Made by a program: the position numbers and the translations under genes. From positions 403,337 through 467,336 of the forward strand of contig JBALVN010000001.1 of the NCBI GenBank assembly GCA_036961455.1: DNA of 64,000 nt. The letters run 5' to 3'. Each line of letters opens with the position of its first letter. Position 1 is the stretch's first letter. Origin of the DNA: Halioglobus sp. Lineage in GTDB: Bacteria; Pseudomonadota; Gammaproteobacteria; Pseudomonadales; Halieaceae. The notes under the pieces are model-generated. The model did not search any database, was not told the origin of the DNA, and saw only the letters and a list, made by a program, of their open reading frames with translations. Shown here piece after piece: positions 1-64,000 of this stretch.

Positions 1-915
1 GCTGGGCAGCCAATAATGCGATTTATGGATACGCGCGGTCTGGGAGAGGTGGATTATGACCCCGCTGAGGACCTGGCTGCCTTAGGTGAGACAAGCCACA
101 CGATTCTGATAGTCATGCGCCTTAGAGATCCGGAACAAAGCGCTGTTATTGAGGCCTTGAGAACGATTCGAAAAGCAGCTACTCGTCTGCGTAAAAGTGA
201 CGCTCTGCTCGTTTTTACCGGTCTCGAAGAAGTAAGTGATGAACGTGATAGAAATAGGCTAATTGAAGAGAGGCGGGGCCAGGTGAGCAAGGCCTGGGGT
301 AGCGCTATTGACCACTGCCTGACTGATTTTCATGAGGGAGAGAGTCTTGATCAATTGGCCGACTCCGGAGAAGCGCAGTTGCGCGAAATGTTGGCTGCAC
401 GCCTGCCAGATATCGGTCTTTGGCTTAGTGCCTGTGAACACGGTGATACAGAGAAAGCGAATTTCGATCAACTCAGTTCTGAGGTCTTGTGGTACGCAGG
501 TGCCGCAGCGGGGAGCGACGCGATCCCTCTTGTCGGTCTAGTAGGCGTTCCTGCTATTCAGGGCAAGATGCTACATAGCCTGGCTGGCAAATACGGTATT
601 GAGTGGGATAAAAGAACGTTTTTGGAGTTTACCGCAGCATTGGGATCTGGGTTCGCCCTCAGCTATGCAACCAGTCATGGCGCTCGTCAGCTGGTTAAGT
701 TAATTCCCGGTTACGGCCAGATAGCTGGTTCTGCTTTTGCGGCGACGGTGAGCTACGGCGTCACCTATGCGTTAGGCAGAGCTGCGTGCATGTACCTATA
801 CCACCAGAAAACGGGTACACCTCTGAATAGCGAAGGGCTAAAAGATGTGTTCAAGGACGCTATGTCAGCGGGTAAGTCCGCCAGTAAGGACATCCAGCGA
901 GATCAAGACGTATGA
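1..915 (+). CDS. GTPase-associated membrane protein with DUF697-like C-terminal domain (5' end probably cut by window edge)
   Basis: The ORF opens at the window edge with DTRGLGE, which looks like a GTPase G3 DxxG motif. The C-terminal half (GSDAIPLVGLVGVPAIQGKMLHSLAGKYGI...) resembles the DUF697/YcjF-type membrane domain. The ATGA overlap with the next gene suggests translational coupling. Confidence 0.6.
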   Translation, partial: AGQPIMRFMDTRGLGEVDYDPAEDLAALGETSHTILIVMRLRDPEQSAVIEALRTIRKAATRLRKSDALLVFTGLEEVSDERDRNRLIEERRGQVSKAWGSAIDHCLTDFHEGESLDQLADSGEAQLREMLAARLPDIGLWLSACEHGDTEKANFDQLSSEVLWYAGAAAGSDAIPLVGLVGVPAIQGKMLHSLAGKYGIEWDKRTFLEFTAALGSGFALSYATSHGARQLVKLIPGYGQIAGSAFAATVSYGVTYALGRAACMYLYHQKTGTPLNSEGLKDVFKDAMSAGKSASKDIQRDQDV

Positions 916-2456
916 GAGAAATACTTCATCGGTTACTAGCTGATCGAGCACTACAGTTCTATTTCTTCGCCACATTGACCATTCTTATACCGGCTTTAGT
1001 CCTTGGCGTTTTAGGCCTCGCTTATATTTGGCGTGAAGGTTGGTTTCTCTGGTTTGGTTTGGGCATGTTTACGCTGGCGAGCATATCAACGATTCTGCGC
1101 TTGCTGTTGATGCGAGATCAGCGAGAAAAAGTAGAAGAGGAATTAGACGAAGAATTCGAGCACTTGTCTCCTATTGCCGATTGGTCGAAGCATGATAATG
1201 AAGTCTGGCGGTTGTCGCTGAAAAATATCAGCGAGCGTGATTTAGTCGAAACGCCATGGCCTGATATTTGGGATGCGATGTTGCTGCAAATCGCTTTTGT
1301 TGCCCAGACCTATAATAAGAACGAAAAAGACGCGCGGCTTGCCTTTACCGTCCCTGAAGCGCTGTTGATGCTGGAAAAGTGGAGTCGAGAGTATCGTCCT
1401 CTCGTGCTTGAAAATGTTCCCCTTGTGCAAGAAGTTCGTATTTCTACGATGGTCTCTGGTTCAAGGGAGTTTGAAAAATGGAACGCCAGGTACAAGAGTA
1501 TCAAACCGTTGGTGGATGTAATCAGGGTGGTGGTTTCGAAGGGCGTGGCCCTTCCAAGTGCTATTGCCTCAACGCTCGCATCGGAGTTTGGAGGGCACCT
1601 GACAAATCATATGCAAGGCAACCTGAAACAGCTGCTGTTTGAGCAAGTATCTCAAGTGGCTATCGATTTATATAGCGGCCGCCTCAAGCTTTCAGAGGCC
1701 GAATTGGCCTTATATCGGAAGGGAATAGCCAAGCCAGAGTTAACAGAAATCAATCCACTGACTGTGATGTTGGTGGGTCAGGTTAACGCGGGAAAATCTT
1801 CTTTGATAAATGCGCTTAGCGACCAGTGTGTTGCTGAAACTGATCTGCTGCCAGCTACGGATGGGTTCGCTCGCTATCGCTTAACGTTATCCGAAGGCCT
1901 GGAGATCGATCTTGTAGATTCTCCTGGTCTCGATGGAAAAGATCGAATTTCAGATTTGTTATTGGACCAAGCTGTTAAAGCTGACCTTTTGATCTGGGTT
2001 AGCCAGGCGACTCAACAGGCAAAGTCACTTGATAGGGGTTTGATAGACCAGTGGGATGCCTACTTTGATAAGGAGTTAGGCAGGAAAAAACCGCCAATAT
2101 TATTAGTTACCACACACAACGACATGCTTCCTCCTGTCTCCGATTGGAATCCCCCTTATGATCTCGAATACATAGAGAGTCCTAAGGTTGAGTCGATGCT
2201 GGGTGCTTTGGCCTATACCAGGCAAGCGTTGGGTTTGGATAAGAACTCCCCGGCGGTAGCCATTGCGTTACCTCAGGACGATTTCTATAACGTAGATATG
2301 CTAAAGGACGTACTTAATATTGTTAGTGAGGAGGGTCGGGCCGCGCAGTTGAATCGCGAGCGTGTTGATGCAGCATATAGCGCGCCCGTTGTTCTACGTG
2401 GATTGAAACAGGCAGGAGCGGCTTTAAAGTCGAGCTTGGCTATCGCCTTTCGGTAA
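912..2456 (+). CDS. membrane-anchored P-loop GTPase (N-terminal 2-TM region, C-terminal G domain)
   Basis: G1 is GQVNAGKSSLINAL, G3 is DSPGLDG, and TTHND is G4-like. Two hydrophobic helices occupy residues ~15-65. The start overlaps the upstream stop by 4 nt (ATGA). Confidence 0.7.
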   Translation: MREILHRLLADRALQFYFFATLTILIPALVLGVLGLAYIWREGWFLWFGLGMFTLASISTILRLLLMRDQREKVEEELDEEFEHLSPIADWSKHDNEVWRLSLKNISERDLVETPWPDIWDAMLLQIAFVAQTYNKNEKDARLAFTVPEALLMLEKWSREYRPLVLENVPLVQEVRISTMVSGSREFEKWNARYKSIKPLVDVIRVVVSKGVALPSAIASTLASEFGGHLTNHMQGNLKQLLFEQVSQVAIDLYSGRLKLSEAELALYRKGIAKPELTEINPLTVMLVGQVNAGKSSLINALSDQCVAETDLLPATDGFARYRLTLSEGLEIDLVDSPGLDGKDRISDLLLDQAVKADLLIWVSQATQQAKSLDRGLIDQWDAYFDKELGRKKPPILLVTTHNDMLPPVSDWNPPYDLEYIESPKVESMLGALAYTRQALGLDKNSPAVAIALPQDDFYNVDMLKDVLNIVSEEGRAAQLNRERVDAAYSAPVVLRGLKQAGAALKSSLAIAFR

Positions 2457-2554
2457 CATGAGCGACTTTCGGGTGCCCATCGTTCTGCACTTTTCAGATT
2501 GCGAGCTATGCTTGTATTGATAGGAAATCAAAAGATAGGTAGGAGACTAGTGGT

Positions 2555-3052
2555 ATGGAAGCGAAAGATGCCAAGTTAGAACTTTTAATACTGGAAGGTG
2601 AAGTACTGAATCTGGATCAGATCGATGTTGTGACAAAGATGATCAATAAAGGTCTGTCTCAGGAAGTTGTCACGCGACTCGAGGAACTCTGGGACTACAC
2701 GGTGATGATTGGCGAGAAGCTCGTTCATCTCGGGAAAATCATAATTAACAAAATTCTGGGTTTTGTAGACGCCAACGTTCACCTTGCTCTGGGTGTTGCT
2801 ATCGGCGCTGCCGTCGGTTCGCTGATTAATATTATTCCTGTTTTTGGACAGCTCCTTGCGCCATTATCGGTTGCTCTCGGCGCTGTAATTGGTGGCGTGG
2901 CAGGCGCTCGATTAGATCGTGGCCAAGAGCCGGGTGATGGCGTTATCGGTATTACTCAAGAAGTGCTGCTGCTGGCGGGCAAGTTCTACGAATTCTTTGC
3001 CTCAATCATAAATACATTGGCAGAAGAGCTGGTCCCCGCTGAGTCCCGGTAG
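2555..3052 (+). CDS. small glycine-zipper membrane protein, unknown function
   Basis: AGGAG lies upstream of the ATG. The central segment is Gly/Ala-rich and hydrophobic (GVAIGAAVGSLINIIPVFGQLLAPLSVALGAVIGGVAGA). Confidence 0.5.
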   Translation: MEAKDAKLELLILEGEVLNLDQIDVVTKMINKGLSQEVVTRLEELWDYTVMIGEKLVHLGKIIINKILGFVDANVHLALGVAIGAAVGSLINIIPVFGQLLAPLSVALGAVIGGVAGARLDRGQEPGDGVIGITQEVLLLAGKFYEFFASIINTLAEELVPAESR

Positions 3053-3600
3053 TGAAGAGACTTAGCAAAGGGGAATATATTGAGGCGCTGGAGCGTCTCA
3101 AGAAAAGCCCGCGTGATCGCATTGGTATTTTGGGCGATCTCGGGGTGACCGCCATTGGGGCAATAGCGGGAAGCGCTGCAGCCGGTTCGGTAGCAGGTGC
3201 TGCCGGCGCGGCAACGTTAATGGGATCTTCTACCGCGGCGTCCATCCTGGGCGGCATTTTTGTGACGACAACTCCTCTAGGCTGGGTGGTGGGAACTGCG
3301 CTTGTTGGCGGTGCTGCTGGTTATAGTGTCTCCCGTCTCGTTCGCAGCGGCGGTAAAAGTGATGCCAGAAAGCACTCCTACATTCGGGAGCTTGAAAATA
3401 CGGTCGCTGAGCGAGCAAAGGAGCAAGTCAGCCCCACCGTTTCTGAAGCTGAGATTACAGCGGTAGTGAATGCTATTGAGGCGCTTATTCGCAGCGATAA
3501 GATTCCGCAAAGCTATGCTACTCGGTTGCTGGAGGCCATGCTCGCTCAAAAAATATCTGCTAATGATGCATTTTCGTTACTTCAGAACTATGAGAGTTGA
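3052..3600 (+). CDS. small glycine-zipper membrane protein, unknown function
   Basis: The GTG start overlaps the upstream TAG by 1 nt (TAGTG). The protein has a Gly/Ala-rich hydrophobic core (GAIAGSAAAGSVAGAAGAATLMG...GTALVGGAAGY). Confidence 0.5.
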   Translation: MKRLSKGEYIEALERLKKSPRDRIGILGDLGVTAIGAIAGSAAAGSVAGAAGAATLMGSSTAASILGGIFVTTTPLGWVVGTALVGGAAGYSVSRLVRSGGKSDARKHSYIRELENTVAERAKEQVSPTVSEAEITAVVNAIEALIRSDKIPQSYATRLLEAMLAQKISANDAFSLLQNYES

Positions 3601-3726
3601 CACCTATTTGCTGCCAATCTCGAGTTTAGTCAGGGAAGTCCAGTCATCTACCAGTAGTGACTTTAGTTATCCAAACATAGATATCTTCTCTTCTAATGAC
3701 TGCGTATACGTTCCTATTTTGGAACG

Positions 3727-4824
3727 CTAGGCGGCTACCTTTGTCTCAGGTGCGAGGATGAATATCCCGTCAACTGCATCTTCCAAGGGTAGTTGATGAA
3801 CTTCAGCATCAAACCTCGAAGGGGTAATCGAGTTATCCATAAGAAATCTGTATTGGGACTCATAGCCATCCAGAACTTCATTTCTCGAGACCAGGTTGTC
3901 CATGTAGGAGACCAGGTCTTTCTCTTTCTGATCGAGACCTTCGGAGAAAAAACTGCGAAGCCATGAGAAGCTGGGTTCCGAAAAACCAGACCTAAGTGAA
4001 TCTACCCATCCGTAACCGCGCTTTTCGTCGTGAGCAAAGTCCATCCATCCAGCTATTTTTGCTGAAGGTAAGATCTCCACGTAATTTTTACCAAGAAACC
4101 TTTCAGGATCATCTTTTATAATCATTTCAGTTGCTATCCGACGACTGCGTTCGCTCCACGCCTTTCGTCCCGTTTCGATCTCTGACACCGACTTGTCATA
4201 CATTTCAAGCTCTGCACTGCATCTGGCCTTCATAAGAAACGCCGTGCAATAGAAGTGCTGATAAGACATTGCTTCTAGCAAATCTGTTGATTGATCTAGA
4301 TGCTCCAGGTAATGCATAGCAGTCTGCCCCAGGGAGTCGCGCGATGAATGTAGTATGTGCGTCCTGTGCGCTAGATCTGCGGGAAGGGATGACAGCTCTT
4401 CAGCTGCAAAAAGCAAAGATGCGCGTCGACTGGTATCCAGAAAGTTCTTAATCCATACGACCTTTTTGTCGATATCTCTGATTTGGCTCTCGACGTTCTT
4501 TAGGCTGGAGTAAAGCGCTGCAAAACCAACCGCACTGACAGCTAAATTGAGCCCCGACATAGCCATGGTTGCTTGGCTCATGCTAACAAGCTCCTGAGTC
4601 GTTTTTGCGATGTCTCTTAGCTGAAAGGTGTTGACGATATCAAACGGTGCACTAAGCATACCTAATGGATTAAGTGGCGAAGTGACCGCGGGAACCAGGT
4701 GGCGAACGATCTGGCCGCCCGCACCCCTGATTACCCCACCGTGCACGGAATATTTCCCACTCAATACTCCCATCGCTACGGAGTCAGGTATGTTTCGCTC
4801 CAGGTTTAGAATGTCACCGATCAT
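3727..4824 (-). CDS. hypothetical protein with one predicted TM helix
   Basis: This is a 365-aa ORF in an AT-richer stretch. I recognise no motif in it. One hydrophobic helix is present (MAMSGLNLAVSAVGFAALYSSL). Confidence 0.5.
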   Translation of the reverse strand: MIGDILNLERNIPDSVAMGVLSGKYSVHGGVIRGAGGQIVRHLVPAVTSPLNPLGMLSAPFDIVNTFQLRDIAKTTQELVSMSQATMAMSGLNLAVSAVGFAALYSSLKNVESQIRDIDKKVVWIKNFLDTSRRASLLFAAEELSSLPADLAHRTHILHSSRDSLGQTAMHYLEHLDQSTDLLEAMSYQHFYCTAFLMKARCSAELEMYDKSVSEIETGRKAWSERSRRIATEMIIKDDPERFLGKNYVEILPSAKIAGWMDFAHDEKRGYGWVDSLRSGFSEPSFSWLRSFFSEGLDQKEKDLVSYMDNLVSRNEVLDGYESQYRFLMDNSITPSRFDAEVHQLPLEDAVDGIFILAPETKVAA

Positions 4825-4964
4825 TATTACGTTCTCCTTTGGAAGTTTCTTAACTTCGCCAATTTCTTGAAATGCTGGATGGCTTTATTGACGAGCTCGT
4901 GACGGCCATACTTGAGTGCACAATGTTCATCTCTACAGCGAGAATGAGCTATTTACATGCGTAA

Positions 4965-5321
4965 CTATAGTTTTTCTACGCAATAGTTGCCCGAGATTTT
5001 GTATCCCGCAGGGCAGGAGCCTTTCTTGTCGACAATGTGTGGGGCATTGTCTCGCCCTGTTCTCGATGTGCAGTAGTCGCCATTTGTGCGATAGCCCGAT
5101 GGACAGCTACCTTTCTTTTCAATTGCAGATGCAGTATCTGAACCAGCCCGGGGGGTACAGTAGTCCCCACTGACTTGATAGCCAGAAGGGCAGTGCTTCC
5201 CGCTACGGACTATTGGCTGTCCCTCGCTCGCCAAAGCAGAGACCGAGACTAGCGCAGCAATAGAGAGCGCAATCGCAAGGGATATCCATGTCATGTGTTT
5301 CTTGATCATTTCTTCATTCAC
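4965..5321 (-). CDS. secreted Cys-repeat mini-protein (3 x C-P-x-G-Y-x3-G-x-Y-C)
   Basis: There is an N-terminal signal peptide (WISLAIALSIAALVSVSALA). Three tandem units follow: CPSGYQVSGDYC, CPSGYRTNGDYC and CPAGYKISGNYC. Confidence 0.55.
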   Translation of the reverse strand: MNEEMIKKHMTWISLAIALSIAALVSVSALASEGQPIVRSGKHCPSGYQVSGDYCTPRAGSDTASAIEKKGSCPSGYRTNGDYCTSRTGRDNAPHIVDKKGSCPAGYKISGNYCVEKL

Positions 5322-5439
5322 CTATCGAAGCTATGTTGGGCAGACTATGGCCATATACTGCCCGAGATCTAGTTTAATTGCTGTGGCCAGAGGCGCCAAA
5401 GTCGTGACCACCGACGACAACAACCAGTTAGGCATTACC

Positions 5440-5692
5440 GGGACAGTTTACTTAATCCCTAGGGTGTATCGGTCCGTTCCATCAGACATATGTCAATTAG
5501 ACGACTTTGAGGTGTTGCAGGTTTAGCCTCCCGGGAGTGTGAGAGATTGCCGTTGTGACGCTTCGTGCGCATGGGCGATCCGGACGTCCCGCGGGCGATG
5601 ACGGTTTCGTCGAGCATTTGCAGTTTCTCACCGGCAAAGAGCTGATCAAGCGCAAGCCGGGGCCAAAGCGCTGTATTGAGTAAACTGTCCCC
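5440..5692 (+). mobile_element. 253-bp internally deleted (MITE-like) derivative of the RAYT element
   Basis: IR-L GGGACAGTTTACTTAA is at 5440 and IR-R TTGAGTAAACTGTCCCC at 5676-5692. The interior aligns to the left ~110 bp of the 10449-11262 unit and to its last 39 transposase codons (AHGRSGRPAGDDGFVEHLQFLTGK..IE*). Confidence 0.85.
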
Positions 5693-5733
5693 GTAAACCT
5701 ATACTTGCTGATAACCATCAGGAGTATCGTGCT

Positions 5734-6750
5734 ATGAGCAACCCGTTTCCTTCAGGCATCAGCCGTCGTCTTTTCGTTCAATCCGCCCTGGCCGCAGCGG
5801 TCATTCCCGCCTCCTGGGCGCAGGCTAATCCATGTCGCGGCCCTCAGCCAATACCCCCGGGTGACCTCCCCAAGGGTCCCTTCGGCGTAAGCAGCACCGC
5901 CGAGGAGGTTACAGCGGGCCTGGACCTCAGCGGCCGCAACGTGGTGATCACTGGCTGCAATTCGGGGCTGGGCTACGAGACAATGCGCGTGCTCGCCGCC
6001 AGGGGGGCGCACGTGATTGGTACCGCACGCACGGCGGAAAAAGCAGAGAAGGCTTGCGCCAGTGTGACCGGGAAAACGACACCCATGGTGCTTGAGCTGG
6101 GAAGCTACGATTCCATTCATGCCTGCACCGACGCCATTGGCGCCCTGGATATGCCGCTGGATGTCCTGATGTGCAACGCCGGCATCATGGCGCTGCCAGA
6201 ACTGAGGCTGATAAACGGGCTGGAGGCGCAGTTTGCGGTTAATCACCTTGGCCATTTCCTGTTCACCACCAATTTACTGCCCGCGGTAAAAAAGGCCGAG
6301 AATGCCAGGATTGTGATTCTCAGTAGCTGCGCCCACTTCCGCGCCCCGGAAACGGGTATTGAGTTCGACAACCTGGATGGCTCCAGGTCCTACGCGCCCT
6401 GGGTGGCTTATGGGCAGTCCAAACTCGCCAATGGGCTGTTCGCCGCTGAATTATCACGACGCTTCGCCGGAACCGGCATTACCGCCAATTCCGCGCATCC
6501 CGGCGTCATCAAAACGAATCTCGGTCGCTATATGGCCCCGAGAAAAGACGACCGCAAAGACGAGGATATTTACGACAAGGACACTGCCCAGGGAGCCGCC
6601 ACCCAGGCCTATCTGGCCGCACACCCTGCGCCCGCCAGCATTAGCGGTCAATATTTCGTCGACTGTAATCCCGCGCTTGCCAGCGAACACATGTATAACG
6701 AGCAATTGGCGGCCAGGCTTTGGGAGGTGTCAGAAGATCTGACCTCATAG
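5734..6750 (+). CDS. SDR-family oxidoreductase with Tat/Sec-type signal
   Basis: It has the TGCNSGLGYE Rossmann motif, the YGQSK catalytic YxxxK motif, and an N-terminal SRRLFVQSALAAAV signal. Confidence 0.85.
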   Translation: MSNPFPSGISRRLFVQSALAAAVIPASWAQANPCRGPQPIPPGDLPKGPFGVSSTAEEVTAGLDLSGRNVVITGCNSGLGYETMRVLAARGAHVIGTARTAEKAEKACASVTGKTTPMVLELGSYDSIHACTDAIGALDMPLDVLMCNAGIMALPELRLINGLEAQFAVNHLGHFLFTTNLLPAVKKAENARIVILSSCAHFRAPETGIEFDNLDGSRSYAPWVAYGQSKLANGLFAAELSRRFAGTGITANSAHPGVIKTNLGRYMAPRKDDRKDEDIYDKDTAQGAATQAYLAAHPAPASISGQYFVDCNPALASEHMYNEQLAARLWEVSEDLTS

Positions 6751-6758
6751 CTCCGGAC

Positions 6759-6833
6759 GGGGACAGTTGACTTAATTCCCCTGGTTCGTGGGTTCGTTTG
6801 TCAGCATCCCGGAGAACGCTATAGTTTCGTAGT
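6759..6833 (+). repeat. solo variant IR (GGGGACAGTTGACTTAA) fused to a 41-bp box (6793-6833)
   Basis: The variant 17-mer is at 6759-6775. The box TTCGTTTGTCAGCATCCCGGAGAACGCTATAGTTTCGTAGT recurs at 7993-8033 with 35/41 identity. Confidence 0.7.
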
Positions 6834-6854
6834 AAAAGGGGTCAGCGCCCTTTT
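6834..6854. terminator. hairpin AAAAGGG-GTCAGCG-CCCTTTT, likely bidirectional terminator
   Basis: A 7-bp stem is followed by a T-run on the + strand and an A-run/T-run on the - strand. It sits between convergent transcription units. Related copies lie at ~7690 and ~7757. Confidence 0.45.
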
Positions 6855-6975
6855 ATGTTGTTCTTGTGAACCTACCTAAACCGTCGGAAAGCATCGATGA
6901 GGCGCTACAGGGGTTGGCGCCTCCATGCTTACTGAGCGCCGGTCCCGACAGTGACCCCCGGTTGCTAGGAATTTG

Positions 6976-7152
6976 CTATCGCCATCTTCTCTGCGTGGAC
7001 AATTGTGCTCGCACAGACTCCGGGTCGTTCTCGATGCGCACCCTGACGGGCTCGGGACGTAATACTCGAAAAACTAAGTAGCCGACAGCGGCAAGTACGC
7101 CCAACCTGGTAAAAACGTAAGCTGAAACCATTAACGGGATATCGTTTTCCAT
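6976..7152 (-). CDS. candidate 58-aa single-TM small protein downstream of HiPIP (not in ORF track)
   Basis: Hand translation gives MENDIPLMVSAYVFTRLGVLAAVGYLVFRVLRPEPVRVRIENDPESVRAQLSTQRRWR*. A GAGG lies ~9 nt upstream of the ATG. It starts 48 nt after the HiPIP stop on the same strand. Confidence 0.3.
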   Translation of the reverse strand: MENDIPLMVSAYVFTRLGVLAAVGYLVFRVLRPEPVRVRIENDPESVRAQLSTQRRWR

Positions 7153-7200
7153 CTCATGTGCCTCAATAGTTGTAGTTTTGCTCTGGGAATTTCTTACGCC

Positions 7201-7503
7201 CTAGCCGGATTTTTTCACCCACGCGCTGCACCATCCCCCTCCGGCGACGTGCTTTGCAGGAAAAATTGCGCATGGCCCCCACTCTGTATCAGCGGGTGCT
7301 TGGAAAAGTTGGCAGTTTGAACAAAGCTTGTCGGGCTTTGGCGACTGGTGTACGTACGATAACGCTTTTGCCTGCGGATCCTGTGGATCTACTCTTGGCA
7401 CTTCGTTGGCAAGCGCTGGACGCGTGCTCGCGATAATGACGGGAGTTAGCGCGACTGCGACGGCGGTTGATTCCAAGAATTGACGGCGATTGTATTTTTT
7501 CAT
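7201..7503 (-). CDS. hip: high-potential iron-sulfur protein (HiPIP) with Tat signal
   Basis: The start is MKKYNRRQFLESTAVAVA (twin-Arg). Four Cys occur in the HiPIP pattern CSNC...C...C(SAW). GGAG lies 7 nt upstream of the ATG at 7503. The longer 7581 start in the ORF track is unlikely. Confidence 0.85.
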   Translation of the reverse strand: MKKYNRRQFLESTAVAVALTPVIIASTRPALANEVPRVDPQDPQAKALSYVHQSPKPDKLCSNCQLFQAPADTEWGPCAIFPAKHVAGGGWCSAWVKKSG

Positions 7504-7685
7504 GGCTAACTCCAGTGTTGGTTTAAGATATCTACGTGTCGATTTGCGAAATAGATTAGAAGCAGAGTTGTACAGAGGCATCCTGGCTAACCGCGCGTTT
7601 GGTGAGCAAAAAATAAAGAGCGTTAAGCCAAGTGTGGAATATCTGAGGTGTTCACATTTTGTGCAGCTTGCAGTGGCCGATGACG

Positions 7686-7819
7686 GCTTTAAGGGGTCAG
7701 AGCCCTTTTATGGATTACGGGGCCAGTTCACTTAATTCTTGGAGTGTCTTGAGCTTTAAGGGGTCAGAGCCCTTTTATGGATTGCGGGGCCAGTTCACTT
7801 AATTCCTGGAGTGTCTTGG
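7686..7819 (+). repeat. 67-bp tandem duplication (2 units, 3 mismatches), each with a hairpin plus a variant IR GGGGCCAGTTCACTTAA
   Basis: The units are 7686-7752 and 7753-7819. The variant IRs are at 7719-7735 and 7786-7802. Confidence 0.85.
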
Positions 7820-8033
7820 GTCGTCCCATGAGATATGACTTAATCCGATGACATTGAGCATTGCCGTTGTAGCCTCCCGGTGCTGTGACAGATTGAAGTC
7901 GTGACGCTTCGTGGCCGGTTGATAGATATGCCAACCCGCCAAAACCTGCCTTATAACGATGACTACCAACCGCTGCCCGCCAAAGGCAGGGCTTCGTTTG
8001 TCACTATCCCAGAGAATGCTATAGTTTGGTGGT
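7786..8033 (+). mobile_element. degenerate left-end fragment of the repeat family, ending in the 41-bp box
   Basis: Positions 7786-7910 align with the left ~130 bp of the 5440 copy (..TAGCCTCCCGG.GCTGTGA.AGATTG..GTGACGCTTCGTG). No right IR is present. The fragment ends in the box at 7993-8033. Confidence 0.6.
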
Positions 8034-8039
8034 CAATGG

Positions 8040-9737
8040 ATGGAAAATCGTATGGCATCGTTCTTTACTGAGCTCAGGCGCCGGCACGTTGTCAAGGTTG
8101 CGGTCGCCTATGTTGTCACCGGGTGGCTTGTGGCCCAGGCCGCGGAGTTTTTGCTCGAGAGTTTTTCCACACCTGAATGGATCCTGCAGACGCTGATTGT
8201 CTTGCTGCTTTTGGGCTTTCCCATTGCCATTGTGCTGGCATGGGCGTTTGAACTTACCCCCGATGGTGTCCAACTCGACAGCGCTGTCGAAGACAAGCCT
8301 CTTCTGCAAGCCGCTGATGCTCAACTCGGCTTGCTCGTTAACTCTCCCGAACACTCTATCGCGGTGCTTCCTTTTGCTGACATGTCTCCCGATCACGACC
8401 AGGAGTATTTTTCAGATGGCCTGACTGAAGAGTTGCTCAACCTTTTGTCGAAGGTTTCAGGCTTGCATGTTGCGTCGCGCACCTCGGCTTTTTCCTTCAA
8501 GGGCAGGCAAGAGGATATTTGTGAGATAGCACAGAAGCTGCGCGTCAGGCATGTGCTCGAGGGCAGCGTTCGCAAAGCGGGTGATCAGTTACGCATTACT
8601 GCTCAGCTGATCAAGGCGCAGGATGGTTATCATCTTTGGTCCGAGACTTACGATCGCTCAATAGAAAATGTGTTTGCGGTTCAGGATGAAATCGCGCGAG
8701 CTGTGGTGGAGTCCCTCAAGTTGCAGTTGCTGGGCGAGGCGCCGGTGGTTCGTGAAACCAGTTCGGAAGCCTACAACCTCTATCTGCAGGCGATGCATCT
8801 TAAAATGCATCGAACACCTGACTCGCTAAATCTGGCCATGGACTACCTGGAGCGGGCGGTTGCTATAGATCCCGAGTACGCTCCGGCCTGGGCGTTATTG
8901 TCGGAGGTTTATGCTTTACGCGGTGGCTCCAGTGGGTCCGGTTGGGAGGAGGGTGTGGCGGCCAGTCGCAAGGCGCTCGAGCGCGCCCTGGAGCTGGATA
9001 CTGAGATTGCTGGCGCCTGGGTAAGCCAGGGGCAGCTTAAAAGTTATTACGAGTGGGATTGGGAAGGGGCGCGCAAGGACCTGGAACGCGCCCGCACACT
9101 GGCGCCGAACAACAGCGGCGTCTACGTGGCGCAGGCACGTCTGGCGCGCCACGAAGGCCGTTTGGAAGATTCTGTTGCGCTCTGTGACCAGGCCATTGCA
9201 CTGGACCCCATCAACCAGGACGCACATAGCGACAGGGCACGGGCGCTTTACTATCTGGGGCGATTGGAGGAGGCGGAGGCGGGGTTTCAGGCGCTCATGA
9301 CCTTGAACCCTTTACACCATAATGCCTTTGGCTTTTTGCGTCGGATCGATGCGGCGCGTGGCAACCTGGATCGCGCCCTGGAGCGAGACACAACCTTTAT
9401 TCCCTTCTGGTCTGATTTCAACTGGCTGGTGTTGGGCTATCGTTACCAGCGTACACAGGAGTGCGAGGCAAAACTCGCCGCTTTCGTCGACGCAAACGCG
9501 GATGAGGGCGCGTTCCAGATCGCTGAAATATACGCCTTTGCCGGTGAAGCAGATATCGCCTTTGAATGGCTGGAACTCTCCGTCAAGCAGCGAGACCCCG
9601 GTCTCACCGATGAGCTGTTGTCGACTGAAACGCTGCGAGGCTTGCACGATGACGCCCGCTGGGAGCCCCTGGTTGCAAGGCTTGGTCTTCTCGATGCTTA
9701 CCGGGCAATGCCCGGGGACAGTTTACTTAATTCCTAG
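8040..9737 (+). CDS. membrane-anchored TPR-repeat protein with TolB-N-like periplasmic domain
   Basis: There is an N-terminal TM helix. The IAVLPFADMSPDHDQEYFSDGLTEELL motif is typical of this family, and the C-terminal part has multiple TPR-like repeats. An alternative start, MASFF, is at 8052. The last 8 codons and the stop lie inside the MITE at 9714. Confidence 0.8.
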   Translation: MENRMASFFTELRRRHVVKVAVAYVVTGWLVAQAAEFLLESFSTPEWILQTLIVLLLLGFPIAIVLAWAFELTPDGVQLDSAVEDKPLLQAADAQLGLLVNSPEHSIAVLPFADMSPDHDQEYFSDGLTEELLNLLSKVSGLHVASRTSAFSFKGRQEDICEIAQKLRVRHVLEGSVRKAGDQLRITAQLIKAQDGYHLWSETYDRSIENVFAVQDEIARAVVESLKLQLLGEAPVVRETSSEAYNLYLQAMHLKMHRTPDSLNLAMDYLERAVAIDPEYAPAWALLSEVYALRGGSSGSGWEEGVAASRKALERALELDTEIAGAWVSQGQLKSYYEWDWEGARKDLERARTLAPNNSGVYVAQARLARHEGRLEDSVALCDQAIALDPINQDAHSDRARALYYLGRLEEAEAGFQALMTLNPLHHNAFGFLRRIDAARGNLDRALERDTTFIPFWSDFNWLVLGYRYQRTQECEAKLAAFVDANADEGAFQIAEIYAFAGEADIAFEWLELSVKQRDPGLTDELLSTETLRGLHDDARWEPLVARLGLLDAYRAMPGDSLLNS

Positions 9738-9887
9738 GGTGCGCTGGTTCTTTCCATCAGATCTGTGCCAATGGGATGACTTTGGGGTAGTGCCGACGGT
9801 TTCGTCGAGCAATTGCAGCGACTCACCGGCAAAGCGCTGATCAAGCGAAAGTTGGGGCCAAAGTGTTGTATTGGGTAAACTGTCCCC
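9714..9887 (+). mobile_element. 174-bp MITE-like derivative of the RAYT element
   Basis: IR-L GGGGACAGTTTACTTAA is at 9714-9730 and IR-R TTGGGTAAACTGTCCCC at 9871-9887. The interior keeps the last 28 transposase codons (DGFVEQLQRLTGKALIKRK..). Confidence 0.85.
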
Positions 9888-9899
9888 TTACACCCTGGT

Positions 9900-10331
9900 T
9901 TATTTCTTTTTTGCGTACTTAACCATTTCCCGGTAGGTCATATAGCTATCACAGGCAGTTTCAGTCTCCTCATCTAGGTGAAAGAAATTGTTGAGATCAT
10001 TCTCCGGGTTATCAGAATATACAATCGCCTTCACAAGTTTGTTGTAGGCCTGTCTGTCGCTTGCTTTTGTTGCAGCCAGCATAATACCAACTGAATCCAG
10101 AATACTGTTAAAGCCGGCTTCTCCACCTAGTTCAGCCAGTTCCTTGCTAATTAGATTCATTCCATCCAGGCAAGATCCATTTGCTACTGCTTTTCCCTTT
10201 TTCATGTTTCGTTCGGTGAGCTTCTTAACTACTTCCTTTTTGTATGACTCCTCAAATGATGCAGCCGAAACAAACTGTGCAGTAGTCATGCAGAGTGCAA
10301 ACGCCAAAAGTGACTTTATAAAAATTCCCAT
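9900..10331 (-). CDS. secreted hypothetical protein (AT-rich orphan)
   Basis: It has a signal peptide (LLAFALCMTTAQFVSA) and is Lys-rich. The gene is visibly more AT-rich than its neighbours. Confidence 0.5.
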   Translation of the reverse strand: MGIFIKSLLAFALCMTTAQFVSAASFEESYKKEVVKKLTERNMKKGKAVANGSCLDGMNLISKELAELGGEAGFNSILDSVGIMLAATKASDRQAYNKLVKAIVYSDNPENDLNNFFHLDEETETACDSYMTYREMVKYAKKK

Positions 10332-10448
10332 TAATTTATCTCCGGATTAGTTTTTTGTCTGAGAGTAATAATGGTTCTTTAGAGTGTCAGGATATATGAC
10401 AGGAAGCGCCACTAGCATGACGCCAGGCGACAGAATTCATTGCTGTAC

Positions 10449-11262
10449 GGGGACAGTTTACTTAACTCCTAGGGTGTGCGGTTCTTTCCATCATATCTGT
10501 GCCAATGGGATGACTTTGGGGTATGGCAGTTGTAGCCTCCGTGGATCTAGTTGGTTATCACTGATGGCGCCTGGTGCGTGGTGGATTCATATGGCAAGGA
10601 TGCCCAGACTGGTGGTGCCGGGGTTGCCCCATCATGTGACGCAGCGTGGTGCTCGGCGCATGAAGACTTTCTTCAATTCGAGCGATTATCTTAGGTATCT
10701 CGATCTAATAGTTGAGTATAGAGAGTTGGCAGGTGCGGATATCTGGGCCTATTGCTTAATGCCAAATCATGTTCATTTGGTGGTAGTGCCACAGGATAAA
10801 GATAGCCTCGCGGTTCTGTTTCGCCATGTCCACCGGCGCTATACGCGGGAAATTAACGTCCGTGAAGGTTGTACCGGACATCTCTGGCAGGAACGCTATC
10901 ATTCGTTTGTGATGGACGAGAATCACTTGTTGGCCACTGTCCGATACGCAGAGCTGAACCCTGTGCGGGCGAAGTTGTGTGACCGTGCAGAGGATTGGCC
11001 CTGGTCAAGCGTTCATGCGCATCTGGCCGAAGAGGACGATGCCGTCGTTTCAGTTGCGCCCATGCTGCAGCGCGTATCAGATTGGACCGCTTATCTGTCG
11101 CAGACTCAAAATAACGATGAACTGGAACGTATTCGGGCGCATGGGCGATCCGGCCGTCCAGCGGGCGATGACGGTTTTGTCGAGCATTTGCAGTTCCTCA
11201 CCGGCAAAGCGCTGATTAGGCGAAAGTCAGGCCCTAAGCATCGTATTGAGTAAACTGTCCCC
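10449..11262 (+). mobile_element. full-length RAYT/IS200-like element bounded by 17-nt inverted repeats
   Basis: IR-L GGGGACAGTTTACTTAA (10449-10465) and IR-R TTGAGTAAACTGTCCCC (11246-11262) enclose the transposase ORF. The ORF's TAA stop (11251-11253) is part of IR-R. Confidence 0.85.
10591..11253 (+). CDS. REP-associated tyrosine transposase (RAYT) / IS200-like HUH-Y1 transposase
   Basis: It has LPHHVTQRG, the HUH motif PNHVHLVV, WQERYHS, and the catalytic-Tyr region VRYAELNPVRA...WPWSS. The architecture matches E. coli RayT/YafM. The ATG at 10591 is preferred because the 10384 extension reads through IR-L. Confidence 0.85.
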   Translation: MARMPRLVVPGLPHHVTQRGARRMKTFFNSSDYLRYLDLIVEYRELAGADIWAYCLMPNHVHLVVVPQDKDSLAVLFRHVHRRYTREINVREGCTGHLWQERYHSFVMDENHLLATVRYAELNPVRAKLCDRAEDWPWSSVHAHLAEEDDAVVSVAPMLQRVSDWTAYLSQTQNNDELERIRAHGRSGRPAGDDGFVEHLQFLTGKALIRRKSGPKHRIE

Positions 11263-11342
11263 TTTCACGAAGTGATAGCGGGGCTTTTCAAATTGTATAT
11301 ACAAAATAAGTTTGCAATAGAAGCTCTGCGGCATACAATTGA

Positions 11343-11462
11343 ATGCGATACGAATGGGATGAAGCGAAAGCCACTGTAAATCATGCCAAGCATGGCGTGG
11401 CTTTTGAAATGGTGAAAGACTTCGAGTGGGAGTCAGCGCTAGTGAACGAGAAATCAGCAACT
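11343..11462 (+). pseudogene. brnT: BrnT (DUF497) toxin remnant, N-terminal ~35 codons only
   Basis: MRYEWDEAKATVNHAKHGVAFEMVKDFEWESALV matches the BrnT N-terminus (WDExKxxxNxxKHGxxF). The remaining ~55 codons are absent, and the frame runs straight into brnA. Confidence 0.6.
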
Positions 11463-11825
11463 ATGAAAAAGCCAGCAGGAAAACGTAAGTTGGTACGTCC
11501 AACGCCTGAGCAAAATGAACAGATCAATGCCGGTATTGCCGCAGACCCGGATACCCGGGAACTGACTGCAAAGGATTTCGAACGAATGCGCCCGGCTGCG
11601 GATGTTCACCCTGAGATAGTAGAGGCCTATCGTCGCTCTCGTGGTAAGCAGAAGGCGCCCACCAAGATCGCAACGTCAATTCGGTTAAGTCCAGATGTTC
11701 TAGCCGCCTATAAGCAAACCGGGGCAGGATGGCAACGCCGGATTGACGAAGATCTGCAGAAGATTGTGGCCAGGCGCAAAGTTAAACAGTCTCCACGGAA
11801 ACGTGGCGGGGGACAGTTTACTTAA
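11463..11825 (+). CDS. brnA: BrnA-family antitoxin
   Basis: GIAADPDTRELTAKDFERMRPA...SIRLSPDVLAAYKQTGAGWQRRIDEDL matches the BrnA/COG3514 pattern. The stop TAA (11823-11825) is the last 3 nt of the IR-L of the next MITE. Confidence 0.7.
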   Translation: MKKPAGKRKLVRPTPEQNEQINAGIAADPDTRELTAKDFERMRPAADVHPEIVEAYRRSRGKQKAPTKIATSIRLSPDVLAAYKQTGAGWQRRIDEDLQKIVARRKVKQSPRKRGGGQFT

Positions 11826-11982
11826 CTCCCGGGGTGCATTGCTTCGTTTCATCAGATCTGTGCCAATGGGATGACTCCGGGGTAGTGCAGACGGTTTCGT
11901 TGAGCATTTGCAGTTACTCACCGGCAAAGATCTGATCAAGTGAAAGCTGGGGCCAAGGCGCTGTATTGAGTAAACTGTCCCC
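11809..11982 (+). mobile_element. 174-bp MITE-like derivative of the RAYT element
   Basis: IR-L is at 11809-11825 and IR-R TTGAGTAAACTGTCCCC at 11966-11982. Its internal structure matches the copy at 9714. Confidence 0.85.
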
Positions 11983-12005
11983 GTAGACCAGAGTGAGGGC
12001 AACGC

Positions 12006-12815
12006 ATGCTAGTAGAAGAACATAATTGGGAATTTCTTCAGGTTGAGCGCAAGGGGCGCGTATTGACGGTGCGCTTCGACGGCGGCAACAAGGTCAATGC
12101 GCTGAGCAACGCCCTGATGCGTGAACTGATTGCCTTGCCGCAGATGCTGGAGGACGATGCTGAGCTGAGCGCCGTGGTGCTAATGGGGCAGGATTCGATT
12201 TTCAGCGGCGGCATGGACCTGAAGGATCCGGATAACGTTCGTGTGCGCGACATGACCGTGGCGCAACGGCGCAAGTTGGTGCAGTTGGGGCCGAGAATGT
12301 GTGCAGCCTGGGAAGCCATTGAACCGGTAACCATTGCCGCCATTGAAGGCTGGTGTGTCGGTGGTGGCATGGCCCTGATCAGCGCCTGTGACTGGCGTGT
12401 GGCATCAACGCAAACCCAACTCTATGTTCCCGAACTGCGTCTGGGCATGAACATGAGCTGGCAGAGTGTGCCACGCTTTGTCAGCCTGATCGGGCCGGCA
12501 AAAACCAAGCAGTTACTCATTCTTGCCGAGCCGCTGGATGCCTCTACAGCGCATCAGTGGGGTTTGGTGGATTATCTCGCCGAACCGGGAAACTGCTACG
12601 CCATGGCGATGGAACTTGCTGACAAGGTGGCGGCCATGCCGCCTATTCCCGTGCGTATGGCCAAGCAGGGCATCAACAAGGCTGCCAACGCGTTAAACGA
12701 TGCAACCAGCTTTATGGACGCAGACCAGTTTCTGCTCGCGCAGGCGACGGAAGACGCGGTTGAGGGACCACGCGCGTTCTTTGAAAAACGTGCACCCAAA
12801 TTTGAGGGGAATTAG
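12006..12815 (+). CDS. enoyl-CoA hydratase/isomerase (crotonase) family protein
   Basis: It shows the crotonase fold signature (..FSGGMDLKD.., ..IAAIEGWCVGGGMALISACD..). Confidence 0.8.
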   Translation: MLVEEHNWEFLQVERKGRVLTVRFDGGNKVNALSNALMRELIALPQMLEDDAELSAVVLMGQDSIFSGGMDLKDPDNVRVRDMTVAQRRKLVQLGPRMCAAWEAIEPVTIAAIEGWCVGGGMALISACDWRVASTQTQLYVPELRLGMNMSWQSVPRFVSLIGPAKTKQLLILAEPLDASTAHQWGLVDYLAEPGNCYAMAMELADKVAAMPPIPVRMAKQGINKAANALNDATSFMDADQFLLAQATEDAVEGPRAFFEKRAPKFEGN

Positions 12816-12821
12816 ATTACT

Positions 12822-12995
12822 GGGACAGTTTACCTAACTCCCGGGGGTGCATTGCTTCGGTCCATCAGCTCTGTGCTGATGGGATGGCTCCGGGGCAGAG
12901 CAGACGGTTTCGTCGAGCAATTACAGCTGCTCACCGGCAAAGAGCTGATCAAGCGCAAGCCGGGGCCAAGGCGCTGTATTAAGTAAACTGTCCCC
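12822..12995 (+). mobile_element. 174-bp MITE-like derivative of the RAYT element
   Basis: IR-L GGGACAGTTTACCTAA is at 12822-12837 and IR-R TTAAGTAAACTGTCCCC at 12979-12995. It fills the whole gap between two convergent genes. Confidence 0.85.
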
Positions 12996-15880
12996 TACAA
13001 AACGTTACCGCTGGCATCCAGCTCAACGATTTCATAGCCCAGTTTCTGCAGTCCGGGAAGAATGGTCTGCTTATCTCCCACCACCACGATAATCATGTCA
13101 TCCACATCGAGGTGCTCTTTAGCCAAAGCATTGATTTCTTCCTGGCTAATGCCGGCAAGGATCTCGTCCTGCTTGTCCACAAAGTCATCGTCCAGGTTGT
13201 ACTCAACAATACGCGACAGGAATGCCAGCTTTTGTGTGGGTGTTTCATAGCGCCGGGCATCACGCTGGCCAATTGCGTTTTTGGTGAAGCTTAGCTCGGG
13301 CTCTGTAATACCGTTTTCGACGTAGTGACGAATTTCCTTTTCGAACTGCACGATCGAATCCTGGGTTGCGCCGGTGCGCACGGCGGCGCTGGCAACGTAA
13401 GTGCCGTAATCGTGTTCCCCATTAAATCCAGACCGGGCGCCATAGGAATAGCCTTTGTCTTCACGCAGGTTCAGGTTGATGCGGCTGTTGAAGGCCCCAC
13501 CCAACACGAAGTTCATCAGGCCTGCGCGGTAGAATTCGCCGGTTGCGTCATAAGTGAGCGAGCGCTTGACGATGCGTATTTCAGATTGCGCAGCCCCTGG
13601 CTTGTCGACCAGGTAAAGTTTGCTGCCGTCAATTTCAGGGAAAGGTTTCAGTGCAACACGGGTGACTTCGGCGCCATCCCAAGTGTCAAAAACCGTCAGT
13701 TTTTTGACCAATGCCTTGCGATCATAGTTGCTGACGGCAACCATTGAGGCGATTTTGGGCGAGTAATTCGCCGCGTAGAATGCTTTCACATCATCCAGGG
13801 TGATCTCGCTTATCGTCTCAACGGTGCCCATGTTCAGGTAAGCGAATGCGTTGTCCCTGCCGAACAGCAATTGTTGATACACGCTGGCCACGGTAGCGGC
13901 GGCATCGGTTTTACTACTCTGGATGCCCTGCAGGAATTGCGCCTGTACGCGCGTAAAATCATCAGTATCGAATTTTGGCTGCAACAATTTTTCCGCGGCA
14001 ATGGCCAGGGTCGCATCAAGGTTCTCGCTAAGGCTGCGAATGGCCATGGTCGTGCTGTTGTTGTTAGCTGCGAACGCAATGGTCGAGCCCAGCTTCTGCA
14101 AGCGATTACTGAGATCTTCGTTGCTCGATTTCAGTGTTGCTTCATTCATCATCGCGGCCGTGATTGCCGCCAGGCCAAGTTTTTCCAGTGGTTCGTCGCG
14201 CTGGCCAACGTCCATGCTCAGACGGATGGTCGTTGTTGGCGTTTCGTCATTGACCGCGCCCAGCACGTTCACACCATTGCCTAGCTCAGTTCGCCAGATG
14301 CTGGGCAATGTAGTGCTGGGGTTCTCGCCAGCCGGGGGCTGTATGCTGCGATCAAAATCATCTTCCGCGCGGCGGTAAGCCAGGTCGGCTTCACTGGTTG
14401 CTTTGTAGTCCGGCAAGGTCCGCTGGTAGCGCGACCAGGTGTCTGGCCCTGCAATTTGGTCCAGCTGGTCGTGTGGCACTGTGCTCATGACCACCGCAGG
14501 CTTGCCGACGATGTACTGTTTGTACACCCGCATCACGTCTGCTTCCGTCACGTTTTCATAGCGGGCGATGTTTTGGGCAATGTAATCGGGATTACCCTCA
14601 TAGGTTTCGTAGGAAGCCAGTTGCGAGACCTTGCCAGCGACGCTTTCCAGACTGTAAATCATGCTGGAGACAATGTTCATTTTCACCCGTATCAAGTCAT
14701 CGTCATTGACGCCGCGCCCTTCAAATTCAGCTAGGGAATCGCGGGTAATTTTTTCCAGGTCGGCTAGTGTTTTGCCATTGGCCGGGTTGGGCAGGGCGAC
14801 GATGGTGAAGGTGCAAAGTAATTCTGCGCAACCATGGTTGGAGCTTGCCTGCACCGCAAGGCCGTTTTTGACCATGTTTTTGTAAAGTAACGAGGTTTCA
14901 CCCTGGCCCAGAATGAACATCAGCACGTCCAGTGGCGCCTCGTCCGGGTGGTGCAGGCTGACAGTAGGAAATGCCATGTACAGCATGGGCAACGACACAC
15001 GGTCTTCCATGGAGATATAGCGGTCACTGTCCAGCTCAACCACGGGCTTTTCAGGGTTGGCCACCTCAGGCCCGCGTGGAATGGAGCCGTAATATTTGGC
15101 TACCCAGCGCAACGCCTGGGCTTCATCGAAGTCGCCGCCAATGGTGAGGGCGGCATTGTTCGGCCCGTACCAGCGCAGGAAGAATTTCTTCAGGTCGTTA
15201 ACATCAACCCGGTCCAGGTCTTCCAGGTAGCCGATAGTCGACCATGAGTAAGGATGGCCCTCCGGGTGCAGGGCCTCGCCAACGCGCTCTCTTACCAGCC
15301 CATAGGGGCGATTGTCGTAACTCTGTCCGCGCTCATTCTTGACCGTTTCACGCTGAATTTCGAATTTTTTCTGTGTCACCGCGTCCAGCAGGAAACCCAT
15401 CCGGTCTGCTTCCAGCCACAACATCTTTTCCAGCTGGTTGGAGGGGACTGTTTGAAAATAATTGGTGCGATCAGTGTTGGTGGTGCCATTTAGCGTGCCG
15501 CCAGACTCAGACACAATCTTGAAATGGCCTTCATCGGCTACGTTCTCAGAGCCCTGGAACATCATGTGTTCAAAAAAGTGCGCAAAGCCTGATTTTCCAA
15601 CCTCTTCACGCCCCGAGCCCACGTGATAGGTCACGTCAACATGGACCAGTGGGTCGGAATTGTCCTCATGCAGAATGACGGTGAGTCCGTTATCCAGCCG
15701 GTATTTTTTGTAGGGAATGATGAGCTGATCGGCCGTTTCCCGCTCCACAGACTCAACAAATGTGATGCCATCGGGCAGCGCTGGCTGGGTGGCGACCGCC
15801 GCAGGTTCGGTTTTTGGCTGACAGCCAGCGAGAGCCAGCAGTAGGACTGAGAAGATGAGGGAAAGTGGCAAAAATTTCAT
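12995..15880 (-). CDS. M16-family (pitrilysin/insulinase-like) zinc peptidase, lipoprotein signal
   Basis: It carries the HFFEHMMFQG inverted zincin motif HxxEH and the LLLALAGC lipobox. At 961 aa it has duplicated M16 halves. Confidence 0.9.
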   Translation of the reverse strand: MKFLPLSLIFSVLLLALAGCQPKTEPAAVATQPALPDGITFVESVERETADQLIIPYKKYRLDNGLTVILHEDNSDPLVHVDVTYHVGSGREEVGKSGFAHFFEHMMFQGSENVADEGHFKIVSESGGTLNGTTNTDRTNYFQTVPSNQLEKMLWLEADRMGFLLDAVTQKKFEIQRETVKNERGQSYDNRPYGLVRERVGEALHPEGHPYSWSTIGYLEDLDRVDVNDLKKFFLRWYGPNNAALTIGGDFDEAQALRWVAKYYGSIPRGPEVANPEKPVVELDSDRYISMEDRVSLPMLYMAFPTVSLHHPDEAPLDVLMFILGQGETSLLYKNMVKNGLAVQASSNHGCAELLCTFTIVALPNPANGKTLADLEKITRDSLAEFEGRGVNDDDLIRVKMNIVSSMIYSLESVAGKVSQLASYETYEGNPDYIAQNIARYENVTEADVMRVYKQYIVGKPAVVMSTVPHDQLDQIAGPDTWSRYQRTLPDYKATSEADLAYRRAEDDFDRSIQPPAGENPSTTLPSIWRTELGNGVNVLGAVNDETPTTTIRLSMDVGQRDEPLEKLGLAAITAAMMNEATLKSSNEDLSNRLQKLGSTIAFAANNNSTTMAIRSLSENLDATLAIAAEKLLQPKFDTDDFTRVQAQFLQGIQSSKTDAAATVASVYQQLLFGRDNAFAYLNMGTVETISEITLDDVKAFYAANYSPKIASMVAVSNYDRKALVKKLTVFDTWDGAEVTRVALKPFPEIDGSKLYLVDKPGAAQSEIRIVKRSLTYDATGEFYRAGLMNFVLGGAFNSRINLNLREDKGYSYGARSGFNGEHDYGTYVASAAVRTGATQDSIVQFEKEIRHYVENGITEPELSFTKNAIGQRDARRYETPTQKLAFLSRIVEYNLDDDFVDKQDEILAGISQEEINALAKEHLDVDDMIIVVVGDKQTILPGLQKLGYEIVELDASGNVL

Positions 15881-16051
15881 AAAGTTACAGCCGAACCGGC
15901 GTTTCCTGTTGGGGTAATCGGGTAGTTGACCATGAAATTCACGCAGGGTTCAACACAGTTGCCGATTCCAGACTAAGATGTCCATATTGGGGATAGATCA
16001 CAGGCAATTCCAGCACCGGGGCTAGAGGCATAGGCTGAACCTGCATCTGTT

Positions 16052-16078
16052 CACATGAATGGGTGGGTTTATGATCTG
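16052..16078 (+). repeat. direct repeat copy 1 flanking the parE-phd cassette
   Basis: CACATGAATGGGTGGGTTTATGATCTG recurs at 16900-16928. The core is 20/20 identical, with weaker similarity over ~55 bp. Confidence 0.7.
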
Positions 16079-16125
16079 CTACAGACGGGCTGTCAGGGTA
16101 ACCGCAGTAAGGAAGAGATTTACCG

Positions 16126-16452
16126 CTAAACCGCCAACAGTCGGCTCTGCAGCAAGGTCTCCATGTCTCTGCGGCCATCTGCAATCAGTAAGACGCAGAC
16201 ATCCTTGCGCCGAATCGTATAGATGATTCGATAAGGTTTGAAAAAAACCTGGCGGTAATCGCCTAATCCTAGCGCCAGCAGTTCTCTGGGACGGTTGCCT
16301 CGCTCGGGTGATTCGGATAGACGCTGTAGGACGGCTTCAATTTTATTCAGGACGTAGTCCGCTTTCTCAGCGGATTCGCCTGCCGCAAGATATTCGTCGA
16401 GTTCTTCGAGATCCCGAACTGCATCCCGGGTGAGGAAAACCAGGTAGCTCAT
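16126..16452 (-). CDS. parE: ParE/RelE-family type II toxin
   Basis: It has typical ParE features (..YRIIYTIRRKDVCVLLIADGRRD..). It overlaps the upstream antitoxin gene by 4 nt. Confidence 0.8.
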   Translation of the reverse strand: MSYLVFLTRDAVRDLEELDEYLAAGESAEKADYVLNKIEAVLQRLSESPERGNRPRELLALGLGDYRQVFFKPYRIIYTIRRKDVCVLLIADGRRDMETLLQSRLLAV

Positions 16453-16727
16453 TCCGGGTCTGTGCGACGGGCTCTTATCCTCTCTATGGCCGTCGATACC
16501 TCGACTACCTGCCCCGTCTCGATTTGTTGCTGACCCAGGGCAAGAAGCTTGAGGAGTGCTAGCGTCTGCTGAGTTTTTTCGTAGCTCTCGATGTCCTGTA
16601 CCACCATTTTCGCTTCACCGTTTTGTGTGATGATCATCGGCTCGCGTTGCTCTTGCAACTGATTGACCACATCTGATGCATTAGCCTTGAGGTAGGAAAT
16701 GGGTTTGATATTGGTAGAAGGCTTCAT
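16449..16727 (-). CDS. phd: Phd/YefM-family antitoxin
   Basis: The N-terminus is Phd/YefM-like (ISYLKANASDVVNQLQEQREPMIITQNGEAKMVVQDIESYE). Confidence 0.8.
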   Translation of the reverse strand: MKPSTNIKPISYLKANASDVVNQLQEQREPMIITQNGEAKMVVQDIESYEKTQQTLALLKLLALGQQQIETGQVVEVSTAIERIRARRTDPE

Positions 16728-16899
16728 GTTCGACTGATCTCGTAGGCACTGGTACGCAAAAGACTAAATATGGTCCTAATATGGTCTTCTCCCATCGGTC
16801 CGTCAAGTGGTTAATGGGGACGCATTTATTCTCCGTCGGCACTTATACCGAATTTGAATCGAGCCGCAACGCGGCGAAGAGCGCTCGTATCCACCCATC

Positions 16900-16928
16900 C
16901 ACATGAATGGGTGGGTTTACGATTCCTG
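16900..16928 (+). repeat. direct repeat copy 2 flanking the parE-phd cassette, embedded in a hairpin
   Basis: The copy reads CACATGAATGGGTGGGTTTACGATTCCTG. The hairpin CCACCCAT-N8-ATGGGTGG spans 16891-16914. Confidence 0.7.
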
Positions 16929-16988
16929 TCGGCCTGGTAGTAACCGGCCGGCTATATCAGCCCCGGGGAAAATATGGATAGTTGGAGG

Positions 16989-17288
16989 CTATGAAGCTTC
17001 TTCTAATTCGTAGGGCTCTACATTTGTTAGTTGACTGTTCAAGCGAGCATTCCATAAGTCATAGGCATTTTGCAATCTCAGCCAATGATCCGCGGAAGGC
17101 TTGCCGAAAGCGATCTCAAGCCTGAGAGACATTTCTGGCGTGATCGCACCTTTCCCATTAAGAATCTTTGACAGAGTCTTACGGCTTACGCAAAGATGCT
17201 CTGCTACATTCACAGTTGTGAGTTTTAGGGGCTCAATAATCAAGTCACGAAGGATTTCTCCTGGATGTGCAGGGTTATTCATACTCAT
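16989..17288 (-). CDS. higA: HigA-family antitoxin (XRE HTH)
   Basis: NPAHPGEILRDLIIEPLKLTTVNVAEHLCVSRKTLSKILNGKGAITPEMSLRL is the typical HigA/VapI HTH. Confidence 0.85.
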   Translation of the reverse strand: MSMNNPAHPGEILRDLIIEPLKLTTVNVAEHLCVSRKTLSKILNGKGAITPEMSLRLEIAFGKPSADHWLRLQNAYDLWNARLNSQLTNVEPYELEEAS

Positions 17289-17562
17289 CAGTGGTAGTCC
17301 TCGTAGTTAACAATTTCCACATCTCTTCCGGTAATTCTGAAAGTCACTCGCCAGTTGCCGCTAACGGCGACAGACCAGATGCCTTTCCTGCTGCCTTTGA
17401 GCGGGTGTAGTCTCAGGCCAGGCAAATCCATGTCATCAGCTGATTCCGCTTGATCAAGGTTGGTCAGTATCAATCGCAGGCGTTGCACGTGTTTTGCCTG
17501 AATTCCCGACGTTTACCATTCCGATAAAAGCGTTCCAAGCCTTTGTGTGCGGAACTGATTAT
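17288..17562 (-). pseudogene. higB: HigB toxin pseudogene (start codon lost, 1-nt deletion frameshift)
   Basis: Two frames together spell IISSAHKGLERFYRNGK / TSGIQAKHVQRLRLILTNL...NYEDYH, a full HigB. The expected start reads ATA (17560-17562), with no in-frame start upstream before a TAA. The frames join only if one A is added to the GGTAAACG run (+ strand T-run 17512-17514). Confidence 0.75.
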
Positions 17563-17623
17563 CGTCGGGTCACTGTAACCTTTGGGGTTACGCTGTCAAT
17601 GAGTGAGAAGTCATTGAGCTGAA

Positions 17624-18637
17624 ATGCTGCCGATTCATGGTTATATTGTGACTATGCAGACAGCCATCGCTAACACAGTCCTTGCAGCAACGGGGGCGCA
17701 AACGATTCGCAGCACCACCGTCATTCAGTCCCTGTGGAGTGGCTACGGCGAGATTGTTCGCCTTGAGCTCGACGGCAGTCCCTATCCCTCGGTGATTCTC
17801 AAGCACATCAAACTGCCGGAAGCAGGTAGCCATCCCCGTGGTTGGAACACAGGGCGCTCACACGATCGCAAAATACGCTCTTACCAGGTGGAGGCTCACT
17901 GGTATCAGGACTACGCCCAGCAATGCGACAGCCATTGCCCGGTGCCTGGCTGCCTGGCCGTCAATGCGGCAGAGACTGAAACAGTACTGGTGCTAACGGA
18001 TCTGGATGCTGCCGGCTTCGATCTCAGAAAAGAGACGGTGACGATTGAAGACATTCATGCCTGCCTGGACTGGCTGGCGAGTTTTCATGCAACATTTCTT
18101 AATAGCCCGGCAGACGGACTCTGGGAATCGGGTAGCTACTGGCATCTGGATACCCGCCCCGATGAATTGGCTGCCCTTGAAGATGTTCGCCTGCGCGAAG
18201 CAGCCGCAAGTATCGATGAGCAACTGCAACAGGCTCGCTATCAAACCCTCATCCACGGTGACGCCAAGCTGGCCAACTTCTGTTTCACGAACGATACCCC
18301 AACACCTGGCGTGGCAGCGGTGGACTTCCAATACGTGGGCCGGGGTTGCGGCATGAAGGACGTGGCCTATTTTGTGGGTAGCTGCTTGGGCGAAGACGAA
18401 TGCGCTGCGTTGGAAAGACCATTGCTGGATTACTACTTTTCCAGGCTGGGTCAGCACGTGACAGACAAACAACCCGGTATAGATACAAGCGAACTGGAAG
18501 CCGAATGGCGCGGGCTTTACGATGTTGCCTGGGCGGATTTCCATCGCTTTTTAAAGGGCTGGAGTCCGGGTCACTGGAAAATCAACAGCTATAGCGAGCA
18601 ACTGACTCGCAGGGTTATCGAGCGACTGCAATCATGA
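17624..18637 (+). CDS. phosphotransferase (APH/choline-kinase/EcKinase-like) family protein
   Basis: It has the [13 protein letters not shown] catalytic-loop motif and a DFQYVG motif. An alternative start is at 17654 (MQTAI). Confidence 0.7.
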
Positions 18638-19518
18638 ATCAGCTTGTCCTGCCGTTACAGCAGTTGTGTGAGGTAGCCATCCAGGCGGCTCGGCAGGCCG
18701 GTCAGTTTGTGCAAAGCACGGACCGCAGCAAACTGCAGCGACAATTCAAAGACGCCGGCAGTAGCGCGGCATCGCAGCTTGTGACCGAGGTGGATGTGCG
18801 TAGTGAAGCCATCATACGCCAGCACCTGCAGGCAGCTTCTGAGCAATGGGACATTGCTTTCGTCGGTGAGGAGTCGTCACAGAATGTGCCTGAGGTTATT
18901 CCTGAACGCCTGCTCAAACCCTATCACTGGTGTGTGGATCCGCTGGACGGCACGCTGCCGTTTATGGAGGGCAGCCCCGGATATGCGGTTTCAATCGCTC
19001 TGGTGGATCAATCAGGTGTGCCATTGCTCGGTGTTGTCTACGATCCGGTGAACGCGACGCTGATGCACGCCATCAGGGGGCAGGGCGCTTATCGAGATCA
19101 GGTGCCGATGAAACCGGCCACAGCAGCATCCACATCGCTAATGGTATTTGCCGACGCAAGCTTCAGGGGACATGAAAATTACGCCGACCTGCTCGACACT
19201 CTAAACGGCTGTGCACAGGATTCAGGCCTGGATGGCGTTGAACTGGTGTATGGCAGCGGTGCGGTGAAAAATGCCTGCCAGGTGTTGGACTACCCCGCAG
19301 CTTGCTACGTAAAGTTGCCCAAGCCTGAAGATGGCGGTGGCAGTATTTGGGATTTCGCCGCCACCGCTTGTATCATCAAAGAGGCCGGTGGCTGGGCCAG
19401 TAATATCCATGGCCAGCCGCTGGAACTCAATCGCCAGGGCTCGACCTTTATGAATCACCAGGGTGTGGTGTACGCGTCAAACGAACGCATAGCCCGATAC
19501 CTGATCGATACGCTTTAG
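18634..19518 (+). CDS. inositol monophosphatase / CysQ-like phosphatase family protein
   Basis: It has the WCVDPLDGT and EES metal-binding motifs. An ATGA overlap joins it to the upstream kinase. Confidence 0.8.
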
Positions 19519-19613
19519 CTTGCCTTGCTCCCAATGTTGCTGGAGTGACTTAGTTGTAATGCAGCTGTGGCCCGCCTGCGGCTATAATCCCGGCCACTAT
19601 AAACGGATAGCGG

Positions 19614-20912
19614 GTGAGTTTAATCCTTATGGATGATAGTCAAGTGAAGGGCGATGTAGCGCCTGGTTTCGAATCGGTTAAGCAGCTTTTTGCGCTGCAA
19701 ATGCGTACTCTGGCAGAGGAGCACGCCCAGCTTTGTGTCTACCATCGCGGGGAAAAGGTGGTGGACCTTTGGGCTTCGGTCACGGGTGATGAAACCTTCA
19801 CGGCGGATTCCCTGGTCAATATTTTCAGCAGCGGCAAGAGCCTGGAGGCCATCGCCGTTGCTATGCTCGCTGATAAAGGGCTCATCGACTACGACGCAAA
19901 AATTACCCGGTACTGGCCGGAGTTTGGCGCCCAGGGTAAGGAAGGGGTAACCGTTGCTGACCTGATGCGGCATGAGGCCGGTCTGGCTAATTTCGATACC
20001 TCCCTGGACGCTGCCGACTTATTCACCGAGAACATCAAGAAAAACGCCGTCGGACAGGTGATTGAGCAGCACGGGCTTAGCTACGGGCCTGGCGGCAAAC
20101 GTGAATACCATGCCATCACCCGGGGCTGGGTCGTCAATGAGGTGTTTCGCCGGGTTGATCCCGCGGGGCGCACCATTGGTGAGTTTCTACGGCAGGAGAT
20201 CAGTGGTCCGCTGGGCGTGGATATCGTAGTGGGCGTGCAGGAGCAGGAGCGGCAGCGCATGTTTGCGGTAAGACCACTAGGCTTCGGCTACCAAATTTGG
20301 CAGAGCCTGCTGCCGCGCTTCCTTGGCAGGCGGGTCTTTCACAATTTTTTCCAGTTGTTCGCGCGTATTGGCAAAATCATTCCCTCCTTTATGAAGGGCG
20401 GACGCAAGTCCAAGCCGCCACCGGCATTTACCGAGATGACCGGCCTGGACTATTTCAATGCGCACGACTTTGGCAAGGGAGAAACCTCCTCCGCCAATGC
20501 CACCTGTTCCGCCCGAGGCCTGGCCAGGCTGGGCGCCATTCTGTCTGCCGGTGGCACGCTGGAGGGTAGGGAGCTTCTTTCCGGAGATGCCTGGCAGGCG
20601 CTACACGCCAAACCCTTGTCGGCCGCGATGGGTGGACTAATGCCCACCCGCTTCACCCAGGGCGGGGTCGACTGTTTTCTGCCCTGCACTCCTGATAGCC
20701 CTCTGTTCGAGAGAGCGTTTAACGAGGGTCGCGAGGGCTTCTATGGCTGGATGGGTTTTGGTGGCTCTATTTTTCAGTGGCACCCGGAGCAGGATATCAG
20801 CTTCGCTTTTGTGCCTACGTCCTTACACTATCTGGATTTACTCAATGAGCGTGGCAAGTGCTACCAGGCAGAAGTGCTGCGTTGTGTGGAGAAGTTAGGC
20901 GCAGGGGGTTAG
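19614..20912 (+). CDS. serine hydrolase (beta-lactamase-related, class C-like)
   Basis: It carries an SxxK motif (FSSGKSLEA), and its size and pattern fit beta-lactamase-family esterases. The start is uncertain (GTG 19614 or ATG 19629). Confidence 0.75.
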   Translation: MSLILMDDSQVKGDVAPGFESVKQLFALQMRTLAEEHAQLCVYHRGEKVVDLWASVTGDETFTADSLVNIFSSGKSLEAIAVAMLADKGLIDYDAKITRYWPEFGAQGKEGVTVADLMRHEAGLANFDTSLDAADLFTENIKKNAVGQVIEQHGLSYGPGGKREYHAITRGWVVNEVFRRVDPAGRTIGEFLRQEISGPLGVDIVVGVQEQERQRMFAVRPLGFGYQIWQSLLPRFLGRRVFHNFFQLFARIGKIIPSFMKGGRKSKPPPAFTEMTGLDYFNAHDFGKGETSSANATCSARGLARLGAILSAGGTLEGRELLSGDAWQALHAKPLSAAMGGLMPTRFTQGGVDCFLPCTPDSPLFERAFNEGREGFYGWMGFGGSIFQWHPEQDISFAFVPTSLHYLDLLNERGKCYQAEVLRCVEKLGAGG

Positions 20913-20938
20913 TCCCGTGCCCTTCGGGCCGGTTCAAA

Positions 20939-20995
20939 GGGACAGTTTACTTAATAGGACGATGGCGTAGCAGGTGGATTAAGTAAACTGTCCCC
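20939..20995. repeat. 57-bp minimal copy: IR-L and IR-R separated by a 24-bp spacer (REPIN-like hairpin)
   Basis: The sequence is GGGACAGTTTACTTAA-TAGGACGATGGCGTAGCAGGTGGA-TTAAGTAAACTGTCCCC. Confidence 0.8.
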
Positions 20996-21077
20996 GGGGT
21001 ACGTTTAGTAGCCAATGTATCTCCCCCTTCTCGATCTCAACTAAGTATCATGAGGCCTTCAGCATTAAGGAGAGACT

Positions 21078-23273
21078 GTGTTCTATACGAGACTGAGAGC
21101 TGCAGCATTCTTCATGCTATTGCTGATCCTCCCTTCTGCCTATCTTGTCAGTCAATTGAGCGTGGACAACCGCCAGGAGAAACTGGTCAATCAATCCGGC
21201 CCGGCCGCGCAACTCTACCGACAGTTCAAGCAGGATTTTGGCCACGACGAATTCGTCATTATGGCGCTGTCCGGACGGAATATTTTCGACGAGGACACAC
21301 TGGACGATGCCTTGGCGCTAGTGGAACAACTTGAAGACATAGAATGGGTGGCCTCGGTCAACGGTGTTCCGGTGATCTACCGGGATATCTTTGGAGAGGA
21401 GGATGTAGAGGCACTCCAAGAGGAGATGACCAGCACGCCCTTCTACCGAAACCTGCTAATCTCGGACGATGAATCAGTGGCCGGGCTAATGCTGTTACTG
21501 ACCGAGCTAAACTCGGTTGAGCAGCGTGAACACTTGGTCAGCGCCGTTGAGCAGGCAGCGGCAGAAGGTGAAAAATTGGGTTTTCGAGTGGACCTCGTCG
21601 GACAGCCCATATTTTCAGTTGCCATCAATCGCCTGACATCAGGGGAAGTGGGGCGCACCTTTCCGATTGCTGGCATAGCCGCGCTTTTGATCCTGTTACT
21701 CTTGCTGCGTTCATTTCTCGCAGCCCTGGCAGTACTTACATGCGGCGGGCTGACCCTGTTGTATACCATGGCCCTGGTGCAGTTAGTCGGTTGGGAAATG
21801 AACCTGATTACCAGCTCTCTGCCTCTGGTGCTGTTCGTCCTGGCTATCGCCAATGGCATCCATGTCGCCAGTCGATTTCAGCGCACTCTGCACGATACGC
21901 CCGATCCGATTGCAGCCATGCAAACCACCTTGCTGGAATTGCGCAGGTCCTGTGCACTGTCTTCCATTACCACGATGCTGGGCTTTCTCTCCCTGATGGT
22001 GGCGGACCTGGATGCCATCTCCCAGATGGGCATTTACATGGCTCTGGGTATCCTGTTCTCCCTGCTGACCAATTTCACGGTCGGAGCCTGGTTGCTTATT
22101 GTACTGCGGGTAAAACCTATTGTTGGAGGGAGACATCAGTTCAGCGATATGCTGCAGCACCGGGTGGCGTTTGCAATGCACTACCCGAAAATGGTGCTCG
22201 GTGTATTTGCCATGGTGGCTGCGCTCGGTATCGTCGGTGCCTTCAATGTCAGCGCCTCGGGCAACGAGCTGCAGTTCCTGCCCCGAAATCATGAACTGAC
22301 AGAATCCCATGCATTCGTTTCAGAAAGACTAACAGGCCTCACCGCGGTGGAGGTTGTCGTCGACACACCCGACGGCTGGCTTGAAACTCGCTACTGGCCT
22401 GAACTTGAGCGGCTAACTGCAGACATTGCCAACATTGAGCATGTAAAGCGGGTCTACGGACCGTTGAGCCTCTTGAAGAAAATGAACCAGTGGCACAACG
22501 GGGGTGAGTCACAGCACTACCGGCTACCCAAATCGGGGGCTGTCGCAAAGGACATATTGAGACTACTCGACACTGCCAATAGCGATCAGCTGTCTGCCTA
22601 TACCAGTAAGGACGGTCTTCAGATACGCATCTCGGTTCTGGCCAACCTGCAAGGTGATGCAGCCATAACCGCGCTGATTGCGAAAATAGAGGACATCACC
22701 GCCACCTTGGAGTCGCCGCTACGAGCCCATAGCACCGGCATTGCTGTGCAAATGCGCGAGGTGAATGACGGTCTGTTAACAACCCAGCTGACCAGTTACA
22801 GCCTCGCATTTGTATTGATTTTTACTGCCATCGGCCTGGGCTTGCAGTCCCGGCATTTACTGTGGATGAGTATCCTCCCGAATATTATGCCCATGCTCAT
22901 AATCTTCGTTTTGATGTGGTTGCTGGACATTACGCTCAACGCGGCCACGGTCATGGTATCGAGTATCTCGTTGGGCATTGCAGTCGACAATACCGTGCAC
23001 TTTCTAACCCGCTTCCGAAAACAACGAATTCGGGGAGAGTCACCCGCGGTGGCAGCACAATCGACAATCGCCCAGGTCGGCCCGAGTATTACCATCACTA
23101 CAGTCACGGCCTGCATCGGTTTTTATGCGTTAGTACCCTCCGCCTTTGAACCCATTAGCAATTTGGGGCTCCTTGCAGGCAGTGCTATTCTCGCCGCCCT
23201 CATTTCCAACCTGTTGTTCCTGCCCGCTATAATTGCACTGTCACCCGAAGAGCGACGCAATGCCTATCAGTAG
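21078..23273 (+). CDS. RND-superfamily MMPL/HpnN-like exporter
   Basis: At 731 aa it has two 6-TM bundles separated by periplasmic domains. AGGAGA lies upstream of the GTG start. Confidence 0.75.
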   Translation: MFYTRLRAAAFFMLLLILPSAYLVSQLSVDNRQEKLVNQSGPAAQLYRQFKQDFGHDEFVIMALSGRNIFDEDTLDDALALVEQLEDIEWVASVNGVPVIYRDIFGEEDVEALQEEMTSTPFYRNLLISDDESVAGLMLLLTELNSVEQREHLVSAVEQAAAEGEKLGFRVDLVGQPIFSVAINRLTSGEVGRTFPIAGIAALLILLLLLRSFLAALAVLTCGGLTLLYTMALVQLVGWEMNLITSSLPLVLFVLAIANGIHVASRFQRTLHDTPDPIAAMQTTLLELRRSCALSSITTMLGFLSLMVADLDAISQMGIYMALGILFSLLTNFTVGAWLLIVLRVKPIVGGRHQFSDMLQHRVAFAMHYPKMVLGVFAMVAALGIVGAFNVSASGNELQFLPRNHELTESHAFVSERLTGLTAVEVVVDTPDGWLETRYWPELERLTADIANIEHVKRVYGPLSLLKKMNQWHNGGESQHYRLPKSGAVAKDILRLLDTANSDQLSAYTSKDGLQIRISVLANLQGDAAITALIAKIEDITATLESPLRAHSTGIAVQMREVNDGLLTTQLTSYSLAFVLIFTAIGLGLQSRHLLWMSILPNIMPMLIIFVLMWLLDITLNAATVMVSSISLGIAVDNTVHFLTRFRKQRIRGESPAVAAQSTIAQVGPSITITTVTACIGFYALVPSAFEPISNLGLLAGSAILAALISNLLFLPAIIALSPEERRNAYQ

Positions 23274-23988
23274 ATATATTCTTTTTTGTGTTTTCTTTTC
23301 TTTGGCCACCACAGCGCTTTTCGCTCGGGCCGATGAGCTGCAGGAACGATTCGCCGAAGCGCAATACACCTTTGACCAGACCTTGGCAAAAGACTTGTTG
23401 CCGCAGTATGAGCAACTCGCGCAATCTGCCGATAGCGAGAGCGCCTGGCTGGATTACGCCGCGGCAGCACTGTTGGTTGCCGAACTGATACGCGGAGACT
23501 ACGAGCATTTTTCTGTTGCGAGAAAACAAAAACGGGAACTGGGCAGAGACATAGACAGGGTCGCCAATTCTGCCCTGAAAGCGCTTGCGGTATTACCCGA
23601 CAGCTCGGAACGTTACCGTCTGGAAGCAGACCTGCTGGGTGCGATGATTCGCAGCAAGTTCAAGGGGATGAAATACCAGGAACGGCTGGAACTGGCGATC
23701 GCAAAAGCACTTGAACTCGATGACAAGAATGCCGACGCCTGGGTAAGCAACGCCAAGCGGCCGCTGTTCGCCGCAGAAAAACACGGTGGTGAACCGGCAC
23801 TCGCCCTGGAGTACCTAAACCGCGCGCTGGAAATACGCCCTGAACATGTTCAGGCACTGCTGTTTCGCGGTGTAGCCTACACAAAACTGGGAGAAAGTGC
23901 GCTGGCCGAGGAAGATTGGGTACTGGCAAAAAAACTCAATCCAAATGTCGCGGGGGCACAGGAACGACTGCTGGATATCGAAGTGTAG
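23260..23988 (+). CDS. periplasmic TPR-like protein coupled to the MMPL exporter
   Basis: It has a signal peptide (MPISRYILFCVFFSLATTALFARA) and TPR-like C-terminal repeats. It overlaps the exporter stop by 14 nt. Confidence 0.6.
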   Translation: MPISRYILFCVFFSLATTALFARADELQERFAEAQYTFDQTLAKDLLPQYEQLAQSADSESAWLDYAAAALLVAELIRGDYEHFSVARKQKRELGRDIDRVANSALKALAVLPDSSERYRLEADLLGAMIRSKFKGMKYQERLELAIAKALELDDKNADAWVSNAKRPLFAAEKHGGEPALALEYLNRALEIRPEHVQALLFRGVAYTKLGESALAEEDWVLAKKLNPNVAGAQERLLDIEV

Positions 23989-24081
23989 GGGTTGCCCGGA
24001 CGGGTATCGGAACAGAGCCCAGAAAAATCGTGACCGGCATCCCGGAAGTTCAAGTCGGTTAGGCAGCCCCAGCTTGCCGGA

Positions 24082-26523
24082 CTACTCGTAGCGCAGTGAC
24101 TGTATAGGGCTGGCGGTAGCGATTTTTACCGCGTGTCCCGCAACTATCAGCCAGGCGGTCAGGATTCCCAGAGCGCTGGCCAGGGCGATGATCAGGGGCA
24201 GCATGGTGATGCGCTCGGAAAAGAAATCCAGGTATAGCCCGGAAGCTATGTAGGCCATTGGCATTGCTATCAGCAAGGACCAGAAAACCGGGATGGAGAA
24301 CTGCCAGATCAACAGGCGCACAATCTGGTCGACTCTGGCTCCAAGCACCTTGCGTACCCCTATCTCGCGGGTGCGTTGTTCTGCCATAAACGCGGCGAGC
24401 CCGAACAAGCCGATCAGCGCAAGAGATAGCGCGACCATGGCAAAGCCTGCCAACACCTTGTTCATGGTCTGGAAGATCACGTAGACATCGGAAAATACTT
24501 CGTCCAGGAATCTATGCTGTATTGGGTATGCGGGTATGACTTCTTCCCATACCGCCTCTATTTCCCTGAGTGTCCGTGGCAGGTTCTGTCCATCCACTCT
24601 GACAGAAGCGACGTTGACAAAATTCGGATCATAGAGGAAAGCCATTGGCTTTATCTTGTTGTGCAGACCCTTGAAGTTGATGTCGGGTACGATTCCTACC
24701 ACGGTGAACTGGGTGGGTTCATCTTCTTCGTCGTCCGTGCGCAACTCGAAGTAGTTCTGGCCCAGGGCGGCTTCGGGGCTTTCGAAACCAAGACTCTGTA
24801 CTGCCAGAGTATTAATCATGACATTTACCTGCACAGCATCTTCGCCGTTTACATCGTTGGCGATATCACGGCTGAGTTCTCGCCCGTGCAGCAGTGGAAT
24901 GTCATAGGTCGCCAGGAAACCCTCGTCAATGGCTACATAGTTCAGAAGCATGGCGGCAGCCTCGTCACCCTTGTTGCGCGTTACCTCGGTGGCACTGTTG
25001 CTCTGTTGAAAAGGAACCTGGCTGGAATAGGTCGCGTTCTGGACTCCGGGAATGGCCATCAACTGGCGGCGCAGGGTCTCGTGGCTGGACCTGATGTCCT
25101 CTACGTTGACCCGATCCAGAACCACGATGTTTGACTTTGGAAATATGTTGCTGGATTGCTCTACCTGCTGGTTCTGAAAATACATGACCAATACACCCGC
25201 TAGCATAAAAATCGAAATAGCGAACTGCGTGCCAATCATAATGCTGCGAAAGCGATTACCCGAGTTTCCCTTGAGCATGGTGTTTTGCAGACTCTCGATG
25301 GGACTTGATCGGGTAATCAAGTAGGCCGGGTAGGTGCCGGCCAGGATCCCGACTATGAGTGTGGTCAGGATAAGAAACGGTGCGATAGTGAGGTAATTCA
25401 GGGAAACCAATTTTCCCGACCATTGGTTGAAGGCGGGTATCAGTACTTCCATGCAGGCCACGGCGAGCAGCATGGCCAATACCACGGTGGTCAGGCTTTC
25501 CACCATGAATTGCGCCAGCAGTTGACCCCGGTTGGCGCCGAATGTTTTGCGCAGGCCCACTTCGCGGGCTCGTCCCAGGCTCTGCGCTGTCGCCAGGTTG
25601 GTGTAGTTCACGCAGGCGATTATCAGTACCAGCAAGCCGAGCAAACGTACCGTATCAATGGCGGGAATGCCCATGGCATCCCAGATCATGGTGTTAGCTT
25701 CAATCAGAGGACGTACCCTCAGTTGGGTAATGAACTCGAGTTGGTCTTCGGGCGCGTGTTGAGTGTACACAGCGTTAACCCGGTCATGCAGCCATTGTTG
25801 GCTCTTGTCTGCGGGTAACAGCATGTAGGTCATATCGCCCATGGACAGGTTGTTCCAGTTGTCGGCGAACTGGTAGTCGTCGATGGTCTCAAGTGTTGTG
25901 AGTGGCGCAAATATCACTTCCTCACGATCAAGTAGCAGGCCGGAATTGAAGTGACTATCTGAAGGGATGTCGGCGATGACTGCGGCGACCCGCATGTCCT
26001 GTGCATGATCGAGGGTTAGGATCTCACCGATGACATCAGTACGGCCAAAAAACTTCTGTGCCGCTGAGGCGCTCAGGATGATGCCACTGGGATCGTTGAT
26101 GGCGCTGGCGTCACCGAATAGATACTGGAAGTCGAAAATACGGGTCAGTGCCGGGTCAGCAAAAGAGATGGTCTGGTAGTAACTGTCCTTGCTCACTCCC
26201 ACTGAAATCAGGAATTCCCGGGAAACAGTGCGCGCAATTGCATCAAGCTCGCTCACCCCATTCTCGATCAGCGGTGTCATGGCGGTGTAGATGCTGTCAG
26301 TTTCCAGTACGCCGATGTCGGCACCTGCAGCAAAAACGCTGCCGGCGGTATAGATACGATCGCGATCTGAAAACATGCTGTCGTGGTTTCGTTCATAGCT
26401 TGCCAGAATCGAGCCGAACAAAAACACGGTGAGGCCGATTGCCAGGCCGATGATGTTGATGGAGGCGTAGAGGCGGTTCTTCGCCAGGTTGCGCAGTGCC
26501 AGCTTGATGTAGTTCGAGTACAT
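24082..26523 (-). CDS. ABC transporter permease, double FtsX/MacB-type
   Basis: At 813 aa it has two FtsX-like 4-TM modules with large periplasmic domains. Confidence 0.85.
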   Translation of the reverse strand: MYSNYIKLALRNLAKNRLYASINIIGLAIGLTVFLFGSILASYERNHDSMFSDRDRIYTAGSVFAAGADIGVLETDSIYTAMTPLIENGVSELDAIARTVSREFLISVGVSKDSYYQTISFADPALTRIFDFQYLFGDASAINDPSGIILSASAAQKFFGRTDVIGEILTLDHAQDMRVAAVIADIPSDSHFNSGLLLDREEVIFAPLTTLETIDDYQFADNWNNLSMGDMTYMLLPADKSQQWLHDRVNAVYTQHAPEDQLEFITQLRVRPLIEANTMIWDAMGIPAIDTVRLLGLLVLIIACVNYTNLATAQSLGRAREVGLRKTFGANRGQLLAQFMVESLTTVVLAMLLAVACMEVLIPAFNQWSGKLVSLNYLTIAPFLILTTLIVGILAGTYPAYLITRSSPIESLQNTMLKGNSGNRFRSIMIGTQFAISIFMLAGVLVMYFQNQQVEQSSNIFPKSNIVVLDRVNVEDIRSSHETLRRQLMAIPGVQNATYSSQVPFQQSNSATEVTRNKGDEAAAMLLNYVAIDEGFLATYDIPLLHGRELSRDIANDVNGEDAVQVNVMINTLAVQSLGFESPEAALGQNYFELRTDDEEDEPTQFTVVGIVPDINFKGLHNKIKPMAFLYDPNFVNVASVRVDGQNLPRTLREIEAVWEEVIPAYPIQHRFLDEVFSDVYVIFQTMNKVLAGFAMVALSLALIGLFGLAAFMAEQRTREIGVRKVLGARVDQIVRLLIWQFSIPVFWSLLIAMPMAYIASGLYLDFFSERITMLPLIIALASALGILTAWLIVAGHAVKIATASPIQSLRYE

Positions 26524-26565
26524 GATGGAATCCTGTGTTTTATCCCGTTTTCAGGGGCGTCGCAT

Positions 26566-27246
26566 TCAGGCCGCGCGCAGGCTCTGGGTGACCACATGGC
26601 CGTCGAAAAGATTGATACTGCGACGGGCATAGTCGGCGTGGGCCGAGGAGTGCGTCACCATGACGATGGTTGTTCCCTCGTCGTTGAGGCCCTGTAACAT
26701 TTCCATCACTTCCTGCCCGTGGACGCTGTCGAGGTTGCCAGTGGGTTCATCTGCCAGGATCAGCGATTGATCACCCACTACCGCCCGTGCCACCGCGACC
26801 CGCTGCTGCTGGCCGCCTGAGAGCTGGCTGGGGCGGTGCTTGGCCCGGTGCGCGATACCAACCTTGTCCATGACCTGCTCAGTGCGGTGCTTGCGTTCTT
26901 TGCCACCGATATCGTGGTAGAGCAACGCGAGCTCGATATTTTCCTGCACACTCAGTTCATCGATTAAATTGAAGTTCTGGAAGATGAAGCCAATGTTCCG
27001 CTTGCGAATCTGGCTCAGCCGTGACTCGCCATAGCCGGCCACGTTCTCACCCATAAACAGGTACTCTCCGTCGCTTGGCCGGTCCAGCATGCCAATCACG
27101 TTCAACAGGGTTGACTTGCCACAACCGGAGGGACCCATCACGGCGACAAACTCACCCTGGTCAATGCCGATGTTGACGGCGTTCAGGGCCACGGTTTCGA
27201 CCTCATCGGTGCGGTATGTTTTTGACAGCTGGTTCATTTTTAACAT
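26566..27246 (-). CDS. ABC transporter ATP-binding protein (MacB/LolD-like)
   Basis: It has Walker A GPSGCGKST, the signature LSGGQQQR, and Walker B ILADEPT. GAGGAAG lies 5 nt before the ATG at 27246. The ORF track's 27273 start is also possible. Confidence 0.9.
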   Translation of the reverse strand: MLKMNQLSKTYRTDEVETVALNAVNIGIDQGEFVAVMGPSGCGKSTLLNVIGMLDRPSDGEYLFMGENVAGYGESRLSQIRKRNIGFIFQNFNLIDELSVQENIELALLYHDIGGKERKHRTEQVMDKVGIAHRAKHRPSQLSGGQQQRVAVARAVVGDQSLILADEPTGNLDSVHGQEVMEMLQGLNDEGTTIVMVTHSSAHADYARRSINLFDGHVVTQSLRAA

Positions 27247-27290
27247 TGTTACTTCCTCAAGTGATTGCTTCATATACTGCTATTTTTGGC

Positions 27291-28619
27291 TCAATCTGCC
27301 TTGTTCATTACCAGTCGATCCATATCCCTGAAAGCGCTGTAGGGGGACGTAATAACCTGCTCGCCCTGCTGCAACCCGTCCAGTACCTCAATAAAGTTGG
27401 TATTGCGACGGCCAAATTTCACCGTCCGTTTGGCCGCGCTGTTGCCGTCTGGGCTGACAACGAAAATCCACTGGCCACCCGTGTCCTGGAAGAAAGAGCC
27501 ATTGGGAATGAGCAGGGCCTCACTGGCATCACCCAGGGTTAGTTTGGACTGAATGGTCTGGCCGCGGCGGAGATCGCCCGGGGCTTCTGCGACGAACTTT
27601 ATGTCAATTTCGAACTGTCCCTTTTCCACGTTGGGATAGATCTTGGCGATACGGAGGCGGTGGGTACGGCCACCGCGCTCGAATTCCACGACCTGGTCGA
27701 TGTCGACCCTGCCCAGGTAAAACTCGTCGATGTTAGCCACCAGTTTAAACTCGTTGGGGTTGTCGATCTGGCCAAGGCGCATGCCGCGTGCCACGTTCTG
27801 GCCAATTTCCATGCTGAAGCCGGAAATTCTGCCAGCCACTGGTGCCCTGACATTGAGATCCTCCAGGCTGGCGCGTGCATGGGTCAGGTTTTCTTCCATC
27901 ATTGCGGTGTTGTCACTGAAGAAAGCCAGTTGGTTGGCCATCAACCTCTCATCGGAAGCCTGGCTCTCCAGGGTGACAACACGGCGTGCGCGGTAGTAAG
28001 CAAGTTCATCGACGAGATCGTCATAGTTGGACTGGGCAGCGTGCCCCTTGGCCAATAGTTCCTCGCGTCTGGCAATCTCCCGTTCCAGACGTCGGACCTG
28101 GTAGTCCACTTCAACGAGCGTGCGCTTGTGGGAGAGGCGATTTTGCTCCAACCGCAGTTCCTGGTCGCGCATGCTGTTGAGTTGCTCCATCACGCGGGAT
28201 TCGGTGTTCATAACACTCAGTTGCAGATCGGAGTTGGACAGGCGCACGATTGCCTGTCCCGCCACGACCGCGACGCCGTCCTCCACCAGGACTTCCTCCA
28301 CACGCCCACCTTGCACTGCATCGAGGAACACCGTCTTCAGGGGCGCCGCCCGGGCTCGCACCGGGATGGTATCCTCAAAAACTCCCGCGACGACTGGTGA
28401 GACCATCAGTCGATTATCGGCGACCGTAAGGCTGCGACCGGCCGGTGACATGAACCCGAACCAGGCAGTGAGAACCAGCAGAACTAGAACCACAGCCGCG
28501 CTCGTCGCTCTGAAAGGAAAGCGCTTTTTCACTATGAGCCGATCCATGGGGCTGTTACCCGTTGGCACATTGGCAGAGGTTGGGTCTGCGGCCTTTTCCA
28601 TTGAACTGATGGTGCCCAT
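27291..28619 (-). CDS. HlyD-family periplasmic adaptor (membrane fusion protein)
   Basis: It has an N-terminal TM helix, a coiled-coil hairpin and a beta-barrel pattern. It is the first gene of an operon with the ABC ATPase and permease. Confidence 0.85.
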   Translation of the reverse strand: MGTISSMEKAADPTSANVPTGNSPMDRLIVKKRFPFRATSAAVVLVLLVLTAWFGFMSPAGRSLTVADNRLMVSPVVAGVFEDTIPVRARAAPLKTVFLDAVQGGRVEEVLVEDGVAVVAGQAIVRLSNSDLQLSVMNTESRVMEQLNSMRDQELRLEQNRLSHKRTLVEVDYQVRRLEREIARREELLAKGHAAQSNYDDLVDELAYYRARRVVTLESQASDERLMANQLAFFSDNTAMMEENLTHARASLEDLNVRAPVAGRISGFSMEIGQNVARGMRLGQIDNPNEFKLVANIDEFYLGRVDIDQVVEFERGGRTHRLRIAKIYPNVEKGQFEIDIKFVAEAPGDLRRGQTIQSKLTLGDASEALLIPNGSFFQDTGGQWIFVVSPDGNSAAKRTVKFGRRNTNFIEVLDGLQQGEQVITSPYSAFRDMDRLVMNKAD

Positions 28620-28702
28620 GATTTGCTTCCTGTTGCCGGGCCTGAGCCCCTTTGCGGGCGCCGGTTGCTTGCGACTGCCCTGATTGACTTACTGTGGGGT
28701 GT

Positions 28703-28718
28703 TGCAAAGCGCGGGCCA
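28703..28718 (-). promoter_or_regulatory. sigma-54 (-24/-12) promoter for the HlyD-ABC-FtsX operon
   Basis: The - strand reads TGGCCCGCGCTTTGCA, with GG-N10-GC spacing and TTGCA at -12. It lies ~85 nt upstream of the hlyD ATG. Confidence 0.65.
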
Positions 28719-28782
28719 ACTACCTATGTCATTGATAATAAACAATAAAATCTAAAGTCGATCAAAAAATGGCCAGTGGAAG

Positions 28783-28819
28783 TGTACGAAAATGAACACA
28801 CACTGTACGATATCGAACA
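28783..28819. promoter_or_regulatory. two TGT-N10-ACA dyads 21 bp apart (candidate enhancer-binding-protein sites)
   Basis: TGTACGAAAATGAACA is at 28783-28798 and TGTACGATATCGAACA at 28804-28819. They lie 65-115 bp upstream of the sigma-54 promoter and 25-60 bp upstream of the regulator ATG. Confidence 0.5.
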
Positions 28820-28843
28820 CTCTGGCATGGTTTACGGATAACA

Positions 28844-30262
28844 ATGGACACCAAAATCCTGATTGTTGACGACGACGAGGACATCCTCGTGGCTGGGCGG
28901 CTGCTACTGAAGCGGCATTTCGGTCATGTGCAGATCTGCGCCGACCCCACTGACATACCGGTTCTGCTAACGGCCAACCGCTATGACGCCATTATGCTGG
29001 ACATGAACTTTTCACCGGGGGAGAGTAGCGGTGCGCAGGGGTTCAACTGGCTGGCTCGCATCCTCGAATTGGATCCCGATGCGGTGGTAGTGATGATTAC
29101 GGCCCACGGCAGCGTGGACCTGGCGGTGGAGGCGATGAAGCACGGCGCCACGGATTTCGTCGCCAAGCCCTGGCAGAATGAAAAAGTCGTGGCGACCCTG
29201 TCTGCTGCCGTGCAATTGAGGGCCAGTCGTGCGGAAGCGGAATCCTTGAAACGCAGCAACCAGGCCTTGGTCGCCGCCAGTCACGACAGTGAGCAGTCGC
29301 TGCTTGGCAGTTCCGATGCTATTCAAGAGGTGCTGTCCCTGGTTGAGCGGTCCGCGCCTACGGATGCCAATATCCTGATCATGGGTGAGAACGGGACCGG
29401 TAAGGAGTTGGTGGCCAGGATGCTGCATCAGCAAAGTCACCGCGCCAGCGGCGTGTTCATGTCGGTAGACCTTGGCGCCGTTTCGGAAACACTGTTTGAA
29501 TCGGAGTTGTTTGGTCACCGCAAGGGCGCATTCACCGGTGCCACCGAGGATCGGGTGGGCAGATTGGAGGCGGCCAATGGCGGCTCCCTGTTCCTCGATG
29601 AAATCGGAAACCTGTCGCTGCAGTTGCAAGCCAAATTGCTATCCGTGTTGGAACAGCGCCGGGTAATTCCCGTGGGAAGAAATGAGGCTGTTCCTTTCGA
29701 CGTGCGGGTTATCTCTGCAACCAATGTCAGCCGCGAGCAGCTGGCGGATGAAAGTCGTTTCCGCCAGGATCTGCTGTTCAGACTCAATACCGTGGAGCTG
29801 ACCTTGCCACCCCTGCGACAGCGGGTGGCTGATATCGAGGGAATAGCGATCCATTACGCCCGTTTTTACGCGCGCAAATACCACAAGCCCGACAAGCAAT
29901 TTTCTGCCACGGCCATGGCGGCCATGCAGGCATACTCATGGCCGGGTAATGTGCGGGCGTTACGCCACGCGATAGAGCGCGCGGTGATACTTTCCCAGCA
30001 AGCGGCCTATGAAACTGCTGATCTGCAACTCGATGCTCCCCAGCCACAGGGGCAAGGACAGGTTATGTCGGAAACGGCCGGAGGGGCTGTGCCCGCAGCG
30101 GGTGATCCTGGTCCGGACACGGATCTCAACCTGGAACGAATGGAGTCACGCCTGATTGAAACCGCGCTGAAGCAGCACCGTTACAACATAAGTCATGCTG
30201 CCAGGCAGCTGGGCCTGACCCGCGCCGCCCTTTACCGGAGGATGGAAAAGCATGGTCTTTAG
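28844..30262 (+). CDS. sigma-54-dependent response regulator (NtrC family)
   Basis: It combines a receiver domain (DDDEDIL..D..), an AAA+ domain (GENGTGKE, GAFTGA) and a C-terminal Fis-type HTH. Confidence 0.9.
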   Translation: MDTKILIVDDDEDILVAGRLLLKRHFGHVQICADPTDIPVLLTANRYDAIMLDMNFSPGESSGAQGFNWLARILELDPDAVVVMITAHGSVDLAVEAMKHGATDFVAKPWQNEKVVATLSAAVQLRASRAEAESLKRSNQALVAASHDSEQSLLGSSDAIQEVLSLVERSAPTDANILIMGENGTGKELVARMLHQQSHRASGVFMSVDLGAVSETLFESELFGHRKGAFTGATEDRVGRLEAANGGSLFLDEIGNLSLQLQAKLLSVLEQRRVIPVGRNEAVPFDVRVISATNVSREQLADESRFRQDLLFRLNTVELTLPPLRQRVADIEGIAIHYARFYARKYHKPDKQFSATAMAAMQAYSWPGNVRALRHAIERAVILSQQAAYETADLQLDAPQPQGQGQVMSETAGGAVPAAGDPGPDTDLNLERMESRLIETALKQHRYNISHAARQLGLTRAALYRRMEKHGL

Positions 30263-31604
30263 GAGCTTTCCGGTACAGGTGGGCCTGCGGGTAGTACTGT
30301 TCGCCCTGGTACTGATGGCTCTGGCCTATCTCATGCAGGTGCCTGGATATCCCACCCTGAGGGTGATTCTCGTCCTGGTGGTTTTGTCGCAACTGTTGGA
30401 GATGTTTCGTTACATCAGCCGAACCAATGCAGAATTGACGCGCTTCCTCGACGCGGTGCGTTACGCGGATTTTGGTCAGCGTTTTCAAATGCAGAGTATG
30501 GGCGTCGGTTTCGAAGAACTGGGAGAGGTTTTCACTGATATTGTTCGTCGTTTCCAGGAGCAACGTTCCGAGCAGGAAGAAAGCTTTCGTCATCTGAAGG
30601 CGCTCATGGAGCATGTGCCAGTACCACTGCTTTCCCTGCAAACCGATGGTCACGTGGTACTGCACAACAACGCGTCGCGGCGTTTATTCGGGAACGTGCG
30701 GGTAGAGCAGGTGGAAGATTTGCAGGCGTTTGGGGAAGACTTCTACGCGCATATGGCGGCTGTCTCACCGGGAGAGCGCCGCCTGGCCTTGTTCCAGGCC
30801 GATGGTGTAGAACAGCGTCTGACCGTATCGACCACTGAAATCGCTGTTGCTGGTCACGTCGAGCGGCTGGTCAGTTTACAGGACATCCAGAGTGAACTGG
30901 ACGGCGTGCAACTACAGGCCTGGCAGGACCTGGTGCGGGTGCTGACCCATGAGATCATGAACAGCATTACTCCGGTGGCGTCGCTGGCCAAGACCGCGGC
31001 CGATCTTGTCGACGATGCAATCAGCAAGGTCGCCGCTTACCCGGAAGTGGTGGAGGAACTGGCAGATGTTAAGAGCGCGGTGGAAACCGTCGCACGGCGC
31101 TCTGACGGGCTCATGCAGTTTGTGCAGAGTTATCGCCAACTGACCCGACTTCCCGTGCCCAAGAAACAAACTGTTCTTCTTACCGATCTTTTTGCCAATG
31201 TGGAGAAACTGGCGACAGGTGATTGGGAGGACTTGGATATCAAGCTCTCGTCGAGTGTGGAGCCCCCCGGCCTGCAACTGGAAGCGGACCCGGACATGCT
31301 GGAGCAGGTTTTATTGAACCTGTTACAGAATGCGGAGCAGGCCCTGGCCAACCGTGTTATTGCCCGGGTCGATTTGGCGGCCAGCCTGAACCGGCAGGGT
31401 CGGGTGTTTATAGAGGTTTCAGATACTGGGCCGGGTATTCCCGAGGACGTCTCTGAGAAAGTATTTGTACCCTTTTTCACAACCAAGCGGGAAGGTTCCG
31501 GGGTGGGTCTGGCGCTGACCCGACAGGTGATGCTTTCGCACGGAGGTAGTGCCAGGCTGACTGCGAATCCCCGCGGCGGCGCGACTTTTGTCCTGACTTT
31601 CTAG
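30252..31604 (+). CDS. sensor histidine kinase (NtrB/AtoS-like)
   Basis: It has two N-terminal TM helices, the H-box THEIMNSITP, and N, G1 and G2 boxes (DTGPGI, GSGVGLAL). It overlaps the regulator gene by 11 nt. Confidence 0.85.
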   Translation: MVFRSFPVQVGLRVVLFALVLMALAYLMQVPGYPTLRVILVLVVLSQLLEMFRYISRTNAELTRFLDAVRYADFGQRFQMQSMGVGFEELGEVFTDIVRRFQEQRSEQEESFRHLKALMEHVPVPLLSLQTDGHVVLHNNASRRLFGNVRVEQVEDLQAFGEDFYAHMAAVSPGERRLALFQADGVEQRLTVSTTEIAVAGHVERLVSLQDIQSELDGVQLQAWQDLVRVLTHEIMNSITPVASLAKTAADLVDDAISKVAAYPEVVEELADVKSAVETVARRSDGLMQFVQSYRQLTRLPVPKKQTVLLTDLFANVEKLATGDWEDLDIKLSSSVEPPGLQLEADPDMLEQVLLNLLQNAEQALANRVIARVDLAASLNRQGRVFIEVSDTGPGIPEDVSEKVFVPFFTTKREGSGVGLALTRQVMLSHGGSARLTANPRGGATFVLTF

Positions 31605-31901
31605 TGTGGTCACTAGCAACCCGCTGAGTATCGACACCTTAGGCTACCAGCACCGAACTATAGGACATACAGAGGGGCTATCGTATCGTAAGCAGGTCTC
31701 CTCATGGATACGAGTTACCAGGCCTGGCAATATCGCGAACAGCCGGTCTTGCGCATCAATTACTCGTGGAGTGTTAAAAAGAGCCGTTAATACTGTTGGG
31801 GCTCCTGCGAAAGAGTACTAATTTATTTGGTTTCTGGACGGTCTGGGAAAACTGACCGGGCGAAATTCCAGGAAGCGAATGCCGTGGCCAAAGGCTGGAG
31901 A

Positions 31902-31916
31902 TAAGTAAACTGTCCC
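31902..31916 (+). repeat. solo right-end IR (TAAGTAAACTGTCCC) next to the tmRNA 3' end
   Basis: It matches IR-R of the RAYT family. A possibly degenerate left arm, GGGAAAACTGACC, lies at ~31845. Confidence 0.55.
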
Positions 31917-31941
31917 TCCAATTACCGTCCGGAATCTACGC

Positions 31942-31972
31942 AAAAAAAAGGCCACCAATTGGTGACCCTTTT
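31942..31972 (-). terminator. Rho-independent terminator of ssrA
   Basis: The - strand reads AAAAGGGTCACCAATTGGTGGCC followed by TTTTTTTT, immediately after the tmRNA CCA end. Confidence 0.7.
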
Positions 31973-31978
31973 CTAATG

Positions 31979-32368
31979 TGGTGGAGGCGGCCGGAATTGA
32001 ACCGGCGTCCGCCAGACCTCTGCCTTCGGCTCTACATGCTTAGTTTCCGTTAATTAATTTAGCTGCACACAGCCCAACGGGCAGGACGTGATTAGCGATT
32101 TCTGTAAAGTTTTAGCGGCGCCGTCCAGAACATACTTTGCCGCGAGCCAGTTCTTTATGACAGTCAATAACGCGGGGCTGGCACCTTGTCATTGACCGCT
32201 AGGGCCGAAGCCTCTAGATGGTGTCTAGTGACTGCTTACGCAGCCAGTTGAGCACCGTAGTTGTCGTCGTTGGCAACTAATAGTTTGCAGCTTTGGATTA
32301 ACGTGATTGGCTACCATCACGGCATGCACCTTAGGGTTTGTATCCGTCGTCGAATCCAAATCGCCCCC
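31979..32368 (-). ncRNA. ssrA: tmRNA (SsrA), tag peptide ANDDNYGAQLAA
   Basis: The 5' end GGGGGCGATTTGGATTCGACG and 3' end GGACGCCGGTTCAATTCCGGCCGCCTCCACCA match the tmRNA acceptor/T-arm. The tag ORF GCC AAC GAC GAC AAC TAC GGT GCT CAA CTG GCT GCG TAA is at 32236-32274. Confidence 0.93.
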
Positions 32369-32507
32369 AGTGAACTTCTATTGTAACCCATTAGATGGGG
32401 TCTGGTTTGGCAATTTTCAAGGCTAGGGCAGTATCGGGTGTATTCGCTTTGCTGGCTCCAAGGGGGCGCCCCGGTGTATTCTGCCGGTATCTTTTAGCGG
32501 GAGTCTG

Positions 32508-33332
32508 GTGATGGAAGGGATGATACCCCTGGTTTTAACCATGTTGGCCACTGGTGTGGTGGCGGGGCTTATTGCTGGCCTGCTGGGCGTGGGCGGCGGC
32601 ATTGTGATTGTGCCGGTGCTGGACACTGCGTTGGCCATTCGCGGGGTCGACCCCGCCATTCGTATGCATGTGGCGGTGGGCACCTCGCTGGCCACCATTA
32701 TCTTTACTTCTATCTCCTCGGCCCGCGCACACCACGCCCAGGGCGCGGTAGACATGGACCTGGTGAAGCTGTGGGGGCCGTTTATATTTGTCGGCTCGTT
32801 AATGGGGTCGGTTGCTGCCGCCCAGGTTGAAAGTATTGTGCTGGCAGCCATATTTGGGGTGGTGGCATTGCTCATCGCCATTCAAATGCTGTTGCCGCTG
32901 GATAACTATCGGCCCTGGAAGCAGGTGCCCAAAGGTGCGGGCAGTATTATCGCCCCCACCTTCATTGGCGGACTTTCATCCATGATGGGCATTGGCGGCG
33001 GCACTTTCAGTGTCGCCACCCTGACCATGATGAGTCAGCCTATTCACCGGGCGGTGGGTACCGCGGCTGTCTTTGGCTTATTCATTGCTGTTCCCGGCAC
33101 CATTGGTTTCATTATCAACGGCCTGGGTGATCCCCGGTTACCTGCTGCCAATCTTGGCTATGTGAACCTGATTGGGGTGCTGCTGATAGCGCCCATGACC
33201 ATGCTAACGGCGCCCATAGGTGCGCGTGCTGCCCACAAACTGTCTAAGCGCCACCTCAGCCTGGCGTTCGGTTTTTTCCTGTTATTGGTTTCCGCGCGAA
33301 TGTTGGCGCGGGTGTTTGGCGTCGAGGTCTAA
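32508..33332 (+). CDS. TauE/SafE (DUF81) family anion exporter permease
   Basis: It has ~8 TM helices. The GLLGVGGGIVIVP and GIGGGTFSV motifs are typical of DUF81. Confidence 0.8.
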   Translation: MMEGMIPLVLTMLATGVVAGLIAGLLGVGGGIVIVPVLDTALAIRGVDPAIRMHVAVGTSLATIIFTSISSARAHHAQGAVDMDLVKLWGPFIFVGSLMGSVAAAQVESIVLAAIFGVVALLIAIQMLLPLDNYRPWKQVPKGAGSIIAPTFIGGLSSMMGIGGGTFSVATLTMMSQPIHRAVGTAAVFGLFIAVPGTIGFIINGLGDPRLPAANLGYVNLIGVLLIAPMTMLTAPIGARAAHKLSKRHLSLAFGFFLLLVSARMLARVFGVEV

Positions 33333-33409
33333 CCGGCTTATTCGATACAAGCCTTGTTCGAAAACCCTCTGGCAGTAGATGCCAGAGGGGATATACATTT
33401 TTCTTCGCT

Positions 33410-36400
33410 CTACCAGCCTGATTTATCTTTTAGCCGTTGCCTACCAAGCGATCCTGTCAGGGCGACAAGGGCAATCAGGAAGGGTAGAGGCAGCGATGGA
33501 ACCGGCGTAGGCAGTGCGTCTGGACCCGAGCCGCCTACCGCAAATGTCGCCGAGGCGTTGTTGTTGTCGGTGTTTCCATCTGGAACAGATCCGGCAGTGC
33601 TAATACTGGACGCGGCGGTGACTGACCCCGTAGCTGGCACAATGAACTCAAACGTAATGCCGGTATAGTCGGCGCTGGGAGACAGGTCGCTGGCGAGCCC
33701 CGTGAACGCCACAGAGCCGTCACCGGTGTTATAGGCCGCGGTCACGCCCGATGGCAGGTTGCTGAATACTACGCCATCTAGGCCAGGGCTCAGGGCGAGG
33801 GTGTAACTTACATCGGTTACCGTGGTCACGCCAAGATTCTGATAACTCACAGACCCTTGTACCGTGGTGCCAGGCTCGCCGGATGAAGGCATAGTGACGC
33901 CAGTCGCTAAATCTACGGTATCAACCCCTGGAGGGTTGGTAGCACAGGCCGGCGTTGCAGGCGGATAGGAGACCGACAGTGACTCGGTTGGGTTTACCGT
34001 GATCCTGACCGTCATGTTAGGTCTCACGTCAGAGGGGACGACGACCCATTCACCATTCACAAAGTCCCATCCCGGCCAGTCCGTTGGGTTGCCGTCGGCA
34101 TCAACTGCCGCTTCGGGCCAAAGAATACGCGTTCGGGACAGCGGCTGATCGGTAAGCGTTTGCACCACTGCACCACTGGCGCCCAAAAACTCAACCGTCG
34201 CGAGATCCGTTGGGTCGGGAGTAAAGCCCACTGGAGTCACTTCGTATTCAATGTACGGCGTGTCGTTGTCACAGACTGCCGTTATGTCGAGGGTGAGCGC
34301 CCTGACAGCAAGCGTGCTTGAAGAGGTATTGTTAGTCTCATCACCATCGACAATTGGCCCGCTGGTATCGATCGATGAAACCGCCTCTACCGAACCGTCG
34401 GCAGGAACAACGAATTCGAAGTTGATCCCGGTATAGGTGGCTCCAGGCGACAAGGAGGAGGGCAGGCCGGTAAAGCTCACGGTGCCGTCGGCGTCGTTGT
34501 ACAGCGCTGTCACGCCTGCAGGGAGAGTCGTGAATGTTACAGCGCCCAGCCCGGGAGTGAGCGTCAGTGAGTAACTGACATTCTCAACCGCATAAACTCC
34601 TATGTTCTCAAAGGACACCGTACCCTGCACGGTATCACCAGTTTCAGCGTCTGTCGGCAGTGTAGTTGTGGTGGCAAGGTCGACCGTATCGACGCCCGGA
34701 GGCTGTGCGGCACAGGCCGGAGTCGCTGGCGGGTAGCTAACGCTAATCGAATCTGTGGGATTTACGGTGATCCTGACCGTCATGTTAGGTCTCACGTCAG
34801 AGGGGACGACGACCCATTCACCATTCACAAAGTCCCATCCCGGCCAGTCCGTTGGGTTGCCGTCGGCATCAACTGCCGCTTCGGGCCAAAGAATACGCGT
34901 TCGGGACAGCGGCTGATCGGTAAGCGTTTGCACCACTGCACCACTGGCGCCCACAAATTCGATGGTGGCCAGATCTGCTGGGCCGGGAGTGAAGCCAGCG
35001 GCTGTGACCTCGTACTCTACGTAGGGCGTGTCTTTATCGCATATGCTAGCGGCCGCCACGTTGACGACCCTGTTTACGGTCATTGTGCTGGTGTCGTCAT
35101 CATTGTCGGGATCTATATCGGCGATTGCGCCTCCGACTGTAATGTCGGATGTTGCTGTAACAGTGCCTGCAGCAGGTGTTGTGAAGTCAAACAAAATACC
35201 TGACAGGTCTGTTCCGGGGAGTAGTATTGATGGAAGACCGGTGAAGGTGACCACTCCCGTTGCGCTTGAGTATGTAGCGCCAACACCCGCAGGCAGGTTG
35301 CTGAAGTTGACTGTGCCAAGTCCTGGGTCAAGGGTCAGTGATACCGAATCCAGGTAAACGCCGACAGGGCTATTGTTGACGAAAGACACCGAGCCTTGTG
35401 CGCCGGCACCGGGATTAGCAGAAGCCGGTAGTGATACGGTCGACAGCAAGTCTACATTCTCTGCACCCGGAGGCGCTGCGTAGCAGCTGGCGGCGATCGC
35501 CGGATAGGTTTCGGTGGTGGAATCGACGACACCATCAACAGTAAAGCGGATGCCTACGGTGGGCAAAACTGTAGAGGTCGTTGGCTGCCAATACCCGCTA
35601 TTAAAGACCCAGCCCGGCCACGAGGTGCCAACTCCGCCGCCATCAACCGAAGCGCCCGGCCACAGCACCCGCCCACCTGTAAGGGGCTGATTAGTCAGGG
35701 TGTCGACGACATTGTTGCCGCTGTCTATGAACTCAACGGTCGCACTACCAGATGGCGTGAAGAACTGGGCGGTCAGGTTGTAATCCACGTAAGGGAGGTC
35801 GTTAGCGCAGGACACTGCTGTACTGGACGTTATGACCCGCGTGCGGAACGACGTGCTGGACACAGAAGTGTTGTTGTCTAAAAGGTCGTCCGCCGGGTTG
35901 GCGCTAATATTTGCTGTTATCTCTACGCTGGAATCGTCGATGGCAGGGCCGGGGTAGGTAAAGCTAATGGCCAGAAACTCACCAAAGGGCAGATCATTCG
36001 GCATGCCGGTGAATGTGACCGCGCCTGTGCCCGCGTCATAGGAGGCCGTAACGCCCGCTGGAAGACTGGTAAAGGTGACACTTGCTGGTTTTGTTGTCGA
36101 TGACGTGCCGAATTCGAGGCTATAGGACACATCGGTGGCGTTATTGGGGCCAAGGCTCGCGAATGTAACGGCCCCGCCTACCGTGTTCCCTGTGTTTTCC
36201 ATTGAGGGAACACCGGTAATCTGAGCCGAGAGATCAAATGTAGAAACGATAAGCGGTTGAGTGGAAATGTTGTTTGCAGGCAGTGCGTCAGTAACGCCCG
36301 ACGCCTGTATCTCGGTCGTTGACGTGTATACGCCGGCGGCGGGGGCATTAAACGAGTAGGTGAGGCCGGTGATCCTGTCGCCAGCATTCAGGCTACTAGG

Positions 36401-38305
36401 TAGCGCGGGCCCAGTGAAAGTCACCACGCCTGTCAGGTTGTCATAAACATAGCTGGAGCCAGTAATGGACAGGCTGCTGCTAATGCCCGGCGGCAAAGTC
36501 ATTGAATATGTGACACCACTGACATCAGTAGTACCGTTATTTGAGAATCCGAAAGTACCTACAACTCGTGAGCCGGGCACAACATTCGTTAAGATGGTGT
36601 TGGTCGTCGCGAGATCAATAGGAATGGATTTAATGATCAGCTCTTCCTGAGTCGACTCGGTGAGATAATACGTCCACAAGTTTATCCCTTTCGCGTCACC
36701 CCAGCCGGTGCCGGGATTGCAATCTCCATTTCCATTGCTACCATATTCCCAGTCTCGATAGACGGTAGTAGAGTCTGCGCCGAGCAAGTTCACCGGTTCA
36801 GTGGGCCCCTCAGGATCATTGGTGTCGCACAACGTGCCATTGAGCTTGCCGACCAGGTCGCCAGATGAGGTGAGGTATCCACGGTCATCGTAAAACACGG
36901 TGGTTGCCGCGGGGAGGTCAGGTCTTGAGGTGCCGTTCAACCGTGTAATAGTTGGACCACCTGCTACAACACCATCAGCCGGGCTTCCATTGTTCTCTGC
37001 GTCAACAATGGGAAAGTGGACTTCTCCTGCTCGACCATAAGACAGAAACTCATAAGGATCATCCTGGGCCTCAAATGGTTCACCCTTGTTGTCAAGGCCG
37101 TCCCAAGTCACATTATGCGTTCCTGAAAAGGCAATGCCTGTTAAATAACGGTTGTCAGGGTTAGATGGATCGAAGTCACCACCCCCATTCCTGCTTAAAA
37201 CGATCTGATAACTAACCGTATCAGTCGTACTAAAAGAGAAGGTGCCGCCGACTGACGGCGAGGTTTCACCAGAGCCAAAAGCACCAGTGAATGTAACATC
37301 ACTAATCTGGGGTTCGGGGGGAACGAGGGGTATGCCGAGCTCACCCAGTACTATGTCGACTTCTGAACCAGCACCCGTAATGTCGGTGAAGAATATTGGA
37401 TACTGCGCGGTCTGTGTCGTCACACCATCTGGTAGGTTTTCAACTAAAAATCCAGTCCCTCGAACATCCTTGTATAGCGGCTCGTTGTTATCCAGGTAGC
37501 CAAATGTATTGGCATAGAGGGCATATCCGTTTGGATCAAGCCCTCTCATATCTTGCTGATATCGGTAACCATCGGTCGTGACGTAATACAACGTGGAGCG
37601 TATCGGGCGGCGATTGGCGCCGGTGAATCCAACAAAGGCGTAGGTGAACAGCCTGCCATTGATGTCTGTCAGGCTTGAGCTGTCAGGGCGAATTGTTATG
37701 TCCCAGGCAGCGACAGAATTTGAGCTGTGGCTGACAGAACTTACATTTCCATTAGGGTTGCCTCCGTTGCTGGCCCTTGTGAAGACAACACCATAAATAC
37801 CGTCGACCGGGGCTTGGTAGGCGCAGGGGGTAAACGTATTTGCCCCAGCCATAAACCCGCTGGGAGATGCGGGGCCCGCGAGTTCTTGCGCTCGAGTTGC
37901 TATTTGCCCCGTAATGCCACCTGAGTAGTGGGTGCCGGTCGGCGCTAAGGTACCGTTCAGGCATGAGAAGTCTTCATTTGCGGGAAGTACCTCATCGCCT
38001 TTGAAACCAAAGTCGCCCGGATTGTAGACAAGGATATCACCATCGAAACCGACGTTAGAAGAACCCAGTGTAATGTACTCACCGGCCTGGGCGTACACGT
38101 AGGAAAAACCTCGACGATTGACCCGGCCCAGATAGCGATTCCCAGGCTGTAGATCGAGGTTGGCTCTGGCAGCGTTCTGTGTGTTCCCTGTGGGATAGGT
38201 GGCGGGATACAAATCTCTACTGCCTTCGGCGAAAGCAGATGAGCCAAACATAGTAATAGCAATGCATGCTGCGCTGGCAGCAAACATTCCAAAATAAGGT
38301 TTCAT
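33410..38305 (-). CDS. 1631-aa secreted repeat protein (DUF11-like/Ig-like repeats, probable adhesin) with C-terminal sorting-type anchor
   Basis: The signal peptide is MFGSSAFA. A ~256-aa module recurs three times, with Cys-bracketed domains (C.ND.PY.EY.VT ... ATPAC). The C-terminus VPSLPLPFLIALVALTGSLGRQRLK resembles IPTL/PEP-CTERM-class signals. Confidence 0.8.
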   Translation of the reverse strand: MKPYFGMFAASAACIAITMFGSSAFAEGSRDLYPATYPTGNTQNAARANLDLQPGNRYLGRVNRRGFSYVYAQAGEYITLGSSNVGFDGDILVYNPGDFGFKGDEVLPANEDFSCLNGTLAPTGTHYSGGITGQIATRAQELAGPASPSGFMAGANTFTPCAYQAPVDGIYGVVFTRASNGGNPNGNVSSVSHSSNSVAAWDITIRPDSSSLTDINGRLFTYAFVGFTGANRRPIRSTLYYVTTDGYRYQQDMRGLDPNGYALYANTFGYLDNNEPLYKDVRGTGFLVENLPDGVTTQTAQYPIFFTDITGAGSEVDIVLGELGIPLVPPEPQISDVTFTGAFGSGETSPSVGGTFSFSTTDTVSYQIVLSRNGGGDFDPSNPDNRYLTGIAFSGTHNVTWDGLDNKGEPFEAQDDPYEFLSYGRAGEVHFPIVDAENNGSPADGVVAGGPTITRLNGTSRPDLPAATTVFYDDRGYLTSSGDLVGKLNGTLCDTNDPEGPTEPVNLLGADSTTVYRDWEYGSNGNGDCNPGTGWGDAKGINLWTYYLTESTQEELIIKSIPIDLATTNTILTNVVPGSRVVGTFGFSNNGTTDVSGVTYSMTLPPGISSSLSITGSSYVYDNLTGVVTFTGPALPSSLNAGDRITGLTYSFNAPAAGVYTSTTEIQASGVTDALPANNISTQPLIVSTFDLSAQITGVPSMENTGNTVGGAVTFASLGPNNATDVSYSLEFGTSSTTKPASVTFTSLPAGVTASYDAGTGAVTFTGMPNDLPFGEFLAISFTYPGPAIDDSSVEITANISANPADDLLDNNTSVSSTSFRTRVITSSTAVSCANDLPYVDYNLTAQFFTPSGSATVEFIDSGNNVVDTLTNQPLTGGRVLWPGASVDGGGVGTSWPGWVFNSGYWQPTTSTVLPTVGIRFTVDGVVDSTTETYPAIAASCYAAPPGAENVDLLSTVSLPASANPGAGAQGSVSFVNNSPVGVYLDSVSLTLDPGLGTVNFSNLPAGVGATYSSATGVVTFTGLPSILLPGTDLSGILFDFTTPAAGTVTATSDITVGGAIADIDPDNDDDTSTMTVNRVVNVAAASICDKDTPYVEYEVTAAGFTPGPADLATIEFVGASGAVVQTLTDQPLSRTRILWPEAAVDADGNPTDWPGWDFVNGEWVVVPSDVRPNMTVRITVNPTDSISVSYPPATPACAAQPPGVDTVDLATTTTLPTDAETGDTVQGTVSFENIGVYAVENVSYSLTLTPGLGAVTFTTLPAGVTALYNDADGTVSFTGLPSSLSPGATYTGINFEFVVPADGSVEAVSSIDTSGPIVDGDETNNTSSSTLAVRALTLDITAVCDNDTPYIEYEVTPVGFTPDPTDLATVEFLGASGAVVQTLTDQPLSRTRILWPEAAVDADGNPTDWPGWDFVNGEWVVVPSDVRPNMTVRITVNPTESLSVSYPPATPACATNPPGVDTVDLATGVTMPSSGEPGTTVQGSVSYQNLGVTTVTDVSYTLALSPGLDGVVFSNLPSGVTAAYNTGDGSVAFTGLASDLSPSADYTGITFEFIVPATGSVTAASSISTAGSVPDGNTDNNNASATFAVGGSGPDALPTPVPSLPLPFLIALVALTGSLGRQRLKDKSGW
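33999..34953 (-). repeat. 768-bp-period intragenic tandem repeat with 187-bp identical cores (33999-34185 and 34767-34953)
   Basis: Direct comparison shows the two 187-bp stretches are identical and the flanks diverge. A third, more diverged module lies at ~35500-36200. Confidence 0.85.
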
Positions 38306-38689
38306 AACAGGGGCAACTCGATTTACGACAATCCATATTTTATCGAGCGTGCAGGCGTGCTGTCACTATAGACAGGTCGGCAGGTGTGATTTCTGTGATG
38401 TAGTTAACAGAAAAACCGCAACCGAGTGCGGGAAGGCAATCGACTGCGGTCTGTTACGGATTGCCATTGGTGTGGGAGTTGCGTCGCGCAAGGTTCCCTC
38501 ACCAGGCGCTCTCCTCCATGGGAGAGTGTGGCGGTTTGCACCGCATACCCGGCAAGTCAGTACCTGGCTCACGGTTTTGGGGACGGGCCTGGCTGACTTA
38601 CATATTAACTATGGTAGCCAGCGAGAGTTTGCGCAAGGCGGGGGTTAGACCGAGTTCGTCTAAGCTGTCAGGGGTAAATAACGCAGCGT

Positions 38690-39172
38690 TTATTGCTTGA
38701 CGTTGTCGCGCACAATCCGCTGTTTTTGGCGGTCCCAATCTTTGTCTTTCTGGCTGTCGCGCTTGTCGTGCGCCTTCTTGCCCTCGGCCAGCGCAATACG
38801 TGCTTTTACCAGATGACCCTTCCAGTACAGCTGAGTGCACACACAGGTCTGGCCCTTCTGGGTGACCGCTACCTGTAATTTAGCCAGTTCTTTTTTGTTG
38901 AGCAGTAACTTGCGGGTGCGGGTGGGGTCGGTGACGTAGTGGGTAGACACCGTGTCCAGCGGAATAATGTATGAACCCAGCAGGTAGGCTTCGCCGTCTT
39001 TCATCAGCACGTAAGAATCCGCCAGGTCTGCCTTGCCCATGCGCAGGCTTTTGACTTCCCACCCAGACAAGGCAACACCTGCCTCAAAGTTCTCCAGCAA
39101 ATGGTAGTCAAAGCTTGCCCGCTTGTTCTGGGCAATAACGTTGCTGGGTTTGTTTGATTTCTTTTTGGCCAT
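38690..39172 (-). CDS. smpB: SsrA-binding protein SmpB
   Basis: [44 protein letters not shown] is a canonical SmpB N-terminus (160 aa from the ATG at 39172). Confidence 0.93.
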
Positions 39173-39279
39173 GGCGCGCATTATACGTAGGTGGCCCGGC
39201 ACTTAAACGGTAATCTTTCCCTTTTATGCCGGGGAGGGCTGGGGCAATCTAAGCCTATGATAATTTTAGGAATTTTGCG

Positions 39280-40632
39280 GTGACTCAGGGCCCGCTGCGC
39301 GAGCTTAAACAGTGGCGCAGTCGCACCACCTTTATATTGGCCCTGTCCTCGGCGGCGGTGGGGCTGGGCAGTCTTTGGCGTTTCTCCTGGTTGATGGGAC
39401 AACACGGGGGAGGGGCGTTCATGCTCACCTACGTGGCTTGTCTGTTCTTGTTGGCGGTGCCGATCATGTGCGCAGAGGTTGTTCTGGGGTCGTACGGGCG
39501 CGCTAGCCCCATGCTCGCCATTCGCAATGTGTGTGACCGGTCCCTGCTCTACCGTTACTGGCAATGGCTGGGTCTGTTGGCTTGCGTCACTGGAGTGTTA
39601 ATTCTGGGTTATCAGTCGGTGGTGGCCGGTTGGAGCCTGTATTACCTGGACGTTATGCGCGGTGACGAACTGTCTGCGGCCAGTGCCCCGGTAGTGGCTG
39701 CTCACTTTCAGAATTTGCTGGATTCCCCGGCGCTGCAACTCAAATGGCAGAGTATTTTCCTGGCGGCGCTGGTCGCGGTGCTGGCCTTTGGGGTACGCCG
39801 TGGATTGGGGATGTTGGTTTGGTTGACGGTGCCGGTGCTGATCACCCTGCTGGGTATGCTGCTGAAGTTTGCACTGGATAACGGCGACCTGTCGGCTGCA
39901 CGCGACTTCTTGTTCAACATACAAATGATCGACTTCACCCGTGAGTCGGTGTTGGCTGCGATGGGGCACGCACTGTTCACGCTCACGGTTGGGGTTGGCG
40001 CAGGCATGATCTATGGCGCCTATACACCTGCGCGCATTCCAATTGGTCGCTCGGTGATGGCGGTGGCAGTGTTCGATACGATCATTGCACTGTTGGCGGG
40101 GATGGCAATTTTTCCCGTTATTCTGGCGCACAACCTGGCCCCGGCTGCGGGCCCCGGGCTGTTGTTTATCAGTATTCCCTACGCCTTTGGCAACGCGCCC
40201 CAGGGCGAGCTGTTCGGGACTTTATTCTTTGCCATGACGACCGTGGCTGCCCTGGGCTTTGCCGCTGCCCTGATGGAACCTGCGGTGAGTCTGCTGCAGC
40301 AGCAGTTGCGCTTGCGGCGGGTGACCGCGGTGCTCATTGTGGGCGCCTGTGCCTGGTTGATCGCCTGGGCCGTAGCGGCCTCTGTGGCGACCGGGGCACA
40401 GCCTGGTATGCCAAGCCTGCTGCATAAACTGGATTTCGCCACGGCCAATATATTGCTCCCTCTGGTATGCTTGGGTACCGCCGTGCTGGTGGGTTGGAGG
40501 CTCAATAAATCGGTGCTGCGGCCACAATTGGCGCGCGAGTCAGACCTGTCTTTCTCGCTTTGGCGCGGCCTGCTGCGCTATATTGCGCCCCCCGCTATTG
40601 TGCTGGTGATGTTGGCGGGTCTGTTTTTGTAA
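39280..40632 (+). CDS. sodium-dependent transporter (SNF/NSS family)
   Basis: It has the GLGSLWRFSWLMGQHGGGAF motif and ~11-12 TM helices, with a GTG start. Confidence 0.85.
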   Translation: MTQGPLRELKQWRSRTTFILALSSAAVGLGSLWRFSWLMGQHGGGAFMLTYVACLFLLAVPIMCAEVVLGSYGRASPMLAIRNVCDRSLLYRYWQWLGLLACVTGVLILGYQSVVAGWSLYYLDVMRGDELSAASAPVVAAHFQNLLDSPALQLKWQSIFLAALVAVLAFGVRRGLGMLVWLTVPVLITLLGMLLKFALDNGDLSAARDFLFNIQMIDFTRESVLAAMGHALFTLTVGVGAGMIYGAYTPARIPIGRSVMAVAVFDTIIALLAGMAIFPVILAHNLAPAAGPGLLFISIPYAFGNAPQGELFGTLFFAMTTVAALGFAAALMEPAVSLLQQQLRLRRVTAVLIVGACAWLIAWAVAASVATGAQPGMPSLLHKLDFATANILLPLVCLGTAVLVGWRLNKSVLRPQLARESDLSFSLWRGLLRYIAPPAIVLVMLAGLFL

Positions 40633-40644
40633 GCAAGTGGTTCC

Positions 40645-41076
40645 ATGACAACTATTAATCGAAGTGCACTGCTACCTTTCCGCGCGCAGCAGCTGTTTGA
40701 CCTGGTCAACGACATCGAGGCTTATCCCCGCTATATGGATGGCTGCGTTGGCGCCCAGGTCCTGCGCCGCGAAGAAGGGCTGGTAGAGGCGCGCCTGGAT
40801 TTATCCAAGGGCGGTGTTTCCCATAGTTTTGTGACGCGTAATCGCATGGTGGACGCCGAGCATATTTCGCTGGAACTGGTAGCAGGGCCGTTTGATGAGT
40901 TTGAGGGGCGCTGGGAATTTACACCCCTGGGCGATTCGGCCTGTAAGATCAGCCTGAGCCTGCACTTCAGCGCCAATAACGCGGTACTGGGTGCGGCAGC
41001 GGCAAGGCTATTTGATTCGGTGACTAACAATCTGGTGGCGGCAGTGGAAAAACGCGCCAAAGAACTCTACGGTTAA
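40645..41076 (+). CDS. ratA: SRPBCC-family RatA/YfjG (CoQ-binding COQ10-like) protein
   Basis: Its size, N-terminal pattern (RSALLPFRAQQLFDLVNDIEAYPRYM) and position next to rnfH and smpB all fit. Confidence 0.8.
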   Translation: MTTINRSALLPFRAQQLFDLVNDIEAYPRYMDGCVGAQVLRREEGLVEARLDLSKGGVSHSFVTRNRMVDAEHISLELVAGPFDEFEGRWEFTPLGDSACKISLSLHFSANNAVLGAAAARLFDSVTNNLVAAVEKRAKELYG

Positions 41077-41080
41077 CCCT

Positions 41081-41392
41081 ATGACAGAACAAACGATGAT
41101 TAATATAGAAGTGGCTTACGCTTTGGACAACAAACAGGCGCTGCTGCCGTTGCAGGTCGCCGAGGGCACCACCGCGGTGGAGGCGGCCCAGCAATCGGGC
41201 ATTACCGACAAGTTTGAGGGCATCGACCTGGAAAATGCCAAGCTGGGTATTTTCTCTAAAGTGGTGTCACCCACGCAGGTGTTGCGCGAAGGCGATAGGG
41301 TGGAGATTTACCGGCCGCTCATTGCCGACCCCAAAGAAGTGCGCAAGGCGCGGGCCGCCAGGGCCAAAGAGCGCCGCGCTAAAGCGGACTAG
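41081..41392 (+). CDS. rnfH: RnfH family protein
   Basis: It is 103 aa with a ubiquitin-like RnfH pattern (IEVAYA..., REGDRVEIYRPL). It keeps the conserved position after ratA. Confidence 0.8.
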   Translation: MTEQTMINIEVAYALDNKQALLPLQVAEGTTAVEAAQQSGITDKFEGIDLENAKLGIFSKVVSPTQVLREGDRVEIYRPLIADPKEVRKARAARAKERRAKAD

Positions 41393-41778
41393 CTAGCCTC
41401 GGTGGTGTCTTCTTCCGGGTCTGTGCCGAGCTCGGCAGGAGGGCTGCCACCAAAGGCGACAGGCGTATAGTCGCCGGTAACCTTGCTCAGTGCATCGCCT
41501 TCAAAGAACACGGTGAGTTTTTCGTCGGCCAATACGTTCAGCCCGTTACGCCTGGTGTACATGTAGTCCCAGCGGTCGCGGTTGAAGCTGTCTTCTACCA
41601 GCGGCGTGCCGAGAATAAAGCGTACCTGGCGTCTGCTCATACCCGGCTGCAGCTGGTCTGCAATCTCCTGGGTAATGATGTTCCCCTGTTCGACGTCAAT
41701 GCGGTACACGCCGGGAAAGCCGACGGCACTGCAGGCGCTGATGAAGGTAATCGCCAGGGCGATCAGGAGGATACGCAT
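41389..41778 (-). CDS. bamE: outer membrane protein assembly factor BamE (SmpA/OmlA)
   Basis: It has the lipobox FISAC and the motif VEQGNIITQEIADQLQPGMSRRQVRFILGTPL. Confidence 0.88.
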   Translation of the reverse strand: MRILLIALAITFISACSAVGFPGVYRIDVEQGNIITQEIADQLQPGMSRRQVRFILGTPLVEDSFNRDRWDYMYTRRNGLNVLADEKLTVFFEGDALSKVTGDYTPVAFGGSPPAELGTDPEEDTTEAS

Positions 41779-41851
41779 GGGGTAGAACTTCCACTAAAGT
41801 ATTTGGGGTGGCATCATACCGCTACTGAATCCCACAGAGAACCCCTTCCTC

Positions 41852-42286
41852 ATGGCAGAAGAGAATCAGGAACTACGTCGCGCAGGTCTGAAAGTGACCT
41901 TGCCGCGGGTAAAAATCCTGCAAATACTAGAGTCTGCGGCCCATGACCAGCGTCATTTGAGTGCTGAGGAGGTCTACGACGCCCTGCGCGACGCCGGGGA
42001 AAACGTCGGACTGGCCACGGTTTACCGGGTACTGACCCAGTTTGAGGCCGCCGGCCTGGTGACTCGCCATAACTTTGAGGCCGGGCGCGACGGCTCCAGC
42101 ACCTCTCACTCGGTGTTTGAACTGGCCAGGGGCGAGCACCACGATCACATGGTGTGTATGGAGTCAGGTGAGGTTATTGAATTTCACGACGAAATCATCG
42201 AGCAGCGCCAGCGCGAAATCGCCGCGGAACATGGCTTCATGCTGGAAGACCACTCCCTGGTGCTCTACGTTCGCAAGAAGCCCTAG
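41852..42286 (+). CDS. fur: ferric uptake regulator Fur
   Basis: It has LKVTLPRVKILQILE, HLSAEEVY, and an HHDH metal site. Confidence 0.92.
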   Translation: MAEENQELRRAGLKVTLPRVKILQILESAAHDQRHLSAEEVYDALRDAGENVGLATVYRVLTQFEAAGLVTRHNFEAGRDGSSTSHSVFELARGEHHDHMVCMESGEVIEFHDEIIEQRQREIAAEHGFMLEDHSLVLYVRKKP

Positions 42287-43932
42287 CTCTCCAGCATTTC
42301 CCTGGCATGGGCCAGGGTCTGCTTGGTAATCTTCACGCCGCCCAGCATCCGGGCAATCTCCTCCACCCTGCCATCGCTGTCCAACGCACTAAGATCTGTC
42401 TGCACAGACGTTTTATCTGTGGTCTTGCTCACCTGCAAGTGCTGATGACCCTGTGCGGCCACCTGCGCCAGGTGGGTCACGCATAAGACTTGAGTCTCGG
42501 CTGCCAGGCCGCGCAGCAGTTTGCCCACTACCTCGGCCACAGCGCCGCCAATACCCACGTCTACCTCGTCAAAGACCATACTGGGCACTGTGCCTGCGCT
42601 GGCAGTGACCACCTGAATGGCCAGGCTGATGCGCGACAGCTCGCCACCAGAGGCAATTTTGCCTAGCGGCTGGGGTGCTGCGCCGGGGTTGGTGCTAATC
42701 AGGAATTCTATATCCTCACTGCCGTGGGGGTGGGGTGACGCATCTTCCCTGGCTGCCAGGGATATTTCCAACACGCACTGGGCCATGGCCAGGGTGGCGA
42801 GAATTTCGTGGGCGGCAGACACCAGCTGTTTGCCCGCTTTGGTCCGCAGTTTGCTGAGCTTGCCGGCAGATTTGTCGTAGTCTGCGGCCAATGTGCCCAT
42901 TTCAGCGCGCAGTTGCTCCACTCGTTCACCGCTGCCTTCCAGGCCTTGCAGTTCTTCTTGCAGGCGCTGGTGGGTGGCGATCACTTGTTCAGGCATCACC
43001 CGGTGTTTGCGGGCGATATCGTAAACCGCCTCCAGGCGCCTCTGCACCTCGTCCAGGCGTTCCGGGTTCACTTCCACCGCGTCGATATGGCGCTGGATTT
43101 CGCTGTGGGCCTCGCCCAGCTGAATGGCGGCACTGTCCAAAAGCTCACGGGCGCCTTCGATGGCCGGGCCGCTGTGGGTTTCACTGTCCAGCAGATTCAG
43201 TGCCTGCCGGGCACCGCTTTCTTGTTGCTCGGAAAGCTCCAGGGCGGCGTGGGCCGAGCTGAGAATGTCTTCGGCATTGGCCAGCAGCTTCTGCTCCTGC
43301 TCCATGTTGATCAGTTCGCCTTCTTGCAGGCTCAGGTGGTCCAGCTCTTCTACCTGGTAGGCCAGCAGCTGGGCGCGGGCGGTGTGTTCGTCCTGGCTGC
43401 CGGTAAGCAGTGCCAGTTCGCGCTGGGCGCGCAGCCAGTCTGAAGCCAGCTGCTCAACCTTGGAGGCCAGCTTTTGCTGGCCGGCGTAGGCATCCAGCAT
43501 TTCACGCTGTACGGGCTTGCGCAGCAGTGACTGGTGGGCGTGCTGGCTGTGGATGTCGACCAGCATGGCGCCCAGTTCAGCGCAGTCGTGTAAGGTAGAA
43601 GTGCTGCCGTTGATATAGGCGCGGCTGCGGCCCTCGGTGGTGACCACCCGGCGCAGCAGACACTCGTCGCTGTCTTCCAGGTCGCGGCTTTTGAGCCACG
43701 CGCTGGCCTCGGGCAGCGCTGATATATCAAAGGTTGCGGTGATATCGGCGCGATCACAGCCATGGCGCACGGTCTTGGGGTCGGCGCGGTCGCCCAGGCA
43801 AAGGCCCAGCGCATCCAGCATGATGGATTTGCCAGCGCCGGTTTCACCGGTGATGACGGTCATGCCCGCGGCGAATTCCATCTCCAGGGTAGAGACGATG
43901 GTGTAATTGGTGATGCTGATATGGCTAAGCAT
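42283..43932 (-). CDS. recN: DNA repair protein RecN
   Basis: It starts MLSHISITNYTIV, has Walker A GETGAGKS and a long coiled coil, and carries a C-terminal SGGE signature. Confidence 0.93.
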   Translation of the reverse strand: MLSHISITNYTIVSTLEMEFAAGMTVITGETGAGKSIMLDALGLCLGDRADPKTVRHGCDRADITATFDISALPEASAWLKSRDLEDSDECLLRRVVTTEGRSRAYINGSTSTLHDCAELGAMLVDIHSQHAHQSLLRKPVQREMLDAYAGQQKLASKVEQLASDWLRAQRELALLTGSQDEHTARAQLLAYQVEELDHLSLQEGELINMEQEQKLLANAEDILSSAHAALELSEQQESGARQALNLLDSETHSGPAIEGARELLDSAAIQLGEAHSEIQRHIDAVEVNPERLDEVQRRLEAVYDIARKHRVMPEQVIATHQRLQEELQGLEGSGERVEQLRAEMGTLAADYDKSAGKLSKLRTKAGKQLVSAAHEILATLAMAQCVLEISLAAREDASPHPHGSEDIEFLISTNPGAAPQPLGKIASGGELSRISLAIQVVTASAGTVPSMVFDEVDVGIGGAVAEVVGKLLRGLAAETQVLCVTHLAQVAAQGHQHLQVSKTTDKTSVQTDLSALDSDGRVEEIARMLGGVKITKQTLAHAREMLES

Positions 43933-43940
43933 GTGCGCCC

Positions 43941-43956
43941 CTGATGGTTTTGACAG
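43941..43956 (-). promoter_or_regulatory. candidate LexA (SOS) box upstream of recN
   Basis: The - strand CTGTCAAAACCATCAG has one mismatch to CTGT-N8-ACAG. It lies only 8 nt from the ATG, overlapping the RBS, so it is uncertain. Confidence 0.3.
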
Positions 43957-44063
43957 TTATACCCTAGATGGATCGCAGCATAAACATCCACAGTGTTGAT
44001 CCAGTTGTTTTGTGTTTGTCGGGCACTGTGATACAACCTTGGTAGCAATAGGCGCAGGTATTC

Positions 44064-45098
44064 ATGACCAACGATGTAATTTCAGAACGCGCCAGTGTTT
44101 TACTCAAGACACTGGTGGAGAGCCATATTCGAGATGGCCAGCCGGTGGGCTCCAGAACGCTGGTGGAGCAGGCTGGGTTGCCGGTGAGCGCCGCTACCAT
44201 CCGCAATGTCATGTCTGACCTTGAAGATCGCGGCTACCTGATTTCCCCGCACACCTCTGCTGGACGTATTCCCACCGCAATGGGTTACCGTTTGTTCGTA
44301 GATAGCCTGCTGCAGGTGCAACCCCTGGGTCAGCAGGCTATTAGCGCCATGCGCAGTGAACTGAATCCGGACAAATCTGCTACCGAGCTGGTGCAAAGCG
44401 CATCGTCGTTGCTCTCCAGTATTACCGCTCAGGCGGGGCTGGTTACCGTGCCCAGGCAAGAGCCCGGGCAGTTGCGCCAGGTGGAATTTCTGCCCCTGTC
44501 CGGTGACCGAGTGCTGGTTATTCTGGTGATCAACGAACGGGAAGTGCAAAACCGCATCATTCACACCCAGCGAGCCTTTACCGAAGAGCAATTGCGCGAG
44601 GCGGCCAATATGGTCAATCAGCGCTTTGCCGGACGCCCGCTGCAGGAAGTACAGGAACAGATCGTCCGCGAGATGCGCGATGCACGCAGCCAGATAGACG
44701 GCTATATGCAGGACGCACTGGATCTGGCCAATCAGGCGCTGGATCAGGACGAGTCTGAAGACGAATACCTGGTGGCAGGCGAATCGCGTCTTATGGACAA
44801 TGCCACCGCCGGTGAGATGCTCAAGCTGCGTGAACTGTTCGATGCCTTCGAGCAGAAAAAGGACCTGTTGCACCTGCTGGAGCGCTGCTCCCGTGCCAAC
44901 GGTGTGCAGGTGTTTATCGGCGAAGAGGCCGGCTATGACGTGTTTGGCGACTATTCGGTGGTTACGGCTCCCTACAGCGACGGCGCCCAGACCCTGGGTG
45001 TGCTGGGCGTTATAGGCCCCACCCGCATGGCCTACGAGCGGGTCATCCCGATTGTAGATTTAACCGCTCGTATGCTCAGTTCTGCGCTGGCGAAGTAG
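44064..45098 (+). CDS. hrcA: heat-inducible transcriptional repressor HrcA
   Basis: SERASVLLKTLVESHIRDGQPVGSRTLVEQAGLPVSAATIRNVMSDLEDRGYL is a canonical HrcA N-terminus. Confidence 0.92.
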   Translation: MTNDVISERASVLLKTLVESHIRDGQPVGSRTLVEQAGLPVSAATIRNVMSDLEDRGYLISPHTSAGRIPTAMGYRLFVDSLLQVQPLGQQAISAMRSELNPDKSATELVQSASSLLSSITAQAGLVTVPRQEPGQLRQVEFLPLSGDRVLVILVINEREVQNRIIHTQRAFTEEQLREAANMVNQRFAGRPLQEVQEQIVREMRDARSQIDGYMQDALDLANQALDQDESEDEYLVAGESRLMDNATAGEMLKLRELFDAFEQKKDLLHLLERCSRANGVQVFIGEEAGYDVFGDYSVVTAPYSDGAQTLGVLGVIGPTRMAYERVIPIVDLTARMLSSALAK

Positions 45099-45254
45099 TC
45101 AGCACACGCCCGCGGGCCGCAGCTGCGGCATTCCTGTCCATGCGGTAATGGATGGCAGTTAGACGGGATTGGGCAAAGCCAAAGCCAAATTGACCGCAAA
45201 AGCTGTAAAACGACCCCTCACAGCCCCTCATACGCCCAAAAACCCGCAAATATC

Positions 45255-45282
45255 CCTTGAATCGACCCAATCTGGCCCCATA
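45255..45282 (+). promoter_or_regulatory. sigma-32 heat-shock promoter of grpE
   Basis: CTTGAA-N14-CCCCATAT lies ~40 nt upstream of the GTG start. Confidence 0.7.
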
Positions 45283-45325
45283 TCGCCTCTGTAACCTAAT
45301 TTGAACAGCCAGACGGAGATCAAGC

Positions 45326-45931
45326 GTGGCGGATCAAGATCAAAAACAGCCCGAAACGGATGTGCAGGACGAACAGGTGGAGACCGCAGAGGCCCAGCTG
45401 GAAACTGCAGAGGAAGTTGCCGCAGCACAGGCGGCAATGGAAAGCTCCGAGGAGGTCGCTGAGCCTTCACTGGAAGATGAGTTGACCAGCCTGCAAGAAG
45501 ACCTGATCACAGCCCGTGACGCAGCGCTTCGCGCCCAGGCCGATGCCCAGAATGTGAAGCGCCGTGCGGAGCAGGAGGTTGAGAAGGCCCGCAAGTTTGC
45601 CCTCGAACGCTTTGCCAGTGACCTGTTGCCAGTGGTTGATAACCTGGAGCGCGCCCTGGAGGCAGGCTCCGGCGACGATGAGGCCATCAAGCCCATCGCT
45701 GAAGGGGTAGAACTGACGCTGAAAAGCTTCATTGATGCCCTGGGCAAGCAGAAAATTGAGGTAGTAGATCCCGAAGGTGAACCCTTTGACCCCAACCTGC
45801 ACCAGGCCATCACCATGGTGGAGAACAAAGAGGTTGAGCCCAATACCGTTATCGCCGTGATGCAGAAGGGTTACACGCTCAATGGCCGGCTGATAAGGCC
45901 GGCGATGGTTATGGTCAGCAAGGGCGGCTGA
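45326..45931 (+). CDS. grpE: nucleotide exchange factor GrpE
   Basis: It has an acidic N-terminus, [16 protein letters not shown], and a C-terminal beta domain ([18 protein letters not shown]). Confidence 0.93.
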
Positions 45932-45944
45932 AGGCAAAAAAGGG

Positions 45945-45972
45945 GTTGAATCAGGCCAGATTGACCCCACAT
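45945..45972 (+). promoter_or_regulatory. sigma-32 heat-shock promoter of dnaK
   Basis: GTTGAA-N14-CCCCACAT lies ~58 nt upstream of the ATG. Confidence 0.7.
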
Positions 45973-46029
45973 AGAGAACAACGCAATTGATATCGGCGCT
46001 ACAGCGCCACGTTAGACTGGAGACATACA

Positions 46030-47964
46030 ATGGGTAAAATTATCGGAATCGACCTGGGTACCACAAATTCGTGTGTATCCGTACTGGATGGCGGCGTGCC
46101 GCGCGTAATCGAAAACTCTGAAGGCGATCGCACGACACCTTCTATCGTCGGCTATACCGACGAAGGCGAAATCCTGGTTGGGCAGGCGGCAAAGCGTCAG
46201 TCTGTGACTAACCCCACTAATACACTGTACGCAGTGAAGCGCCTGATCGGCCGCAAGTTCAAGGACGATGTTGTTCAAAAAGACATCAGCATGGTGCCTT
46301 ACACGATTCTTGCTGCTGACAATGGCGACGCCTGGGTTCAGGCCCGTGACGAGAAGATGGCGCCACCTCAGGTGTCGGCTGAAGTACTGCGTAAAATGAA
46401 GAGAACTGCCGAGGAATTCCTGGGCGAGCCCGTTACTGAGGCTGTTATCACCGTACCTGCTTACTTCAACGACTCTCAGCGTCAGGCGACGAAAGACGCC
46501 GGCAAGATTGCGGGTCTTGATGTGAAGCGCATCATCAACGAGCCAACGGCTGCTGCACTTGCCTATGGCATGGACAAGGCCAAGGGCGACCATACAGTAG
46601 CGGTATACGACCTGGGTGGCGGTACCTTTGATATCTCCATCATCGAGATTGCTGAAGTTGATGGCGAGCACCAGTTCGAAGTGCTGTCTACTAATGGCGA
46701 CACGTTCCTGGGTGGTGAAGATTTTGACATGCGCCTGATCGAGTACCTGGCGGCTGAGTTCAAGAAAGAATCTGGCATCGACCTGCACAACGATCCGCTG
46801 GCGCTGCAGCGTCTGAAAGAAGCTGCGGAAAAGGCCAAGATCGAGCTGTCTACCTCCCAGCAAACTGAGGTGAACCTGCCTTACATTACTGCTGATGCGA
46901 GTGGACCCAAGCACCTGGTAGTGAAGCTGAGCCTGGCCAAGCTGGAATCTCTGGTTGAAGACCTGGTGTCTCGCTCCATGGACCCGGTGAAGACCGCACT
47001 TAAAGATGCTGGCCTGTCGCCTTCGGAGATCGACGATGTGATTCTGGTAGGCGGTCAGACCCGCATGCCAATGGTGCAGAAGAAGGTTGCTGATTACTTC
47101 GGTAAAGAGCCTCGCAAGGACGTTAACCCCGACGAAGCGGTTGCCATGGGCGCCTCTATCCAGGGTGCGGTACTGTCCGGCGAAGTGAAAGATGTATTGC
47201 TGCTGGACGTGACCCCGCTGACGCTGGGTATCGAGACCATGGGTGGCGTTGCCACTCCGCTGATCGAGAAGAACACTACGATTCCTACCAAGAAGTCGCA
47301 GATCTTCTCCACTGCCGACGACAACCAGACTGCGGTGACTATTCACGTAGTACAGGGTGAGCGTAAGCAAGCGACGGGTAACAAGTCACTGGGTCGTTTT
47401 GACCTGGCAGACATTCCGCCGGCACAGCGTGGCATGCCTCAGATCGAAGTCACCTTCGACCTGGACGCCAACGGTATTTTGCATGTTTCTGCAGCTGACA
47501 AGGCAACCGGTAAGGAACAGTCCATCCGCATTACTGCCTCTGGCGGCCTGTCGGATGAAGACATCGAGCAAATGGTTGCAGACGCCGAAGCCAACGCTGA
47601 CGCAGATGCCCTGTTCGAAGAGTTGATTACCGCTCGCAACACCTGCGAAGGCCTGATTCACGCGTCGAAGAAGACGCTTGAAGAAGCTGCTGAGCACGCC
47701 ACTGACGAAGAGAAAGCCGCGATTGAAGCTGCCGTCTCTGAAGCAGAAGAAGCGGTGAAGACTGACGATAAGGAAGCGATCGAAGCGGCGGCGACCAAGC
47801 TGACCGAAGCGACTGGCCCTGTTGCCCAGAAGATGTATGCAGCCCAGGCTGAGCAAGCCCAGGCAGCAGCGGGCGCTGGCGCAGATGCTGGCCAGGCAGA
47901 ACCTGCTGGTGAAGATGTCGTTGACGCCGAGTTCGAAGAAGTCAAAGAAGACGACAAGAAGTAA
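46030..47964 (+). CDS. dnaK: molecular chaperone DnaK (Hsp70)
   Basis: [16 protein letters not shown] and the remaining Hsp70 signatures are present throughout. Confidence 0.98.
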
Positions 47965-48019
47965 GTCATTCCCGCGGCGGCCATCCGTCGTCGCGGGACC
48001 GATGAGCACTTTATTGACC

Positions 48020-48040
48020 ACGCAGGCCTAGTGCCTGCGT
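48020..48040 (+). terminator. perfect 8-bp hairpin between dnaK and dnaJ (attenuator or partial terminator)
   Basis: The hairpin is ACGCAGGC-CTAGT-GCCTGCGT. The following T-run is weak. Confidence 0.4.
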
Positions 48041-48078
48041 AGTCGTTTCAGAAAACCCAGTAAATATACTGAAGATTT

Positions 48079-50024
<1,946 letters not shown>

Positions 50025-50066
50025 TAACCTACCGTCGTCTCCGCTGATGCGGGAGCGGCGAAGCAC

Positions 50067-50936
50067 TTGGGAGACAAGGTTTTGAGCGATTTTATCGTCA
50101 ATATCGATGAAACCAATGCAGCGGCGCTGCTGATTGAGGAGTCCAACAACCGCCCGGTGGTGGTGGATTTCTGGGCGGACTGGTGTGAACCCTGCAAGGT
50201 GATAATGCCTTTGCTGGAGAAAATCGCCAACGAGTACAACGGCGCTTTCCTGTTGGCCAAAGTTAATGCAGACGAGCAGGGGCAGATCGCCCAGCAGTTC
50301 GGTGTACGTTCCTTGCCAACCGTTATGGTCATTCAAAACGGCCAGCCGGTCGACGGCTTTGCCGGTGCCCAGTCTGAACAAGAAATTCGCGCAATGCTGG
50401 GTAAATACCTACCCAAGCCCTGGGACGGATTGCTGCAAATGGCTGAGGAAGCCATGGCCGAGGGCGATTTTGCCCGCGCCCTGACACCTCTGCGCCAGGC
50501 CTGGGAAGACTCCGGTCAGCTTTATGACATTACCGTGCCCTATGTGCATGCGCTGATCGAATGCATGCGCCTGGATGAAGCCGAAACCCTGCTGGACGGG
50601 GTGAGGATGGCGGACCAGGATACCGCCTATGAACAACTGCGCGCCCAGCTAGAGATCAAACGCGAAGCCGCAAAAACCCCCGAAATCGAAGCGCTTGAAG
50701 AGCAGCTGGCCAAGGACCCGGATAACCTGGACCTGATGCACCAACTCGCCGTGCAATTCACCAGCGCCGGCCAGTTCAAGGACGCCATGGAGTACCTGAT
50801 CACCATTTTGCAAAAAGACCGCGAACACGGTGATGGTGCCACCAGGAAAGCGCTGCTCGATACCATTGCCAGTCTAGGCAAGGGCGATCCCCTGGCGGCC
50901 GAGTACCAACGCAAACTTTACAGCCTTCTGTACTAA
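50067..50936 (+). CDS. thioredoxin-domain plus TPR co-chaperone (YbbN/CnoX-like)
   Basis: It has a WCEPC active site followed by TPR-like repeats. The more likely start is the TTG at 50082, which is preceded by GGAGA. Confidence 0.8.
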   Translation: MGDKVLSDFIVNIDETNAAALLIEESNNRPVVVDFWADWCEPCKVIMPLLEKIANEYNGAFLLAKVNADEQGQIAQQFGVRSLPTVMVIQNGQPVDGFAGAQSEQEIRAMLGKYLPKPWDGLLQMAEEAMAEGDFARALTPLRQAWEDSGQLYDITVPYVHALIECMRLDEAETLLDGVRMADQDTAYEQLRAQLEIKREAAKTPEIEALEEQLAKDPDNLDLMHQLAVQFTSAGQFKDAMEYLITILQKDREHGDGATRKALLDTIASLGKGDPLAAEYQRKLYSLLY

Positions 50937-51185
50937 TTACTCGACGGTGCTGCATTTCAGGGTGGTGTTGACCGGGATGCTTTTAGCCCTCTGGCGTGCG
51001 TCTGCCTTGAACCCACGAGTTGCTATTTGCGAGACCGGTGCCTTTGTTCGAGAAGTGCGACCTCTGCGGTCAATTTTTGTGAGAGCTGTCAACATTGTGC
51101 ACTTGCGAGCCGCGAGATACGGTACCGCTCGGCTAAAAGGTCCGGCCAGTTCGACATCTAACTCAACAGCATAGGAGGACAAACA

Positions 51186-52370
51186 GTGGACACCGCTTTT
51201 GCCCCGGATGACATCGCTTTTCGCGATGAAGTAGTAGCATTTTTTGACTCAGCTTACGACGAGGATATTGAATCCCGTTTGGCTAGCCCCGACCCCGATA
51301 TTTTCAAGCCAGCCATTGTTGAATGGCAGAAGCGCCTCAATGAGCGCGGTTGGATTGCCCCGGGTTGGCCACAGGAATTCGGCGGCACCGGTTGGGATGC
51401 TGCCAAAGACTTTATTTTTGAATCCGAGCGTTCCAAGCGCGGTATTCGCGATGTGATCCCATTCGGCCTGAAAATGGTTGGCCCGGTCATCTATACCTTT
51501 GGTACCGATGAGCAGAAGGAACGCTTCCTGCCCAAGATCCTGGCCAGTGACGAATGGTGGTGTCAGGGCTATTCTGAACCCGGCGCCGGTTCTGACCTTG
51601 CCTCCCTGAAGACCCGCGCAGTGCGCGATGGCGACGACTATATTATCAACGGTGCCAAGATCTGGACCAGCTACGCCCAGTTTTCCGACTGGATTTTCTG
51701 CCTGGTGCGCACCAGCACTGAAGGCAAGAAGCAGGCAGGCATTAGCTTCTTGTTGATCGATATGAAGACGCCTGGCATCAAGGTGAATCCAATTGTCTCC
51801 ATAGACGCGCACCACAGCCTCAATGAGGTGGAGTTTAACGATGTGCGGGTGCCGGTTGAGAACATGATAGGTGAGGAAAACAAAGGCTGGACTTACGCCA
51901 AGGCATTGCTCGCTCATGAACGTACCTCCATTGCGGGAGTAGCAGACTCCAAGCGCGGAGTGGACTTGATCAAAAAGTTTGCCAGCGAAGAAGTTAATGG
52001 CGGCTCTCGCCTGATCGATGACCCATTGTTCCAGAAACGCTTGTCCGATCTGGAAGTGGAATTGATGGCATTGGAGTTTACCGAGTTGCGAGTATTGGCC
52101 TCGGTCGCCTCTGGTGGTGCCCCCGGTGCCGAATCATCGCTGCTGAAAATAAAGGGCACTGAGATTCAGCAGGCGGTGCAGGAACTGACGATGGAAGTCG
52201 CTGGTTATTTTCAAGGTGTTCTGCCTGGTGCCCCCGCGCCTGATGTCCTGGGCCATGAGTTTGCTACGGGTGCATTCACCAGCTATATGTACGGCCGCGC
52301 CGCTACCATTTACGGTGGCTCTAACGAGGTCCAGAGAAACATTATTGCCAAGGCCGTCTTAGGCCTGTAA
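51186..52370 (+). CDS. acyl-CoA dehydrogenase family protein
   Basis: It shows an ACAD fold pattern, and the C-terminal IYGGSNEVQRNIIAK resembles the LCAD/IVD type. Confidence 0.85.
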   Translation: MDTAFAPDDIAFRDEVVAFFDSAYDEDIESRLASPDPDIFKPAIVEWQKRLNERGWIAPGWPQEFGGTGWDAAKDFIFESERSKRGIRDVIPFGLKMVGPVIYTFGTDEQKERFLPKILASDEWWCQGYSEPGAGSDLASLKTRAVRDGDDYIINGAKIWTSYAQFSDWIFCLVRTSTEGKKQAGISFLLIDMKTPGIKVNPIVSIDAHHSLNEVEFNDVRVPVENMIGEENKGWTYAKALLAHERTSIAGVADSKRGVDLIKKFASEEVNGGSRLIDDPLFQKRLSDLEVELMALEFTELRVLASVASGGAPGAESSLLKIKGTEIQQAVQELTMEVAGYFQGVLPGAPAPDVLGHEFATGAFTSYMYGRAATIYGGSNEVQRNIIAKAVLGL

Positions 52371-52390
52371 CGCGCAGGGAGAAATGACAA

Positions 52391-53527
52391 ATGAATTTTG
52401 AATTCACAGAAGAACAGGTCATGTTGCGCGACAGCGTCGCCCGCTATGTGCAGGATGACTACGACTGGGAAACACGTGTTGCCATTGCCAATTCCGAGGC
52501 AGGCCTGGACCGCGCCAAGTGGCAGACCTTCGCCGAGCTTGGCTGGCTTTCCATTCCCTTTGCGGAAGACCATGGTGGTTTCGGCGGCAGCGCTCTGGAT
52601 GTAATGGTAGTCATGGAAGAGCTGGGTAAAGGCCTGGTACTGGAGCCTTACCTGGCGACTGTGCTGCTATACGGCGGCCTGTTACAGAAGGGCGCAAGCC
52701 CCGAGCTACAAACGGCGCATATTCCCTCCATTATTGACGGCAGCAGTCTGGGTGCATTTGCCTATCTTGAGCGCCAGAGTCGCTATGAGATAAGTGATGT
52801 ACTCACTACGGCAAAGGCCAACGCAGACGGCTTCGCGATCAATGGCGAGAAAGTAGTCGTATTCAACGGTGCCAGTGCTGATCAACTCATAGTTTCGGCT
52901 CGCACCAGCTGCGAGCAGAGCGATGAAAATGGCATCAGCCTTTTTCTTGTCGCAGCAGATGCTGAAGGTGTTGAGAGCGTTAGCTATCGGATGATGGATG
53001 GTCAGGTAGTTGCCAATATCGTATTCAACAATGTTCAGGTGCCCGCTGCCAACCTCGTTGGGGAACTGGACGGTGGTCACTCGCTGATCAATGAGGTGGT
53101 TCGGGATGCTAACCTGGCCCTGGCCGCAGAGGCCCTGGGTATCATGCAGCAACTCAATGCCAAGACAGTTGAATACACCCAAACCCGGGAACAGTTTGGT
53201 GTGGCCATTGGCAAGTTCCAGGCCTTGCAGCACCGTATGGTCGACACTTTCATTAGCTACGAGCAAACCAAGTCGCTGTTGTATCGCGCGGTATGTGCCC
53301 TGACCGATGATTCCGAAGATGAAGATCAGGCCATTCATGCTCTGCGCGTTATGGTGGATAAGGCTGGCAAACATATATTTGGCGAGGCCATCCAGCTGCA
53401 CGGTGGCATGGGCATTACCGACGAATTGGATATTGGCCATTACGCCAAGCGGCTGATGATGATCAACACCACCTTCGGTAATGGCGATTATCATCAGGCA
53501 AAGTTCAACGCACTACGCTATAACTAA
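52391..53527 (+). CDS. acyl-CoA dehydrogenase family protein (divergent C-terminal motif)
   Basis: Its length and middle domain are ACAD-like. The C-terminal motif is degenerate (INTTFGNGDYHQAKF). Confidence 0.8.
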   Translation: MNFEFTEEQVMLRDSVARYVQDDYDWETRVAIANSEAGLDRAKWQTFAELGWLSIPFAEDHGGFGGSALDVMVVMEELGKGLVLEPYLATVLLYGGLLQKGASPELQTAHIPSIIDGSSLGAFAYLERQSRYEISDVLTTAKANADGFAINGEKVVVFNGASADQLIVSARTSCEQSDENGISLFLVAADAEGVESVSYRMMDGQVVANIVFNNVQVPAANLVGELDGGHSLINEVVRDANLALAAEALGIMQQLNAKTVEYTQTREQFGVAIGKFQALQHRMVDTFISYEQTKSLLYRAVCALTDDSEDEDQAIHALRVMVDKAGKHIFGEAIQLHGGMGITDELDIGHYAKRLMMINTTFGNGDYHQAKFNALRYN

Positions 53528-53589
53528 TCAGGCATTATTCGGCTTCCTTGCCAATGACGGGCAAGGAAGCGTCTTTCAGGAGAATTACA

Positions 53590-54630
53590 ATGAAACTGGG
53601 CTTTCTGCTGGGCTATTCCGGCAAGCAAATCAATATTCCGATGGATCTTATCAAGCACGCAGAGTCTCTGGGCTTCGATTCGGTCTGGACTGCCGAGGCT
53701 TATGGCAATGACGCGATAACTGCCGCCAGCTGGGTATTGGCGCAGACGGAGAAAATTCGCGTCGGTACCGCCATCATGCAGATGCCTGCGCGCACGCCAG
53801 CCATGGCCGCGATGACCACGATGTCGCTGGACCAGCTGTCTGGGGGTCGTTTTATTGCCGGGCTGGGAGCCTCTGGCCCGCAGGTGGTAGAGGGCTGGCA
53901 CGGTGTGCCTTATGGCAAGCCTGTGACCCGTACCCGCGAGTACATCAAAATCATGCGTGCGATCATGGCGCGTGAAGGACCTGTAGAATTTGAAGGTAAT
54001 ATGTACCAGATGCCCAACAAGGGCGAGGGTACTACTGGCCTGGGCAAGCCGCTTAAGTCCATTCTGGAAGGAAATTCTGATATCCCCATTTACACCGCTT
54101 CTATTACGCCAGCCGGGCTGCGCTGTGCCGGTGAAGTGGCCGATGGTGTATTCCCTGTGTGGATGGACCCCAACAAGTACGACATTATTGGTGACCACCT
54201 GGAAACAGGCTTTGCGAAGGCCGGCAACGGCAAGAGCCTGGAGAACTTCGACGTTGCACCTTTCGTGTCGGTAGCAATGAACGAGGACCTGGATGCTGCC
54301 TTTGATTCCCTGCGCCCCTGGCTGGCGCTTTACATCGGTGGCATGGGTGCCAAAGGTAAGAACTTCTACCACGACTACACCACGCGCTTGGGTTATGGCG
54401 AGGCGGCGGACAAGATTCAGGAATTGTATTTGTCAGGCAAGCAAGCAGAGGCTTGTGCTGCAGTACCTCGTGAATTGTTGGACGAAATCGCACTGGTCGG
54501 TTCCAAGGACCGTATTCGCGATCGTCTTGGCCTTTGGAAAGATGCAGGCAAGAAGGGCCATGTAGGCACTATGTTGCTCGGTGTGCACGACCCAGAGGTA
54601 CTGGAATTGTTCGCTCAGGAAATGCTCTGA
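53590..54630 (+). CDS. LLM-class (luciferase-like) flavin-dependent oxidoreductase
   Basis: MKLGFLLGY...FDSVWTAEAYGNDA is the typical LLM N-terminus. AGGAG precedes the ATG at 53590. Confidence 0.8.
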   Translation: MKLGFLLGYSGKQINIPMDLIKHAESLGFDSVWTAEAYGNDAITAASWVLAQTEKIRVGTAIMQMPARTPAMAAMTTMSLDQLSGGRFIAGLGASGPQVVEGWHGVPYGKPVTRTREYIKIMRAIMAREGPVEFEGNMYQMPNKGEGTTGLGKPLKSILEGNSDIPIYTASITPAGLRCAGEVADGVFPVWMDPNKYDIIGDHLETGFAKAGNGKSLENFDVAPFVSVAMNEDLDAAFDSLRPWLALYIGGMGAKGKNFYHDYTTRLGYGEAADKIQELYLSGKQAEACAAVPRELLDEIALVGSKDRIRDRLGLWKDAGKKGHVGTMLLGVHDPEVLELFAQEML

Positions 54631-55427
54631 TGGAAGTGGCGGGCAAGCTGGTTGTTGTTACTGGCGGCGCCAACGGGATTGGTAAAGCACTGTGTGAGCG
54701 TTTCCATGCTGCCGGTGCTCGCAAAATCATTGTTGCCGACCTTGAAGAGGCTAATGCTAAGACTGTTGCTGATACCCTGGGTGGCGATGGCTACGGCGTC
54801 AACGTTCGCGATGAAAGCGCGATTAAGGCCATGGTCGACAAAGTTGAAGCTGATCACGGCGGCATAGATCTGTTTTGCAGTAACGCAGGTATCATCGCCC
54901 TGGATGGCAAACCCTGGTGGGCTACATCAGCCCCCAATGAAACCTGGCAGGCCATGTGGGATATCCATGTGATGTCGCATGTTTACGCTGCGCGTGCTTG
55001 TCTTCCCGGGATGCTGGAGCGGGGCAAGGGGTATTTCCTCAACACTGCTTCGGCAGCAGGCTTGCTCAGCCAGATCGGCGATGCGGCGTACTCAACAACC
55101 AAACACGCTGCTATCGGTTTTGCTGAATCGCTGGCTATCACCCATGGTGACGACGGTATTGGCGTGTCTGTGCTGTGCCCTCAGGCTGTTGCCACACGCA
55201 TGATCAAAATCGGCGACAAGGACGATGGCGGTACAGCCGGCCTTGACGGTGTGCTGACACCCGAGGCCGTCGCAGAGGAAGTGCTAAAGGGACTTGCCGA
55301 AGAGGCTTTCCTGATCCTGCCGCACAAGCAGGTAGAGGCGTATCGTCAGCACAAGGCCGAGGACTACGACAGGTGGCTGGGAGGTATGCGCAAGCTGCGC
55401 CGTCATACGGGCGTGCCCACTGGCTGA
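54630..55427 (+). CDS. SDR-family oxidoreductase
   Basis: It has VVVTGGANGIGKAL and YSTTK (YxxxK). The ATG overlaps the upstream TGA by 1 nt, and the 54534 extension is out of character. Confidence 0.85.
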   Translation: MEVAGKLVVVTGGANGIGKALCERFHAAGARKIIVADLEEANAKTVADTLGGDGYGVNVRDESAIKAMVDKVEADHGGIDLFCSNAGIIALDGKPWWATSAPNETWQAMWDIHVMSHVYAARACLPGMLERGKGYFLNTASAAGLLSQIGDAAYSTTKHAAIGFAESLAITHGDDGIGVSVLCPQAVATRMIKIGDKDDGGTAGLDGVLTPEAVAEEVLKGLAEEAFLILPHKQVEAYRQHKAEDYDRWLGGMRKLRRHTGVPTG

Positions 55428-55448
55428 TAACTGAGAGGGCCTTAAAAG

Positions 55449-57176
55449 TTGGAGCGCAAGGATAGGTTCGCCAGAACAATTCTCAACGGCTTTGAGGCTT
55501 TCTTCGCCGAATTCCAGAATATTACCCTGGCTGCCAAAACACGCTTTGAAAATGCGGACTGGCATGGTTTGCAGGAATCAGCCCGCCGGCGCATTGATCT
55601 GCGCAAGGAAAAGACCAGCGAAATTATTGCGTATGTCGAGCTGATAGCAGGTGAGCACCTCAAGGACTTTGAGTTCTGGAGGGAGGTGCGAGATATCTAT
55701 GCGCAGATGATCGCAGGGCACAGTAATTTTGAGATCGCCGAAACGTTCTTCAATTCGGTTTTTTGTGCGGTATTCAATCACCGAAAAATACGCAATAACT
55801 ACGCATTTGTATTCTCCACTCACGGCGATATACCGCCAGCGGATGTGAGCAAGGTATACCGCACTTACCCGATGGGAAAGTCCATTGCTGATGCCATTGA
55901 AGCAATGCTCACCGATTACGCGTTCGACATTCCTTACGAAGACTTACAGCGCGATATTGCCAATATTGTGGAGGTGGCTGACACTTACCTGCGGCCCCGG
56001 TTTAATCTCGAGCGCGAAGACATACACCTTGAAGTGTTGGAGCATCACTTTTTCCGCAACAAGGGGGCTTACATCGTCGGGCGTATTGTCAGCGGTGAGG
56101 ACTCAATGCCCTTCGTACTGCCGGTGCTACACAACGAGAGCGGTGCCGTCTTCGTCGATACTGTGTTGTTTGGCGCCGACAAGGTCAGTGTGGTGTTCAG
56201 CTTCACCCGCTCCTATTTTCTGGTGGATGCCAGTATTCCCTCAGCCTATGTCCTGTTCCTGCAGCAGTTGATGCCTGCCAAGCCCATTTCTGAAATATAC
56301 AGTGCAATGGGCTATAACAAGCATGGTAAGACCTATTACCATCGCTGCGCATATCGGCATATGACCAGTACAGACGATCACTTCATTATTGCGCCCGGCA
56401 TCAAGGGCATGGTGATGAGTGTATTCACGCTTCCTTCCTACGACTTTGTATTCAAGATTATTAAGGACAAGTTTACCCCTCCAAAGGATATGACCCGCGA
56501 GCAGGTGAAGCAGAAATATGCACTGGTGAAGCGCTGGGACCGCGCCGGACGTATGGCCGACACCCAGGAGTTTACAAATCTTGCTTTTGCCAGAGAGCGA
56601 TTTTCCGATGAGCTGATGGAGGAGCTTTACAAGGTAGCGCCGTCGCTCATAGAGGAGCATGGCAAGGCGTTGATCATCAAGCACGTGTATGTGGAGCGGC
56701 GAATGACGCCGCTCAATCTGTATCTTCAGGGTGCCACTGATGAGCAGGTACTGGATGTAATGGACGAGTATGGCAACGCAATCAAACAATTGGCGGCGGC
56801 TAATATTTTTCCGGGTGACATGTTGCTGAAGAACTTCGGGGTGACGCGCCACGGCCGGGTGGTGTTTTACGACTACGATGAAATACAGCCACTGACCGAA
56901 TGCAATTTTCGCAAGATTCCAGAGCCTCGCACCGAGGAAGAGGAGATGGCCAGTCAGCCCTGGTATTCAGTTGGCCCCAATGACATTTTCCCGGAAGAGT
57001 TTCGTCTGTTTTTCTCCGGTAACCAGCGTGCGCGCAAAGCATTTGACGAAATTCACAGTGATTTATATGAGGCTTCGTTCTGGCAGGGATTGCAGGAGCA
57101 AGTCCGCAGCGGCTACGTGGAGAGTTTCTTTCCCTATCGCCGGAAATTCAAATTTGAAAGAGGAGAGGCCGCCTGA
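55449..57176 (+). CDS. aceK: isocitrate dehydrogenase kinase/phosphatase AceK
   Basis: At 575 aa, its N-terminus FARTILNGFEAFFAEFQNIT and overall pattern match AceK. Confidence 0.9.
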   Translation: MERKDRFARTILNGFEAFFAEFQNITLAAKTRFENADWHGLQESARRRIDLRKEKTSEIIAYVELIAGEHLKDFEFWREVRDIYAQMIAGHSNFEIAETFFNSVFCAVFNHRKIRNNYAFVFSTHGDIPPADVSKVYRTYPMGKSIADAIEAMLTDYAFDIPYEDLQRDIANIVEVADTYLRPRFNLEREDIHLEVLEHHFFRNKGAYIVGRIVSGEDSMPFVLPVLHNESGAVFVDTVLFGADKVSVVFSFTRSYFLVDASIPSAYVLFLQQLMPAKPISEIYSAMGYNKHGKTYYHRCAYRHMTSTDDHFIIAPGIKGMVMSVFTLPSYDFVFKIIKDKFTPPKDMTREQVKQKYALVKRWDRAGRMADTQEFTNLAFARERFSDELMEELYKVAPSLIEEHGKALIIKHVYVERRMTPLNLYLQGATDEQVLDVMDEYGNAIKQLAAANIFPGDMLLKNFGVTRHGRVVFYDYDEIQPLTECNFRKIPEPRTEEEEMASQPWYSVGPNDIFPEEFRLFFSGNQRARKAFDEIHSDLYEASFWQGLQEQVRSGYVESFFPYRRKFKFERGEAA

Positions 57177-57883
57177 TGGCGACTATTTATCTAATTCGAC
57201 ATGGGCAGGCCTCCTTTGGCGCGGCGAACTACGACCAACTGTCTGCACTGGGGCAGTTACAAGCGACGCGCACGGGGCAATATCTGTCGCGGGCGGGTAT
57301 CAAACTGGATGCCGCTTACAGCGGTGACCTGTGGCGCCAGAGAGAAACCTGCGAGCGAGCCTGCCATGAACTGGATGGCGATATTTCGCATCATGTTGAT
57401 GCCCGCTTCAACGAGATCCGTAACGATGAACAGGTGAAAGCGCTTGCCCCGGTGATCGCCGACAAAGATCCCGCCTTCAAGGCATTGCTGGAAAATGGTC
57501 TCACCGACAGTAAGCACTACCAGAAGGTCATTGAAGCGGTGTTCAATTACTGGGTGAGCAACGACTGTGCGCAGTATGGTATTCAAGGCTGGGAGGAGTA
57601 TTCCACCCTGGCACATCAGGCTTTAGCTGAGGTTATGCGCAAAGAGGGGGGAGGCAAGACAATCGGTATCTTCACTTCGGGTGGCACCATAGCGACCTTG
57701 GTGGCTCACGTATTGGGGCTCAATGGCGCCCAAACCTACCAGTTCTATGAGCCCATATTTAATTGTTCAGTGACACAACTTTTGTATTCGGGGCAAAAAG
57801 TCTCGCTGTCTTACTTTAACGACCGGTCTTTCTTGCAGTTAATGGGCGAGCAGCACCAGGAACAACTGGTGAGCTATCGCTAG
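57176..57883 (+). CDS. histidine phosphatase (phosphoglycerate-mutase-like) family protein
   Basis: It has the IYLIRHGQASFG RHG motif. The start overlaps the aceK stop by 1 nt. Confidence 0.8.
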   Translation: MATIYLIRHGQASFGAANYDQLSALGQLQATRTGQYLSRAGIKLDAAYSGDLWRQRETCERACHELDGDISHHVDARFNEIRNDEQVKALAPVIADKDPAFKALLENGLTDSKHYQKVIEAVFNYWVSNDCAQYGIQGWEEYSTLAHQALAEVMRKEGGGKTIGIFTSGGTIATLVAHVLGLNGAQTYQFYEPIFNCSVTQLLYSGQKVSLSYFNDRSFLQLMGEQHQEQLVSYR

Positions 57884-59238
57884 GGTGCGTTGACCGCAAG
57901 CTTGAGATTTAGCCATTTTCTCGATCTGTAGCGGCGCAGCAACATGCTGGATTTGATGATGTAGTCCAGAATCATTACCGCAAATATCCAGTGAACCGAG
58001 AAACCTAGCGTTAGGAATGCAAACGCGGGTATCAGGCGACCAAAGATAATGCCGCATACCGTGGCCAGTAGAGGAAAACGGGTATCTCCGGCACCGCGCA
58101 GTGCTCCCGAAAGAGTGATGTCCACAGCCATAATTGGCTGGGCGATCGCAATGATGTAGATGAACACTACAGTCAGTTGTATGGTCTCTTCATCCTCAAT
58201 CATGAAACCGGCCAGGTCTCTGGCGAAGACCGCCAGTAGCACTGAAAAAATCGACATGGCAGCAAGGGCCATACGCAGGCCTCTCCAGCCTGCTTTCATA
58301 GCTTGCTCCGGATGTCCCGCGCCCAACTGCTGACCCACCAGGGTGGCCGCAGCGATGCCAAAGCCAAAGCCGACCACAATCGAGAAAGACACAATGCTTA
58401 TGCCTATACCGTAGGCGGCGTAGGAGGTTGTACCGTATTGGCCAACGATGGCGAAAAATGCCAGGAACGCTATCTGGATAAAGCCTTGCTCCAGTACTGA
58501 AGGGGCGCCAATGCTTATCAGGTGGCGAGCTTTAGGCAGGTCAATACGCCACTGCTTGACCGCTTGCAGGTTGAATTTGCCGCGCCACCAAACCATAGCG
58601 AAAACAGAGGTGACCATGGCGGCGGCAAAACTTCCACCCAAGGCCACACCAGATACCCCCATTGGAGGTAAGCCGCCAATACCATGGGCGAGCATATAGC
58701 CAAACAATACATTGAACGTCGAGCTGAACATCAAAAAGCAAAGGGGAGTGATGACATCGCCGGTTGCGCGCAGTGACGTCGCGAGCAGCATGTTCAAGGC
58801 GGAGAAAATATTGAATACCCCCAGCCAGAAAATAAAACTCGCTGTTTGCCTGGTGGTTTCTTCGTCTAGCCCAAACAGACTGGCTACTGCTTCCGGAACC
58901 AGTAGCGTGGGTAATGATAGGATTAATCCAAGTACCAGGCCCAGGGCAATGGCGGTCCAGGACACCATTTCTGCCTCGGCGATGCGCTTGGCTCCCCAGC
59001 TGCGGGCGACCATTGCCGTGGTGGCTATAGACAGCCCCATTAGCACGGCTTGAATCAGGAAAAAGATTCGATGGCCGCTAGTGACCGCGGCGACCGCGCT
59101 GGTGCCCAGCCCCGAGACAATCTTGATATGGGCAAGGCCGACGGTGGTGAACAGCAGATTGGAAATAATAGTAGGCCAGGCCAGCTGCCAGACCCGGCGG
59201 CTGCTAGAGGCGTGTTGATTGTCTGTCTGGTCACTCAC
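57880..59238 (-). CDS. MATE-family efflux transporter
   Basis: It has 12 TM helices and MATE N-terminal features (VWQLAWPTIISNLL). Confidence 0.85.
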   Translation of the reverse strand: MSDQTDNQHASSSRRVWQLAWPTIISNLLFTTVGLAHIKIVSGLGTSAVAAVTSGHRIFFLIQAVLMGLSIATTAMVARSWGAKRIAEAEMVSWTAIALGLVLGLILSLPTLLVPEAVASLFGLDEETTRQTASFIFWLGVFNIFSALNMLLATSLRATGDVITPLCFLMFSSTFNVLFGYMLAHGIGGLPPMGVSGVALGGSFAAAMVTSVFAMVWWRGKFNLQAVKQWRIDLPKARHLISIGAPSVLEQGFIQIAFLAFFAIVGQYGTTSYAAYGIGISIVSFSIVVGFGFGIAAATLVGQQLGAGHPEQAMKAGWRGLRMALAAMSIFSVLLAVFARDLAGFMIEDEETIQLTVVFIYIIAIAQPIMAVDITLSGALRGAGDTRFPLLATVCGIIFGRLIPAFAFLTLGFSVHWIFAVMILDYIIKSSMLLRRYRSRKWLNLKLAVNAP

Positions 59239-59246
59239 TTGCAGGT

Positions 59247-59831
59247 TTAGCGCTTGCTAGCCAGGGACTTGCATTCCCGGTGACGAAAGCAATCCGTAGT
59301 GTGGTCGTTGACCATGCCAGTGGCCTGCATATGGGCATACATAATGGTTGAGCCAACAAAGGTGAAGCCGCGCTTTTTCATGTCTTTGCTCAGAGCGTCG
59401 GAAATAGGCGTGGTGGCTGGCACCTGAGCCATCGATTTCCACTTGTTCTGGATTGGCTTGCCGTCGACGAAATCCCAGATGTAGTTGGCGAAGCTACCTT
59501 TTTCCGCCTGTACCTCAAGAAAGGCCAGGGCATTTTTACGCGCACCATAAACTTTCAGGCGATTGCGGATAATGGCAGGGTTGAGCAGGTGTTTCTCCAG
59601 TTTTTTGTCGGTGAAGCGAGCGACCTTCTGGGGATCAAAGCTACTGAACAGTTTTCGGTAGGCTTCGCGCTTTTTAAGGACCGTGATCCATGACAAGCCC
59701 GCCTGGGCACCTTCCAAAATAAGGAACTCGAACAAGGTCTGGTCGTCCCACACGGGTACGCCCCACTCGTCGTCGTGGTACTGCATGTAAAGTGGATCGG
59801 TGCCGCACCAGGTGCAACGGATATCGGACAT
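59247..59831 (-). CDS. tag: DNA-3-methyladenine glycosylase I
   Basis: MSDIRCTWCGTDPLYMQYHDDEWGVPVWDDQTLFEFLILEGAQAGLSW is canonical Tag. The upstream extension in the ORF track is rejected. Confidence 0.9.
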   Translation of the reverse strand: MSDIRCTWCGTDPLYMQYHDDEWGVPVWDDQTLFEFLILEGAQAGLSWITVLKKREAYRKLFSSFDPQKVARFTDKKLEKHLLNPAIIRNRLKVYGARKNALAFLEVQAEKGSFANYIWDFVDGKPIQNKWKSMAQVPATTPISDALSKDMKKRGFTFVGSTIMYAHMQATGMVNDHTTDCFRHRECKSLASKR

Positions 59832-59957
59832 AGAGCACTCCTCGTGACGGAAAAGGGAGTATGGGCGCGAGGATGATGCATGTCTAGCGGCTAGCTCGAA
59901 CTGGCACCTGGTGGTTGCATGTGCCAGACTTTGGCCGTGAGCAACTCGGGGTTTAGC

Positions 59958-60716
59958 ATGACAGATACAATTCTTTACGAGCAGATGGGGCACATAGGCT
60001 GCCTGACACTCAATAATCCAGCACGTCACAACTCACTGGGTCAGGGTGAATTGGAAGCAATTCAGTCTCACTTGAGCGCGGCAGAGCAAAACGGTGATGT
60101 CAGGGTGCTAGTGGTGACCGGTGCGGGCGAGAAAACCTTCTGTGCGGGCGCTTCCCTGAACGAACTTGGGGAGGGAAAGATCAGTGGCGACTGTTTTCAG
60201 GCGACAACCGACCAGCTGGCAAAATTGTCGGTGCCTACGATTGCATCGCTCAATGGTAATGTCTTCGGTGGCGGCGTTGAGCTTGCCCTCAGCTGCGACT
60301 TTCGAATTGGCATAGAAGGGAGCCGCATGCGCGTCCCTGCGGCCGCTATAGGCCTGTGCTATCCCCTCAGTGGCATCAATCGCTTTGTTGAGCGCCTTGG
60401 CGTTAACCTGGCCAAGCGAATACTGGTCGCCTCGGAGGAGTTCGATGCCGAAGCCATGTTGGACATCGGCTTTCTCGACCATCTGGTGCTGCCAGCGCAG
60501 AGACAACAGGTTACCGATGATCTGGCACAGCATATCGCTGGCCTGGCGCCATTGGCGGTAAAATCCATGAAAAAAATTCTGCAGCAAGCAGCAGCGGGTG
60601 GTATCGATATGGATTCAGCGCGAGAGCTTTCGGATATGTGTCTTGGCTCTGAAGACTTGCAGGAGGGCTTTGCCGCCCAGCGGGAAAAACGCAAACCCCG
60701 TTTTCAGGGGGCTTAG
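59958..60716 (+). CDS. enoyl-CoA hydratase/isomerase family protein
   Basis: It has crotonase motifs (VVTGAGEKTFCAGASLNE, NGNVFGGGVELALSCDFRI). Confidence 0.85.
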   Translation: MTDTILYEQMGHIGCLTLNNPARHNSLGQGELEAIQSHLSAAEQNGDVRVLVVTGAGEKTFCAGASLNELGEGKISGDCFQATTDQLAKLSVPTIASLNGNVFGGGVELALSCDFRIGIEGSRMRVPAAAIGLCYPLSGINRFVERLGVNLAKRILVASEEFDAEAMLDIGFLDHLVLPAQRQQVTDDLAQHIAGLAPLAVKSMKKILQQAAAGGIDMDSARELSDMCLGSEDLQEGFAAQREKRKPRFQGA

Positions 60717-60722
60717 ACGAGC

Positions 60723-61619
60723 TTAGCCGGGTGCCAGAGGACCGTGGCAGCGCAGCTCCCGGTCTATAGCCATCCAGGGTATACCCAGATTCTCCAGCCA
60801 GTGAATGGCCGCCTTTTCGGTTTTGAGTCTGGCTATGCTGGCGGCACCACAGGCGTCCAGACAGCTGTCTGCTACAACACTGACGCTGAGCATGCCCGGT
60901 ATGGGATAGCCGTCAACCGGGCTCAAGCCTCGACCGAAAATCTCATTGTTGAGCAGGGTGCGACGCTCGAAATCTCCGCGCATGGCAAAGCCCTTGCCAT
61001 TGAGCTTGATGCGATTGATTGCGGTGCGACTTCCGAGTGGGTGGCGCAGCCCAAGCAACCAGTTCGCGCCGTCGGCTTGCTTGCCAATGGTCGCTGCATC
61101 CTGCGCCATCTCAATCATCGCGCTCTCTACGCCCTCTTTAGTTAAGCGCTTGCGCACCGAGTCAATTGCGTAAGGACGAATGCAGCTATTGAGGTCCAGC
61201 AGCATACCTTTGTGGGGCAGTAGTGCTCCTTTATCCGAGATCTCTAGCTTGGCCCAACCGACCAGATTGAGCATGGCCTTAATTTGGGGCTCTGTAGCCT
61301 TTAGTTGACCATTGTCGTCATAGCAGTTTTGCAGGAGACGAGTGGTTGGGTCGAACAAATGGCTGCTCTCTTGCCAAAGGGCAGAGACAAAGTCGAAAAG
61401 GCTGCGTGCCTCTGGATCCAAAGGCGTGAAGCTGCCAGTGCCAGCAGACTGATTAATGCGACTGATAAGGCTTTGTGCATGATAGGCACTGAACTTGGCT
61501 TCCAATCGGGAGAATTCGCCAATAGCAATGTCTACCAGTTGATCGGCCTCGCTGGGAATGGCGTTGATGGCCAGCTGACAGGAACTACCGAAGCAGTTAA
61601 TACGTTTCCTGTGCATCAT
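60723..61619 (-). CDS. apbE: FAD:protein FMN transferase (ApbE family)
   Basis: It shows ApbE-like patterns (KGFAMRGDFER...SPVDGYPIPGMLSVSVVADSCLDACGAASIA). No obvious signal peptide is present. Confidence 0.65.
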   Translation of the reverse strand: MMHRKRINCFGSSCQLAINAIPSEADQLVDIAIGEFSRLEAKFSAYHAQSLISRINQSAGTGSFTPLDPEARSLFDFVSALWQESSHLFDPTTRLLQNCYDDNGQLKATEPQIKAMLNLVGWAKLEISDKGALLPHKGMLLDLNSCIRPYAIDSVRKRLTKEGVESAMIEMAQDAATIGKQADGANWLLGLRHPLGSRTAINRIKLNGKGFAMRGDFERRTLLNNEIFGRGLSPVDGYPIPGMLSVSVVADSCLDACGAASIARLKTEKAAIHWLENLGIPWMAIDRELRCHGPLAPG

Positions 61620-61735
61620 GGCGTTATCGAGTATCTCTAGTGGTGGTCAAGCATTGTCAGTGACTGCCTATATTATTGGCAGTTTCCGTATATGGCAACG
61701 GTCTAGGAAAAATCGTCCCCCGGGCTTGGGTATCT

Positions 61736-64000
61736 CTAGTCTGTTAGGGGCAGTTCTAACGAAATTTGAGAGCCATTGTCATGCGTGACATTGATGGCCC
61801 CTCCCAGCGACTGGGCTAGGGCATCTACGATTTTCAGTCCCATTGATTGCGACGAAGGAGCGAGCGAATCTGGAGACCAGCCCATACCATCGTCTGCCAC
61901 CGAGAGTATGAGGGTTCTCTCGGAATGTGATAGGTGATTTATGTCGGCCCGGAACTCGATGAAATTTGCGGCGGAATCCGTCGAAAAAGCATGCAGTAAA
62001 GCGTTCTCAAACAACTCGTAGAGGATGACAGCAGCGGGGGAGGCAATGCGCGCAGGCAGCAGCTCTGAAGTGGTCAGATTGATGGTTGTTATTGTTACCG
62101 GATCAACCGGTGTGGACTGCAGCAGGTGGTTTGTAAGGCTATCCACGTAGGTACTCAGGTTTGCCATTAGCATGCCTCCCTGGAAGTAGTAGCAACCCTC
62201 GAGCAGCTCCATAGCTTTCAGGTGGCCTCGAATCCTGGGATTGGCTTGCCCCTTATCTGAGGATTCCAGACATCTCCCGATCAGTTCCAGAGTATCCAAA
62301 TTGTGCTTATGCACTGCGCGAATCAGCTCGTTGTGAAACTCTTGGCTGTCCTGCAGGTCATCCTGCGCTCTATCAGCTGAATCCTGCATTTCAACCGCAA
62401 ACCTCAGCGCCTCTTCCTTAAGAAGATGCGATCGATACACTCGCATGACGCCCCAGATCAGAGCCAGAGCCAGAGCAACATAGAGGCAACCTGCCCACCA
62501 GGTAAACCACCAAGGTGGCAGCACCCGTATCTTCAGTGAAACACCTTCTTCGTTCCATATCCCTGCGGAATTCGCGGCCTTCGCCCGAAACACATATTCG
62601 CCGGGAGCCAGGTTGGTGTAATTAATCGTATTGTCCGTTCCATCGTCTATCCAGGATTGATCGAAGCCTTCGAGGATGTGGGAGTATTGGTTGCTGGCTG
62701 GATCAGCAAAATCCAGTAGGTTGACCCGAATACTAAGAGAATTTGAATCAGGTGATAGTTGAAGAGTTTCTACAGTTGATAGCTCATAATAAGATATTTT
62801 ACGTCTGTTACCAATCTCGATCTGGCTGATAATTGTAGGTGAAGGCTGATTTACGAACTCGACTAGACTAGGGGTCAATTTGTTATAGCCATTTACACCG
62901 CCGAAATACATGTCACCACTTGAATCCCGAAAATAGGCACCAAAATTATAATCGTCAGCTTGGAGTCCATCCTGAGGTGTTAGCCTAAATTTTTGCTTTC
63001 CGTCTGGCTCAAGTACAACGATTCCCTGTTGGGTGGAGCACCACACATTGTGCTGGTCATCAAAGAGAATGCCGTAGACTGTTGTTGCGGTTAAGTCTAT
63101 GTGGTCAGTAAATCTATGGACCTGCGACAGGCCCTGGTCTCTGTCGCTACCTTTCCAGATAAAAATACCATGATCCTTGGTGCCAATAAGCAGGTTACCA
63201 TCTCTACTTTCATTGATACTAAGAAAGAGAGGGGAGCTAGCTTCAATCGGAAACTCAAGCTCAGTGTCTCTAAACGATCTTGAAGATCTACTGTATTGAT
63301 ATAACTGTCGCTCCGATCCTGCAAAAATTTCGCCATCGAGTGTTTCGAAAACTTGTGTGAAAGATAGCTCTTTTCCCGAATCGATGGCAATTAGGTCGGC
63401 GTTATCAAGTATGAAAACGCCTTTGTTATATGACGAAACCCAAATAGTACCGTCAGTTGTGACTAGAATTTTCGTTACAGCCAAATCTGATGTAGTGGGA
63501 TTTGAAAGAGAGGCAAGGCTGTTATTCCTTAAGTCTAGCTTATACAGGCCGTGTTGCTGAAGACCGATAAAAATCGAATCACCGTGACTCGCAAGTGCCA
63601 TTATTCTGTTGTCAGGAAGCGACGACCCGTCGCCTGTAACAAGGTGTAAATGTTTGCCAGTTTCTTCTTGAAATCGAAAAATTCCATTGTAGGTTCCGAT
63701 CCAAACATCGCTTTTTGAATCTTCACTGAATGCCAATACGTCGTTGTAGATTTCGCTGTTTCTATGATTGTAGTTGGAAATTGAGTTTGGCCTTATTTGA
63801 TCAAGTCCTTGATAGGTGCCGATTAGAAGAAATCCGTTTCCGGGGAAAATTCTCGTAATGTAGTCATGTGATAGCTTTGAATTTTTTTGGCTAAAGTGTT
63901 TCGTGGTCTTCGTGTCTATCGAGGACACTATTAGGCCTCCGTCAGTCCCTATCCATAATGTGCCCTCAATCGTTAGAATGTCTGTGATTCTGGACACGTC
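61736..64000 (-). CDS. sensor histidine kinase with two-component-regulator beta-propeller and Y_Y_Y domains (5' end beyond window)
   Basis: It has repeated propeller blades (..WIGT..GL..), a Y_Y_Y-like segment (YTNLAPGEYVFRAKAANSAGIWNEEG), a TM helix, then a HisKA_2-like/HATPase C-terminus. The ORF is open to the window edge. Confidence 0.75.
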   Translation of the reverse strand, partial: DVSRITDILTIEGTLWIGTDGGLIVSSIDTKTTKHFSQKNSKLSHDYITRIFPGNGFLLIGTYQGLDQIRPNSISNYNHRNSEIYNDVLAFSEDSKSDVWIGTYNGIFRFQEETGKHLHLVTGDGSSLPDNRIMALASHGDSIFIGLQQHGLYKLDLRNNSLASLSNPTTSDLAVTKILVTTDGTIWVSSYNKGVFILDNADLIAIDSGKELSFTQVFETLDGEIFAGSERQLYQYSRSSRSFRDTELEFPIEASSPLFLSINESRDGNLLIGTKDHGIFIWKGSDRDQGLSQVHRFTDHIDLTATTVYGILFDDQHNVWCSTQQGIVVLEPDGKQKFRLTPQDGLQADDYNFGAYFRDSSGDMYFGGVNGYNKLTPSLVEFVNQPSPTIISQIEIGNRRKISYYELSTVETLQLSPDSNSLSIRVNLLDFADPASNQYSHILEGFDQSWIDDGTDNTINYTNLAPGEYVFRAKAANSAGIWNEEGVSLKIRVLPPWWFTWWAGCLYVALALALIWGVMRVYRSHLLKEEALRFAVEMQDSADRAQDDLQDSQEFHNELIRAVHKHNLDTLELIGRCLESSDKGQANPRIRGHLKAMELLEGCYYFQGGMLMANLSTYVDSLTNHLLQSTPVDPVTITTINLTTSELLPARIASPAAVILYELFENALLHAFSTDSAANFIEFRADINHLSHSERTLILSVADDGMGWSPDSLAPSSQSMGLKIVDALAQSLGGAINVTHDNGSQISLELPLTD

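Follow-up and report, generated by a model that had tools for sequence, protein, structure and literature searches.

What kind of element carries a RAYT-like gene between terminal inverted repeats (TIRs) and lies among short, gene-less relatives of itself? The question is raised by positions 5439–12995 of a 64-kb window, by which we mean the whole stretch of DNA that was analysed. The initial annotation had answered it with a new "intermediate architecture". One group of enzymes that has to be considered is that of the TIRYTs, the TIR-associated tyrosine transposases.

The 814-bp unit at 10449–11262 (plus strand) is confirmed. It is a full-length TIRtron, consisting of a left TIR core, a 125-nt leader, an intact gene for a 220-aa HUH/Y1 protein (10591–11253, plus strand) and a right TIR core. 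The left core, GGGGACAGTTTACTTAA (10449–10465, plus strand), has no mismatches. The right core (11246–11262, minus strand; TTGAGTAAACTGTCCCC on the plus strand) holds the gene's last two codons and its TAA stop, and the stop codon lies inside the right TIR in loci L201, L203 and L204 as well. The TIR is longer than its core, about 27 nt, with the full consensus GAATTNC-GGGGACAGTTTACTTAA-TT. Its head, GGGGACAG (GGGG-A-C-A-G), fits the published motif GGGGWSAS. At up to two mismatches the 17-nt core has 16 matches in the window (13 within 5439–12995, two at 20938–20995 and one at 31901), and none in any of 100 shuffles. Unlike a REP, a single TIR of this element lacks self-complementarity, and hairpins with a GTAG head are absent from the flanks of the 220-aa gene.

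The protein contains the motifs NHVH, WQ, YAELNP and WSS, in the contexts PNHVHLV, HLWQERY, RYAELNP and WPWSSVH, with Y(119) in YAELNP. It matches Pfam Y1_Tnp (E=8.5e-11), a family that goes by the name "Transposase IS200 like". The top NCBIfam match is REP_Tyr_transpos (NF047646 equivalog) with 77.6 bits, below the curated cutoff of 80. Both matches bear out that the gene between the repeats is a RAYT-like HUH/Y1 gene. Its sole relative in the PDB is E. coli TnpA-REP (4er8, E=2.4e-6); IS200/IS608 TnpA structures were not found at E<=1. The Y...NP motif, the REP_Tyr_transpos match and TnpA-REP as the only structural relative set the reading frame apart from ordinary IS200 TnpA, as had been supposed. 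Two published TIRYTs, from Additional file 5 of Di Nocera et al. (2013; PMC3733652), align over their full length: GSU2396 without gaps over 216 aa (54% identity, E=2e-86), and mll6832 with 46% identity. Sequence comparison establishes the 220-aa protein as a member of the published TIRYT family. The C-terminal tail (residues 137–220) yielded no Pfam domain even at E<=10, neither an HTH nor DnaA_C.

Gene and repeats also occur together elsewhere. Among loci selected by their TIRs, 7–10 have homologues that are 53–62% identical between the same TIRs. Conversely, the same core brackets all four loci picked by protein alone (63–69% identity), and in three of them the right TIR lies over the stop codon. 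We take this to demonstrate linkage of gene and TIR across genomes. The core is almost invariant among the inverted repeats that bound TIRYT genes, and in many genomes it flanks homologues that are only 53–69% identical. In the census across genomes, the enzyme varies far more than the DNA site does.

The 17-mer is not confined to the locus: it is widespread elsewhere, with an identical core in several phyla. In 120 loci plus the window there are 104 inverted TIR pairs, 80 of them 39–89 bp long, 17 of 104–254 bp and 7 of 662–814 bp, and pairs of 39–254 bp are present in several phyla. Judged by these pairs and the 16 core matches in the window, the TIRs form a repeated family of singles, dimers and clusters.

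The four short copies in the window are real, although two of them start one nucleotide earlier than first annotated (5439 and 12821), which makes them 254 and 175 bp long. All lie on the plus strand. The 254-bp copy at 5439–5692 (c5439), whose first base is C, retains the left ~129 nt and the last 39 codons plus the stop, with a deletion junction of its own. The other three share a junction. The 174-bp copy at 9714–9887 (c9714), recognised by alignment and its coding remnant, provides from its left TIR the final codons and the stop of an upstream TPR gene (8040–9737). The 174-bp copy at 11809–11982 (c11809) overlaps the 3' end of a BrnT/BrnA-like ORF (11343–11825), and the 175-bp copy at 12821–12995 (c12821) lies where an ECH gene and an M16 peptidase gene converge. 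By alignment, the 174-bp copies join the left ~82 nt of the full unit to its right ~92 nt at ...GGGGTAGTGCA|GACGGTTTCG..., with unrelated flanks. An identical junction at three unrelated sites means that the derivative multiplied after a single deletion. One 174-bp deletion derivative has reached three unrelated sites or more.

The proposal that these are MITE-like deleted copies with transposase-coding remnants holds: their homology to the 3' end of the gene survives proper alignment, and a profile of 220-aa homologues recovers the C-terminal remnant in all four translated copies (E-values of 1e-11 for c5439, 3e-5 for c12821, 4e-4 for c9714 and 1.5e-3 for c11809). Outside the window a significant C-terminal remnant was found in one further genome (L027). 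The copies had also been taken for derivatives of the autonomous unit. They do derive from a TIRYT element by internal deletion, but not from the resident one. Their right arms are 87–93% identical to each other and only 80–86% identical to the resident gene, and the differences from that gene fall mostly on third codon positions. The higher mutual identity and the third-position differences clearly indicate descent from another TIRYT copy, and they point to a parent that was functional. Divergence among the copies amounts to 7–35% (identity 65–93%), and current activity of the family is therefore possible at most.

Besides the derivatives, the window contains smaller remains, again on the plus strand. 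A minimal TIR dimer of 58 bp at 20938–20995 forms a near-perfect hairpin (ssDNA fold −15.9 kcal/mol, z=−7). A solo left-end fragment (6759–6800, family D6) combines a TIR with one mismatch and left-arm-like sequence. Diverged left-end fragments (GGGGCCAGTTCACTTAA; families D5, D9 and D11) occupy 7719–7913 without a right end; this region consists of a 67-bp tandem duplication followed by ~128 nt that are collinear with c5439 over its left arm and leader. A solo right-end fragment (31873–31917, families D4 and D8), made of a degenerate C-terminal remnant and a TIR, lies near the tmRNA gene, 62 nt from its 3' end.

It had further been suggested that each copy folds as one long hairpin. In ssDNA folds it is TIR pairing that closes the structures (z from −3 to −7), but what lies between does not form a single uninterrupted hairpin. 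Arm complementarity past the TIR rises above shuffles only in c11809 and c12821, whose score is reached by 1–2 of 300 shuffles, and shows no excess in the 814-bp master copy, c5439 or c9714. The suggestion thus stands for two copies only. No direct k-mer repeats were found at any offset around 103 elements that would indicate target-site duplications (TSDs), and an AATT excess at offset 2 is only apparent, due to the palindromic extension of the TIR. A search for empty sites or presence–absence polymorphism found none, and element orientation followed GC skew in no consistent pattern at 14 loci. The ends of the elements are alike on both strands, so that they give no sign of the strand specificity that IS200-like ssDNA transposition would lead one to expect.

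How does the element compare with known systems? Di Nocera et al. (2013, BMC Genomics 14:522; PMC3733652) name RAYT-like genes with long TIRs TIRYT and the units TIRtrons, give the TIR consensus GGGGWSAS and describe TIRs as moderately abundant families of singles, dimers and clusters. TIRYTs were tied to subclass 2.1 of TnpA-Y1 in 2018, a link left "to be confirmed" (Quentin et al., PMC6006769). What looked like a new intermediate architecture had therefore already been described. The window element shares with TIRtrons the RAYT-like HUH/Y1 gene, the long TIRs with a GGGGWSAS head, a TIR that can extend over the gene's 3' end, and TIRs that recur as singles, dimers and clusters across the genome. 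It differs in adding deletion derivatives with a coding remnant, one junction class of which occupies three sites, and in a 17/17-nt core common to different families and phyla, where the text of the 2013 paper reports only an 8-nt motif. It is a clear new example of a TIRYT/TIRtron and not a new architecture.

The protein also has the motifs and about the length of subclass 2.1, or Group 1 RAYTs: NHVH, WQ, YAELNP and SS in 220 aa, against NHVH, W[EQ], YIELNP / Y[IV]HLNP and SS in the proximal tail, with a median of 238 aa (PMC6006769). By these features it would belong there. Group 1 genes are likewise low in copy number (on average fewer than two per replicon), mostly chromosomal and rare on plasmids, with moderately repeated flanking 16-mers (Bertels et al. 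2017; PMC5581495). There are two differences. Neither survey saw REP-like repeats for this subclass, and Quentin et al. (2018) detected no hairpins of the REP kind close to its genes, whereas at the window locus the repeats are explicit. The subclass can carry HTH-like C-terminal domains (Bac_DnaA_C, HTH_23, HTH_28), of which the window protein has none; tails are heterogeneous in subgroup 2.1.2, so that such a domain is not strictly defining (PMC6006769).

REPIN/RAYT systems and REPtrons (E. coli TnpA-REP, P. fluorescens REPINs) resemble the locus in a single Y1 gene bracketed by inverted repeats, in many short gene-less hairpin units clustered near the gene and dispersed intergenically, in the lack of TSDs, and in providing the nearest solved structure and curated HMM. 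However, the TIR is no palindrome and has no 5' GT[AG]G head, a hairpin requires both ends, and the protein is longer by ~60 aa and has a conserved tail at its C-terminus. With 77.6 bits instead of 80 and without self-palindromic REPs, it is not a canonical RAYT or REPtron. IS200/IS605 elements (IS608, ISDra2) share the HUH/Y1 core, the absence of target duplication and, presumably, the ssDNA chemistry. Their subterminal hairpins without TIRs, Y...Q motif, shorter protein and frequent tnpB are all missing here, and they occur as near-identical multi-copy elements, in contrast to copies that are 65–93% identical.

We consider it likely that the locus is a TIRtron with a local cluster of non-autonomous derivatives on which the enzyme acts in trans on ssDNA. 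By analogy, a stem would form in single-stranded DNA between an element's two TIRs, giving the 814-nt unit the shape of a panhandle and the short forms that of a simple hairpin. Recognition and cleavage would target the conserved GGGG...CCCC foot together with its flanks. After excision or copying, the TIR-bounded unit would be joined in at another place with no duplication, in the manner of REPs and REPINs with RAYTs and of IS200/IS605. Short forms might prevail because a short hairpin folds up more easily. Points against this explanation are a tail without a recognisable DNA-binding domain, a TIR that is not self-complementary as a REP is, the absence of REP-like hairpins near subclass 2.1 genes in the 2018 survey, the divergence among the copies, the search that met no empty site or polymorphism, and the lack of any evident strand specificity or consistent orientation.

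One could also argue that the system is domesticated: a single-copy, vertically inherited TIRYT that keeps short TIR hairpins serving the host, with the full unit immobile. The imagined service could be mRNA or DNA structure, for example. One intact gene next to at least nine gene-less units in 64 kb would fit, as would the 39–89 bp hairpins that far outnumber full units across genomes, the location of elements between genes or at their 3' ends, and the low copy number and rarity on plasmids of Group 1 RAYTs. Only eight plasmid matches were found, all weak, and no paired TIRs in viral contigs. Yet in duplicate fraction Group 1 ranks second-highest, and it was termed IS-like (Bertels et al. 2017; PMC5581495). 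Many homologues sit on contigs of ~1 kb, about the size of the element, and the L201 gene is adjoined by gene fragments and a second Y1 gene. The divergence pattern points to a second functional gene copy as parent of the short copies, and the identical core in several phyla suggests horizontal spread. On balance domestication seems unlikely to us.

It is far less probable that the short copies are full-length elements that decayed in place through independent deletions, with no miniatures mobilised in trans. In-place decay does occur, as the one-ended fragments at 6759, 7719–7913 and 31873 show, and c5439 has its own junction with a possible GCG microhomology. For the 174-bp class, however, exactly one junction in three copies makes independent identical deletions improbable; the flanks are unrelated, and no recombinogenic homology explains the junction. 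A last reading is hardly credible and effectively refuted, namely that the Y1 gene belongs to an ordinary IS200/IS605 element or merely rides as a passenger on a DDE-type TIR element or MITE family. The Pfam name and the fact that TIR-bounded MITEs are typical of DDE elements speak for it, but Y...NP replaces the Y...Q of IS200 subclass 1.1 (PMC6006769), TnpA-REP and not IS200/IS608 TnpA is matched, there is no tnpB, no unit contains a DDE gene, the 103 elements have no TSDs flanking their TIRs, and the right TIR lies over the Y1 stop codon, with gene and TIR linked in all protein-first loci.

Returning to the TIRtron acting in trans, we would tentatively entertain, while thinking it rather doubtful, that TIRYTs use a transposition mode uncharacterised for HUH/Y1 enzymes, cutting at the GGGG/CCCC foot of a stem between paired non-palindromic TIRs. 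Such a mode would explain why the 17-nt core stays fixed from phylum to phylum, with a protein that diverges to ~50% identity, why outer TIR extensions are arm-symmetric and lineage-specific, and why miniature hairpins out-multiply the gene.

The locus represents no new class of element. TIRYT/subclass 2.1 is nevertheless the largest RAYT-like group and essentially unstudied, and the term TIRYT is rare in the literature searched. Locus and census offer testable substrates: the ~27-nt TIR, hairpins of 39–58 bp and a 174-bp derivative that clearly multiplied. The conserved site next to a drifting enzyme is useful for testing how Y1 HUH enzymes handle inverted-repeat ends. Should the uncharacterised transposition mode hold, the locus, with its intact gene, same-junction derivatives and lack of TSDs, would make a ready substrate set for in vitro work, and it would show from a genome, for the first time, that subclass 2.1/Group 1 RAYTs mobilise non-autonomous partners.

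Our results place the 814-bp unit of the window in an architecture that is already known. Di Nocera et al. (2013; PMC3733652) described RAYT-like genes bounded by terminal inverted repeats (TIRs) that are long, not by REPs, and named the proteins TIRYTs (TIR-associated tyrosine transposases) and the units TIRtrons. Their TIRs share the motif GGGGWSAS, overlap the gene ends and form “moderately abundant families of TIRs” that occur as singles, dimers or clusters. The TIR head in the window, GGGGACAG, agrees with GGGGWSAS. The 220-aa protein of the unit is 54% identical to GSU2396 of G. sulfurreducens (216 gapless residues, E=2e-86) and 46% identical to mll6832 of M. loti, both as printed in Additional file 5 of that study. 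Hence, the locus is a bona fide TIRtron, and the “intermediate architecture” of the initial annotation is not new. A literature search with the TIR sequence returned no relevant paper.

Quentin et al. (2018; PMC6006769) assigned 20 of these 26 TIRYTs to subclass 2.1 (motifs NHVH, W[EQ], YIELNP and SS; median length 238 aa), the equivalent of Group 1 in Bertels et al. (2017; PMC5581495). A phylogeny would be expected to place the window protein here as well. They reported no REP-like sequences for the subclass and left its link to TIRYTs to be confirmed. Group 1 is the largest RAYT group, with low copy numbers, the second-highest fraction of duplicates, rare occurrence on plasmids and moderately repeated flanking 16-mers (Bertels et al. 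2017).

The protein itself had been called RAYT/IS200-like, and the profiles point to a RAYT rather than an ordinary IS200 TnpA. It matches Pfam Y1_Tnp (E=8.5e-11), and its top NCBIfam model is the REP-associated tyrosine transposase (77.6 bits, slightly under the 80-bit cutoff). The sole solved relative is TnpA-REP of E. coli (4er8, E=2.4e-6); IS200/IS608 TnpA structures gave no match, and Pfam gave none for a C-terminal HTH domain. The motifs are PNHVHLV (HUH), HLWQ, RYAELNP (with the catalytic Tyr, Y119) and WPWSS. More than 8000 database proteins match, close homologues being mostly 217–223 aa long, and the best match is an identical protein on a 1.44-Mb contig of a Halioglobus sp. MAG.

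The anatomy seen initially, one long unit and four short copies with shared inverted ends, is borne out by a search for the TIR core, by reading of the sequence and by alignment of the units. The 17-nt core, GGGGACAGTTTACTTAA, has 16 matches in the window at up to two mismatches and none in 100 dinucleotide shuffles. The full TIRtron (10449–11262) consists of the left TIR, a 125-nt leader, the 220-aa ORF (10591–11253) and the right TIR, inside which lies the TAA stop codon. The short copies measure 254 bp (5439–5692), 174 bp (9714–9887 and 11809–11982) and 175 bp (12821–12995). Not fully listed before were a 58-bp TIR dimer (20938–20995), a solo left end (6759), a left-end fragment that is diverged and duplicated in tandem (7719–7913) and a solo right-end fragment (31873–31917).

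The TIR extends past 17 nt. On the outer side of the core, complementarity between the arms stands at 0.6–0.75 over 6–7 nt (consensus G-N-A-A-T-T-C) and then falls to background; inward it is kept for about 3 nt. The outer sequences vary among lineages, yet they are mirrored between the arms of one element; the window copies keep this outer part only weakly (GTAA-like). Three of the window's left ends come after TTAC or GTAC, which would suit an IS608-like TTAC target, but across genomes the outer consensus is GAATTNC, mirrored on the two arms, and therefore an extension of the TIR, not a target. A hairpin within each TIR, pairing outer GAATT with inner AATTC, was also rejected, as no covariation is seen where a lineage has a different outer sequence.

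A search for exact matches, with one genome taken per species, found the 17-mer at no fewer than 120 loci, so it is not confined to this locus. Among the matches listed are Gammaproteobacteria (Halieaceae, Woeseiaceae, Chromatiaceae, Granulosicoccaceae and others), Alphaproteobacteria (Mesorhizobium, Aquibium, Hoeflea, Caulobacteraceae and others), Thermodesulfobacteriota, Acidobacteriota and Planctomycetota. Complete genomes with the core include, for example, Mesorhizobium sp. ASY16-5R, the Hoeflea MAG chromosomes and Halieaceae WSDMB12. Because about 140 single matches are expected by chance across the whole collection, only inverted pairs were taken as evidence. At up to three mismatches, a census gave at least 300 core matches and at least 104 inverted pairs; among the matches listed, at least 80 pairs span 39–89 bp, at least 17 span 104–254 bp and at least 7 span 662–814 bp. 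Full-length units elsewhere, again among the matches listed, encode homologues 53–62% identical to the window protein and keep 14–17 of the 17 core positions. To avoid ascertainment by the TIR, we also picked four homologues by protein alone (63–69% identity). The same core flanks all four, and in three of them there is an overlap between the right TIR and the stop codon. Additional TIRs accumulate around these genes together with gene fragments, one locus (L201) having six left and four right TIRs.

L201 also holds remnant-bearing right ends (cgcaagccgggcccgaagccgggaattaagtaaactgtcccc) in tandem at about 56-nt spacing (3640–3815) downstream of its TIRYT gene. Upstream comes a truncated N-terminal piece of a TIRYT gene, and 1.4 kb downstream another Y1_Tnp gene. 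In Alphaproteobacteria, the total length of TIR pairs is tightly conserved (74–79 bp), but their spacers are largely unrelated and their outer extensions genome-specific (L023, L046, L063, L074, L084, L088 and others in Hoeflea/Rhizobiaceae; L002, L019, L053 and L102 in Aquibium, where the extension is, for example, GGAAATRC). The 8-kb blocks examined contain no cognate full-length gene. Within the window, where GC skew is positive from end to end, all nine oriented units lie on the + strand. This gives no general replication-strand rule: of 14 full-length loci, only 4 have a G-rich sense strand.

The 174-bp copies join the left ~82 nt of the long unit to its right ~92 nt. That short copies carry a transposase-coding remnant holds under a formal test: an HMM of the 220-aa homologues matches all four translated copies at profile positions ~180–219 (E=1e-11, 3e-5, 4e-4 and 1.5e-3). 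A 153-bp element in another gammaproteobacterial genome (L027) has a significant C-terminal remnant, too. The retained stretch (...GRP.G...F...L....G..L...K.G.K) is ancestral coding sequence and not read-through into the repeat, because it is also conserved in GSU2396 and mll6832. The short copies are thus internally deleted TIRtrons, as initially proposed, although the resident gene is not their parent. Their right arms are 87–93% identical to each other and 80–86% identical to the resident gene, from which each copy differs at 13–18 positions, 7–10 of them third codon positions. Hence, they descend from a different, functional TIRYT copy.

One could argue that TIRYTs form a domesticated, REPIN-like system as opposed to a selfish IS. 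Single gene copies, few plasmid matches (8, all distant, at most 43% identity) and the lack of phage carriage (12 viral matches, all unpaired) fit this idea. Homologues on element-sized contigs, the gene fragments, the second, parental gene copy and a core identical across phyla favour mobility, and we consider domestication the less likely reading. In-situ decay without mobilisation is disfavoured as an origin of the short copies: the three 174/175-bp copies have one common deletion junction and unrelated flanks, which indicates that one deletion took place and that its product then multiplied. The 254-bp copy is from a separate deletion. An empty site did not turn up: the enoyl-CoA hydratase next to the elements, used as a metagenome query, gave relatives of at most 70% amino acid identity without common neighbours or TIRs, an exact-protein look-up returned no record, and an all-versus-all locus comparison gave only orthologous or duplicated occupied sites. 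An ordinary IS200 or a DDE MITE can be rejected from the protein motifs, the linkage of gene and TIR and the absence of a target-site duplication at any offset, which fits HUH chemistry and counts against a DDE-type MITE.

By analogy to TnpA-REP and IS200/IS605, and from general knowledge of HUH/Y1 enzymes, the TIRYT probably acts on single-stranded DNA. One TIR by itself is no palindrome, hence the likely substrate would be a stem in which an element's two TIRs pair, with recognition and cleavage at its conserved foot. Short elements should form this stem most readily, which would agree with their numerical dominance. In ssDNA folds the TIR stem closes the structure (z −3 to −7), but the units are not single long hairpins. 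The earlier proposal that each copy folds as one applies to two of the five window units (starting at 11809 and 12821), where arm pairing past the TIR is significant, and not to the others, including the master copy; among ten outside units tested, one (L077) shows it. No known RNA family covers the repeats.

Several neighbouring features deserve mention. Another repeat whose head is of the GGGGWSAS type, (A)AGGGGTCAGAGCCCTTTTATG, is present in three copies in the window (6838–6857, 7693–7712 and 7760–7779, all +; 0.01 expected) and, as AAGGGGTCAGACTCCTTGAAAG, three times in the unrelated L201 (2471, 2889 and 4874). Two window copies and all three L201 copies lie 25–40 nt upstream of a left TIR. 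This repeat may be a second TIR family hosting a nested TIRtron, or an accessory site. A ~41-nt direct repeat, TTCGTTTGTCA..ATCCC.GAGAA.GCTATAGTTT.G (6793–6833 and 7993–8033, ~80% identical), has its first copy after the solo TIR at 6759 and its second directly before a TPR gene start (8040). The solo right-end fragment lies 62 nt past the 3′ end of the tmRNA gene (31979–32368, −; RF00023, 189.6 bits), a position known as a classic hot spot of integration. A 160-aa ORF (11343–11825, +) looks like a fusion of the truncated N-terminus of a BrnT toxin (residues 5–38, under the Pfam cutoff) with an entire BrnA antitoxin domain, and the left TIR of a 174-bp element supplies the final codons and the stop of this ORF. 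An AT-rich 143-aa ORF (9900–10331, −), located between the full TIRtron and a 174-bp element, has a signal-peptide-like N-terminus, no Pfam match and a composition unlike its neighbours. Two 300-nt direct repeats (33903–34202 and 34671–34970; 87% identical, 768 nt apart) are unrelated to the TIR family.

Taken together, the initial observation is confirmed and its interpretation partly supported. To the known family these results make two modestly useful additions: a MITE-like derivative shown to have multiplied, and a TIR core whose conservation reaches far beyond that of the protein.
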